Assembly: GCF_036321535.1 (NCBI RefSeq)
Contig: NC_087436.1
Span: 62,498,001-62,562,000 of the forward strand
Source of the DNA: Camelus dromedarius
Taxonomy: Eukaryota
DNA: 64,000 nucleotides
Direction: 5' to 3'
Under the pieces are notes generated by a model, which ran no database searches, had not been told where the DNA came from, and worked only from the letters and a program-made list of their open reading frames with translations. This document shows, piece by piece, positions 1-64,000 of this stretch (positions within the stretch are counted from its first letter, which is position 1; each line of letters starts with the position of its first letter). Both the position numbers and the translations under genes were made by a program.

Positions 1-628
1 CTCAAATCAAATTCTCGAAGGAAGGCTGAATACAGTATTTATTTGTATTTGAAATAATAAGCTGGTTTTACTATGGTTTCTGATTCACTCCTGAACAGTA
101 AGAGTGGCATTCTGTGTGCTAGATTTGTTGCCAGTATAGTATAGTCTGTGCTCAGTATAGTTTTGGTTGATTTTGTTGATGCGTTTATGTGTGGGAGTAT
201 TTATGAGGGTATTTAATGAGGATGCATTTTCTTACCCTGTATTATTTCTCGGTAACATCATTGCTGACTCTGGGGAAAAAAGATAGGGCTCACGTAGCTG
301 TAAATATTTGTAACTAATTAAATACTTATCATGTAACATTATTCAAGTCAAATTAGATTACCAGAAGGTTTGAGGTTTTTTTTTAGAGATGATAACATAT
401 GAAGCCTCTTAAACATAACCATTCAATAAGATAGAAGAAAAAGTCACAGAGAGTCTTATATATGATACTCTTATTATATTAAGAAAATATAAAAATGTTA
501 ATTTTATGGCCAAATTTTAAATTTTTTTAAAGTAAAAGGAAACCTACTCTACAGTATAATATAAGATAAAACAGATATGAGAGGGAGGTGTCAGAATGGA
601 TGTTGATACATATCAGAAAATTTAACAC

Positions 629-687
629 AAATACAGAAACCAAATTTACATTTAAATACAGAAACCAAATTTACATTTAAATACAGA
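629..687. repeat. Perfect tandem duplication, 25-bp unit x ~2.4
   Basis: AAATACAGAAACCAAATTTACATTT at 629-653 and 654-678, then AAATACAGA at 679-687. Confidence 0.95.
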
Positions 688-2115
688 TAATTACACAGAC
701 TAGAGAGTCTGTGCAATATAAAGTGGTTAGAAGAAAGTAAAATATTTAAAAGAAGAAAATTCTTTCTGTGTATCTTTCCATAAAGAATACAGATACTTTT
801 GAGGGATACGTTATCAGACCTCCATACATTTAAAAATTAATAACTTCTCTCTGATATTCCCTGCCCTCCTTCTCTATAAAACATAAAGGCCAAGGTAGTG
901 ACTATATACAGATATGTGCTGAGTGAATACTTGCCTGAACACAGATGTTAATGTATTGGCTTCTTCATGTATTGCTTTCTCACCAATTGATGCATGTCAG
1001 TCTTCTATAATTCTTTTAGAATTCAGTGTAATGTTATTGATCCTTTCATGTCTTCATGTAGCTTGCTCTGTATATGTCTTCTGAGCTTGTGAAAGAAGGA
1101 AATAAGACTATATTTACATTATGTACAGGGTACCTACTTTCTTGGTATAGAGAAGTTCTTATACATTTGCTCAGTATTAAAGTGCATGCTGGTGCTTTTG
1201 ATAAAGGCCTTAATTTAGAAATGATTATTCCCCTGAAAATAAATTAAAGAAAAATAACTTGGGCAAAATAACACCTTAAGAAGGGAGAAGTTAGAAAATA
1301 GGAAAAAGAGGAGGAGGACATGTGGGAAGAGGATTTTTGCAGAGACTAGAGACAGTGTAATTTTTGAACACTTTAGTGTGAATTTATTTATTTTTTCCTT
1401 CAGATTTTTAAATTTAGCTAGTAACTACTGTGTGACTAATTTCTTACCAAGGTGAATAGGTAGGCATTGTTTTTAACATATCTGAGAAAATCCTTCGAAA
1501 GAAAGAAAGTCCCCGGGTAAGGGTCCTTTTGCACTTTCCCATTCTTCCTCCTTACCTGACTTGATCTTTCATCCTATAATTATTTTTTAAATGTAAAGAA
1601 AAGAGCTGTTAAATATTCTAACTAAATTCCTTTGACTATTCAAAATTTGTTTCTGCAAATCACATAAACTTTTTAAGACTCAGTTTCTACGTGTGAAAAA
1701 TGGGAGGATTTGAACACAATTTTTAGGATTTATTTTTGTACTTTGGTTGTAGCTTATGGATATTATAAATGCAATGAAATTGTTTTTATCGGAGTCCTTC
1801 AGATGAAGTCTAGTTTGTGTGCACTGTTATATTTAAGCAACATTACAATGATATCAGATCATGTCAATCAGTAAGTAGTATTCTTGTGGGTGACCATATC
1901 ATTTAGTGCTCAGGTCTAGGTAACAGAAAACCTTCTCCATATTTAAATCAGAACAGATATTACCATTGGGATTGAGATGCTTTACAAAATCGTTTAAAAG
2001 ATTGGAAGAACAAATTCTGCATGGGCTTTCTGTAATATAACAGAACTAGCCAAAACAGAACTGTAATCAGAAAGGTCTTCCAGTCACAACTGTCCAGGTG
2101 ATGCAGGAAAACAGA

Positions 2116-2721
2116 TGTGGGGCATAAAAAGGGCTGTGTCCTAGGTCTTGGTTGAGCCCCTGGGACGTGCCCTTCCAAGTGTGGGTCCTTGGGCAGGAAA
2201 GAGTTCAAGAGCGAGCCACAGGTGAGTGAAGGTAGATTTATTCAGAGAGATACATTGAAAGGCAAGAGAAAGGCCATGAGGTGTAGGGGTTGGGTGCTCA
2301 GATTAAAAGTAGGTACACACTCCATAGACAGAATGTAGGCCATCTCCGAAGAGGGAGAGAGAGGGGGAGCCTTGAGGCGCCTTGTTGCTGGTTTTTATGG
2401 GCTTGGTGGCTTCATATGCTAATAGGTGGAAGGACCAGTCTCAGTAGCCTGGGGAAGGGGCTGGGATTCCCAGGAAGTTGGCCATTTCCCACTCTTTGAC
2501 CTTTCCTTGCTAGCCCTGGGACTGCCATTGTGCCTGTGGGCATGTTATTCACCATGTTAATATATTACAATGAGCATATAACGAAGGTCAAGATCTGCTA
2601 GAAGTTAAATCTCTCATCATCCTGAGCCTCAAGGCCTACTGGGGGATGAATCTTTCACCATTTTGATGTTAATTGCTGTAGCATTCCTTGAATGGCTGTG
2701 CCCTGCCCCCTTCCTGTCTCA
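2116..2721 (-). mobile_element. ERV1-class solo LTR (~606 bp)
   Basis: TG...CA termini, 4-bp TSD CAGA (2112-2115)/CAGG (2722-2725), TTTATT (minus-strand AATAAA) near 2237, GC-richer than flanks. Confidence 0.85.
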
Positions 2722-2933
2722 CAGGTACAACTGTTGGCTGCTACACATGATTCTTAGCTGCAATATGAAGATGAGGGACTGGCTCTCAGAACTGTTAGTC
2801 CTGGAGCCATTCACTGTCTGCTAGAGTCACAAAAGTAAAGTGGATGCCTCTTTGCTGCTGTCCTCCCCACTTAACCTTTGTCTGAATTCAGGCCTTAGGC
2901 AAATATCTTCTAAATGAATTCCAGAAATTTAGC

Positions 2934-3321
2934 TGAAAAGGATCAGGATAAACAGCCCCCACCGAGAATAGCTTTAACCCAGAGGCTATGCTCTGGGAAG
3001 AAGGTAATGGGCTGGTAATCTCAGAAGAATAGACAGACCCTCTGAAGTTCCTCCCTGTTGCCAGGAAAATTCATCAAGTTTAAGAGGAATGTAAACCCTG
3101 TAAAATGCCCTGATTGTTATCACCTTTTCTGTTCCGTACAGTTTTTCTATAAAACCTCAGGACCCCAATCCCGAGATGGAATCAGTCTCTAAGGCACTAG
3201 CCCGCTGTGACTCCCCTTTGTCTGGCAGAGCAATAAAGCAGTCCTTTTCTGATTTTCCCAAAACTCTGCCTCTGAGTCTCAGTCTGGTTTTCAGGGTACA
3301 GAGACTGGTTTTGCAGCAATA
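2934..3321 (+). mobile_element. ERV1-like LTR (5' boundary uncertain)
   Basis: TATAAAA at 3148-3154, AATAAA at 3232-3237, then a U5-like tail ending TTTTGCAGCAATA. No clear TSD seen. Confidence 0.7.
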
Positions 3322-3633
3322 ATGACTAGAAGTCTTTCTGGGCAGTCATTTGTGAAAAGAAAAATCATTTCCAAAAAACTACACATTAGTTAGAAGTGGT
3401 TTTCTCTTTTTAAGGCATTTAGGGTATACTTGAACCCTGTTAAGTAAAATAAAATAGAAGGATCAAGAAAATAAAGACATTAAAATCATAATAAAATAAA
3501 GTGCAAGAAATTATAATGAAAAAAATAAGAGCAAATTATTAATCCAAGATGAAAGGAAAAAATTAGCTGAATTGTAGAGTCAAAAAGAACTTTAAAAGGA
3601 TTAGATGGACATATTCAAGTATAAGAAAGTATT

Positions 3634-4104
3634 TGTCGAATGAAATAAATGCGCAGCCTAAAAGTTGAGAGTTCCGTTTTATTTGGTGGACATTTCTGAG
3701 GACTCGAGCCAGGATGACAGCCTCTCAGATGGCTCTGACTGACTGGTAGGGCAGGGGCTAGGATATATAGGATTTTTACAACAAAGACCAGGTAGTTGGA
3801 ACATTGAAAGATTACTTGTTAAAGAAAACCAGGCATCTCAAGAAGTTAAAGAATTTAGTGCTTTTCTTTGTAAGTAAGGAAGCAAACATTTGGGCTCACT
3901 GAATTCATTCCTTTGACAAGCACCTAGCTGTCTAGGGCCAGTATCCTGTCCTTTCTTATTCTGAGTCCCCTCAGAGTGCACCATTGTGAATGGCTGCAGA
4001 GGCTGGGCTGCAGGCTTGTCTTCACGGGGCGGTGGGGCGCCGCTGATGACTTGGTTTCAGCATTCTTTGTTTACTGATATGGTTTGCAGTGTTTTTTGTT
4101 CACA
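3634..4104 (-). mobile_element. ERV1-class (MER41-like) solo LTR, 471 bp
   Basis: TG...CA termini with perfect 4-bp TSD TATT (3630-3633, 4105-4108), minus-strand AATAAA near 3678, several CpGs retained (relatively young). Confidence 0.9.
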
Positions 4105-5084
4105 TATTAAATTAGGAATGACTAGCTAATAATCTAAGAAAATAATTTTCTTGGTCACTGGCATGATAAATTTAGGACAAAGCTATCCACAATATCCAAT
4201 ATATTCTGGACAAAAAAAATGCATTTTTTAAAAGTCTGACAGTCTACTGAAGGAAGTTCTCTGCTGTGACTTATGCGTTTGAAAAAGTGTGCTTTTAAAT
4301 TCTTGCTGAAATACTTAACCTAAATAGATGACAACGTTCTGTGCTGACAGCCTTCCTACAACATTGCTTTTATTCTCATGCATCTTGGCAGGAAACTTTT
4401 AAATCAAAAAATGTGATTCTCTTACTTGAAATAAAGGTGTGCAGCAAGCATTTGGGAGGGATGAGGTGGCTAAGAATTGATTTCAATTTGGCTTTTCTTA
4501 GTGAGGAAACTGTCGCCCTCTATATTAAAGTCGAGTAGTGGAAAACTGCAAAGAACAAGGACTTCTGTTAGGAAGGAATCTTAAAATAACAGTTTCAGGC
4601 CTCAGTGCGTAGTGTCTTTGGCCTCTAGATGTATAGAGACAATTGAACCCTCAAAATGTTTTTTTGGTAGCATTTTATCTCCACTTGTGTAACAAAACCA
4701 TTCTCCCATTTTAAGGAGAATCTATTTTAAATGCGTGACAGAGAAGAGAAGCTTGTTGACCATTTATGTGTGTATTTAACCACATAAAATGCCTGTAAGT
4801 TACAGTCGGAAGAAACAGATTTTTGCGGGAGAATGAAAGCCCCTCTGAGAAGCTAGTGTTGATTAAGCTGCGTGTTGCTTCTGTGTAGCATAGACTCTTC
4901 AAAATCGGGGAAGAGGATAAACATGCCGAAGAGAATAGGAAGAGCCTTCAGATACTCAAAGTTTCTCTTTAATATAAAATTCATTTAAGATACACGAACA
5001 GGAAATTCTTTGAAGTCTTTTTTTTTTTTCTTTTTGGCCTAACAGACACTAACAAATACTTTGTGTATTAAAATAAGCAGCATA

Positions 5085-5290
5085 CTTTATGCTTACATTA
5101 TGCCAGGCACTCACTTGCTACTTCTGATAATCCTATTAAGGAATTAGATGAGTTTCCTACAGTCTACAGAGTTGAGGGAGATAGGAATCAACTGCCCGGG
5201 GAAACATCCATAGTAAGTAACAGGGCCAGATTTTAGATCCTTGCCTTCTGATCACTTAGGCAATGCTCTCAACCATTGTACCATATTGCT
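5085..5290 (-). mobile_element. MIR SINE (degenerate)
   Basis: TATGCCAGGCACT...ATAGTAAGTAACAGGGCCAGATTTTAGATCC resembles the antisense MIR consensus. Confidence 0.65.
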
Positions 5291-5527
5291 TCCAGGATAT
5301 AGATGATCTTTAGTGTCACTACCCACAGGAGGTAGAGAACACTGAAATTGAAACTTATTTCTGATTTCTCAGGAATACCTTTAAATTATGTCTAAACCAT
5401 TCTTTTGAACTTCCTATTCTGACTAACTTAATTCTCTAAATTTGCAATAAAATTCTTTATAGAGGTATGGAAGTCTTTCCCTTCATACATCTTCAGAAAG
5501 GCAGAATGAGGCATTAGAAATTAAAAT

Positions 5528-5696
5528 GGGGGGAGGGTATAACATAGTGGTAGAGCACATGCCTAGCATGCACAAAGTCATGGGTTTGATCCCCAATACC
5601 TCTATTAAATGCAAATAATAATAAACAATAAACCTAATTACACCCCCAAAAATAAAATAAAATAAAATAAAATAAAATAAAATAAAATAAAATAAA
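5528..5696 (+). mobile_element. tRNA-derived SINE, camelid Vic-1-like, with (AAAAT)n tail
   Basis: GGGGAGGGTATAACATAGTGGTAGAGCACATGCCTAGCATGCAC...GGTTTGATCCCC (A- and B-box-like), AATAAACCTAATTA tail motif shared with the copy at 44882, and an A-rich pentamer tail. Confidence 0.9.
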
Positions 5697-6639
5697 TGAT
5701 ACGGAGAGGTCTTAAAATTGATATTTAAGAGTGATAGCATAATGTACAACTTGCAAGGACATTGCAAATGAACCATAAACAAACAACAAAAACAACAAAT
5801 ATATATTAATATTAAGAACATCTTCATTGAAATCATAAGGAATGTTTTTTCTTTAATTATATAATTAGAATCTCTGAGAGGGAAGTAGATAATCTGAATT
5901 CTTAAAAGTGAGTACCTGCCATTCTGATGCATAGTGGAGTTGGAGAGCTATTAAGATTTTATATTAGTAATAAAATATTTGTTGACTGTCTACCAATTTT
6001 AAGTCTGATAACAAGCAATGGGCTCAGGGGTATCTCATACTTTTAACAGAAATGAAAAGTCAGAATTACACAAAAACACATTTTAGCCATTCTATTCAGT
6101 TGCCAATTTATCTGACTTGGCTGAAGTCAAGTTTATGTCATCAGATATTACCAAATGGAAATTAAAATGTATATATTCCCAGTAGAGGGACACCATGACT
6201 AATTCGGATTATATTATAAAATAAAATGTAAATGTTTATATTTTCTCCTACTTTGTCTTGCTTGATGTTTTTGTTCTGTAATTTTTATTATGCTACTGAG
6301 AAAAGGTAGATTTGGATACAGTTCTTAATCTATTACTGTCTTGATAGCCACTAAGAGTAAAGGTTTTCCTGAAAAAAAAATCATAGGACATTGGTTACCT
6401 TGATCCTCATTTCCCAATGATCTTGAAAGATGGTTATTGAACCTCTTCCTGATCATATTCAAAGGTGAAAGTATTGTCCTTCGACCATATGTATTCCATA
6501 CTGTAAATGTTCTAAGGCTTAGAAATGTAAATTTATTTTTCTATATTCTAAATGAACCTACATGGAATTATTTTACTTTTCCCCTGTGTGAAATTTGGCT
6601 CTTTAAATATTTTAAACATTATACCTGCATTTATTCCCC

Positions 6640-7115
6640 TACACCATCTATTGTTCCCTCTTTGACCTCATTTTATATTGACTTTCCCTTACTTCCCATT
6701 GCCCTGACCTCTTGCATGTTCCCACCCTAGGGAGCTTGCATTGACTTTTCTCTCATACTAGGCATCATTTCCTTAGATATGTGCTTGGCTAACTTCCTTA
6801 CTTCCTTCACATTTTTGCTTAAATATTATCTTCTGAATGAGCTCTAACCCGAATGCCTTGTTTAAATTATTAGCTAACTCCAATACCACAATATAATTCA
6901 GATCTCTTTCATACTGTTTTATTTTTTTATAGTATTTATTAGGTATTACATACATAATTTTTTGTTTAATTTTAATTAATGTCTTTCTCCCTTCCTAAAG
7001 GTTCATTTCCAGGAAGTAATGAATTTTTATATCTTTTGTTCACTACTGTATTCCAAGTATTCCCAAGTGTCCCAGGTATTACTTGAAACTGAACATAGTG
7101 ATAATAAGTGAATAT
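6640..7115 (+). mobile_element. L2 LINE 3' fragment
   Basis: Pyrimidine-rich L2 3' motifs (CCCACCCTAGGGAGCTTGCA, CTTACTTCCTTCA, TTTTGTTCACTACTGTATTCC). Confidence 0.7.
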
Positions 7116-7315
7116 TGCACTTAGACAATATACTTCTTTAATCAGGCACTAGACTTTGTTCATCTAAAGATACTTTTACTTGCTTATTTGTTTCTTTATG
7201 TAATTGCATTGGGTATATTGCATTACCTCCTTTATATACTTTTTTCCTAATGAGGAGATATTAAATAAAATAAATACCCTTTATATTAAGCAAGTATTCC
7301 ATTATAAATTATTGC

Positions 7316-7991
7316 TATTACCAAACCAAACTTGGGTCCACTTAACTGTGTGCAGTAAAGGGAATCTACTGACACTGAGTTGTGGTGAAGGAAAGTGTAG
7401 CATTTATGTAAGATGTCAGACAAGGAGTCCAGGGCAGCTAATGCTCAACCAAAACCCTGAACCCCCTGATGATTTTCAGCGAAGCATTTGAAAGGCCAGA
7501 TGAGGGAGGAGTGTCACAAGGTATGTGAACAGCTCATGTACAATTCTCCCATTAGCTGATGGTGAGGAAAATGGTCAATATCACAAGGGTTTACATTATC
7601 AAGCCTCAGGCTCCAGCCAGTCTAGGGGCTACATGCATGTGGTCATTATGTAGTTAACTTATTCCATTTGGTGGGAGTTTTAGAATCTTCAAAACAACCC
7701 AGAAAATGTGTATCAGATACTGTTATCTAGGTACTTCAGGGAGGAACTAAAGATTCTGTGACTGCCATATGGATGACTTATGGTTTAAGTTTATTACCAT
7801 TCTTCCTGGCCCATATGCTACTTTTGTCACTACGTGTTCACATCCTTTCAATCATTAATTCTTGAACCAGACTTTTTTGACCTACAGGGTGGCCTGGGAG
7901 AATACAGCTTTTCTACAAACAAGAGGCAAGTGGAGAGCATAGTGGGAGGGGTCTGTCCCAGAAAAGTCCCATAGGGTCCTTTTTGATTATA
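7316..7991 (-). mobile_element. ERV1-class solo LTR (~676 bp)
   Basis: Decayed termini TATTACC...GATTATA (TGTTACC...TTACA type), TSD TTGC/GTGC, and the laurasiatherian-LTR-like motif GCAGTAAAGGGAATCTACTGACACTGAGTTGTGGTGAAGGAAAGTG. Confidence 0.8.
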
Positions 7992-9819
7992 GTGCTAGAA
8001 TGAGAAAAAAGTCAAAAATCAAAATATTGGCTGTTAATCTGTGTTGTAAATTTTCAAGTGATTTAGTTGCTGTTCATCTCTAATTTCTGGTTGTTATTTT
8101 GTTTTTTCCTCTTCTAAAGTAAACAACATTTCTTATATAAGAAGAATAATACACAATTCCTATTGAAATGAAATTGCTGAAACATGTTATGGATATCAGA
8201 TAAACAAATCAACTATTCAGTACATACTATAGACATGTTAAGAAGTATTGAACCTCCATGAAAATTCCAGATTGAGGTTTATCCGCAAAGTATTAGTTGT
8301 GTTTTTATAATGAAGGCTACAGTGCCATTTATAATACATCAGCATACCTTAGCTAATAAGGAAAAATTCCTTTCAGAAATAATCTCCAGATTAAATTCTG
8401 ACATTTACAAGTTAATGTATATAACCTATTGTCTATACTACTTAAGTAATAAAAGATGAGTATTCCCAGTTAAAGAATATATATTTCATCTGTAAGTCCT
8501 GTAATTAGAAGTGCTAAACTTCAAGGATAATTGTAGTTATGATGTTATATTTAAATTTGAGTATAAGAAAAACGGCACTTAACGGTTATAGAGCAATTTG
8601 ACCAATTCATCACAATCTTCAGAAGTTGCCATACGGTTTGCAATAACTTAAATGTATATGTTTGATCCATCCATTCATTACTACTTTTTTTGAAATGAAA
8701 TAATTTATCAGTGTGTTCAGAGATTTTTTTCTAAACAATGGGAACACAATTATCCACCATCATTTGAATGTAGTGAGAACAGGAGCAAATGAAATTTGCC
8801 AAGTACGCTGATAGCTCAGCTTAGTTAATGTAACTAAATCTGAAGCTCTTTATATACTAATGTATTCTGCAAATAGAAATATAGATAATATATACAAATT
8901 ACCTGTTGTAACTGAATTCAGAGGTTTGGTTTTAATGCTATGTACCACAATGAGAAGAATTATTTGAATTGCTTTAAATTTACATTGTTAATATACTCAA
9001 TTATATGCTATTGAATCACAATGCATGCTATTAACTAAAAGAATCTCTTCTTTGTAAGATGTTTCAGTTTGCTTCGTTATTAAAAAAGCAGAAGCAAAGA
9101 AAAAAACTCTCTTCTAGAAGGAGTATGGTATAATGGTGTAATGTATTTTTCCACCTGGTACTTCACAGGATTCATCACACAGTAGATTAGGAGAGAAAGA
9201 TACAACAGCAAGGTAGTATCAAAGTGAGTTAGCGGGGTGATGCTCCACCCAAGTACAAAAACTATGATAGGAGGAGATGAGATGAAGTATAAGATAAATA
9301 AGAAATAATTTAGAGTTAAAAGTAATTTGGGCATAATTAGAAAAGCTAAAGCAAACAAATAAAAAATTCTCACCATAGGAGAAAGAAGTAGATTCAAAGT
9401 GTTGGAGCCTGTTTTGTAGAAGACTCCTAATCCTGAGGAATCTTCCGTTTATCTGGAAGTGGGCTGTTTGTATGGAATGTGTCTATTTTCCCAGTTGTTT
9501 TCCTCTTTCGCAGCCTCTAAGATCTAGTCAGGCAAGTTCTTCAGCCTTAACTGTATTAGGTATCTATGAGAAAATAGAAAAGTCCAAATTTGACTTAGGG
9601 AAGAACTATCTTCCCACTACAAACAGAAGCACAGAAGTAAGGTGGAGACAAAGAACAGTGAATGATCATTCTTAAGAGCAAATTGAGGAAATGATAGAAG
9701 CCTTCATGATAAGCAGTAAGCAGGAAGCTTGGAATATATATACATACACACACACGCATCTATATATGTGGCTGCAGATCAAATGAAATGATTAAAATGA
9801 TATATCCTGACATCCAGCA

Positions 9820-10128
9820 TCCAGTTGATAAACACTGATTGAATATCCTCCCTATTGAAACATACTGTGCAGAATGTAGGTATGAATAAAGTAGACAGGT
9901 CCCTTGGAGTTCACAGTGTAGCAGATAAGACATGCTTAAAAATAGCGAATAATTAATTTAAAAGTTATGAGTAACAGAATGGCATAAAGAAGAAACTGAT
10001 GGTGCTATAGGGTTATATAGGATTACATTATAAGGAGCTCTAACCTGGTAGGGAGGGTCAGGAATAATGTCTTTCATAACTGAAATTTCAGCTGAAGTCT
10101 AAATGATGCAGAGGTAAAGAGAAGAATC
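9820..10128 (-). mobile_element. L2 LINE 3' fragment
   Basis: Antisense L2 motifs (CCCTTGGAGTTCACAGTGTAG, GGGAGGGTCAGGAA, CAGCTGAAGTCTAAATGA). Confidence 0.6.
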
Positions 10129-10610
10129 TCCAATGTGAGATTCTACCAGTTGCTGAGTATGTGTATTCCAATTATCCATTCTGTAACTGGGAAAACAACT
10201 GCATGATAGGTTCAGGGACCCACTGGACCAACTATGAGATGGATGTGAGCTGAAGCCTCATTGATCACTTGACCTCCATATGACTGGTGGACTACCGTGA
10301 GTTTTGGGTCTCCTGGAATTAGTGCTAGCTCAGAGCCAATGTTCAGCAATTATCAAAAGCTCTGATTATTTTCTTTTCCCCAATACACAGTCACTCTGAT
10401 TAAATGATGTTTGTCCCTTTGGAGAAGGCGTCAAGAAAGATTAACAATATACATTTTTGGCAGTGTAATGGGGTCCTTCCTCAAGGGAACTCCATCCCCT
10501 CTTCTTTTAAGGGATTCTGAGTCTATTAACTGGTTCAAGTTTGGGAATTGAATGAGGGGTTGTGAACCTCAATTTTTAATATTCAAGTTGGAGTTTTGTT
10601 CACTTTTTCC
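10129..10610 (-). mobile_element. ERVL internal remnant: gag end plus protease
   Basis: Minus-strand translation gives LLNIGSELALIPGDPK (ERVL protease LLDTGSELTLIPGDPK, catalytic D lost; LLNIGSE at 10329-10349) and YGGQVINEASAHIHLIVGPVGP*, with stops and frameshifts. Confidence 0.85.
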
Positions 10611-11841
10611 CTCACCTCTTACTTCCTCCTTATCTGGTTTCAAATTATTATCTGCTTGCAGAATTCTTTTTAAAGTTACTAATGAACTCTGTTAGACTTA
10701 ATTTTAGTCATCCTATGTGATTCCTTAGGAGCATTCTACACAGTGGACCTCTCTTTGCTTATTAAAACATTCCACTGTATTTCACTAAAAACGAAGTGAA
10801 TTTTAGCAAAATGTACATTTTATTGTGAAATTCCACTACTCAAAACCCTTTGATAGCTTCCTATATTCTTAGGATAAAATCCTAAATTCTTAAGTGTGTC
10901 TTCACGTGTGGTCTCTTACCACTCTATATTTTCCTTAGTGGTTGAAAAAGTATGTACATAAAATATGACCTACTTCAAAATAACAACCTATAAAAATAAC
11001 AAAATTTTAATCTCTAAAATAAACTAGCAATATTTGAAGTACATGAAATTTTTCATTACAGTAAAGCAAGCGGTAGAAACATTAATCAAAATCTGACATG
11101 GCTCATTGAGAGTATTTAGTGAATGAGAAAAGGAGGTTAGAATAAAACTAAACACAACAAAACCAGAAGATAATTGATGAATGGAAGCGATCATAAAGCC
11201 ATAGGCTCTAAGATAAAAGAGAAGTCTTCAGACTTACGAATTAGAGGCACTAACCCCCAGATCCATGGGAAAGGTGAAAATAATGCCTGGAGGGAAAAAT
11301 ACTGGGAATCAATCTAACACAAAATTATGCTGAATCAGTCCCACTTGAGACTTCACAAAGAAATAGTCTTCTCCCATTAAAACCATTACCATCTCCCAAT
11401 CAGGAATTCCTATGAAAAATTTCAAATATCCAGTAATAGTATTCAGATCCCACAACCACAGTCAACAACTAATTTATCAGTGAGTCTTTATTATGAAAAA
11501 TAAAATACCATAAGAAGGAAGGAAGTTAGTAGTGTTGAAAAGAGAAGGCCTTTTTTTTTTTTACATTATGGAAATTAGTGCATAACTGAAGAAGAGATGG
11601 ATCCAGTAAATAATAGATATTGATGATGGTGAGGACAGGAAAAATAAAGGTGAAAACAAGAGACAGTAAAGGTTGGCTAACATCACTTGGCCAAGTCATT
11701 TTATCCATGTGGTTTTTTGGTGCTTCATTGTGGGGTATGCTTTCTAATAGGATTTAACATGCACTACAAAATTTTTCCTGCTCTGCACCACTCTCATACT
11801 TATATCTGCATGCTTGTACCACAGATCTTCTTGTCTCTAGT

Positions 11842-12365
11842 TATGTTAATTTTCTACTGCTACTGTAACAGATTACTACAAACTCAATGGTATAAAACAA
11901 CACACAATTATTTTCCTATAGTTCTGTGGTTAGAAGTCCAATACTGATGTCACTGGGCTAAAATCAAGGTCTTGGCAAGTCTGCATTCCTCTCTGGAAGC
12001 TCTAGGGCTGTGTCCTTTTTTTTCTCTTTTTTTTAAACCTTTTCCTGTTTCTAGAGGTTTCCATATCCCTTGACCCGTAACCTTCTTCTTCCATTTTCAA
12101 AGCCAGCAAAGTTACATCCCTCTTACAATTCTGTCATAGTCACAACTTCTTCTCAACATAGCCAGAAAAGGTCCTTCCCTTTTAAGAATTTATGTGCTTA
12201 GATAGGGCCCACCCAAATAATACAGGGTAATCTCCCCATCTCAGGGTCCTTAAGCTTAGTCACATCTGCACGGTCCTTATTGACATTAAGGCACAATATT
12301 TTCAGGTTCCAGGAATTAGGACATGGACATCTTTGGGAGAAAGGAGATACTATTCTTCCTATCAC
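11842..12365 (-). mobile_element. MaLR LTR, MLT1D-like (copy 1 of local duplication)
   Basis: CTGTAACAGATTACTACAAAC...GGGCTAAAATCAAGGT...TTCAAAGCCAGCA...GGGCCCACCCAAATAAT...GGAATTAGGACATGGACATCTTTGGG. Confidence 0.88.
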
Positions 12366-13027
12366 TCAGGAAGGAATAGAAATCAGGCTGCAGGGAAAAG
12401 AAGGACAAAATATCACTCACTAAGTAAAAGTAGTATTTTACTTTTATAAAAATAAATTGCAAGGTATGGATGTTACATTCATCTGTTGTTTTAGTCAGTG
12501 GGGAAAAGGCATTTCCATGATTTCTTTGTATTATTGAAATTATATAGGCTAAGCATTGCAGTAGTAAATGCTATATGAAATAGCTGGTGTGTTTCTGTGT
12601 ATAAGCAGAACAGTGCCCTGCCCAGGAGGGATATTTCTCCCCTTGACATCTTCAGTCCATTTCATCTAACACCTGCCAACACCACTATTGACAGTCATGT
12701 TGTCTCTTGCGCTCTCCAGGCATTTAGGGATGTCATTAGGCCTTAGGCTTTTTGTAGCCAGAAAGGATATATGCTTTGTACTTTTTCACATGTCATATTT
12801 GGCAGCCTTTCTGTGAAATTACTGTAGTGTTCTCATCTGTCAGATGTCAATAAAATTTGAAAGAAAGGGACAAGCACTATAGATACTTCAGTGGAACCTG
12901 GCTTTAAGACTGATGAAGGAAATACAAACCCACAGACGTAACAATTGCTTTTAAAGTGCTTTCCCTTCATGCCATTAAATATATATATATATGGAAAGGG
13001 AAAAGCTAGTACCAAAGATAAGTTCAG

Positions 13028-13072
13028 ATATATATGTGTGTGTGTGCGCACGCACACACGTGTATGCATGTA
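13028..13072. repeat. 45-bp alternating purine-pyrimidine compound microsatellite
   Basis: ATATATATGTGTGTGTGTGCGCACGCACACACGTGTATGCATGTA. Confidence 0.9.
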
Positions 13073-13789
13073 GACAGAAGTAAAATGAAGTGAAAGGAGA
13101 ATGCACAATACAAAATAAAACTTTGAAGATGGAGAAAACAGATCTATAAAGAGGAAGAGGAAAAAAGCAGTGAATCATGAGTGGAGAAAACGAAATGTGT
13201 ATCATGCAATTTAGAGGGCCCTTAGTGTTCTACCTGAACAAAATTAATACCCCTGTTTAATCATTTTATTTTGATTTTAATATACGTGTGTGTGTATGTA
13301 ATTGGTTCAGGCATTATCAGAATTTGTAGAAATGAGTTATTAACTAGTTAATATATTAGAACCAATTTTTGATGGTACAGCAAAACCGAGCCCTGAAGTA
13401 GTAAAATTACTTCCCATGATTTATAAAGGTATTTATAAATTCTGTTAGCATATATCTTCTTACTTAGTTATACTGTCAGTCCTGGGAAATATAGAGGGCA
13501 AGTGCTATATATAACAGATGGGGAAATTGAGACCTAAGACAAAGCACTAATGAATAGTGAAATTGGACTAGAAAACTGGTATTCTTCCCCCCATGTAAGT
13601 CTTTTACTTTTTTCACAGTACAAGTCCAACTACATTAGGAAAGGCAAATTTGAGTGTCAGGAGGAAAGTAATAAACAAACAAGCAAGCAAACAAAACTAA
13701 AGTATGAGAGTAAAGACATAATGGATATTATCCAGAAACATCACAGTGGTATTCCTGAATATTTAAAAAGAAAAATAAGATGTAAATGA

Positions 13790-14004
13790 GGGAAAGAGTC
13801 AGAAGAAAAATCTGAAGGCAGTCTGGTAGAAAATCTCTCTTGCTCAGAGGAGGCTTGTCTTTTTGTTATAGTCAGGCTTTCACTCGATTGGGTGAGGCCC
13901 ACTCACCTTATGGTGGGCAGTCTGCTTTACACAGAGTTCACCATTTAAATGCTAATCTCATCCAAAAATGCCTTCTAAGTTAACACATGAAATTAACCAT
14001 CACA
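13790..14004 (-). mobile_element. ERVL LTR fragment, MLT2-like
   Basis: GATTGGGTGAGGCCCACTCAC...TAATCTCATCCAAAAA...AAGTTAACACATGAAATTAACCATCACA (MLT2 terminus). Confidence 0.85.
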
Positions 14005-14799
14005 AAGAGTATTTCCTCAATAGGAAGCTAAACATCCAGAGGTGAATATTATGCTTTATAATTTCCACCTTGTTTTTTAAAAATAATTTAATAAGTATTT
14101 ACTAAATGTCTACTGAGTGTCATGCCATCTTCCAGACTTTAATGATGCAGTGGTGAAACTGATAGACTAGCCCATGACCCTCATGCCTTTTATGTTGCCA
14201 TCATCGCTAATGATTTAACTCTGTGGCTATGACTTTTGAGTGACTTGGGTAGTTTAAAGCAAAAGGCCTCTTTTCCCAACATACACATAAGACTTTCTTC
14301 CTCATGGGCAGATTCTTTCTTTGACATCCTGAATAGCATAAACCCACTGGCTATTGGTGGCAGATAGACACATTTAACAATGGATAGTGAAACATACATG
14401 TCTGAACACCTACTCTGGGAGGAAGCTGAACTAAATATTTTAAGAAAGCTTAAATATTTTATGTTGAAATCATGTTTACCAAAGGACTTTACAGGGAGAT
14501 ATAATTTTTTTAAAGTGCTACCTATAGTATATTATGTCTGCCAGTATTGAAAACAGCTTTAAGAGGAAATATTACATGTGAACATATATTGTATTTTGTA
14601 ACATATGTTTGCTCCAAATGGAAAACAAAGCAAAAAAGTTCAGTCTGATTGTTTTGTGGGATTTGGGACCATTAAATTATTCAATATTAATAAACTTTAT
14701 ATGAGGTTAGTAATTAATCCTGGAAAATAATTTAAATGAATGAATGGATGAATGAATAAATAAATCCAAGTATCCTTGGCTTATGAAATATATGCCCTC

Positions 14800-15273
14800 T
14801 GCATTAGTTTCCTAAAGCTGCTGTAACAAATTATCACAAACTTGATGGCTTAAAATAACAGAAACTATTCTTTCACATTTCTGGTGTCCAGAAATCCCGA
14901 ATCAATAACACTTGAGCTAAAATCAAAGTGTCAACAGAGTCATACTCCCAGAGGCTCTAGGGGGAATCCATTCCTTGCCTTTTTTGTATTCTGTTGGTTG
15001 CTGGGATTCCTTGGATTGTGGGCACATTACTCCAATCTTCAAAGCCATTGTCTTCAAATATTTCTTTGTTCCACTTTCCTACTGATTTCTTCTCTGTTTG
15101 TCTGTGTAAAATCACAGTCTTCCTTTATAAGACTACTTGTGATTGCATTTAGAGCCCACCTGGATAATCCAGGATAATAGTCTCTCTCAATAGCATTAAT
15201 TTAATTACATTAGAGAAGATGTTTCTCCCTCATAACACTTACAGGTTCTGGGTCTTTTAGTCAGCTTACTACA
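14800..15273 (-). mobile_element. MaLR solo LTR, MLT1C-like
   Basis: TGCATTAGTTTCC...CTTACTACA termini with perfect 5-bp TSD CCCTC (14795-14799, 15274-15278). Confidence 0.92.
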
Positions 15274-17175
15274 CCCTCCTTTGCAATGCTTAATTCATTT
15301 TCATTTCATAAGGTCGGTCAAGATAAATTAGCTTATGGAACTGTAAAAAACAATTCCAAAATATTGGTGTCTTAGAACAACAAATGTTTATTTTTCTTTC
15401 ATGATACATATCCATCAGTGTCCTTACACAGGGACTCGGGCTGACTGAGCCTTTACTCTTGGCACATAAAGGAAGGGACTGTGAGAATTGTGCACCACAA
15501 ACTTTAAAAAACTCCAGCTGGAAGCTCACATTTCACTGACCACTTGCAACCTTTAGAGATCCTATTGTGTGCCTACAAAGTGGAGAGCCAGAAATGTTGG
15601 TGAATAACTCTGACTATCACAATGAAGTTGGGTGTTTCAGGTCAAAACCCCAATATGACATAGAGAAAGTTGATTTGGGGCAAAAGTTAAGAATGGACTG
15701 AACTATTTAGAATGACATGTTTTACTACCAGCATCAAGATTTTAACTTGGAGATTCTGCTTTAAGATTTTGTATAGAAATTTATAAAATACCTCATTACT
15801 TTTAATATATTATCTATTGAATAATAGGCTACCTTAAAATATATCAGATGCTACTAAGAAAACCTAGACTATTTTCTTGTAAGTAGTATTGATTCAGATT
15901 GTGAATTAAAATGGAACTAGACACTGCTATGTGGATGTGCCTAAACACATTTCCTTGGGGTGATGGAGGAACAGGTAATATTGTCTCATACAAAAGTAGG
16001 GATAACAAACACATTGTAAAGACTTTGATGTTTGTCTTTTGAGTTGCTTTTTCAGCAGGAAGAGGATAGAGAATATAGTTATTTTATGTAGGGTCAAACA
16101 AAGGGCAGTGGCCAATGAAAACGAAGATGAATTATTGAAGTGTTCAGAAGCTAAGAAGAACTTGAAATCAGTTTTAGATATTTGCAGTAAGGCCAAGTTC
16201 CTAAGGGGAAGCTTGAAATGCTGCTTTCGAGTGGATAGCACTTGCCAAGAATGTATCTTCAGCATTGGGCAGAGAGACACACGCTTATTTGATCATCTTG
16301 ACAGAGTGGTTGTAGGAAATAAATGTTTTTCATATAAAGGAACATGGTGACATGATTTATATGAAAGTGTGCTGTAAACCAAAAACATCATACAAATGTG
16401 GATTACTCTATCACTAAATTTTTATGTGTTAATGCATTGGAGTGTCTCAGAATTTATAGCTCAAATACGTAGAACGGATATACTTTTTATTCATGATTTG
16501 ATATTATCTTAAATTTCCCCAACATTGGAACCCTGAATTACGATGTAGAGCAGCAAATTGCAGAGAAATGAAATTAAGAGGCTCTCTCAAAATCATCAGC
16601 CAAGACAAACATGTTTAAAGTAGGTAGAATGAAGTAAGTAAAAGAATTGGTGACCTCTGGGGAGTTCAGAAGAGAAAAGGTAGCCAAGAAGTGAATAGAT
16701 GAAGGTAATGGAGTAGGATAAAAATCATCATAAAATTTTAGAAGCTAAAAAAAGAGTAACAACATTATGTATCATCCAAAGAATACACTTGAGGTTGAAA
16801 AAGGTAATTTTAATAAAACCCTAAGCATAACAGAAACAGACTGGGACTCACCAAGCACACCAAGTTTTATCTTTACCCTCTTTTAATGTTTACATGACTT
16901 TAGATTTCATCTACCTCAGGAAATTTGTAACTTAAAGTTCCCGTCAATAAATAGTTACTTTAAAAATGAATATTTTCTGACAAAACAAAATTTATACTTT
17001 TTGCCTTTTAATCTCATTAGATCACTTAATTAAGAAAATATATTAAAAAGTGATGATTAGAACATTAAAATACATTATTTCTTTATTCTTTTAAAATTTC
17101 CCTAATAAACAAGTGTTTAAACTATTTAGAATTTATCAAATCAACAAACATGCAGTTACTACCTACTGTTCCTTT

Positions 17176-17420
17176 AAAAATAAGTCATGGGAATGTAATG
17201 TACAGCATGGTGGCTATAGTTAAGAATGCTGTATTGCATATTTGAAAGTTGCTAAGAGAGTAGATCTTTAAAGTCCTCATCATAGGAAAAAAAACTGTAA
17301 CTAATTATGGGGATGAATGTTAAGTAGACTTTTATTGTGATTATTTCACAAAATATACAAATATAGAATCATTATGTTGTACATCTGAAAATAACAAAAT
17401 GTCAATTATACTTCAAATAA
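17176..17420 (+). mobile_element. L1 3' end, L1MA9-like
   Basis: GTCATGGGAATGTAATGTACAGCATGGTG...GAAAGTTGCTAAGAGAGTAGATCTT...TGTTGTACATCTGAAA...GTCAATTATACTTCAA. Confidence 0.88.
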
Positions 17421-18216
17421 GTATTGATTGATATATTACTTTATACACACGTATATACCTTATACATATATACACACACACATACATACATACATACAAT
17501 CCTACAGGACACTTAAACACAAACATGCATTTCACTGTGTTATCTAGTTAGATTGTTTAAAACTACTTTCTGAGCATAATGAGGACAAGTACCATGTCAT
17601 TATCACGGTGAAGACCAAATCTTGTAGTAAGTAGCAGGGGTGGTTAGGAGTTGGGGGATCACTTGATTTAACATATCACAGACTAGTCCGCAAGGGGAGT
17701 GTGTTTGTCTGGTGTTGTGGGTATGATGTACCTGATAAGGTTTCAAACTGTGTGTTTATTTCATTGCCCTTCTCATCCCAGCACCTTTGCGTTGACCTTG
17801 TTCATTTCATCAAGCACTATACCTAGAACAGATTAAAGTGTTCTTCTCCAGTCTTCTCCACAACTCCACAAACTATCTAGTGGTTCTGTTTGAAACTATG
17901 ATTGCCTGAGGTGTCAAATTGAAATCCTGTGTCATGTCCAGATGTTGCTCAGTGTTTGAAATGAGCTGGTCAGTGGTCACAAGAGGAAGGAAAGGTCCTT
18001 ACCATTTTTCCAAAGAGCAAATTAGATAGTCAACTGGAACATTCACATGGTATATTCGATGGAAGAGTTATATGGCTGGTGGATAAGGATTCCTGTCTTA
18101 CACAGCTTAAGGTCAAATGCACTGTGCTTTCCAGTGTGTTCTCTTGAACCACTTACTTAGAACCTCCCCACTTTCTGCAGTAAATCCCCTTAAAAAGATC
18201 TACTCAATTCGGCCCT

Positions 18217-18271
18217 TGGCATCCAGTAACTCCTTGCACTGGCATCCAGTAACTCCTTGCATTGGCATCCA
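18217..18271. repeat. Tandem duplication, 23-bp unit x ~2.4
   Basis: TGGCATCCAGTAACTCCTTGCAC / TGGCATCCAGTAACTCCTTGCAT / TGGCATCCA. Confidence 0.95.
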
Positions 18272-18679
18272 CTCAGTTCCCCAAATGCCCATTGATTATA
18301 GTATATTCTTTTTGTTTATCAGTATAATTTTTCTTCTCACAGGAAATACTTGTGATGCATTTTAAAAGTAGGGAAAAAAAGAAAAGCATAAAAAGTCCAA
18401 ATTACATTCATACACACACATACTCACACATAGAGAAACACATACACAGACTAACACCAAAAAAATTAAAATAATTTCCATTACAATGAATTCCAGTCTA
18501 CTGTAGTGTTAAAATATTGCCTTACCATAAGTAAGTCAGTGTGTTTTCTAATAGGCTTTAACATGCACTACAAATCTTCCTACTGTGCACACACTCTCGT
18601 ATGTATGTGTGTGTGTGTGTGTTTGTGTGTGTAATTGCATATCAGTATGCTCGTACCACAGAGTTTCCTGTCTCTATAG

Positions 18680-19124
18680 TCTTGCTGATTTTCTATTAAT
18701 TCTATGACAAATAGTGTAAAACAACAAAAATTTATTTGTCTTTAGTTCTGTAGGTTAGAAGTTCAACACTGGTCTCAACTGGGTTGAAATTAAGGTCTTG
18801 GCAAGGTGGCATTTCTCTCTGAGAACTCTAAGGGAGTGTCTACTTTCTTGCCTTTTCCAGTTTCTAGAGGTTTCCACATCCCTTGACTTGTGGCCTTCTT
18901 CCTTTATCTTCAAAGCCAGCAAGGTTACATCCCTTTTACTATTCTTCCATAGTTAGAACTCTTTCTCAACACAACCAGGGCTCACCCAAGTAATACAAGG
19001 TAATCTTTCCATCTCAATGTCCTTAACTTTACTCACATCTGCTAAGTCCCTTTTGACATGTAAGGTAACATATTCTCATTTTCCAGGAATTAGGACATAG
19101 ACATCTTATTCTTTTTATCTTACT
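18680..19124 (-). mobile_element. MaLR LTR, MLT1D-like (copy 2 of local duplication)
   Basis: Collinear with 11842-12365 but with internal deletions. Confidence 0.88.
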
Positions 19125-19460
19125 GATTTTCCAGTTCTTTTCATTCCAGAGCTCAGACTGCATAGGCAGGCCACTTTGGCCACTGTCTAGGAATCTGTAA
19201 CCATTATCTCCATAGGCCGCCTGTTCTCCACCCAGTGTGGATGACGAGGTACACTGCTGTAGTTATGTCCATTGGGAAGATTTTTCATCTTTTGCATCTT
19301 TCAAGACCACCCTTGTATGTGCCTATAATGTAGCTGTCATTCATTTTTTGTTACCACCCTGTGAATCTATCTATAAACCAACCTCAGATTATTTTTTTCC
19401 AACCTTTAGCTGGTCATAAGGGCCCATCCTCACAATATGGCCACAAGCACAGTGTAGGTA
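19125..19460 (-). mobile_element. ERVL/MaLR internal remnant: RNase H region of pol
   Basis: Minus-strand translation gives GPYDQL and VVLKDAKDEKSSQWT* (ERVL pol GVPYDQL...LKDSGEGKSSQWAEL), heavily decayed. Confidence 0.8.
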
Positions 19461-21744
19461 CCTGATCATGCAGCTTACTCTTAAATTCTCATCCTGCTTC
19501 GGGTCAAAGCAGGACAAATAATTTCATCTTAAAATGACCAGCTGCTAGACTCATCTGAATTTTCGCATTTAGTGCTTACACCAGAACACGACTCTTAATC
19601 GTTCAGACTCCTTTGGACTATATTGTGACAGAGAGTGAAGAGTTAATATAAATTTGAGGCAAAACTGTAAATGAATATTGTTTATCTAACATCAGTGAAA
19701 ACTATTTTGCATCTTTTTAATCTAATTGGAGTAGGAAAAAATAGCATTTACCAAGTCAGTGATCATATTAAATGTACATGAGACTTTAATATAGTTCTCA
19801 GAAATATGATCAACACAGCAGCTGTGATTGGGACTACTGCGTGGCTCAGCCTGCTGTAGTCCACAGACATGTCTAGTAATCATCCGATTTCTGCAGGAAT
19901 CAGACTGGCAAATGAACTGGAGATATGATAGAAACAACTAGTCATGCATTTGTTAGGTCTTTATTGATGGCACTAAACTATTTTTTTTCTATTTCAAATT
20001 AAAAAATCTTGATTGTTTTAGATGACATAATCTATTTTTATCTTATCTCGTAGTCTGAGGATTCAATGTAGAAGTTACTCTAATGCTAAATATATACATT
20101 CCCCTTTACCCAAGACTGCGAGAATCATTAGAGTATATACTTCTTATGGTGTTGGAAAATATTTCCTCACCATAGTGTAGCCACTCCTTCAGTCGATTCC
20201 AGATCTAAAATCTGGCTGACATTTTGGACTGAGCAAGACATTTTAGCTTTGAGTTCCAGTAAATGAATGCTTTCAGCCTCCTGCTGGTTTGTGTACAAAT
20301 GGCTAGACTCTAAATTTAATAGAGCTATTTTCCATGGACCAACATTGAGAATCTATGGAAAAGTTCCTCACTGACTAGAAATACTATGGGTAGAGAAATA
20401 TATGAGGTGATTTACTTCCTTCTTATTGGGGTAGAAGCCAGTCATTTTCTTTGAATGGAAGCCAATCTGCTCAACTTGTCTGTGTAACCAGTGTCTTTGT
20501 TTATATGATAACTATTAAATTGCATAATTCAAACTTTTCTGTAGTAACATAGTAGGGTGGTGAAGAGTGTGGTGTGAAAAGAAGATCACAGATAGATCAT
20601 TGTTTCTGTAGTCTACATTAATAGGAACATTGCATTAATTAATAGGAACTACATTAATTAATAGGAAGGAAGTAGAAATTATAGATGTCAGAGTATGTCT
20701 TTAGGAAAGTGACAGAAGGGTAAAAGTTTGAAATCTAGGACACACTGAGCACTGATGAAAGGGCATTGAGCACTTTTCATGAAAAAGATAAGGTTTAGAA
20801 AGTATATGACAGTCATCTCCCACTGTCTGCAAGTTTGCCATGTGCAACATTTGCACAGGGATTTTCAGCTTACTTTGAAGTGATCCACAAGAATTTGCAG
20901 ATTACTGAATATCTATATTGCAGTAGAATTATAACAAAAAAGACTTGCAGGTGCTTCTACAACTCTTCAGTTACAAAAATTAACACTTATGAAATTAAAT
21001 TCAAATTTATGAAAAGCCTTAAGATCTTTGGAGAAAAGCCATGGCATAAATGCCAGGAAATTAACATGTGTAAATATGTATATGTTTTAGTAAAATATGA
21101 AACTATTATAATAATTTGTTTTCATATTTAGTTTCATTCAAGAATCACAAATTTCTTCATAAATTAATGAATTCAATTGCTTTCCATATGTGAATAAAAT
21201 GCAAGTCTGGGTTCAAGTAATTCACTTTAAGTGTTGTGGAAAAAAGATTACTGTCTTGATTCAAAGTATATCTGAACCTCCCAGTTTAAGTCACATGCTA
21301 CATCAAGTCCATTTGTAGAATTATGTAAACTAATAACTAAATAATATTTGTTAGTAGTAATATAATTTACATTTACATTGTAACCTACAAAGTATATTAT
21401 TATGTAAAAGCTTATCTGTAAAACTAAAAGGGCATGTATTATTATATATAATAATAGGAAAAGGAGGCAAAGAAATAGTAGGTGAGTTTCCGAAAGTTCC
21501 CTGGCTGGTAAGTAATGGGACCAGGCATAGGAAGACCTTCTCCCTTCTCGTGCAGAGCTCTTTTCACAATTTTACCATTTGCATAACTCAATTTATGTGG
21601 TATTCTAAAAGATGGATTTTTGTCATCATATCTCCCATAGCTGTCTATAAATAATTGGAAATCAATTAATATTTGTTTAATTGAATAGTGTAAAAATGAG
21701 ACACATAATTAGAAACATGTCTTTTTTCCAATAAAGTTGTGTGA

Positions 21745-21947
21745 AGTAGCCCCGAAGTCAGATTGTTCCTCCCCTTATTAAATGTGTGAACTTAGGAATG
21801 TTTCCTAAACTCTCTAGATCTCAGTTTTCTTCTCATCTGTAAACTGGAAGTAATAATAGCACCTATTTCATGGAGTTGCCATGTGAATTAATCAAATTAA
21901 TATATGTAAAGTGCCTTAAACACTGCTTCACACAAATAAAATCTCAG

Positions 21948-21948
<1 letters not shown>
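21745..21948 (+). mobile_element. MIR SINE
   Basis: TGTGTGAACTTAGG...CTCAGTTTTCTTCTCATCTGTAAACTGGAAGTAATAATAGCACCTA...ATATATGTAAAGTGC (MIR core). Confidence 0.85.

Positions 21949-21978
<30 letters not shown>
21949..21978. repeat. (GAT)10 microsatellite at MIR tail
   Basis: Ten perfect GAT units. Confidence 0.95.
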
Positions 21979-21979
<1 letters not shown>

Positions 21980-23297
21980 ATTAAGTATTTTCACAACAGA
22001 AACATAGCTCTTGGCTTCTTTCAAGAAAATTAAGCTTCCTGACTCCTCTGGTGGTCACTTAAATCATATGTAATTTTAGAGGTACAAACTTGTTTATAGA
22101 AGCCATTGAAATTTACATATAAGGATGATAAGACCCAGGAAAGTTACAGGCCTTCCCAAGGATAATAGCCTTTGATGATGATATGTGGTCTAGTAACAAT
22201 TTATTCTCATTAAGTGTTATTTGGAATTCATTTTACTTGGATTAAAATAATATAGAAGTTTTTGCATTTATACATCTTTGTGAAAGTAATTACATTTTAA
22301 AATATTTTGCTTCATAAAATTGTGAGATTTTATCTCTTTAAAATTTTTCCAGATAATTTTGTATAAATGAGATGCAGTCGTACTTTTCAGTTTCAAATAT
22401 AATCATAAGTGATTATCATAAATCAGTAAATACTGATGGTATAATTCATGGGAAGAATGTGTATAATGTTTAATTCAGATATTCTTATCATTTTAGCCAA
22501 TCTCTATTAATATTATAAGCACTCTTAAAAACATGAATACTCTCTGAAGTATTAGAAAACTTAGAATTGCGCATGATCTAAGAACCTTGGAAGAAAAAAA
22601 ACATTATTGTATATACTATCAATTTAATAATAATTGAAGAGAGTTTCAGAGATTTCAGTATGTCTTTTTTTTAACTGATTCCTCAATTTACATGAAACTT
22701 GATTTGGTTAATAAGGGTATAAAAATGATTTTATGACCCAATAGTGGTAATGTGAATAATGGTGAATTGAATATTTGAATTTAGTTTTAAATCTGTATTA
22801 TGGGCACTTTATGTGAATATAGGAAACTATTAGATTTATCTTTGAAATGAAATGAGCATAGAAGTATGGAATTACACAAATAAATGTATGTATTATCCAT
22901 TTTAAAAATTGCATTACTCTTTATAATATGCTTAAATGGCTAAAATATAGTATCTTTTTTCAGACTTCCATACATTTATACAGTTTAAAAGATTTTTTCA
23001 AATTCCTTTCAAATGAACCATGTAAATTAATTAAATTAACTAATAAACAAAAGTTTACTTCTCTGACACATAGAATAATTTGCTTTGTGCATTCTTAAAA
23101 ATATACAGCATGCAAGAATTCTTCATCCTAACAGATAGCTCTAAAAAAGTAAATGCTTAAAATTATGACTTTATGTTACTCAACAATGGGGAGATTTCAG
23201 TTCAGATACAAGAGCCATCCCATTGACTTATATGTCAGATATCAATGTCTGCTTGCCAGTGAAAATAATTTTATCTAGTTAGATTTGCTTATCTTTT

Positions 23298-25760
23298 TAA
23301 AAATTTTAAATTTGTCATTTTTTGTTGAAATATAGTCAATTTACATTGTTTTAATTTCTGGTGTAGAGCATAGTGATGATATATATATAATATATATACT
23401 TTTCATATACTTTTTCATTTTTGGCCATTATAAGGTATTGAATAGTGTTTGCTGTGCTATACAGTAGGACTTTGTTGTTTATCTATTTAATATTTAGTAG
23501 TTAGTATCTGCAAAACTTAAACTCCCAATTTATCCTTCCCAGCCCTGTTGCCCCCCAGTAATCATAAGTTTCTTTTCTATGTCTGTGAGTCTCTCTCTGT
23601 TTTATAAATAAGTTCATCCATGTCCTTTTTCCCCCCTCAAGATTCCACATGTAAGTAATATCATACAGTATTCTTCTTTCTCCTTCTGGCTTACTTCACT
23701 TAGTATGACAATCTCCAGGTCCATCCATGTTGTTGCAAATGGCATTATTTTATTCTCTTTTATGGCTGAATGGTATTCCATTGTATATATATACCACAAC
23801 TTCTTTATCTGGTCATCTGTCTGTGGACATTTAGGTTACTTCCATGTCTTGGCTGTTGTGAATAGCACTGCTATGAACATTGGGGTGCATGTATCTGTTC
23901 AAATTAGAGTTTCCTCTGGGAATATGCCCAGGAGTGGGATTGCTAGATCACAGGGTAATTCTATTTTTAGTTTTTAAGGAATCTCCATGCTGTTTTCCAT
24001 AATGACTGCACATTCCCACCAACAGTGTAGGAGGGTTCCCTTTTCTACACATCCCCCTCCAGCTTTTATCACTGTGGACTTTTTAATAATAGCCATTCTG
24101 ACCAGTGTGAGGTAATACCTCATTGTAATTTTGATTTGCATTTCTCTGATAATTAGTGATATTGAGCATTTTTTCATGTGCCTGTTGGCCATTTGTATGT
24201 CTTCATTGGAGAAATGTTTCTTTAGGTTTTATGCTCATTTTTGGATTGGGTTTTTGGATTTTTTTGTTACTGAGTAGTATGAGCTGTTTGTATATTCTGG
24301 AAATTAAGCCCTTGTCAGTCACATCATTTGCATACACTATGATCAAGTTGCATTCATCCCAGAGATACAAGGATGTTTAACATACGCAAGTCAATCAATC
24401 ACATCAACAAGAGAAAGGACAAAAATCATATGATCATCTCAACAGAAAAAGCATTTGACCAAATCCAACACCCATTTATGATAAAAACTCTTACCAAAGT
24501 GGCTATAGAGGGAACATATCTCACATAATAAAAGGTCTTTATGACAAATCCACCACCAGCATATAATACTCAACAGTCAACAACTGAAAGCCTTCCAGCT
24601 AATCCGGAACAAGACAAGGATGCCCACTCTCACCACTTCTGTTCAACATAGTATCAGAAGTCCTGACCACAGAAATCAGACAAGAAAAAGGGATCCAATG
24701 GGAAGAGAAGAGGTAAAATTGTCACTATATGCAGATGCCATGATTCTATATATCAAAAACCCTGAAGGCTCCAGAGAAAAACTGCTAGAGCTGATAAAAA
24801 GAATTTGGCAAGGTAGCAGGATACAAGATTAACATATAGAGATTGGTTACATTTATTTACACTAATAATGAAATATCAGAAAAGGAAAGTAAAGAAATAA
24901 TCACTTTTAAAATTGCACCAAAAAATAAAATACTTAGGAATAACCTGACCAAGGAGGTGAAAGTCTTATACATGGAGAACTATAAAACATTGGTTAGGAA
25001 AATTAAAAAATGATTTAAAGAAATGGAAAGATATCCCATGCTCTTGAAGTGGAAGAATTAATATTGTTAACATGGCCATACTGCCCAAAGCAATCTGCAG
25101 ATGTAATGCAACCCCTATCAAATTACGCAGGACATTTTTCACAGAACTAGAACGAGTAATCCTATAATGTATATGGAATCACAAAAGACCCAGAATTGCC
25201 AAAAATAAATAAATAAATAAATAAATACTGAAGATAAAGAAAGAAGCTGGAAGAATAACTCTTCCAGACTTCAGACAGTATTACAGAACTACAGTAATCA
25301 AAACATCATGGTATTGGCACAAAAACAGACATATGGACCAATGGAACAGAATAGAGAGCCCAGAAATAAACCCACTCACCTGCGGTCAATTAATCTTCAA
25401 GAAAGGAGGCAAGAACATACAATGGAGAAAAGACAGTCTCTTTGGCAATTAGTGTTGGGAAAGCTGGACATCTGCATGTACATCAGTGAAATTAGGACAT
25501 TTCCGCACATTATACACATATATGAACTCAATAATGGTTTAAAGATGTGAACATAAGGCACAGTAAACCTCCTAGAAGAGAACATAAGCAAAACTTTCTC
25601 TGATATAAATTGTAGCAGCGTTCTCCTAGGGCAATCTACCGAGGCAATAGAAATAAAAGCAGAACTAAATAAATTGGACCTAATTAAACTTACAAGCTTT
25701 TTAGACAGTAAAGGAAACCATGAATTAAATGAAAAGATAATCTGTGGAATAGGAAAAAGG
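23298..25760 (-). mobile_element. 5'-truncated, 5'-inverted L1 (~2.46 kb), cetartiodactyl/camelid type
   Basis: 23298-24332 is the ORF2 C-terminus plus 3' UTR on minus (ORFs [10 protein letters not shown]..., MWYIYTMEYHSAIK...). 24331-25760 is ORF2 RT region on plus. TSD TTTGCTTATCTTTT (23284-23297)/TTTGCTCGTCTTTT (25761-25774). Confidence 0.95.
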
Positions 25761-27979
25761 TTTGCTCGTCTTTTAAGTTCTTTCTTTAAATGGTCACAGC
25801 CTTTGCATTGATTGCAAACTATTTTTTCAGGATCAGAAAACTTACAAGTAAACAGCACATTTTATGATGAATTTAAACAGTTTTCACATTCTTTCACAGT
25901 ACTGGACAAAGGAAATTGCTGTATCTAAGCAGGCTTTTAAATGAGAGGGCACACCTACTGCAGCTCTGCTATATTAGAAAGGGTTTTTTCCACTCCTTGA
26001 GTTACAGATACTCAAATATATGTAAGCTAGATATTGTGGTTGCCACGAAAGATTTTAAAATGTGCAATTCCTGTGGATCAAGGGACATAACCTTCTGAAA
26101 GTCAGAGGAAAAGACTTGCTCATGATTTTTTTTTTTTTTGATACATTGTAAGTTAGCTGGATCCTTGTTTGATGTGATTCTAACAGGTGCCCACCCTGTG
26201 AACTCTTCTCAGTTGTAACTAGATTATTATTTGGACTAGTGGAAAAATGGCTTGTTAGCAGGACATTGCAGATAATAAAAGTGTGGGGTTGTCACATTTT
26301 TTTTTTTTCACTTCAAATGGAAACAAAGCACCAAACACATTCTACAATTCTAGAATTTAACAGCTTCTCATACAATAGCTGTAACAGTGTTGTTCTAGTA
26401 TATACAGTATATGGCACTGTTAAACAGAATTGATTTTCTTTTTAACATAAACCTAATGAATTTTTAAGCTATACCTGTTTGCAGATTCTACCCTTCACTC
26501 TCCATAGACATTTATTAACAGATCACTATATATGAATTTTGCAGAATATCTATCCCCAACCAATATACTTCCCACAAAAAATATATGAAAACTAGAGTCT
26601 AGTACTGGGACTGTAAGTGTTTCTATTTATCTGGCACAGGTGCTCTAGAAACTCACAGCTTTGTTTTGGGTGCAATACCTTTTCTCTGCATGTATTTCAT
26701 TCTAAATTTCACCATAACGTTTTCCTAATAATGGCTGCTTCCTCAGCTAGACTGTAAGACTTTCACCTACTCCTACCTTCACTTCTATTCAAACAAAATG
26801 TTTTTCCTCATTTTTCCACAAAATACCTACTTAGGAATTATCAAAGTTTATTTTCCTATGTTTTGTATTTTAATTGCAATGCTAATCTAGATACACACAT
26901 GCACACATATACATTACATGCTGGGAAGTGTGTGTATGTGTGTGTATGTGTGATTGTTGCATCAGCGTTTTATAGTCAGTTAAAATCATGTTATCATAGT
27001 GTCTTCTTTGCATTTAGTTTACAGTTACCTTGGCTATGATAATAGTTTAACTCCAAAAATCTATCGTCAAAAGAAGAGACAGACTCAATCTTTTGTGACT
27101 CAACATTTGTATCAGCTTAAGATCAAATGATGCTATGGCTACAGCTACAGGGGCATTCCAGGAGTCTGGGAATAGGAAGTGATAGATTGGAGGTATCCCA
27201 GGACACACAGTTCTAGAGATGTACTGTATTTTAAAAAATGCTGTGGCATACCATATAATATTTATTACACAAAGATTCCGTTTATGAACATCATCTAATA
27301 AATATCATTGTTTAAGTGCTTTTTCATGTTTCATTATAAAAATTTGTGCTTATTTTGATATCTTTACATGAGCTATGGGTCGATATATAATGTTATTTTA
27401 CAGGTTTAAATAGCATTATATTAAAGATAATCTAAGTAAGTGCTCATGAAAATTCATGAAATTCAGTAAAATTATTTTCCCCCATTCAAATGGGGTTTTT
27501 CTGTTACTCAAGTTTGAACAATATTGTTCTATGGATTACTGTGTTAACTGGGAAATCCAAGATATTGTAACTTCCCCTATTTCACTGAAAAATAAGATTT
27601 CTCATTCTTATTTGAGATAAGCCCTCTGTTCAACTATACACTCCTTTTAAAATGTGTATTTGCTTCTGGGCAGCTAAATTGCACCATTCGTAGAACAACT
27701 TCAGTTTTGTGGAAGTAGCAAGAAAAAAGCATGTTTCAGTGGGGGTGTCCCAGGTTTCCTTTGCCTGAATCTAATGCTGAATATTTCACATAAGCCTCTG
27801 GCACAGGTGACAGAATGGTTAAGGCCATCAGAAGACTGTGTTTCTTTAAGTCAGGTGCATAAGTTCTTCTGGAGCTTTTTATTTCTCACATGAAGTCAGT
27901 TGTGTTGGTTTGCTGATCGTTGAATGCATTCAGTAGTAAAAGCGGTATCCCTAATAGTCTCCTTTATTGTTTGTTCCAG

Positions 27980-28067
27980 GTTCCATCTTACTACAGGGAA
28001 GATATCATCATCCTGTACATTCTGAATCCAATGCTACTTGAAGCATAGGCGTTTCCTATTACTGTAG
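27980..28067 (+). other. Candidate 88-nt non-coding exon
   Basis: Acceptor CTCCTTTATTGTTTGTTCCAG|G and donor TAG|GTATGT in non-repeat sequence, with stops in all three frames. No transcript evidence. Confidence 0.3.
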
Positions 28068-29149
28068 GTATGTTCTCTTGGTATTGCTTGTTCAAATGTT
28101 TCTGTGCCTTGCCTGATGCCACTTAGTTTGTGATTTCTACTTAGTTATTTTGTTAAGGGGACACATCTACGTAATGTTGAAAGTCACTAACCATGTAGTG
28201 CGAACTTCTTCTAGTATTTACTTTGGAACATGTGAAATAATCAGCTTCTGAGCTAGCCATCAATGTTCTACAGTTATTCATAACTTGATCAGACATTGAA
28301 TGTGTAAAGGATTGGTAAATTGTATAATGTTCTATAATAAAAAATACATCATTTATTTCTGACATTTTAAGTGCACCAGGTAGAACAAAATAGAGGTTAT
28401 AAAAGTTGAGATTCTCTTATATAGGTGATATTTTAAGAAAAATAATATGCAAAATTCCTATTTTTTGTTATAACCTGTTCAAACATCACCCATTCAATCT
28501 ATGAATTAAAAAAGGCTATCTCTATCTATCTCTAAAAATGTGTTTTGCACATGTTTTTTGTCTTATTATCACTTCTTCTATGGAAAGTCTGCCTGGAACA
28601 TGCTTACCTTGAGTAGACTCATACTCTATCTAGTACTCTTTCAAACTATTTAACTTTTAAATATTGTAGAGGGTTTGTGGGTTTGTGTGTGTGTGTGTGT
28701 GTGACATACTGACATTAGAAATAGGAAATGACCTCAGAAAACCATTGGTGGCATCATCCAGAAACATGTCATTTCTTTAAATATTTTAGGGGTGGCCTCA
28801 AAATTTCATGGTCCATTCAACACAGATGTTTTGCATTTAATTACAGTTTAATTTGGATACAACTGAGGGGGAGAGTCCACCCCTTGTTACCAAAAATCTT
28901 CTAGTGAGCTCCACAGAATACAGTAGCGAATCACTAGTTTGGGGAAAAAAATAAAATTAGAAATTTTCATTCATTCATTCATTCATTCATTTTTTACCTT
29001 TCTTACCCAAGAACCTAAGGTAGCTAAAGTATTTAGCATTTTTTAAGAGTAAACATGAATTTCTTTTTAATAGTGTTTTTTCTCCTTAAATTTTCCTGTT
29101 CATTTCTTTTTCTCGCTGTCTTTCAACCATTTTGACTTCAGAAATTAAG

Positions 29150-29365
29150 ACAATGGGTTTGGGAGTTAGATTTTTTTTTGACTCTTGCTTATATTCTACC
29201 AAGTAGCTTGTGACCTTGGGCCAATTATTTTACCTCTCCGTATCTCTGATTCCTCATTTTTTAAATTGTGACACAGTAACTCTTCACTTAAACAATTATT
29301 GTGTGCATTAAATGTAACAATTCACATGAAACCCTTGTCATAAGCATTTGGTAAATACTTAATGA
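29150..29365 (+). mobile_element. MIR SINE
   Basis: TTTGGGAGTTAGA...TAGCTTGTGACCTTGGGCCAATTATTTTACCTCTCCGTATCTCTGATTCCTCAT. Confidence 0.8.
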
Positions 29366-29439
29366 AAACTCTTAGATAATTTGTCCTCTTTCCCTTGTTA
29401 TTGTAATGGCTTTAGGAATGTACCTCATAGACCTCCAAC

Positions 29440-29840
29440 TATAGGGAAGATTATGGACCAAGGGCCCCAGCTACTGTGCTCTGCAATTTACAGCTTTGTT
29501 AGCACTGAAAGCATGTGTCCCATCAGGTGGCTCCCAGCTAAGGACTGAGTGTGGGTAGGCCACTAAGATAAGGCGTTCCTGGGAGATGTAGGACTTTTGA
29601 AAGCTGACCTTGGTTTGAAGGCTTCTGAAGACCTTACCAGACCTTCCTTAGGCTGCTTGGCAGTCTGGCCTACTTCTACCAGCATTTCTTCTCTCTCGTC
29701 TTCCCTTAGAATCAGACTTGCATGTGGTCTGCTTTCTCTCTCAGGTTCCCCATATTCTTTCACACGGTTACCCTGTTAAAATCTTTGCAGCACTTTTCTT
29801 AGCTTGGTGTCTGATTCTCAGAGAACCCAGATTTTACACA
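29440..29840 (+). mobile_element. ERVL LTR, LTR16-like
   Basis: GGCTCCCAGCTAAGGACTGAG...GGCGTTCCTGGGAGA...TCAGACTTGCAT...CTTGGTGTCTGATTCTCAGAGAACCCAGATTTTACACA. Confidence 0.75.
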
Positions 29841-31499
29841 AGCAATTATCTTTAGAAGACGTAGCTTTTTGCCATCAACTCTCCTTTGACTGCCAACATA
29901 CATGCTCCCTACACTAATGCCTCCTACAGTATCTTGCCAACAAGCCCTGGAATCAATAAATAGGATAGACCAAGGACAAATTTGTGCAGTTTAAGGTATG
30001 CTTTTCAAGAGCTAAATCAGAATGCCTAACACTGCCCTTAGGGATACATCCTGAAAATATCAAACTCATGATAAATGGATAACTTAGCCTAGTTTAATCA
30101 CTATTAGAGAATGAATACAATTCCTTTTGATCATTTTTTGTAGAGAAATGGAATGAAACACATGCCAAATCCACTGGGTGTCAATCTATTAAGAAGTTAT
30201 AAGTACATTTCACCAAAACGTAATTCAGATTATAGCAATTATCACAAATTTCCTTGTACTGTCTTTACACATGTCTGTGTGTAAGAACATCCGCCTCAGT
30301 TTTTACAACAAGACTTAGCATGTTTGTGTCTCTAGGTGGGAAGGGACGTATCATTAAGTAATCTAGTACCTCCCAGGGTGAATCATCTCCCTTTGGAGTT
30401 CTCACACTTTGATACCTGGTATTCCAACATTAAAGTACCACAGGAGTATGTCATTTTTACTCTATGGTTTTAGTATAAATTTGTACCCAAATCTACTCTT
30501 AGTTCAGCCCAAGCAGCCTATAAATGTAAAAAAATAGATAAACAAACAAAAATACATACTTTAATAAACATTAAGACAGCAGGAAAGGAACCAAAGAGAA
30601 TATATGAATATAAATACAGACTGACTTAAAAGACAAGTATACTGTACTGCCACAGAGAGCTTTTCTCTGGGCTGAAAGGCTCTGCCTCATTTCTCATTGG
30701 GACACAGTAAGATTGTTGGTGCCTCAAAGAACTGACCTTGTGGGTATCTTTCAAGGTTTCATTTTGCTTAGATTCTGTCTCATCTCTTTGCTCTCTTCTT
30801 CCTTGATGCTTTTGTGATAAAGATCCAAAGAGTGAGGTTACCTGAATGCAGCCCAACTAGACACCCCCTCTAAAGCCCTGCTTCTTTTCCAGGTAACTGT
30901 TACACAATGAATGTTCTCATCACTTCAGGTGAGACCCTGTTGCTATACCAAGTGGTGTAACTTGATCTCCATTTTAAGTCAAAAATTAAAGCTCTGATAT
31001 AATACATCAAAGCATTTATCTAATGGGTATCAAGAACTAAATAAACACTAGATTGTGGATCTCTAAAGGAAGCAGAACATTACACCCCTCATGGCGCCTT
31101 CAATTTATGTGCAGCTCAATATGATTTTGACAATGAAATATTTAATCTGTTTTTAACTTTCCAAACATCAGATGCCCAAAAGGTTCAAGGGTGCCCTGTG
31201 TCTCCTCTGAACTGCTGGCCTGGGTGTAATTGGCAGATTTACTAGTACCAGCCTCAGCTCAGTGTCTAACCATGCAGTGCAGAGACCTTTTCATGTCTTC
31301 ATCTCTGCATGCCCCAATATGAAAAGACCATGGAGTAAGAGGAGCCAGTAAATCAGATTAGAAATATAAAAGACTACCGGTAGTCTCAGCTCTCAGTTTG
31401 AAACCAGCTTCTCAATGGTGACTCTAACTCAAGTGTAAATGTCAGAACTAAGACAAATACTGCAAGAAACAAACCATCTAAGAAAAACAGAAAAAAGGC

Positions 31500-32545
31500 A
31501 ATTCACAAATGAATAAACTTGCAGTGTGTTCCGTTTGAATAAAAATAAATTGAGATGCCAGTTTCCTCCTAACCAAATGATACTTTTTAAGACAGAAAAT
31601 ACCTATTGTAGTCCAAAGATTAGAAAAGGAGGTATCCTCATCCATATCCAGTGGGATTATAAACAGGTGTATATTTTTCAGGAGGCAGTTTGCTAATATA
31701 AAAACCCTATTCCAGAGCCCTTTCTTCTGCCTTCCCATCTCCCTTAGATGAGGCCAGTGGAGGTGGCAGCCAGCTGCCACCTGGCCTCATTCTTGTCCTC
31801 AGACACCTCATAAAGTCTCAAATCATAGACAGAACTAAAAAGTCTGTTCACCATAAGTCACATTGATATGGGAAAACAAAGAAAACCTACAGAAAAAATT
31901 ACAGGTAATGTCTAGAGGGGATTTTTTGAGACAGATTTTTTTTTTTTTTAATAGGAGAGACAGACAGCCCAGATAGCTTGATACAAGCCAAATCTTACTG
32001 TAGGAAATTACTGATCTATTTCTCCTAAAAACCAAAAAATGTCATGAAAAGTGCAGCCATAACCCCCTTTATGCCTTAAAATTGTTAAAAAAAAGAAAAA
32101 CTAGAAAAACTCAAAAGCCATAAAATTAAGCATATACTCTTTGACTGATAATCTTGCAGCTAGGAGTTAACTGTAAGAAAGTAATCATGTCTGTGCTCAG
32201 TGTATAAGCCGAAGTCATCCCATGTGGGTTTTTAATACTATGAAACTGAAAATAACCAATATCTCCAAATACAGAAACTTGGTTAAATTCATTTATTCAC
32301 ACCACAGTTAAGTGCCTCTTATATTCCAGGGATTCTTAATGTTCACATCAGGGAACGAGACAGGCAAAAATGCCTTCATTTGTGTTAAATTTTATTGGGG
32401 GCAGTCTATAAGGAATACTAGATATGTAGACATTAAAATTGTATTTTAAAATAAAATTTTAATGAAATGGAATTCAAAAATAAAAAAGTAATATATATAT
32501 GTGTATAAAATAAATACAAGAAATATACCATTACAATTATGATAG
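31500..32545 (+). mobile_element. Old L1 (L1ME-like) 3' fragments, interrupted
   Basis: GTGGGATTATAAACAGGTGTATATTTTTCAGGAGGCAGTTTG and GCATATACTCTTTGAC...CTAGGAGTTAA resemble the L1ME ORF2 end/3' UTR. Confidence 0.5.
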
Positions 32546-32565
32546 ATTTCACTGGTGATATTTTT

Positions 32566-32921
32566 ATTTATTTTTTATATATATTTTTATTGAAGTATAG
32601 TCAATTTACAATGTTGTGTCAACTTCTGGTGTACAGCACAATACTTCAGTCATATAGGAACACCCACATATTCGTTTTCATACTTTTTTTCATCATAAGT
32701 TACTACAAGATATTGAATATAGTTCCCTGTGCCATACAGTATAAACTTGTTGTTTAACAGATTTTGTGAGAATCCTTCTGTATTTCGAAACGAGAGACAT
32801 TCTGCCAGAGTTCAGTAGGTGTTCTGCACAATTCAGTGAGTTTGTAGATGTAATTCTTGGTGTATTTGTGGGAGAGGGCGAGCTGTGAGTCTCTCTACTG
32901 CACCACCTTGGCTCAACCCCC
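32566..32921 (-). mobile_element. Short L1-derived element: L1 5' UTR start (32758-32921) fused to L1 3' end (32566-32757)
   Basis: Minus strand begins GGGGGTTGAGCCAAGGTGGTGCAGTAG...CTCGCCCTCTCCCACAAATACACCAA (L1 5' start with decayed YY1 CAAGATGGCG) and ends in L1 3' UTR plus poly(A). 17-bp TSD TCACTGGTGATATTTTT/TCACAGGTGGTATTTTT. Confidence 0.88.
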
Positions 32922-33339
32922 TCACAGGTGGTATTTTTAAATTAACCTTATTTTCCATATTGCTCAGAGCAAGTTCTATTACTTTAAATGAGACTTCACT
33001 TTCTCCCTAAATACTGTGTTTCTTAAAATTATCTATTCTTAATATTTTCAACAGTTGTATAATAGAAAAGATACACTGTTTGAATAAAATAAACACATGC
33101 AAACACACATACACAGACACACAATTATACCATTACATTAACCACAAATTCAAATGTGATGTTTATTTTCTTTGCTTTAGATTTACAGAAAAAGCATGGA
33201 GCACTCCAAAAAAGGAACAGTGAAATATCATAAAGGAATAAACGTAATACTCCTATGTTTAAAGTTTGTTTAATGTTCAAGTGCAAGAAGTTGGTATAGC
33301 TGAAATATGAATCAGCATGGCTTATTGATTGCTTGCAAA

Positions 33340-33570
33340 AAATTTGTCAGTCACATACCTTCAGATCCAGATTCTCCCATTTGCTGATTGTGAGACATTG
33401 CAGTCTTAACCTCTCTATGTTCAGCTGTGTCAGCCATAGACAAAGGATTGTAAGATAGGTCATCAAAGTATTTTTAGATATTAAATCATAAATTATTCAA
33501 ATGTTTAACAATATATTTGGCACATATTAAGTGTTCGATAAGTGATAGCTATTATTATTATTATTAGAGA
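33340..33570 (+). mobile_element. MIR SINE
   Basis: CTTAACCTCTCTATGTTCAG...TTGGCACATATTAAGTGTTCGATAAGTGATAGCTATTATTATT. Confidence 0.7.
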
Positions 33571-34954
33571 TACATAACAATTCAAAAAGAATAAATAGGA
33601 TTATAGTTAGAATAAGAATAAAAAGTGATCTATAGCTTTACATAGTAAGTTGAGCAGAAATTACAGTAATGTATATGAATTGGAACTTCAGTAACTTAAT
33701 ACACCAGTCAGTTACTTCTCACATCAGGCTCTGATGTAGAGTGCAGAAGAATGATATTTATGGGGAAGTACTGCTATATAGTCACTTCTCATCTATTTAC
33801 CTTCACAATTAAATTGGGCAGGGAAAAATTGATAGGCTTTTTCCTGGTTTTTAAAGGTTTTTATGTTCTAATGGCACAAGAAAAATAAAAACTTAGTTCA
33901 GTGAACACACATGCAATTTGTAATTCTCAAATTAAGCACTGGTACTAAATCAGTACAAAAATTTTACTCTCGTGACACTCGTGATTTTTCACATTACTTC
34001 CTATTATTAGAATTTACACATTTTATTTAAATAATTTTAGTCTAGTGGATTTTATACTTAATGTTCATGAAAGTCAGATAAATTTTTTGTGAGGGCCAAT
34101 GAATTATTTGAGTATATGCTTAAAGACTAAACCTCCAGCTGCTTATGTATCTCTGCCTTGAAGGCTGCTTTTCTCTTGCTGTTAGGATAAAAATAAATAG
34201 GAAGGGACGTATTTATTGTATGCCAATCATTTTGCATTTTCCCAAGAGCCAAAGCAGTAGTGATAAAATTCTTAGAACAATCTTATCTTGATCACAGCAG
34301 CCTCCCTGCCCAAAAATCTCTTATCTAGAAGGATCAATTGGATCTTCAGTCATGAGGTTAATCCAAGAAGTGTGTTTAATTTGCATCCCCAAATTGCTCT
34401 TAGTGCTACAGTGCCTTCTGTCACCTCATAACCTCTCTTTTGTCAGCCTTTCACAGTGAATGATTATCAGTAAGTGGGAATAGAGAGCTTACAGTTTTCC
34501 AGACAAGGCTATCCCTTGTTCACCTGACTGCTGAACTCTGAAGGCCAGTTGGTGTTCCAAGCCTAGTCCAAGGTGTGAGAGAAAAGGGGAACAGAATCAC
34601 AGTGGAATGTATTCCACCTAACAACATTCCGGTCTCCATTACATAGAGCTGAAACAGTTCAAATGCTCGGACTCATGCATTCAAAATGAATTTTTGAACT
34701 TGGGAATAGAGGAAGGCAAGAGCCATTCAATGTCATATATTTCCTTCTCAAAAATCTATTTGTTTGTTTGTTTGTTGTGAGGATTGGAGAATGTTGAAAA
34801 TTTGACTGATGAGTATGTTTTCATTGGAATATTTGAAGTAAAAAAAGATGACATTTTAAGGGTTTTGCTGATTGATGACAGGACAAGGAAACTGATAAAA
34901 GCTTAGTGATTTAGCTCATGTTTTTGCTGCTAATGTGTTACAGAAGATAATTAA

Positions 34955-35100
34955 GCAATGGGCCCTACATCTAACTGATTATCAGAATTACCTGGGGAGC
35001 TTTTTTCAATATTCACCAGACGCACCCTGGCCTTCTGTATCAGATGTCTCTTTAAACAATGGTCCATGAGGGATTCTAATTAACACTCAGGAAACCACTG
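34955..35100. mobile_element. hAT-Charlie MITE, MER5A/B-like
   Basis: ATCAGAATTACCTGGGGAGCTT...GGGATTCTAAT...GAAACCACTG followed by CTCTAG. Confidence 0.7.
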
Positions 35101-35615
35101 CTCTAGAAAAAGATTTCATTGTCCCGCCCACTGATTTCTAAGAATATGTAGTATAATGTTTAACCTATGACTTCTGATTTTTTTGACAATTCTACTTTTG
35201 ACTAATCAATTTTATCCTTCATTAACTTAGTTTTTAAAAATTACCCAGTAGCCTTTGTGTTTATAATAGGCCTCCCTAATATGTATCTAACTTATTCAAT
35301 TATTTACTTTATTTAAGCAGGTTTGTTTTTACCAAAACAGTGTCTAAAACTGACCCTAAAATGGGGTGGGAAGATGGTCAGCTCTCTACTTAGAAGTTGC
35401 TCATTATTTTTTGGAATTAAAAAATATGCGAACAATTACTATAGAAGTACTGAGATATACTTACTTAACAACTCAATTGTTTCACCAAATCATTAATGTG
35501 GAATTTGCACATAATTCAATACTTACTTTAGCAAGCTGAATTTCCTCAATCTAATTTTAAAAAAGCATCTTAAGAAAGTGCTATGAATTAACATTTGGGA
35601 ATTGTAAGTATTTTT

Positions 35616-35836
35616 GTTTGTTTCTGTGGTTGAAGTACAGTCTATTTAGAACGTTGTGTTAGTCTCTGGTGCAGCCACTATGGAAAACAATATGGAGAGT
35701 CTTTAAAATCCTAAAAATAGACTTACCATGTGATTCAGCAATCCCCTTCCTGGGCGTATCTCTGGAGGAAACTCTAATTCGACAAGATATGTGTATCTCA
35801 GTGTTCATAGCAGCACTATTTATAATAGCCAAGACA
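35616..35836 (-). mobile_element. Very short 5'-inverted L1 insertion (~220 bp)
   Basis: 35616-35671 is the extreme L1 3' end on minus. 35667-35838 is the ORF2 C-terminus on plus (QPLWKTIWR...DSAIPFLG). TSD TGTAAGTATTTTT (35603-35615)/TGTAAGTGTTCTT (35837-35849). Confidence 0.88.
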
Positions 35837-38129
35837 TGTAAGTGTTCTTAATAACATTTCTTGTGACCTTGGCTACCCTTTGACATCCCTGAGAGGGCTG
35901 CTTTTCTGTCTATGAAAAGTAATCCATAATTCTTTACCACATAGTCATTTTATAATAACAAAAGATTGAATTTAAATGAATTTATATTCTGGAAATGGCT
36001 CTTCCCTGGGAAAGTTGGTGACAAACGTAGTAACTAAGTGTCTAAGTATGGCAGATTTAAAATTAGTTTCCACTTGACAGTTGTTCTGTTGCGTGCTGGA
36101 AGTTTTCAACATGTTTTTTGAAATCTTCACAATTTTCTTCATTGTACAGAAGAGAAAACCAAAGGCAAGGAAGTCTCAGGAGTTTACTGAGGTCCATATA
36201 GAACTGAACTGAAGGCATTCTGATTTCGTAGCCCAAAATCTCTTTACGACATCATAGCTGTTCTCTGGTGGGGGGAATATTTAATAAGGAAAAAAAAAAC
36301 CTTTTATTTGTATAATTACTTACAGCTTACATAAATACCATTATAATATTTTCTTATTTAAAATAATTTCGATAAACGTGTTGACTGAATATGAGGAGTT
36401 TTTCTGCTCTTCTATAATTTCTAAGGGTCAGTAGGACTCAAAGTACATATATTAGGTCCTAACCACGGGCCCAGATCCTGAAAACACAGTGAGCAAACCA
36501 ACTACAGGCAAGTGAACGCTCCTGAAGGGCAGCGATCTTGCAGAAAAGGCTGTGAGAAACTGGGTTCACCACTGAACACATGTTGCTTTGCTATTAAGAA
36601 AGGAGGTGAGAGGAAGCTCTTGTGGATATGTTTTCTTTTTATAGATTGGAAATATTTTGGAGGAAGAAAAACACTCAATATAAGATAGTGTTATGAAGAT
36701 TTAATATCACATTGTTAATTTTTAGGAACCAAACACTAAGAAAACCACAACAACAGGAACAACAAAAACAGCTATTTTAAATTGTACTTACTCTACCTGG
36801 AAATATGCCTTCAACAATTAAAAATCATAGAGCAAAAACACTGTGTTTCATACTTCTCCGTAAAAGTTCTCTTAGGCATTCCCTTTGGCAGTCTGCATGC
36901 ACTCCGACGTGTGATACAGGCACGGCTTCTGTGTCGCAAACCGCAGAGAAAGCTGGTAGTCCCGAATTTGGTGATCAACACATGTGATTTAACTCATCCT
37001 AAACTCTGTTTGATTAGATTCATTAATCCCATATGCTCTCTGATGGGTTCATCTCTGGCCCATCTGGTTAAAATTCACCAGAACCTCCCTTTAAAACACT
37101 TTCTAAAGTATTTTAAATTTTTACTTTATTGCAGGCTTTTCCATTTTTAATCATTACATATGTTTTCAACATTTCATTTTTCTGCTCTATTATATTCCAT
37201 TCATATTTCATTATGATTCCCATCTGTCTGTCACATCTTCAAGTCATGTCTACTATTTTCTATGACAATTTCCTTCTGCCTTTTATTGAAGTGTCGATAA
37301 ATAGCTTTGGTATATAAAAATGTTGCCATATATTACAACAAACTCTGATTGCACGTCCCTATTTTTCTAGATGTCAGCCTTCTGTCAATGTTCCAAATTA
37401 TGTCTTAGTTTACATCTGTTCAAACAACGATTTTAAATGTAATAATGTCTCTGTTCCTACAAAATACCGTTTCAACAGTCAGCATATTTTGAAAGTTTTC
37501 CCCTCAAATTACAAAGTTTGGATAAATTTCTGACATAGCTATAGAGTGGAAAATGCATGTTAGAAAATAATCTGATTTTAAAAAAGGTTCTCAAGGGAAT
37601 ATATTTATTTATGAAAAGTATTGTATTTATTCAAATAATGCTATCATTTATAGCACTTGAGAAAATCACTATATTAGTAGTGAGTTCAAATATTGGCTAT
37701 CCATTAATTATATAGGAGAACATTTTTATTCCTTGTCTGTAGCAATTTAAAGTGCTTAGATGAATTCAACATTTTCTAATACCTTAATTGATTATAAGTT
37801 TTTATGGCATTCAGTACAAAAGTAGCAAGCTAAAATATTAAACTCTGTGTCATTCCCTTCTTTCATTCTCTCTCTTATTACTATCCCTTTTGATGTTGAA
37901 TTATATCTATCTGTTAGTTATTCATAAAACATAATATCTAAATAAACTATGTAAACTAAAATGGATCTCTCTGGGTATACCACGTCACTCTTTGAGAATT
38001 TATGATACTGACATTGATAACCTTCAGAGGATGAGAAAAATCTATAATCCTTCCAAATAAAGGGTTTTTTCACCCTGAGTTTCTGATAAAACTAATACTC
38101 ATACAAGGCACCTGGGAATAATAGAGAGC

Positions 38130-38325
38130 ATTCTGCTGTTAGTCATGTGATGAAAGTCATCGCGTTATATGATCTTGATGAACATCTGTTTTTTAATCTA
38201 CCAACTAGTTTCATCTACAAGCTAATATCCTGCCTCTCAGGGTATTTGTGAAATTAAAGGAGATAATGTTTGCCATATGCTCAACATACAACTTAGCACA
38301 TAATGAGTACTGATTAAGTCATCCT
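38130..38325 (+). mobile_element. MIR SINE
   Basis: AGTTTCATCTACAA...CCTGCCTCTCAGGGTATTTGTGAAATTAAAGGAGATAATG...TAGCACATAATGAGTACT. Confidence 0.65.
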
Positions 38326-39960
38326 TGTTTGTGTTGTTTTTAACAATCAAAAACAAAACAAAACAAAACAAAACAAAGGGAGGCGATCCAGGGTGGTAAT
38401 AGGGAGTAGAGAGCAGTGAAATGCTTTCCTTCCAAAGCCCAGCCCACCACCAACTGGGAAATCACAAAAAGAAGAGAAAAGAACCCTGAATGCTGTTCCA
38501 GTCACTAGTGGGTGTTCGTAGGAAAGGGATGAATTCTAGTCATTCTCCCTCTAGTCAAATACACATAGAGTGACTGTAATAATAGTCATGAGGTCTTGAT
38601 GTAAGATAGTTTTTGTTTTTTCATGAGGTGATAAAGTAGAATACCTTTGATCATCCTATATTCAACTAATTATGGAATTTTAAATTATCTCTAAGAATCT
38701 ATTTGCATGTTGGAAAATTCTATAGACAACAACTAAAAATGAAATTATGTTAAAAATGACAATGCATTTTTATTAAAATGTAGGATCCCTCCCATAATCA
38801 AATCAAACTTAGATCAGAACACAAACTTTTGAGAATAAATTTGAGACCATAGCCCAGTTAGGTGCAGATGAGTGTTACTGAATGTGAGGCTATTTCTTAC
38901 CCTCTCAGGAGGATAAGTATTGAATGTACATTTCTTAAATGTCAATCAGTGTGCTATACTACTCAAATGAAATAAGACAAGGGTACACAACTCTCTATTT
39001 TTATAGTTCAGTTGTCTGGATTGCTCTACATTGATTTAGTCTTGGAAAACTGAAGGCTTTATGATTTAAGGTATTTTGGACGATTTAACAATCCACTTTT
39101 ATTCATGCAAAAATTAGCTAGATTTTAAAAGTTTAAATTTAAGGAAAAAGAAGAAAGAAAAGAATTCATCTGAATTTTGTTGCTCTTTTTCAATGGGATA
39201 AGCAATTTGGATAAAGATTAAACTTTAGTTTAAAAACAACTAAACTATTGTTACAACTAAACCATTACAATGGCCTTAAATTTTTGAAACTTTGGAAAAC
39301 ACGCTTATTCAAACAAAATTATGAATTAGATGTCAATTATACCTTAAGAAAGCTAAAATTTTTAAATTACAGATTATATAATACTCAAAAGGTAACTGTA
39401 ACATGGGAAAACATCAGTACTCTTTTTATGTACCTAATTTTTCAAGTCAGAAACTTTGGAAGACATATTTAACTCTTCTCTTCCTCTTCCTATGTCTGAT
39501 AAGTCACCAAGTCCTAGATTCTACTTCAGAAAATCTTCCCAATCCACTGTTTTCCACCAAGTTGACTCTCAGGTGTGCACAGTCCAGGTAAATACTTGTT
39601 GTATGGTCTTATTTATATAATCGATTTGATTTAAAAATTATTCATCAGCTGATGACAAATATAGTGATTTATTAATAAAGATTTAGAATAATTGGTAAAG
39701 AAGGTGTATTTAAAGATTTATTAATTTTCTTATCGGCTCATGTGAAAATTATTCATTGTGAGGTACCATATCTTCCTGTTCGGGTCCAGGAACCATCTTT
39801 TCATGTTCTTTCTCTATTGGCTAATGCATCATTTCTGACTAATGTCTTATCTCCCACTATGAGGAAAAGCTAGCAAGTCCATTGCTACAGTGGCTCTTTA
39901 GAATGTTTGTACTGAAATAATACGGATCTGCTTGCCTTTGTAGTTTCTTCATACCAATTA

Positions 39961-40189
39961 CAGTTGACTCTTTACACAGATGTGGACTGTGCAGATCCAC
40001 TTATACATGGAATTTTTTAAATAAAATAAATATACAGTTGGCCCTCTCTATTCAGGAGTTTCACATCCACAGGGAGCGAATATTTTCATTGTACCATTCC
40101 ATTTTATATAAATGACTTGAGCACCCATGGGTTTTGGTATGTCTGGGGGCTCCTGGAACCAATCTCCTGCAGATACCATGGGACCATTG
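39961..40189 (+). mobile_element. Tc1/mariner-Tigger MITE (Tigger2a/MER8-like)
   Basis: CAGTTGAC...CATTG termini flanked by TA on both sides, with TCCACTTATAC and GACTTGAGCA...TCCTGGAACCAATC motifs. Confidence 0.85.
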
Positions 40190-40816
40190 TATTTGATGCT
40201 AGTTACATTGTTACTCATAATGCGGCACCATCCATTGAACCCTGTTCTCTTCTGAAATCCTGGCTTCTGATGATTTCCTCAAAGGTTGTTTCTGTACTCC
40301 GTTGATGAGGACCATGAATGCAAGTCTTACTCAGAGTATGCAGGAAAATGTGAGCTGTTATTCATTTTCTGGATACGTTAATTTTCCATTTAAAATTTTA
40401 TGGTAAACATAGGACAACATATCTTTCAATTGTGTCTTCTCTTCAATGCATTAGGCTGTAACCATTGCATTCCTAGAATGTGATGTCTTTCAGTATTAAT
40501 GGCACACCGCCCTTCACACACAGTTGGCAAGAGGTCTATAGGGAGAATGAGAATAGTAGTCCAATTCTCACAGGAACATCGGCCCTAATCTGACGAGGCT
40601 TAAGACTGATGACAACCACATTGACTAGAATAGTCCATTATCATTGCAGAGCAATAGTGTCAAAAGCCCTCAGACAGGATAGAGATAGCTATAACCAAGT
40701 ACTGACTGGCATGGCGCATAGAGCCTGCAGAGCTGGGTAACTGTCCTGGGTGCCATGGGCAAGTGAGTGCCAGAGTAAAAGATTCTTGTCTCTGTCTCAA
40801 CTGAGATGCTATAGGA

Positions 40817-41048
40817 CAGTGTTCCCAACCATGGCTGCTTTTTTGGCTAAGTGGTATTTGTAATGTATGACCACATCATTTCAGATTGTCTCAACTAGGG
40901 AAAAGGAGCCATGTTCATACTTGTGTCTGGTGGGAAGAGGCCATAATGCTGCTTAATATCCCACAATGCACAGATAGTCCCCTTGCCTCTGCTAAACAAG
41001 GAATTATTTAGCTTGCAATGTCAATAATGCCAAGGTTGAGAGGCTCTG
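40817..41048 (+). mobile_element. hAT-Charlie MITE, MER20-like
   Basis: CAGTGTTCCCAACC...AGAGGCCATAATGCTGCTTAATATCCCACAATGCACAG...AATGTCAATAATGCCAAGGTTGAGAGGCTCTG. Confidence 0.88.
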
Positions 41049-41699
41049 CTCTAGACCCAAGGCTGCCTTGAGGTAGAAGCTTAAATGGACAAAAACTGAG
41101 GAAATGGTTTATATACTCTTATTAAACCTAAAGGCAAGCAATGGACTGTTAGTGTCTCAGACTCCTCAACTTTTCCTGTGTCCAATGTGAGCGTCATCCC
41201 AAATTAGTATGTCTGCATCATCCTGGGGCCAGTCTCAATAATCCTGAAGGAGATATTGGTCAGTGGGAGCAATCCACTCACAAGACTGTCCTCCTGAGAC
41301 AGGGGAATAGCCACTGGGCCCTTGGACACTCTCACAGTACAAGTTCTAGAGCTTCTTGAAAAATCTGGTCCAACCTGTTCATGTAGAGAGCCCTGAACGG
41401 GCCATGAGTCCCTGGGCTCACAGTAGGTCATGATCTGAGCTCAGGAAGCTTTGTTTGGATGGAATTGCCATCCTGGACAGTCCACGTGCCAGAGGGAGAC
41501 TTCTAAAGACCATTTTAAAGAAAGCCCTTCAAGTTAAGGCCCCCAGAATTGTGTTCCCTGACACCAGTTCTCCTTTTCACTTTTTGAAACACCACCTTCG
41601 CTGGATACCTACAGAGTTCCCTCCTGACTGTTTCTAAAAGTCACGTCTTCCAACTCTTATTCCATTCCATTCATTTCGTCAATAATGAGGTGTCTGCTA

Positions 41700-42240
41700 T
41701 AAATACTCATTTAATTCTACTTAAGGGCATTCAGCTTTCAACTTCTCAGAATAAAAACCCAGATCCTTGAACTAACTTGTAAGTATTTTAGCTGTTGTCT
41801 AACATTCTCATCTTGTCTCATTTCTCTCTTTCTCTCCTTTGTTTTCCAGCCATAATGTACTTCTTTGTATTTGTTTATGAATCAAGCTTTTTTTTTTTTT
41901 TTAAAAAAAGAGATTTTCCTAGAAGCAATAAAACTGTCCACCACCCACTGCATCTCATTAGCTGCTCTGGCTAATTCTTTATATAGTCATTTTTTCCTAG
42001 AATTTTTGATTTCCTCTTAGGCTAAGGTAGGTTCAACTATTACACTCATTTATAGTAGTTCACTTTATTCACACCCCTTATAATTACTTAGGCAATGTCT
42101 GTCCTCCCCTTTATACTATATATTCCATGACAGCAAATACTGAATCAGACCTGCCCACTATTAAAACCCCTCACAGATAACATGGGACTCAGATCATGTT
42201 GGGTAGATAGTGAATAGCTGCTGGATCAATAGGTGAATAA
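41700..42240 (+). mobile_element. L2 LINE 3' fragment
   Basis: CAGAATAAAAACCCAGATCCTT...TTCCAGCCATA...AATGTCTGTCCTCCCC...TTCCATGACAGCA. Confidence 0.6.
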
Positions 42241-42293
42241 AAACTGTTTTTTCTTACATAATTTTTTATCAGGTGTACTCTACTTTTATGTCA

Positions 42294-42975
42294 CTTTTTA
42301 ATATAAAAATTTTCAAACATACAAAAATATAGAAGGAAATGATATTTGATATTGAATTCCTATTGCCAATCTAATAGTTCATCACCAAATTTATATTTAT
42401 TTCTTCTATTTTCTCTAATATTTTAAAATAACTTCATGTTATCCACTCCAAAATACTTCAGTATAAACATCCAAAATCAAAGATATTTTCCTGTATAATT
42501 TAATCAGAATAACATTTCAAAAAAGAAAAACAATAATTCCTTGCTATCATCTAACTTGCAGTGTGTATTTTTATTTCTGCAGATTTTCTTAAAGTATCTT
42601 TTCCAGGTAATTTGTTCAAACCAGTATCTGACCATATCTGCACACTGCATTGGACTGTTATGTCAGTTAAATCTCTTTGATACAAATAGTGCCTCACTTT
42701 TTATGGCATCAACTTACTGAAGAGAGAAATCAATTGTCCTGTAGAAAGTCCCACCTTCTGAATTTGTCTGATTTCTCACATGTCTTTAAAAGTGTTATTA
42801 TTCCCTTGTATTTAATGCCAGCTGGAAGTTAGATCTAACAGATTGACTAGATTCAAGTTAAACATCGTTTTGTCACAAATATTTCACAGCTGATGTTGTA
42901 TACTACACACTGCAAAAGGGTGTACTTCACCTCAAGTTGTGCTGCTATTAATGCTATGATATATCAGTGGGTTAA
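42294..42975 (-). mobile_element. Old L1 3' UTR (L1MC4/L1MC5-like)
   Basis: AATTTTCAAACATACA...AAATACTTCAG...CAATAATTCCTT...TTGTCCTGTAGAAAGTCCCACCTTCTG...GAAGTTAGATCTA. Confidence 0.75.
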
Positions 42976-43999
42976 AGGACTCTTCCAATTTTCATTCCGT
43001 ATCATAGAGGAGACTTAGAACATTAGGACAAAGTATACAACTTAATTGAAATAATTTAATGGACTTACTGAATATTCACTGAATAAATTTTGCTTAGCTT
43101 TCCTATTTTCCATCGCAAGTCTATTTTAAGTATCCAAGTGAGGGTACCTCTCATAGGAATCTATGGAAAATTTGGGTAAGACTCATTGAGGCTGAGGGAG
43201 GAATTTTAAAACCATAAGATATAAAATATAAATTCAACAAATGGCCAAATCTATAATAAAAGATGAGAATGCACATAACTGACAGCATATTTCTAGTCAA
43301 TCACTGACTACAAATTATTCATTTAAGCATACAATTAAGGCTCATTACTATACAACTGGGTTCAGAGATCTCTATAAACTAACAAAACCATAACCAGTTT
43401 ATAATCTAAGCAGTAGTGCTCTTAAAATTGTCCCATGCTGATCAGTTTTGCCTTTGCTTCTTATTTCCTTTATATGCAGTTCAAAAATAAAACTTGGATT
43501 CCAAACAAATTAATTAACCCTCTTACTTACTTGGTTGTTTCAGCTCCATTAAACTAAAGTAATCAAATCACCTCATTACTAAAGCCTTGAGAAGATAAAT
43601 TTAAAGGCTTTCAACTATGAAGGGACAGAAACAGAGCTCACTGGAAAGATAGGATCTGAATAGTCAAGTAATTTTGAATAGGCTTTAGACACTTGGGAGG
43701 TTCCACGTGAATAACTGATTCTTAGATAGTCCTATAAATCCATTCTGAATATAGCGTATGATACTTAAGAGGAATATATGTTTTCTGGTGCTCCATCAGC
43801 ACATGCAAAGGAAAATATTGGTACTAATGCTCATCTGCCTTAGTTTTTTGGACTTGGAGTCAGGACGGATATATCTCTTCCTTCTCCTCCATCCTCTAAC
43901 TCTTCTTTCTCCACTTTCTTAAACAAAATGAACAAAACTACATCGTCTTCGAGCTATATCTATAATGTGAAATTTACATATATTTTGTTTTATAACCCT

Positions 44000-44170
44000 T
44001 TGCCACAAATCTGTTAATCATTAATGGTATTCACATTTTACAGATGAGGAAACTGAAACTCTTGAGTTTTAGGTAAAAAAAGGATTCCCAAGGTGACCTC
44101 AAGGTGATATATCTACTGATAATGAACCTGGGACTAGACGCTCACTCTGAAAACAAAGCCCATGTTCTTA
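44000..44170 (-). mobile_element. MIR SINE
   Basis: CATTTTACAGATGAGGAAACTGA (MIR core, antisense). Confidence 0.8.
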
Positions 44171-44881
44171 AGTATTCTTTAAAGGAACTAAAGGAAACAG
44201 AATGGTCCAGTCTGCTCCCTAGGCACCTTAAAACAGAAACACAATGGTGGAGTAGTTTTCAACCAATTACGTATTGTTATTATGCCAAGATACATGCACA
44301 GGTTATTTCATTGTAACAAGTGCAAATAACGTAACGTTAACATGTAAATTTGAAATGTTATTCTGTCTTTCAATTACATCCTTCATCAAATAAATTCTCT
44401 TAAGATTCTACCTTAATAAATGTAATATATTTGGGGAAATTTAGTATGTAAGTCGACCATTTGTATTACATTTGGAATTAGTTTATATTATGTTAGCCAT
44501 CAATATTTTATGTTGTTTTGCCATCCTAAAAATATCACCATCTTATTGCAGAAACTTGGAAATGGAATTACTTAGAAAACAGAAACCAAATTAAAAAACA
44601 GAAATAAACCTCTTAAAGAGCAAAAAAATTAAAAGTTATGACTTTAGAAGGTGAAAACTAGCTAATGAATATCCACAACCCTTTCACACTTCAATTAGAA
44701 AACTAGACACACTTAGTCAAGGCATTCAAAAGAACAAGTGTGAGCCTCGTAATTAGTTATAATCAGTCTGCTTGTGCTGTCGACATTGCTGAGCTGCTCT
44801 TCTGTGTCTATAGGAGATGCCTGTGATGCTTTTGTGCACTGACATCTCATTTATGTAACATGCCCTCAAAAGAGGTTGTGT

Positions 44882-44992
44882 GGGGGAGGGTAGAGTGCAT
44901 ACTTAGCATGCATGAGGTCCTGGGTTCAATCTCCAGTACCCCCATTAAAATGAATAAAATAAACCTAATTATCTCCCCTTCCCGTATCCCCC
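44882..44992 (+). mobile_element. tRNA-derived SINE, Vic-1-like, A-box deleted
   Basis: GGGGAGGGTAGAGTGCATACTTAGCATGCATGAGGTCCTGGGTTCAATCTCCAGTACC...AATAAACCTAATTA. TSD CAAAAGAGGTTGTGT (44867-44881)/CAAAATGAGGTCGTGT (44993-45008). Confidence 0.9.
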
Positions 44993-45739
44993 CAAAATGA
45001 GGTCGTGTGTTGTAGGGAAGAGAAGGCCTGGGTTGGAAGCAGGGCTCCCAGATGACTAGCTGTGTGAGCTGGGATGGGGGAAGTAAATAAGCTGAAACTC
45101 AGTAACCTTATGTCTAAAGTGTGAATAAGAAAATCTACCGCATGTGTTCTTTTGAGGCTAATTAGTATTTTCTTTGTTGGGACATAACAAGGGTTTAGTA
45201 AATATTTGTTGAACCTGGGTTATTAATCATTGAAAAGGATTTGGTAGATTTGTATGCATTGATGTGTCTGAATACAGGGAAAAATGTCAAGAGTAGTTAC
45301 ATTTTGGGAGTCTTAATGGAAAGAATTTACCCTTTATTTTATACATTTCTTTTTCATCAATTTCCAATTACTACAATTAAGCATATCCATTAATTAATAA
45401 CCATGCATCAACCAATTTCCATCATCCCATAACCTGCATACCATACCATTGAAGCCCATTTATAAGTCCCCACCTAATAGAAATTCTTGACCTGCCATAG
45501 GGAGCAGATTTAATCCCAAAGGCTGTTCCCACACACTCCTAAATGCCCAGAGTTGCTACCTTTTGGATCCCTGAAAATTTTTAATTTGTCTTCCATTGCT
45601 GTGTTTGTTACCTCATAAGATTTTCATATTCTATTTCTCCTTTTTGTGAATTTGGTACTTCTGGTCTGGTGAGGACTGAGAACCACATAAGGATGTAGTG
45701 TTTAATATAGGAACCTATGGAGTAAAAACATTGTAAGTC

Positions 45740-46120
45740 AGAAGCAAATAGCCTTGTGGTAAAAGTCTAGAGGAGTGAGGGGCCGAGGAACTGCAGGCCT
45801 CTTCTAGTTGTTGAGAGTCGTCCCTGGCCAAGGGCTGGCCAGTGAGGGGAAATCTCAGTTGTAGAGGTTCAAGGACCTGAAATTTATCTAACAACCTGAA
45901 TTAGCTCAGCAGACGATGCTGGACCCCAGATGAGAACATGGCCTGGTCACCATATTGATCGAAGCCTTGTGAAAACTAAAAGGAAGCCAAGTCCTGAAAA
46001 TCTAGCTAAGTCATGCCCAGACCCTTGATCCAGAAAAACTGTGAGATAAAAATAAGTGTATGTGGTTTTACACTGCCAAGTTTGTGTTACCTTGTTTCGG
46101 AGCAGTAAAAAAACAAAATA
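45740..46120 (+). mobile_element. MaLR LTR, MLT1E-like
   Basis: GAGGAACTGCAGG...AACAACCTGAAT...CCCAGATGAGAAC...CTAGCTAAGTCATGCCCAGAC...AACTGTGAGATAA...CCAAGTTTGTG. Confidence 0.8.
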
Positions 46121-46494
46121 TTTGTAGTTCAGGATTAATTTTATTTTTACAAATCGGTTATCTCACAATTTCCTAAATGATAACTAAACTGTAAATAGAG
46201 TTAAGATATATGCCTCCTCCATGTCCCTTACCTGATAAATATGAGAGGAAGAGACAGACAGAGACAAGAGAGAAAAGCAAACATGTAATATTGTAATACT
46301 TGAATATAAGTATGAATTCAATTAGGTTAGAAGAAGTAATGGCCAGGCCTTTTCTTACTGGCAAGTGTACTATTCTTAAATTATATTTGATTAATTTATA
46401 GATTTTTACCTATAGTATTTCTTTACTTTTCAATTTTTGATAGATGGAATTAAATTTACATGAAGAAAGAGTTACAAATGATGTTTTTTGTTCC

Positions 46495-47335
46495 AGTAAA
46501 CTTTTAAATTTTAGAATAGTTTTAGATTTACAGAGATGTTAGAAGGATAATACAGAGTTCCCATGTATCCTGTACCTAGTTTCCCCTGTTATTAGCATCT
46601 TATGTTAGTATGGTATGTTTGTTACAATTAATGAACCAATATTGATGCATTATTATTAACTGAAGTTCATGCTTTATTCATATGTTTTAGTTTTGATCTA
46701 ATGTCCTTTTTCTGTTCCAAGATCCCATCCAGGGTACTACATGACATTTCTCCCTAGGCTCCGGTTGGCTGTGAGAGTTTATCAGACTTTCCTTATTTTT
46801 GATAAACTTTGGCGGTTTTGAAAAGTGCTGGTCAGGTATCTTGTAGTATATGTTCCTCAACTGCGATTTAGCTAATGTTTTTCTTGTGGTTAGAGAGAGG
46901 TTATGGATTTTGACAAAAAGAGTACGGAAGCAGGTAAATGGCATTTTCATCACATCATACTGAGGGTGCCTGCTATCAGTATGAGTTACCACGTTTGATG
47001 TCGACTTTGACCACCTGACTGAGGCAGTGTCTATCAGGTTTCTCCACTGGAAAGTCACACTTTTTATCCCAGTTTATGTACTCTTCTCTTTGGAAGGAAG
47101 TCACTTTGCAGAGCCCACATCTAAGGAGTGAGCAGTTACGCTCTATCCATTGCTTGGGAACTTTTCCAGTCATTTGCTTATGTTGATGAGTCAATAAGGA
47201 CTCACAGATATTGAGTTTTTACTTTGGGTTACAATCCAATAACTTGGTCAGTTTTTTCTTGCTTGAAATATTCTAGCTTCGACTTTTGAGAAATCTTTCA
47301 GTTGGTTTCTGTGTCTCTTAGGCATACCCCCATTT
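46495..47335 (-). mobile_element. L1MC/L1MD-like 3' UTR
   Basis: TTTTAGAATAGTTTTAGATTTACAGA...GTTACAATTAATGAACCAATATTGAT...TTCTGTTCCAAGATCCCATCCAGG...TCAGGTTTCTCCACTG. Confidence 0.85.
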
Positions 47336-48370
47336 TTAGTTGTTTTTTCTCTTTGCATTTCAGTTTCTGAAGTTTCTATTGGCATATATTCAGACTCATT
47401 GATTCTTTCCTCTTCTGTGTTCAGTATACTGGACATATTCAGCTCAAAAGCGTTTTTCATTTCTGTTGTGTTTTGGTTTCTAACATTTCCTTTAATTCTT
47501 CATTAGAGTTCCAGTCTCTCTGCTTACATTATAACCTGTTTTCACATGTTATCTACTTTCCCCATCATAGTTCTTAATATATTAATCATGATTATTTCAG
47601 ATTTCCTCTCTGATAATTCCAACATCCATGTCTTATTTGATCTGGTTCTGATACTTGTTTTATCTTTTAAGACCATGTTTTCTCTTGTCTTTTGATGTAC
47701 CTCATACACTTTTTTTAAAATAAAAAATGATGTATCAGATAAAGGATCTTAGGTAAGAAAAAGCCTAGTGTGAGGATTTATGTGGCTGAGGGTCTGGGAT
47801 ACACAAGGGCTAGCAAATTCAAATTTCTCTTGTGTCCTTGTTTTTGTCTTCCCTTTTGACTTTGGTTTCCCTAAATGCTCTTCCTCAGAGTCTGTCTTGC
47901 TGATTTCAGCTGTAATCATTGTTACTTTACTGGAGCCCCGTTGGTTGGTGGTTAGGTATGGGGAAGGAAAAGCATTCTAAAGATTAAAGCTTAGTCTTTT
48001 GATGGGCCTGTGTCCCTGGGTTGTGACTTTCACAAGTATTTTAGTGCTTTAGGTTTCTCCCACCTTTAGGTGAGACGGGAAGAACAGAGGGAGTGGGGTA
48101 GTAGAAATGTCCTTTCCCCAAGTTGGAGAAGGCTCTGGTAAATTCTTTTCCTGGGGAGTAGGACATTGTTATGGAAAATGCTCTAATTATTTTTCTCTCC
48201 CCTGACAGGAATCTGGGACAGGAAGGAATCTTTACTGATTCCTCATCATGAGAACTTTGATGGATTCCTGGAGGTAAAAACGTTAGGTGCGAGGGTCTCT
48301 GTAATACTGCCATCCCCAGGATTTTCTAACATTTACAGTAGTCTACACTCCAGTTCCCAGCCATTCATCA
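47336..48370 (-). mobile_element. Old L1 5' region (5' UTR plus ORF1 N-terminal coiled coil)
   Basis: Minus ORF MKNAFELNMSSILNTEEERINESEYMPIETSETEMQREK resembles the L1 ORF1p heptad region. The upstream 5' UTR assignment is less certain. Confidence 0.7.
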
Positions 48371-48477
48371 AGGTAATCAAAATTATTTTTCATATGCTTA
48401 AAACCTATATTAGTTTCTAACATACAACAAATACTTAAAGTTTGCTAGAAAATGAAATGCAGGAGGAAATTTTAGTG

Positions 48478-50292
48478 AGGGCAATTAGGCAAGAAAAAAA
48501 GGGATATACAGATTGGAAAAAATTTAAAACTACATTTATTTGCAGATGACATGACTTTGTATATAGAAAAATCTCAAGGAATCTGCCAAAACTGAAAAAA
48601 AAAGAAATTATAAAAATTAATAAATGAATGTAATATGTAAGATAAGTATATAAAAATTATTGGTATTTTGTGCCACAATAAACAATGTGAAAATGAATGA
48701 AATTAAGAAAATAATTTTTATAACATCAAAAAAATAAATTACTAAGGAATAAATTTAACAAAAAAGTGTAAGACTTCTATACTGAAAATATTAAGAAAGC
48801 AGTGCTCCCCAAATTAATCTAAAGATTCAATGCAATCCCTATCATGCTTTTTTTGAAGAAATTGTCATTCTGATCTTAAAATTCAAGTGAAAATGCAAAT
48901 GACCCATTTTGGATAGCCAAAAAACTATTGAAAAAGCACAAAGTTGGAAGATTAGGGATTCCTGATTTCAAAGTCTACTATGAAGAAATAGCAATCAAGA
49001 ACTGTATGGTAGTAATGTAACTGACATATAGATCAAAGGAATAGGAATTAATCCGTACATCTATGGTCAATTGATTACTGATAAGAGTGCCAGTATAATA
49101 TAATGAGGAAATAATATTTTTTCAATAAATAGCGTTGACACTACTAGATAGTTGCATGCAAAGAAATGTGTTTGGACCATTCACACCATATGCAAAAATT
49201 AATTGAAATGGGATAATATCCCTAAATGTAAGAGCTAAATGATAAAACTTTTAGAAGAATATGTAGGAGTAAGTTTTCATGACCTTTGGTTAGATGAGAA
49301 TTTCTTAGGTATAACAACAAAATAAAACATAATAAGCAATGAAAAAAAGGAGATAGATTCAATTTCATAAAGAAGTAAAAATGTTTTTTAATAAATGTCA
49401 CCTCAAAAAAGTGAAAATGCAACTCATGCAATAGAAAAAATATGCAATCATTTATCTGATAAGGGATTAATATCCAAAATACAAAAATAATACCACAATG
49501 CAATAATATAAAGGCAACTTAATTAAAAATAGGAATTGGAAATCAAACAACTGTGAAATATTACCTTCAAACTCACTTGGAAAGTGGCAATCAAAAAGAC
49601 AGATAATAGCAAGTGTTGGTGAGGTTGTGTGAAATTGAAACCCTCATTCATTGCTGGTTGGAATGTAAAATGGTGCAGCCACTTGGGAAAGTGTTTGACA
49701 GTTCCTAAAATAGTTAAACATACAGTTACAGTATGACCCACTAATTCCACTCCTTGGTATATACCCAGGAAAAATGAAAACATATATCTGCATAAAAGCT
49801 TGTACATAAATTTGCATAGCAGCATTTCTTATAATAGCCCAAATGTAAAACAACTCAAATGTCCATTACCTGATGAATGGATGAACAAAAGTGGTATAAC
49901 CATAAAATGGAATATTATTTGTCCATGAAAATTAATGAAGTGCTGATGTATTCTACAGTATGGATGGAACGCCATTATTCTATGTGAAAGAAACCAATCA
50001 CAAAAGATCACTTATTGTATGATTCCATTTATGGGAAACATCCAGAAAAGGCAGCTCAACAGAGAGAAAAAGGAAGTTAGTAGTTATCTGAGGGAGGGGC
50101 ATTGGGAAGTAACTGCTGATGATTATCAGGGTTCCTTTCTGGGGTGAAAAACTGTTCTAAAATTAAATAGTGATGATCACCAGGTTTTGTGAGTATACTA
50201 AAATATTTAATATTTAAGTGCACGTTTTAAAAAGGTGAATTTTCTGACATGTGAGTTGTCTTAATAAAGCTGTTTTTTAAAAAAGGAAAAAA
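48478..50292 (+). mobile_element. L1MB-like 5'-truncated LINE (ORF2 remnant plus 3' UTR)
   Basis: GCAATTAGGCAAGAAAA...TTTGCAGATGACATG (FADDM)...GTAAAATGGTGCAGCCACTT...TATTGTATGATTCCATTTAT...AATAAAGCTG (50263) and an A-rich tail. Confidence 0.9.
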
Positions 50293-51732
50293 GTAAGGAT
50301 AGAGGGAAGAAGACAGAAAGTAAGAAAAGAAGTTTGTTTCTTGAGCACACATCATGGACCAGATATTATTCTGGACTCTTCACAGGCATTAATTTTTGTA
50401 ATGCTCATGACAAGATAGGATTTGCTATCATTCAATTTGTACAAAAATAAACTGAGTCTTAGGGAACTTTCTAAAGGCTATCAGATAGAATATGATAAAA
50501 TTGTGATTCACACAAAAGTCCAGTTGACAGCAAAACCCACCACATTTCAACACATGGCTGCATGAATTATTTTACCAAGATAAACAGTGTATAAAGAATT
50601 TCATTTTTCTTCCAAATTATTAGAATTATTTTTGTCTCCTACATGTTAGAACATATTCGAGTCACTGAAAAGTTTCAATAAATAAGATAAAAATTTGGAG
50701 AAGTGAGAGAAACTATTGGATCAGCCCATTAAGATAGACGTATATATTTAAGCAGCACTGTGATTTGCAGAATGCACAATGATCATTTTGTCTAGTTTAT
50801 CCTAAATGAAAAATGACCAAATGGTTTTCTGAGACTTCTTGAACTCTTGCTGATTCTAAGAATTGTAATTATCAAGAAATATCCATTTCAAATTCAGAAA
50901 CATGCTGATGGTGAACAGACAACTTTGCCTGAACCAGACAAGGCTTTGAAAATATATCCTAATTTCATTTTTGTGAGAATATTATATAGAATATTGGTCA
51001 TTTAAACTTTTTCTGTCTCAATAAAATTAATTCCTAATTTATTCTGTGAAAATTAATATACTGCTTTTTAAAAAACTTTGTAAGTCTTACAAAACATATG
51101 AATGAAAAGTGATACTATCATTAACATACCAGGTATTAAATAATTAAATGCTGAGTCAAATTTATGATAACGTAAGATAAATTTTGAGTGTATCTTTCAT
51201 TGTCTTCAGAATTATTTCTCATTAATTCACTTCTTATGCTACTGTCCTCTATAACCTATTAAAGAGAAAATTTAAAAAGAAATATTTAAATCATTTTGTC
51301 AGCATAATTTATAACTTATGTATAGTATTTTCTTCCTTTATTACAGCACAGAAATCTTTGAAATACAGGTGCTCAGCCTTGACTAGATTAACAAGGAGTT
51401 AATTTAAGGGAACATCTGGTTGTTTATAACTGCCTAGGGTGGGAAAAAGGGCTCCAGATGCTTACATAATTCACCCCTCCATTTCTCTCTAGTTTAGAAT
51501 AAAAATATCTTTGCAGTAGATATAGCAAGCCAACATTCAATGCTGTTTGGGTTCACGTATGCCCAACAGAAATATAGGAGAATGTATATTTTTTTCAAAA
51601 TTTCTCAAGTTGGGAGTGTACGCAAACCTACTACATATATGTGTGTGTGTGTGCGCGCATATATGAATTCTTAGTACAATTCTGAAAAACATCTATTGCA
51701 GCTACTTTGACCACTGTAGGAAAGATACATGC

Positions 51733-52541
51733 TGTCGGCAGATTCTAAGATGGGACCCAAGCTCTCCACTCTCTGGTGTCCTCTCTCCAGTTGATCCTCC
51801 AACAACACTTGATTTGAACTGTATGGGTCCACTTATAGGCTGATATTTTTCAGTAAATATACAGCTGGCCCTCCGTAGCCACAGGTTCTGCATCTGAGGA
51901 TTCAACCAACCACAGATGGCAAACTTAATACAGGATCCCAGCTTGGTTGAATCTAATGATGTGGAATTTAAGGATAGAGAAGGCCAACTATGGGATTTGA
52001 GCATCTGTGGAATTTGATACCCTTGGTGAGTCCTGGAAACAATTCCCCATAAATATTAAAGGATGGTTGTAATCCCTTCCCCTTGTGTGTAGATATGAAC
52101 TGTGAATGCGATAGATGCCATTCCTATGGTAGATTACATTATATAGCAAATGTGAAGGAATTTGATAGATATAAGGCTAATCAGCTAACTTTGATTTAAT
52201 CAAATGGAAATTAGGGCCTGACCTGATCAGCTGAGCCCTTTATAAAAACTCAAAGCAGCCGAAAAGCTATCATAATGGCCTTAAAGAAGCAAGGTGTCAG
52301 GAGTTATGTAGCTGCAAGAATCTGATTCTACTTTAATGATCAGGGCTGGGTAAAGGACCGTGGGCCACAGATGAGACCCAGTGACACCTGGGTTGCAGCC
52401 TTGTCAGATCCTAAGCAGAAGACATAGCTAAGCTGTGCTCTGACTCCTATTTCACGGTAACCACAGGATAATACATGTATGCTGTTTAAAGCTGCTAATA
52501 TGTCTGTGGGTATTTGTTGCGCAACAATGAAAAATAATCCA
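51733..52541 (+). mobile_element. MaLR LTR, MLT1E-like, interrupted by a Tigger MITE
   Basis: TGTCGGCAGATTCTAAGATGG...ATCCCTTCCCTTG...CTAATCAGCTAACTTTG...GCAGCCTTGTCAGATCCTAAGCAGA...GCTGTTTAAAGCTGCTAA. Confidence 0.82.
51788..52069 (+). mobile_element. Tigger MITE (Tigger2a/MER8-like) nested in MLT1E
   Basis: CAGTTGATCCTCCAACAACAC...GGGTCCACTTATA...GGATTCAACCAACC/GGTTGAATC internal inverted repeat...GGATGGTTG|TA. Confidence 0.85.
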
Positions 52542-55500
52542 GTACATATATAATAAGGCCTTGAGTTTGATAGTGCATTCATAAATACTCCTGTTGTGAA
52601 TTTTAGTTTAACGAAATACAGGTAATTTCAGAAACCTTTCATAATATCAAGGATTATTTTCCATCCTGACATTTAACAAGAAGTTCATTAGTAGAAATTT
52701 TTTTCTTTAAGTGGCAGCTACAGATAGATCTCAAGCATACATGTTCAGCTAAAATTAATTTAAGCTATATCCTTGAATATAAAAGATGTTTTTCTATAAA
52801 CAGACTAAGAAAGAGGATTACTGTAATACATTGAAAGATAAAAGAGATTTACAGCATAGCCAATTGACGTTTAGCTGTTAATGCTAGGAATATTTTCCAA
52901 GTTGACTGTGTTTGTGAGGCAGGGGTGAAAGTGGCTTACAAAATAAAAAAGGATTCCTTTTTCAAAACACACAATTGCAGAAGGAGATCTCACAGGAGGC
53001 ACTGTAAAAGATACAGTTTTTCATAAGCATTATTTAGTTTTGCAGTAATACTTGAGAAATTCAAAAACTTTTTTCTAAAGGAGGAGTAGAAGAAACAAAA
53101 GAGGCTTCATTTTAGTTTTTTTTCATGTTATTTTCTTTTTAGAAATAGAATAACAAGCAAGAATTTCTTTTGATCGTTAATAGACAACTTGCCATGGTGC
53201 TAACAGGTATCATGACCATTTAATAAAGTTAGCAACATAGGATGACACAAAGGAATATACCTAACAACATTTAGCATCTTTGCATGAAAAGAGTCATGGT
53301 CATAGAAATGGCAAGTATTCAGAAGACCAATTACAGAAGAAATAAGGTACAGAATATATTATCTGAGAGCAGCTTAGAAGCATTCATCCCCAGTGGTAAA
53401 ATAAAGGGCAAGATACAGGCAAGGTAGTCATCACTTTTGTATAATTGGAAAACAAATAGAGGGGTCATGTTCTGTGAATACCCATTAACTATTACAAATT
53501 GTATTGGAACATTTATGAAGTGCAATGAATAACCAATGAGTTTATTATACTCATCATTACCAGAGTGAGTGCTTTAATAATACAAAGTCTATGAAATAGA
53601 GTTTTCATTTTATTTACCACAGTCTCTGTATTTGTGATGTTGTCTCAACCTTGATGAAGAGTTAGACTTTATCCATGCCCTTGCATGTAATTACCAACAT
53701 TTCAATTTTTCTATCCTTCTTCCTCATTAATACATATTCTAATATCCCAAGTGATGAACCTCTAAAATTCATCAAGAATTGTATGTTTGATTCATTCACT
53801 CAATCAAAATCGCTGAGTAGACAAAAGATAAGATAAATCCACACAGGAAACTATGAAACTTAACATCACAATCTGTTAATTTGTTTGTTAAGATTTTTTT
53901 TTCAGTAGAGATTAAACATGCACAATTCTGTACCATGTAATATTTTTTCACTAGGAATTTCAAGTCAGTCTTAAGACTGTAAGTATAGAAAGTTATACAT
54001 TTTCAGAAAAGTCCTTCTGGGCTCCACACAAGGTTTCTTTATTCTTAATGCTTTCCCTTAGTCTTAGTTCTACAAATTTCATGTGTGAATCCTTCCATAT
54101 AAAGGCAATACTTTCATACTACCCTTCAAAAACTATTATTCCTTGAAACTCACCCAGTTAATCTTTGACTGTTTTACATCAGTCCTTATGAATTGGTCCT
54201 CTCAAATATGTTCAACTTTAGGGACTATTCTGTTCTATCTGTCTTGATTCTTAAGAGTTGGTTCCCACTTGAGATAACCGTGGATATAACCATCTGCAGT
54301 TTTAGGAGAATACGTTTTCCCACCGGTTCTCTGATTCCCTTTGGATTTAGTTTATAGTTTGGTTCCCTCTGACATCTTAGTCATATTTTTATTAGGTGTC
54401 TTTGCATTCTGTTTTCCCTTTTCTGTTCTAGTAGCAATAATAATATCCCTCCTTTTCTAATAGTTTAAAATTAATCAGAAACCAGAGACTTTACTCATTT
54501 ATTTAATTTTAATTCCATTTTATCTTAAAGAAATAATTCCTTCCCTCATGTTTTGTCAGCCTACATTTCTTCAGTTTGTTATAATTCTTCTAGGGTACCT
54601 GTACTTGTAATAATTTTGAAGCATATGTATTTTGAAAGCATTTTAAAAGTAAGGCCTACAGACCAAATGTTCTGCCAAAGGCCCTTAAAATTTTCTCCTT
54701 CAACTTTAGTTGTGCTCATTCTATTTGTGTATTTTTCTACATCCACCTAAGTTCATGGCCCCCATTTATCTTTGTTTGTTTGTTTTTAATAAACTGTATC
54801 ACACCTCTTTGTGTACAGCCACAACTTGAGTCTTTGATACATGAAGTAGTAATCAGAACTGATGTGGTTAATGAGGCCAGGTCCTGACATCACTCGGTGC
54901 AAGGAGTGAGAGTTGGGAATCTGACAATAGTGCAGCCCATTCAGTCTGCCTACCTTACCCCATCTCTGTAGCTTCAAGTCCTGGTCCATAATCTAAATAC
55001 TTAAACATTAAAACTGACCAAAAAAGGAAAACAAACGTTTTCCTCATCTAGTGCATGCAGTGGTTCTCCTCTGTTCATGTTTTTACCTAAGTTGGCCTAA
55101 TAACTTACCTAGCATGGCAGCCTACGTGTCACCGTTAAGGTCTAGCATGGTCCATCTATTATTTGTGCGGTGTAGCCTGCCTCTTGTTTGCTAAGATCCA
55201 GTCCTGTAGCCTGCCTGTGTAAGCTGCGTAGGGCTCCATGCTCAGAAATTGCCTTTTTTTTGCCTTTTGCTACAGTTAACTTCCAAGGTCACAATTCTGT
55301 GTGACTGAGTTTTAAAGTCATCCAGATCCCATCAGTTAAAAATAAATGTTTAACTATAAAAACAAGCAAAAACAGCAAAAGAGAAGTTATTATGATCTAT
55401 AACGTGCTAATCTGACACGTTCAAGAAAGGCCAATACTCATGTTTGCTGCAGTTAAATCTTACAGCCACCACTTCTGGCTGCTTTAGGTCTACCTGTCAC

Positions 55501-56714
55501 TCCTTGTACATTGCCGCACTTAGTCTCAGCCCCTGTCTGCTCATGTTCCGAGCCAAATGTACTTGGACATTAAAGGGACCCGGTAAATAGGGCCCTTCTA
55601 TTTCATTGATATTTGGAAATACTGAAAGAGAAGAATCAAATTTTCAGAGATTAAAATATCAACTTTATTACTGATAAAGTAAAATGGGAAAACTTGGCCA
55701 ATTTTGGTCCAGTGTCCTGTTATCACCCCCCCAGCTGAAATACCCCCACAGGCTGCAGGCTTCCTACACAGATCTTGCCCCACTAGGCCTAGGACACAAC
55801 TGAAAGAAGACAAGACTGCCAAACTAAAAGTTGGTAGGATTATCAACAGCTACCCCTTTCCCCACTAAAGAGAAAAAAGAGGAGCAGAGATACATATGCC
55901 CTATTGCTTTTCCCAAACATACCAATCAAATAACTCAGCCCTCCTCCCTTGAGGAAGAGTGAATGAAAGATGTGTCTATAAAGTACGAACTCTACTCATA
56001 CAATTTTCTGAAGGCAAGGAGAAAGGAGGTTCTTGTACTGAGGAGGGGGGACTGTTTTAGGACAGGTAATATAACTTACTAATACACACCTCCTGTCTAT
56101 CTGAGAGAGGGATTTAGGGTTGAATGTTGTTGAAGAAATCCAAAAGCCCTTCTCTACGAGAACTTATCCAAAGGATAATTTAGAAACACAAATTTTAGAG
56201 TAAAGACTAAATATTTAATGTACATATGAGAAAATTGAGACTAAAAGTAAATCAATGATTTTATATGTGAAGTAATAGGAATTTAAGGCTAAACTCAGTT
56301 TTATTTTTAGATTCAAAAACTTATATACCTTTTTTTTCTATTTAACAATTTTTAAAGATATGACTTTTACTTTGCTACTATAATTTAATTTATACTCAGA
56401 CTATAAATTCAAGTTTCTTCCTGATGTGCCATTTGATTTTGAACAGTGACATCTACATGTACAGTGTAATGTCCACGATGGCGCATTACACACATTATTC
56501 TCACATTCTCTATTTCTCTTTTAAGAAAATAGAAATATGTTCTACTGGGTACCTAGGAGTATTCCTCTTTCACTTCAGTACTTTCCCAAGATTACACTGT
56601 CCTGACTGAACAGGAGTCGTTAAGCTCACCTGGAGTCTGATGCCACCAAAACAAGCCAAGGACTAATTAGGCAGGAATTTAAGGCTAAAGTGTCCCATTT
56701 TGCCCACATTTGTT

Positions 56715-57170
56715 ACCATGTGTTCCAGATGTTTTCCATATTTACTCTCCACATTTCTCCACTCTGCTCTCTGACCTGGGACAGTGACCCACAAGGATTA
56801 CATAAACAAGTACCCTGCCTTCTGGCTTCAGGTTAGGGTAGGCCAGTGGTGAGCCCAGGCAGAGATGGAAGGAGAGAGGAAGGTGAGCTCAGGGTGACTA
56901 ATTGTTGCCCTGGTTCCCACACTGAAGGGGTGCCGGCGTGTCTCTCCCCTGAAGGTTACTGCTCCTCTCAAGGCTCTTTTCTCTACAGGACACTCTCCTT
57001 CCAGTTTCTAGGAACCATCACTCTATTGTTCCCTGCCCTAGATTACTGTACCATTTTTTGTGGTTCCCTTAGACCCAACCACACTTTCCTAAATAGTTCC
57101 TTTTTAAATGCACCTAGAATTGTCCTCATTTTAATGTGACATCCGTTTTATAGAGGCACCCAGAAATGTA
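56715..57170 (+). mobile_element. ERVL LTR, LTR33-like
   Basis: CTCTGCTCTCTG...CCCTGCCTTCTGGCTTCAGGTTAGGGTAGGCCAGTGG...CAGAGATGGAAGGAGAGAGG...CACACTTTCCTAAATAGTTCCTT. Confidence 0.8.
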
Positions 57171-59439
57171 TACCCTAGCGGGAAGGTCTTTCTAAAAGCC
57201 AGAGTATTTTCTTGTTTTAGGAAATGAAACAGATGTAGTGGCAAGTTGCTAGGGAAAAACCCTTAGCTATTTTATTTAGATCAGTTGCATTTCTATAAAG
57301 GTAACTTTTAGCATGCTCATACAGTCTTACTGTTCCCTTAGTTATTGAATCTCTTCTCATGGATAAGCCTTTAAAGAACTCCAGGGGGGAATGTTTCCTC
57401 ATTCATCTCCATACCTGCCAAATGAAAGGCCTTTTCCTGAGAGCATTATGACTATGTAAGAGATGTTGTCTGATCAATATATTTCTACTTAAGGATGCCA
57501 GATCCCTAAAGTGATGATCTTCCAGACTATACAATATTAAAATCCATTCCGGAGCCCTTGTGCCATTTAAAATAAGAAAATAATCTACAAAACAACTTAA
57601 TTCAAAATGAAGATCAAAAAAAAAGGAAAGAAAAGAAAAGAAAGAAAAACATGCTGAATTAGTCGACCAGTAAAAGGCAATCACACTTCTCTCCTGAAAA
57701 GTAAAATCGAATTGCACTTAGTACTCACAGTCTCCTGATAGTCTCCTAGTACTCACAGACTATGCCATTTTAAAATTTTGTAGCTTCCCACAGAAGAGTA
57801 CCAAAGCACACACCAGGAAAACATTGAAAAAAATAATGTTTTAAAAGTGAAATAACTAAATGCAGCATAATTTTTTTATGTCTACTAGCAGTTTTCCTCT
57901 TCTCTTTTTCTTTTTTTAACCAAATAAATTCTCTTGAGGGAGCATTTGTAGCAGATATGCATTTTGAAATACAAATGAAATAATAAACTCTTTACACAGA
58001 GGTCTTCCCATTGTGCACACATGCGTGCAACCTGTCTTCTTACGCTCCTTAATTTGTTCTGCCCTCCTTAGGAAACTTCTAATAAAAACTATTAGAAGCA
58101 TTCATGCTCTTCCTTTAAATCTCATCCTCTCTAGATTATTAAAAATATATTAGATTAAGTTGTGAACAAACATCGTCTTTCCTGAGCTTCTTTTCAGAGC
58201 AGAATATTGCTCTAAAGTACTAAGAAAATAAAACAATAATGCTGGTATGCTTTTGTCCCTCTAAAAATCTGGTTTCAGCCCAGAGCCCTTGATAGCAAGA
58301 TACTAGCGAAAACTGTCCTGGGAAAAGCAACCTACAAACATCAGTTTAAAGACACAGTCTTTGGCCTTATGTTTTTTCCTTGTTGGGCAGCAAAACATCA
58401 AAGGACATGAAGAAGGCCTTTTGTGAAACTCGGGTTAAAAATAATGGTGATGGATGTTTCTCTCTTCTTTTGAAAATTCATTAAATAATTATAGGTGTCT
58501 AATTATTAAAAAAAAACTAGAACAAAAATAAGAAAATATTATGTACATATGAGCCAACAGTTTCAAATGGATTATTAATGAAATAAATTTAAAACCATCT
58601 GGTTTTCTAGTCTTGATTAAATTACAGTGTAATCTGTATGAATGGATCAGCTGCAGAACATACGAAACTGTTACATATAAATGAGTCACATATCATAATT
58701 GTCTACATATTTAAAGTGAGAACTTTATGTACCAAACCACTAGAAAACATACAGATAATCAGATAATTTCTCCCTTGGTTCTTCAGATTATCTTTAGGAA
58801 TATCCCATCACATGACTTTTGTAGAAATCTGTTGGCTTTTATATTCTCATGATCAAATACTTGTTAATACATTTTTAATTTCTACTGTTTACTCAGTGAA
58901 AGACAAAGACAAAATCATGAGTTAAAGACCTGACTCTCAAATAACTTGTAAACCTACTGAGGAAGAATATTACTGACATGGAACACCAGTCAACATGGCA
59001 AAACAATTCCAAAACACATCCTAGGAATTTGGTAGTGATTAATGCCCTATATAATTTACAGAGTTAAATGATCATTCATGCACAGAATGTAATAAAGTGT
59101 GTGTGCAGAGGTGCCATTTTCTGTGCCAGCTTCATTTCCTTGAAGCTACACAGGTATGGCTCTGGACAAAAGTCTAGGTTTATTTATTTATTTTTAATTT
59201 TAATGTCAACCTCTAGAAAGCATGTAGCAAATTATAGGTGTCCAATCAATATTTATTAAATGAAAAAATAAGAAAGTGTGAATCCTTCTGAACGGAGAAG
59301 ACATTCCCCCATCCATCAAAGCGCTCTGAGTTCTGCAGGCATCTGGGGTTATGTTTCCTGGTTGCCATGGTTGCTTATTGCTTCAGCTGCAATATTGTTA
59401 ACACTTTAAGCATTAATAGTAATAGTGTTTGTTTTACAG

Positions 59440-59487
59440 CGGCTATAGATCTCCCTTGTCAGAAGCCGCCAGCATGTCCCTGGAAGA
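59440..59487 (+). other. Candidate 48-nt exon with Kozak-like ATG (alternative donor after 59659)
   Basis: Acceptor GTGTTTGTTTTACAG|C, GCCGCCAGCATG (ATG 59474), donor GA|GTGAGC. Open frame GYRSPLSEAASMSLE. Gene not recognised. Confidence 0.35.
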
Positions 59488-59656
59488 GTGAGCATTGAGA
59501 GTGCTGCCCAGAGAAACAGTCCCATGAAGGATGTTCTGCCTGACATTCTGCTTCTGTCTGTGCTCCAGGAAGTGTGTTTCTGCTTTATCTTTCCTGAAGC
59601 ACCTCCCCATCTACTCTGCCTCTTGTTTGGCTTGTTTTCCTTCCTGGACCAGTGTC

Positions 59657-60450
59657 TAGGTATGACTCAATCAATTATATATTTATTCATTTCGTAACCC
59701 TGTTCAGGTCCGGGAATCCTACCTTTTGAATCCTCTCTCTTGTCCCCTGCTTGGTGCCATGTATTGAACCATTGTTGACTATCTCTCCTTTTTCTTTTCT
59801 TTACCTTAATAATTGGCTATGTTTTAAACTGACTTTACAGAACTATTTTTAGTCTGGGCTGCCTCTTCAGTATTTTTCTGTGGATTCCAAACATGCCTCA
59901 AGCAAGTCCTTAGCTGGATTAAAACTCCCCATAATCATAACAAACAGATAAGTGTGAGGGGAAAGAAACAGACAAAAGATCTCTAACTTAATTTAAATGT
60001 AGAAATCCCAGAAAATGCCAGCCTTCTCATTTTTTCCTCTTGCCATCACTATCATCTACTCAATAGCAAAGTGATTCCCTGTAAATACTCATGTTAGAAA
60101 CTATAGGTATAAATGTGCACCTGCTAATGACCTACAATATAAATGTTTTATATTATTTTTCTTACTTTTTAAAAATGTTGGGACTTTTGTACATCACCTA
60201 CTTTCACTAAACATCTCTTTCCTCAGATGTTAAATGCGTCAGCATCAAAACCTGCATCATGAGTATCAGTGGCTTACAAGGGAATCCCAGAGAGAGCAAA
60301 GGACACTCCTTTGAGAAACACTAGGGTGGTGACAGCATCAAACAGAATACTATGTCAGAAAACATGAGCAGTGATGACGGCATCAAACATTGAATCAGAA
60401 CTCAGATGAAAATATATTTTAGGTATGACTCAATCAATTATATATTTATT
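59657..60450. repeat. Exact 31-bp direct repeat, copies 763 bp apart
   Basis: TAGGTATGACTCAATCAATTATATATTTATT at 59657-59687 and 60420-60450. Confidence 0.95.
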
Positions 60451-60558
60451 TATTTTTATTGTATATTCAATAATGATATCTGCTTGAAATCTAGATCTAC
60501 ATGTCTAAAAGAGTTCATAAAAATAAAGTGAAAATTATGTAATTATCATTGATTGATT

Positions 60559-61036
60559 GGTTTTTTTTAATTGAAGTAAAGTCAGTTACAGTGAGTCAAG
60601 TTCTGGTGTACAGCACAGTGTCCCAGTCATGCATATACACACATATATTCATTTTCATATTTTTTTATTAAAGGTTATTACAAGATACTGAATATACAGA
60701 AGGAACTCGGATTTTTTTGAATCTTTTTTTATATATAGTGGCTAACATTTGCAAATCTCAAACTCCCCATTTATCCCTTCCCACCCCCTTTCTCTGGGTA
60801 ACCAGAAAATTGTTTACTATGTCTGTGAGTCTGTTTCTGTTTTGTAGATGAGTTCATTAGTGTCCTCTTTTTTTCTTTTTCTTTTTTTCAGATTCCACAT
60901 ATGAGTGATATCATACAGTGTTTTTCTTTTTCTTTCTGGGTTACTTCACTTAGAATGACAACCTCTACGTCCATCTGTGTTGCTGCAAATGTCATTATTT
61001 TATTCTTTTTTATGACTGAGTACTATTCCATTGTAC
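60559..61036 (-). mobile_element. 5'-truncated L1 3' end (camelid type)
   Basis: Homologous to 23320-23790, with TSD ATCATTGATTGATT (60545-60558)/ATCACTGATTGATT (61037-61050). Confidence 0.92.
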
Positions 61037-61199
61037 ATCACTGATTGATTTATATTATATGTAATATATATTATATATGTATTTAAATGGGATATTATAC
61101 ACATAATATACATATTATAATTAATTTATAAATATATGTATATCTTATACATGCAAATATTTATAAAATATATAACTGTCTCTCTTCCCTTAGAGGATA

Positions 61200-63320
61200 G
61201 CTTCTCATCTTTACAGAATATCATCTAACCTGGAGCATCAGTGGCACCTTAATGAGGTCACCCCATACACTGTCACACTAGAAGGCCTGCAGCTTCTGAA
61301 TGGTAAGTTGTGCACGAGGATCATTGGATCCCTTGCCATACCTTTTTGTCTTTTAGTGGGGGTGTTCCTTAGTTCAGTCAGATGTTACACAAGATCCCAT
61401 GTTAGTGTATCGCACACCAACACGGATTGTGATGCTGGCTGAGACTCAAGGCTAAATATAAATTCACTTTCAAAATATATGTCATTCCTATTTATGATTA
61501 ATTGCTGTCTTTTCCAGGTTGGAAATTCTCCAACACTTACTTGCCACCAAGTGGCTTATTGGTCTACATGAAGCGTAGTGTCATACGAAGTTCTCAACTT
61601 TTGTATCTGTTGGTGGCATGTTAGACAGTGTACACTTGCTATAAAAATACGGGTTCCTTCCTTCTGAGGATCTGGGATCTTCTTTCTTCAGTGGGATTTC
61701 AATCTAAATCCAAATCTAAAACTGCCTCAAATCCAGAGATCAAGTCAGGGATTGTGACTTTTTACTGGGGTCATCGTGTCAATTTTCTGATCATCTAATC
61801 CTTGTTTGTTTTGATATTATGTATTGACTAATTTCCGTATTTTCTGCTCATCTCTTTTGCCACTATGATGAATATGTTCTTTATGATTCTCACCGTTATC
61901 TACAGATCAAGCTCTCCTAGCTGCCAGGCCCTCCTCCCTACCCATTATGATAACCATTCCCACCTTTTTCTGACACTTACTCTGCTATTTGGCTTCTGTT
62001 ACATCATGGTTCTAACATCACCATTGTTCTCAGAGAACTCAGTTCAGTTACAGCTTTCCCTACCATCAGCCTGACCTACAAAAGTGTAACTGACACTGAG
62101 CTTCACAAAGATACTCACGATATGACTCTCACCAGCATATGTTTTATCACTTTACCAACTGGGGTGTCTTCTGGGCTCCTTTCTGGAGCCTAATCAGTTG
62201 ACGGTTTTTCTAGTCTCGCAAAGTATAGCTGCTCTAACATGCTTGCCTCTCTAAAACTTCTGGCCCCTTTCCCCACTGACTGTCAAGGTAATCAGCAGTG
62301 TATCTTCTGCACTTAACACAGGTCATTGCTTTCCCAAGATTCCAACAGTCCTTTTGGCAGTGTTAGCATCCCAAGGTCTTTTCCAGGGTGTTAAATCCTA
62401 CATACTAGAAGAATACTCCCAAATCAATAAGGTTTCCCTTTTGCATCCTTATTTTTCACCTACCTTATGATAGCTCCTTTGGAATCTAGTATAATATACC
62501 TTTAGAGCTTATTTAAAAACATGGGGACTAGGTTCTACAGCTCCTTTGAAACATAGATCCTCTCCTCCCTCAGTGGCCCAGCATCTCCCTAGTTTCGTTA
62601 AATCATAATATGACCATAGTTAACAGTCTCGTGATCAGGAGAGGAAGTGGGGTTAGATCCTGAAGTCTTTGCATCCTCTCCAAGCAAGGGAGGAATGCTG
62701 GCCTCTTCTTAAGAAAAGAGAGGGAGCTACCTCTGCATATTTAGTAGGCCCAGGGAGATAATGGAGTTTCAAGGTTTCCAAGAACACCACGTCAGATGTC
62801 CATATCTCAGTCTGAGTGTCAGTGTCCCACTTCTCAACCTGACCTTGGCAGAGCAGACTTGTCAGGGTAGAGAAATCATCTTTCTCTGGAGCACTGCTCC
62901 TCCTATGATCTTCCTCTGACTGTAGGAGATAAATATCCCTTCTGTGTTGCCAAGAAGTCGCTTTGACTTTTAGCCAATATTGCTAAAGCAGGTATAACTG
63001 ATAATTAATCACCCTCAGCCTTTCATTTTCTTTCTCCAGAGCATCAGTGGCACTCAACATAACTGTCTGATTCCATTGTTCTTGTAATTAGAATGTCCTA
63101 CATTTCTCGAAGCCCTGAGATACTGCAACCACCAATACAATATATTTTGCTGGTGTCCTGTGTTCATTTTCCACATTTGTTAATGTTATAACAGACGTAC
63201 TTACACAGCATGCCAGGGGTTACTAGGGCTCCACCTGCTACCAGTGGTGAGGTCCTGATTGCCAGCCAGTCTTGAAAATATTCTTAGAGATTGATTCATC
63301 AGATAATTCTTGGCACCAAA
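61200..63320 (-). mobile_element. ERVL-class internal remnant (gag plus integrase) attached to an LTR16-like LTR
   Basis: Minus strand starts TTTGGTGCCAAGAA (PBS-like) directly after the LTR. Gag-like DALEKENERLRVINY at 63001-63045 and integrase-like ATWWQVSVGEFPTWKRQQ at 61502-61555. Confidence 0.8.
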
Positions 63321-63760
63321 TATATTAGTTCAAGTTCCTTGGAAAAACAGACTTTGAGATGGAGATGTGCATGCAGGACTATTGTAGGGAGGAGTAGTGT
63401 TGGGGATTGCCCTTAGCCTAAATGCTTAGTGTAAAGTAAAGAAATAGGATTGGGCAGAGGGAGGACTTGAACTGTGATACAGTCACAAAGTTCTTAGCCA
63501 GTCCTATGGAGAGTTGGGATGTCCCTTTGTATTGACCCTGAGGCGAATTTGTCACTGTCATTACGACTTCCATTGTTGCTTCCAAGAACCATCCTAGTTT
63601 CCTAGCACCGGTCTTTAGATGTGAGCTCTCCTGGAGGTGAGGGCATAATCTGACAATTGGGTTCTCTTAGCCTGAGAGTTATGTTTCCAGAGGCGCTCAG
63701 CTGGGGGCCGTCTGCCACTAAACATAGGGCAGGTGGGTAACGTAGGGCTCAGTCCGATAA
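63321..63760 (-). mobile_element. ERVL 5' LTR, LTR16-like
   Basis: TATATTAGTTCAAGTTCCTTGGAAAAACAGACTTTGAGATGGAGA...AGGATTGGGCAGAGGGAGG...GAACTGTGATACAGT. Confidence 0.78.
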
Positions 63761-64000
63761 ACTCCCTAAGACTTTATTTTTTCCCCATCTCCCTTCTCCT
63801 TGGTGTTTACCTGGTTTGTTAATTCAATGCAGTCCTTAGCGTTACCTCTACCTCCCAAGTGACTTTTCACTTGCCACCAGTAATAATGACCCAGCTGCAA
63901 TGACTCACATACCCATCCCCTCTTCCCTTGCTCCTGGATGGCAGGGTGCTGTTGCAGCATATGTAAAATGATGCGGACCTGTCCTGGCGCAGATTCATGC

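What the first reader, a model, noticed from the sequence alone, without database searches (positions are those of the whole stretch)
32549..32938. TSD-bounded 356-bp L1 mini-element that looks like a retrotransposed spliced L1 RNA
Seen: one 17-bp TSD (2 mismatches, ending at a TTTT/AA L1-endonuclease site) encloses ~164 nt of L1 5' start joined at 32758/32757 to the last ~190 nt of L1 3' UTR plus poly(A). The minus-strand junction reads AAAATCTG|TTAAACAACAAG. In the unspliced L1 copy in this window the same 3' UTR point reads AAATAG|ATAAACAACAAA (AG at 23484-23483), so the 3' piece starts right after an AG. Known: spliced integrated retrotransposed elements (SpIREs) are described for primate L1. 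Inference: a 5' UTR donor was spliced to a 3' UTR acceptor, removing both ORFs, and the RNA was mobilised in trans. Because it keeps the internal promoter start and the 3' tail, it could be the unit of a non-autonomous SINE-like camelid family. The donor GT is not visible in this window.
Basis: partly seen in the sequence, partly recalled or inferred. Interest (0 to 1): 0.7.

Follow-up and report, generated by a model that had tools for sequence, protein, structure and literature searches.

The report
Spliced L1 mini-element family in camel
This is a real 356-base jumping-gene relic made of only the two ends of an L1 element, most likely joined by ordinary RNA splicing, and the same join recurs in dozens of other sequence pieces from the genome, so it is a small repeat family that may be an undescribed gene-less L1 parasite.

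Summary
In detail: a 17-bp target-site duplication at a TTTT/AA site encloses 164 nt of L1 5' start joined to the last 174 nt of an L1 3' UTR plus a decayed A tail. It is not a one-off. The joined form is read in 56, 52, 21 and 22 contigs of four public runs, and bridging contigs differ from this copy by 12-15%. The acceptor AG has TACTAAC 17 nt upstream but no pyrimidine tract. Best reading: GT-AG splicing removed both ORFs and the short RNA was copied in trans by L1 proteins. Open: repeated splicing of parent L1s (dead ends) versus a self-copying master. A patchy microhomology leaves a template-jump rival. Known human SpIREs keep ORF2; ORF-less two-part LINEs were reported only outside L1. 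Repbase and Dfam could not be searched. The scan had not noted this elsewhere.

The parts
32922..32938 (-). 5' copy of the 17-bp target-site duplication
   Evidence: chance control
32934..32940 (+). L1 endonuclease-type site TTTTT/AA at the outer edge of the duplication
   Evidence: sequence; consensus as given in PMC5860796
32758..32921 (-). First 164 nt of an L1 5' UTR (start of the internal promoter); first exon of the inferred splice
   Evidence: colinear by eye with nt 1-163 of published full-length L1-1_Gir; thousands of summed depth units from other camel copies (table 2)
32901..32909 (-). Decayed YY1-type box at nt 13-21 (AAGGTGGTG; giraffe L1 has AAGATGGCG)
   Evidence: that it is a YY1 site is recalled from human L1, not tested
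32757..32758 (-). Junction. This copy reads CTG|TT; other joined copies read G|AT; unspliced 5' relatives read G|GT; unspliced 3' relatives read AG|AT
   Evidence: tables 3, 7, 8
32584..32757 (-). Last 174 nt of an L1 3' UTR, with AATAAA at 32591-32586; last exon of the inferred splice
32566..32583 (-). Decayed poly(A) tail
32549..32565 (-). 3' copy of the target-site duplication
23483..23506 (-). Reference only, not part of the element: unspliced acceptor region in a neighbouring L1 (TACTAAC at 23506-23500, A/T-rich spacer, AG at 23484-23483)
   Evidence: same motif in loose-end consensus of runs X4 and X19, table 7

Best explanation
A retrotransposed spliced L1 RNA, one of a family of tens to at most a few hundred old copies. 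A full-length camelid L1 was transcribed from its internal promoter; the spliceosome joined a GT donor after nt 164 of the 5' UTR to an AG acceptor 174 nt before the 3' end, removing both ORFs; the 0.35-kb polyadenylated RNA, having no ORF, was bound in trans by L1 ORF2p and inserted by target-primed reverse transcription. Shown: insertion hallmarks, both parent boundaries, recurrence of the junction. Inferred: that the spliceosome made the join, that the two ends sit on one parent L1, and trans-mobilisation. Within this reading I put about 0.45 on repeated splicing of parent L1s (each copy a dead end, as for human SpIREs) and about 0.35 on a spliced copy that became a master.
For: TSD, EN site, A tail. 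Recurrence: at 32757 the joined letter is read in 56, 52, 21 and 22 contigs of runs X1, X4, X16, X19, with up to 54-61 letters to the contig end; of 32 records listed, 3 bridge the join by 31 or more letters on both sides and 5 more by 23-30, all 12-15% different from this copy. Donor: G at +1 in 26, 14, 5 and 1 contigs; two records (X16 no. 12, X19 no. 22) align through +2 to +4 (T, A, A) and then leave; a spurious ORF from a Logan contig continues S-G-R past the join, which fits G|GTAG; L1-1_Gir has G|GTAGG within 1 nt of the same position. Acceptor: 701, 630, 218 and 237 records leave the element at 32756 with a consensus that reads AG at the boundary; TACTAAC puts a branch A at -19 in the consensus of X4 and X19 and in the window's own L1; 9 of 8321 AG sites of the window have that motif 10-35 nt upstream. 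A random junction would obey GT-AG about 0.3-0.7% of the time.
Against: No polypyrimidine tract: the 15 nt before the AG are A/T-rich. The two parent sites share AAAAT, G and TA around the join, so a homology-guided jump is possible and the 0.3-0.7% figure does not apply to it. No full-length camelid parent with both ends was seen. The +2 T in camel is read from where alignments end, not from printed letters; the source species of the S-G-R ORF is unknown and Gly fixes only +1; the giraffe comparison was by eye, and the giraffe L1 has a different 3' UTR without this acceptor. The loose-end consensus of X1 lacks one letter of TACTAAC, and the window's L1 at 60.7 kb has TGTTAGC there. TSDs of other copies were not seen. 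The RNA runs show about the same joined-to-3'-end ratio as DNA runs (0.004-0.005), so nothing here shows the RNA is made today.
Confidence: 0.8

Rival explanations
1. Sub-model of the best reading, counted inside its 0.8: one or a few spliced copies kept enough promoter to act as masters, so the family is a self-copying, RNA polymerase II, ORF-less L1 parasite.
For: The joined form makes up 0.25 and 0.26 of the summed depth of this 5' piece in the two DNA runs, far above the 131 of 6609 (2%) of human SpIREs. The element keeps nt 1-164 with the YY1-type box and its own AATAAA.
Against: A 0.35-kb RNA is copied to its 5' end far more often than a 6-kb one, which inflates the share without a master; against all L1 3' ends the joined form is 0.4-0.5% by depth and 7-9% by contigs at that point. 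Summed depth is not a copy number. Human SpIREs lose promoter activity and are dead ends.
Confidence: 0.35
2. No splicing: ORF2p jumped template, or DNA repair deleted the middle of an L1, at the patchy homology AAAAT..G..TA shared by the two sites, and that one product was then amplified as a non-autonomous family (as for Bov-A or Vingi derivatives).
For: The homology is real (parent 5' CAAAATCYG|GTA against parent 3' TAAAATAG|ATA); the acceptor has no pyrimidine tract; two-part LINE derivatives are usually ascribed to internal deletion.
Against: The crossover falls in the single shared G, the one register that obeys GT-AG, not in the longer AAAAT or TA blocks; no insertion or deletion at the join reaches 5% (table 4); a branch-point match at -19 is not expected from this route.
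Confidence: 0.13
3. A single full-length L1 insertion that later lost its middle by deletion; no family.
For: One TSD encloses both pieces; no listed contig shows the TSD of another copy.
Against: Bridging contigs 12-15% different from this copy, with different gap counts and long unrelated flanks (X1 no. 4, X19 nos. 19 and 20), in all four runs.
Confidence: 0.02
4. The copies are real but spread by segmental duplication or gene conversion, or the joined-letter counts are mostly aligner leakage from the very abundant L1 3' ends.
For: The joined depth tracks 3'-end depth in all four runs (0.004-0.005); table 8 lists only 32 of 74,692 records.
Against: 3'-only records are clipped at 32756; depth at 32759 is 0.97-0.99 of that at 32757 with no matching A>T row or gap there; leakage needs two specific changes in one of about 700 records; several listed records align over 100 or more letters of the 5' piece and on into the 3' piece.
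Confidence: 0.05

Closest known systems
Spliced integrated retrotransposed elements (SpIRE97/622, 97/790, 97/976) of primate L1PA1-6 (Larson et al. 2018, PMC5860796)
   Same: L1 with an internal stretch removed between a 5' UTR GT and an AG; TSD, poly(A), endonuclease site; the same junction at many loci.
   Different: Described classes splice within the 5' UTR or into ORF1 and keep ORF2, about 2% of full-length L1s; here both ORFs are gone, the product is 0.35 kb, must move wholly in trans, and is in a camelid.
ORF-absent bipartite non-autonomous LINEs (Bov-A, RIME, NARTc, Vingi and R2 derivatives; Kojima 2018, PMC5786205)
   Same: Only the 5' start and the 3' end of an autonomous LINE; no ORF; multi-copy.
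   Different: Reported there only for RTE, Ingi, Vingi and R2, not L1, and ascribed to internal deletion (the word stem 'splic' occurs 0 times in that paper); self-amplification is not shown here.
HAL1 (half-L1) elements
   Same: Non-autonomous internal-deletion derivatives of mammalian L1 (as described).
   Different: HAL1 keeps ORF1; this element keeps neither ORF.
Human SpORF2 and other spliced L1 RNAs (Belancio et al. 2010, PMC2896524)
   Same: A 5' UTR donor spliced to a downstream acceptor in L1 RNA (97 to 1837, 290 to 1920).
   Different: Those keep ORF2 and were seen as RNA; here the acceptor is in the 3' UTR and the product is fixed in DNA.
Camelid SINEs listed from Repbase: ALPINE1 (about 127 nt) and SINE_VV (about 101-119 nt), both classed SINE2
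   Same: Short camelid retroposons.
   Different: Classed as SINE2 and a third of the length; no tRNA or Rfam match here. Their sequences could not be compared.

Membership tests
SpIRE (Larson 2018) | Removed stretch begins with GT in the parent L1 | tested here: met
   (G at +1 in 26/14/5/1 contigs; alignments through +2 to +4), by eye; indirect
SpIRE (Larson 2018) | Removed stretch ends with AG in the parent L1 | tested here: met
   table 7
SpIRE (Larson 2018) | TSD of 6-25 bp, poly(A), L1 endonuclease site | tested here: met
SpIRE (Larson 2018) | Same junction at several loci | tested here: met
   TSDs of the other loci not seen
SpIRE (Larson 2018) | Junction within the 5' UTR or into ORF1, ORF2 kept (the two described classes) | tested here: not met
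   junction is 5' UTR to 3' UTR; so it works like a SpIRE but is outside the described classes
SpIRE (Larson 2018) | Dead end: no further rounds of copying | not testable with these tools
   needs phased copies from an assembly; none held
ORF-absent bipartite non-autonomous LINE (Kojima 2018) | Only the 5' end and 3' end of a LINE, no ORF | tested here: met
   the one open frame across the join has no Pfam match
ORF-absent bipartite non-autonomous LINE (Kojima 2018) | Amplifies as its own family from master copies | tested here: inconclusive
   multi-copy but variants are not phased
ORF-absent bipartite non-autonomous LINE (Kojima 2018) | Parent in a clade reported to make them (RTE, Ingi, Vingi, R2) | tested here: not met
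   parent is L1 (list)
SINE | Head from tRNA, 7SL or 5S RNA | tested here: not met
   0 Rfam matches and 0 tRNA genes in the window; head is L1 5' UTR
HAL1 | Encodes ORF1p | tested here: not met
   356 nt, UTR sequence only
Existing Repbase or Dfam entry | Consensus covering both pieces and the junction | not testable with these tools
   neither library is on hand

The most novel reading that the evidence does not exclude
A single splicing event turned a camelid L1 into a 0.35-kb, ORF-less, RNA polymerase II retroposon that then copied itself: an L1-clade two-part non-autonomous family, born by GT-AG splicing rather than deletion, and a counter-example to the view that spliced L1 insertions are dead ends.
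Probability: 0.33. Interest if true: 0.72.

Novelty: new variant of a known kind. Interest (0 to 1): 0.55.

Why it matters
It extends spliced L1 insertions beyond primates and to a new class that loses both ORFs, and it shows that an RNA with only L1's two ends can be copied many times in trans. If the copies descend from a master, L1 joins the short list of LINE clades that make ORF-less two-part parasites, and splicing becomes a route to them. The master-or-dead-end question can be settled with one genome assembly. Because each half matches L1, such copies would be masked as two L1 fragments and overlooked.

Tried and rejected
No genome is held for this window. Plasmid and phage BLAST: no match. 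Word-index protein searches with the open frame across the join found nothing and with P0002 only itself; P0003 is an unrelated ankyrin-like protein and was dropped; the Atlas gave only hits under 0.9. The frame is not a gene. The RNA fold is no better than shuffles (z = +0.90). An L1-2_Vpa hit of 192 positions in the camel casein cluster looked like a second copy but has no 5' hit beside it and starts 10 nt earlier in alpaca: rejected. No joint skipping the whole element was among the 15 of 31 joints shown; contigs cannot show absence. The RNA runs are contigs and do not show transcription. Belancio et al. 2006 was not held, and the supplements of the camel repeat survey PMC8605555 could not be read; its repeat library might hold this element.

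Full report
Observation. The element is as described. On the minus strand a 17-bp duplication with 2 mismatches (32938-32922 and 32565-32549) encloses 356 nt; 0 of 3000 random 18-mers of the window gave such a match at a similar distance. The + strand reads TTTTT/AA at the outer edge, the L1 endonuclease consensus given in PMC5860796. The 3' piece (32757-32584) aligns with three other L1 3' ends of the window, and the match to the copy at 23.4 kb stops exactly after AG at 23484-23483. The 5' piece has no second copy in the window. The genome is called camel in two earlier notes of the scan; I did not test that, but run totals of about 2.0 Gb fit the 2.01 Gb quoted for camels.

The 5' piece is the start of an L1. 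The published full-length giraffe consensus L1-1_Gir (supplementary file 2 of PMC8620236) runs colinear with it from its first bases. I compared the two by eye: shared anchors lie at camel/giraffe positions 51/50, 71/69, 107/105, 114/112 and 156/156. The camel piece ends at nt 164; the giraffe L1 reads G|GTAGG with GT at nt 164-165. The giraffe 3' UTR is of another type and has no such acceptor.

The junction recurs. I laid four of the 24 listed runs (X1, X4 taken as DNA; X16, X19 RNA or guessed RNA; all contigs) on 32400-33090 at 80% likeness. At 32757 this copy has a private letter; the joined form (G|AT on the minus strand) is read in 56, 52, 21 and 22 contigs, with up to 61, 61, 54 and 56 letters to the contig end. 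Of the 32 records listed (74,660 more not shown), 3 bridge the join by 31 or more letters on each side (X1 no. 3, X16 no. 10, X19 no. 18) and 5 more by 23-30 letters; they differ from this copy at 12-15% of positions and have 0-9 gaps, so they are other loci (X1 no. 4 and X4 no. 27 are probably one locus). Dividing summed depth by single-copy depth gives about 200-270 as an upper bound; the tool warns that summed depth is no copy number, and fragmenting inflates it, while filtered or more diverged copies are missed. I therefore say tens to a few hundred. I checked for leakage from the far more abundant L1 3' ends: these are clipped at 32756 (701, 630, 218, 237 records), depth at 32759 is 0.97-0.99 of that at 32757, and no gap or matching substitution is listed there. 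No listed contig spans this very insertion, and no other copy's TSD was seen.

Splice signals. Donor: at 32757 the other common letter is G on the minus strand (26, 14, 5, 1 contigs; at most 16 letters to the contig end in X4, as expected of unspliced parents). Two records align through 32756-32754 (T, A, A) and then run on for 33 and 26 unlike letters (table 8), which gives G|GTAA. A spurious ORF from an unnamed Logan contig (P0002, 64% identical over 44 residues to the frame that crosses the join) continues S-G-R, which fits G|GTAG; its species is unknown. Acceptor: the loose-end consensus reads AG at the boundary in all four runs; TACTAAC, recalled as the optimal branch-point sequence, ends 17 nt upstream in X4, X19 and the window's L1 (23506-23500), putting the branch A at -19. 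9 of 8321 AG sites in the window have this motif so placed. Against: there is no pyrimidine tract, the X1 consensus differs by one letter in the motif, the L1 at 60.7 kb has TGTTAGC there, and the two parent sites share AAAAT, G and TA around the join.

Mechanism. Most likely (0.8) the spliceosome joined the 5' UTR donor to the 3' UTR acceptor of a full-length L1 RNA, and the ORF-less product was inserted by L1 ORF2p in trans. The insertion hallmarks, parent boundaries and recurrence are shown; splicing itself, one parent carrying both ends, and trans action are inferred. A homology-guided jump followed by amplification (0.13) would more readily cross in the longer shared blocks, whereas the join falls in the single G that obeys GT-AG. 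A one-off deletion (0.02) is contradicted by the other copies. Whether the family copies itself is open. For: the joined form is a quarter of the depth of this 5' piece in both DNA runs, against 2% for human SpIREs, and it keeps nt 1-164 and AATAAA. Against: short RNAs are copied in full much more often, the joined form is only 0.4-0.5% of 3'-end depth, and splice sites fixed in the parent family give identical junctions with no master; human SpIREs are dead ends. I put 0.45 on repeated splicing and 0.35 on a master. The copy is old: 2 of 17 TSD mismatches and 12-15% between copies suggest 6-7% per copy; I did not date it. The RNA runs give the same joined-to-3'-end ratio as DNA and show no present transcription.

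Comparison. It works like a SpIRE but is outside the two described classes, which keep ORF2 (PMC5860796: abstract and sections 4, 7, 8 and part 1 of 17 read). In build it is an ORF-absent two-part non-autonomous LINE, a kind that Kojima 2018 reports only for RTE, Ingi, Vingi and R2 (PMC5786205, passages; PMC7245038, passages, adds no L1 case). It is not a SINE by head and not HAL1. Passages of PMC8605555 name only MIRs as camelid SINEs; its supplements could not be read. PMC6726744 (passages; supplementary file 4, parts 3 and 5 of 6 and search rows) lists L1-1/2/3_Vpa, ALPINE1 and SINE_VV, none recognisable as this element. PMC2896524 and bioRxiv 2025.02.02.635956 (passages) describe human spliced L1 RNAs and chimeras only. 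Ten full-text searches (listings read) showed no description of a 5' UTR to 3' UTR spliced L1 or of a camelid L1 mini-element; the library lacks most subscription papers, Belancio 2006 was not held, and Repbase and Dfam were not available, so a database entry may exist. The scan's own notes hold no look-alike.

Verdict. Real, multi-copy, most likely made by splicing: a new variant of a known kind, interest 0.55. The bolder reading, a self-copying L1 parasite born by splicing, has probability 0.33 and would deserve 0.72.

Noticed in passing
window 23280-25780, minus strand: A 5'-truncated L1 with an inverted 5' part (switch near 24335), the twin-priming pattern; a roughly 14-bp imperfect direct repeat near 25775-25761 and 23298-23284 looks like its TSD.
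   Followed up: partly
window 59657-59692 and 60420-60455: A 36-nt direct repeat, 97% alike, 763 nt apart; a related 14-nt stretch lies next to the tail of the L1 at 60535-60548. Too long for a usual TSD; possibly a templated duplication or transduction.
   Followed up: no
window 60565-61038, minus strand: L1 3' end of another subfamily that keeps AG at the acceptor position but reads TGTTAGC at the branch point and has a short deletion just downstream.
   Followed up: partly
window 35630-35852: Short L1 relic in which an inverted piece of ORF2-end sequence abuts the last 42 nt of the 3' end.
   Followed up: no
window 11952-12333 and 18778-19107: Two diverged copies (76-85%) of an older interspersed repeat about 6.8 kb apart; not identified.
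   Followed up: no
window 32730-32899 (table 5): In both DNA runs one contig joins 32899 back to 32730, and another skips 32752-32845 (also in X19): rearranged copies that involve both pieces of the element.
   Followed up: no
window 32757 (run X19): In X19 (another organism label) the unspliced letter is nearly absent at the join (1 contig against 22 joined), unlike the other three runs; unexplained.
   Followed up: no
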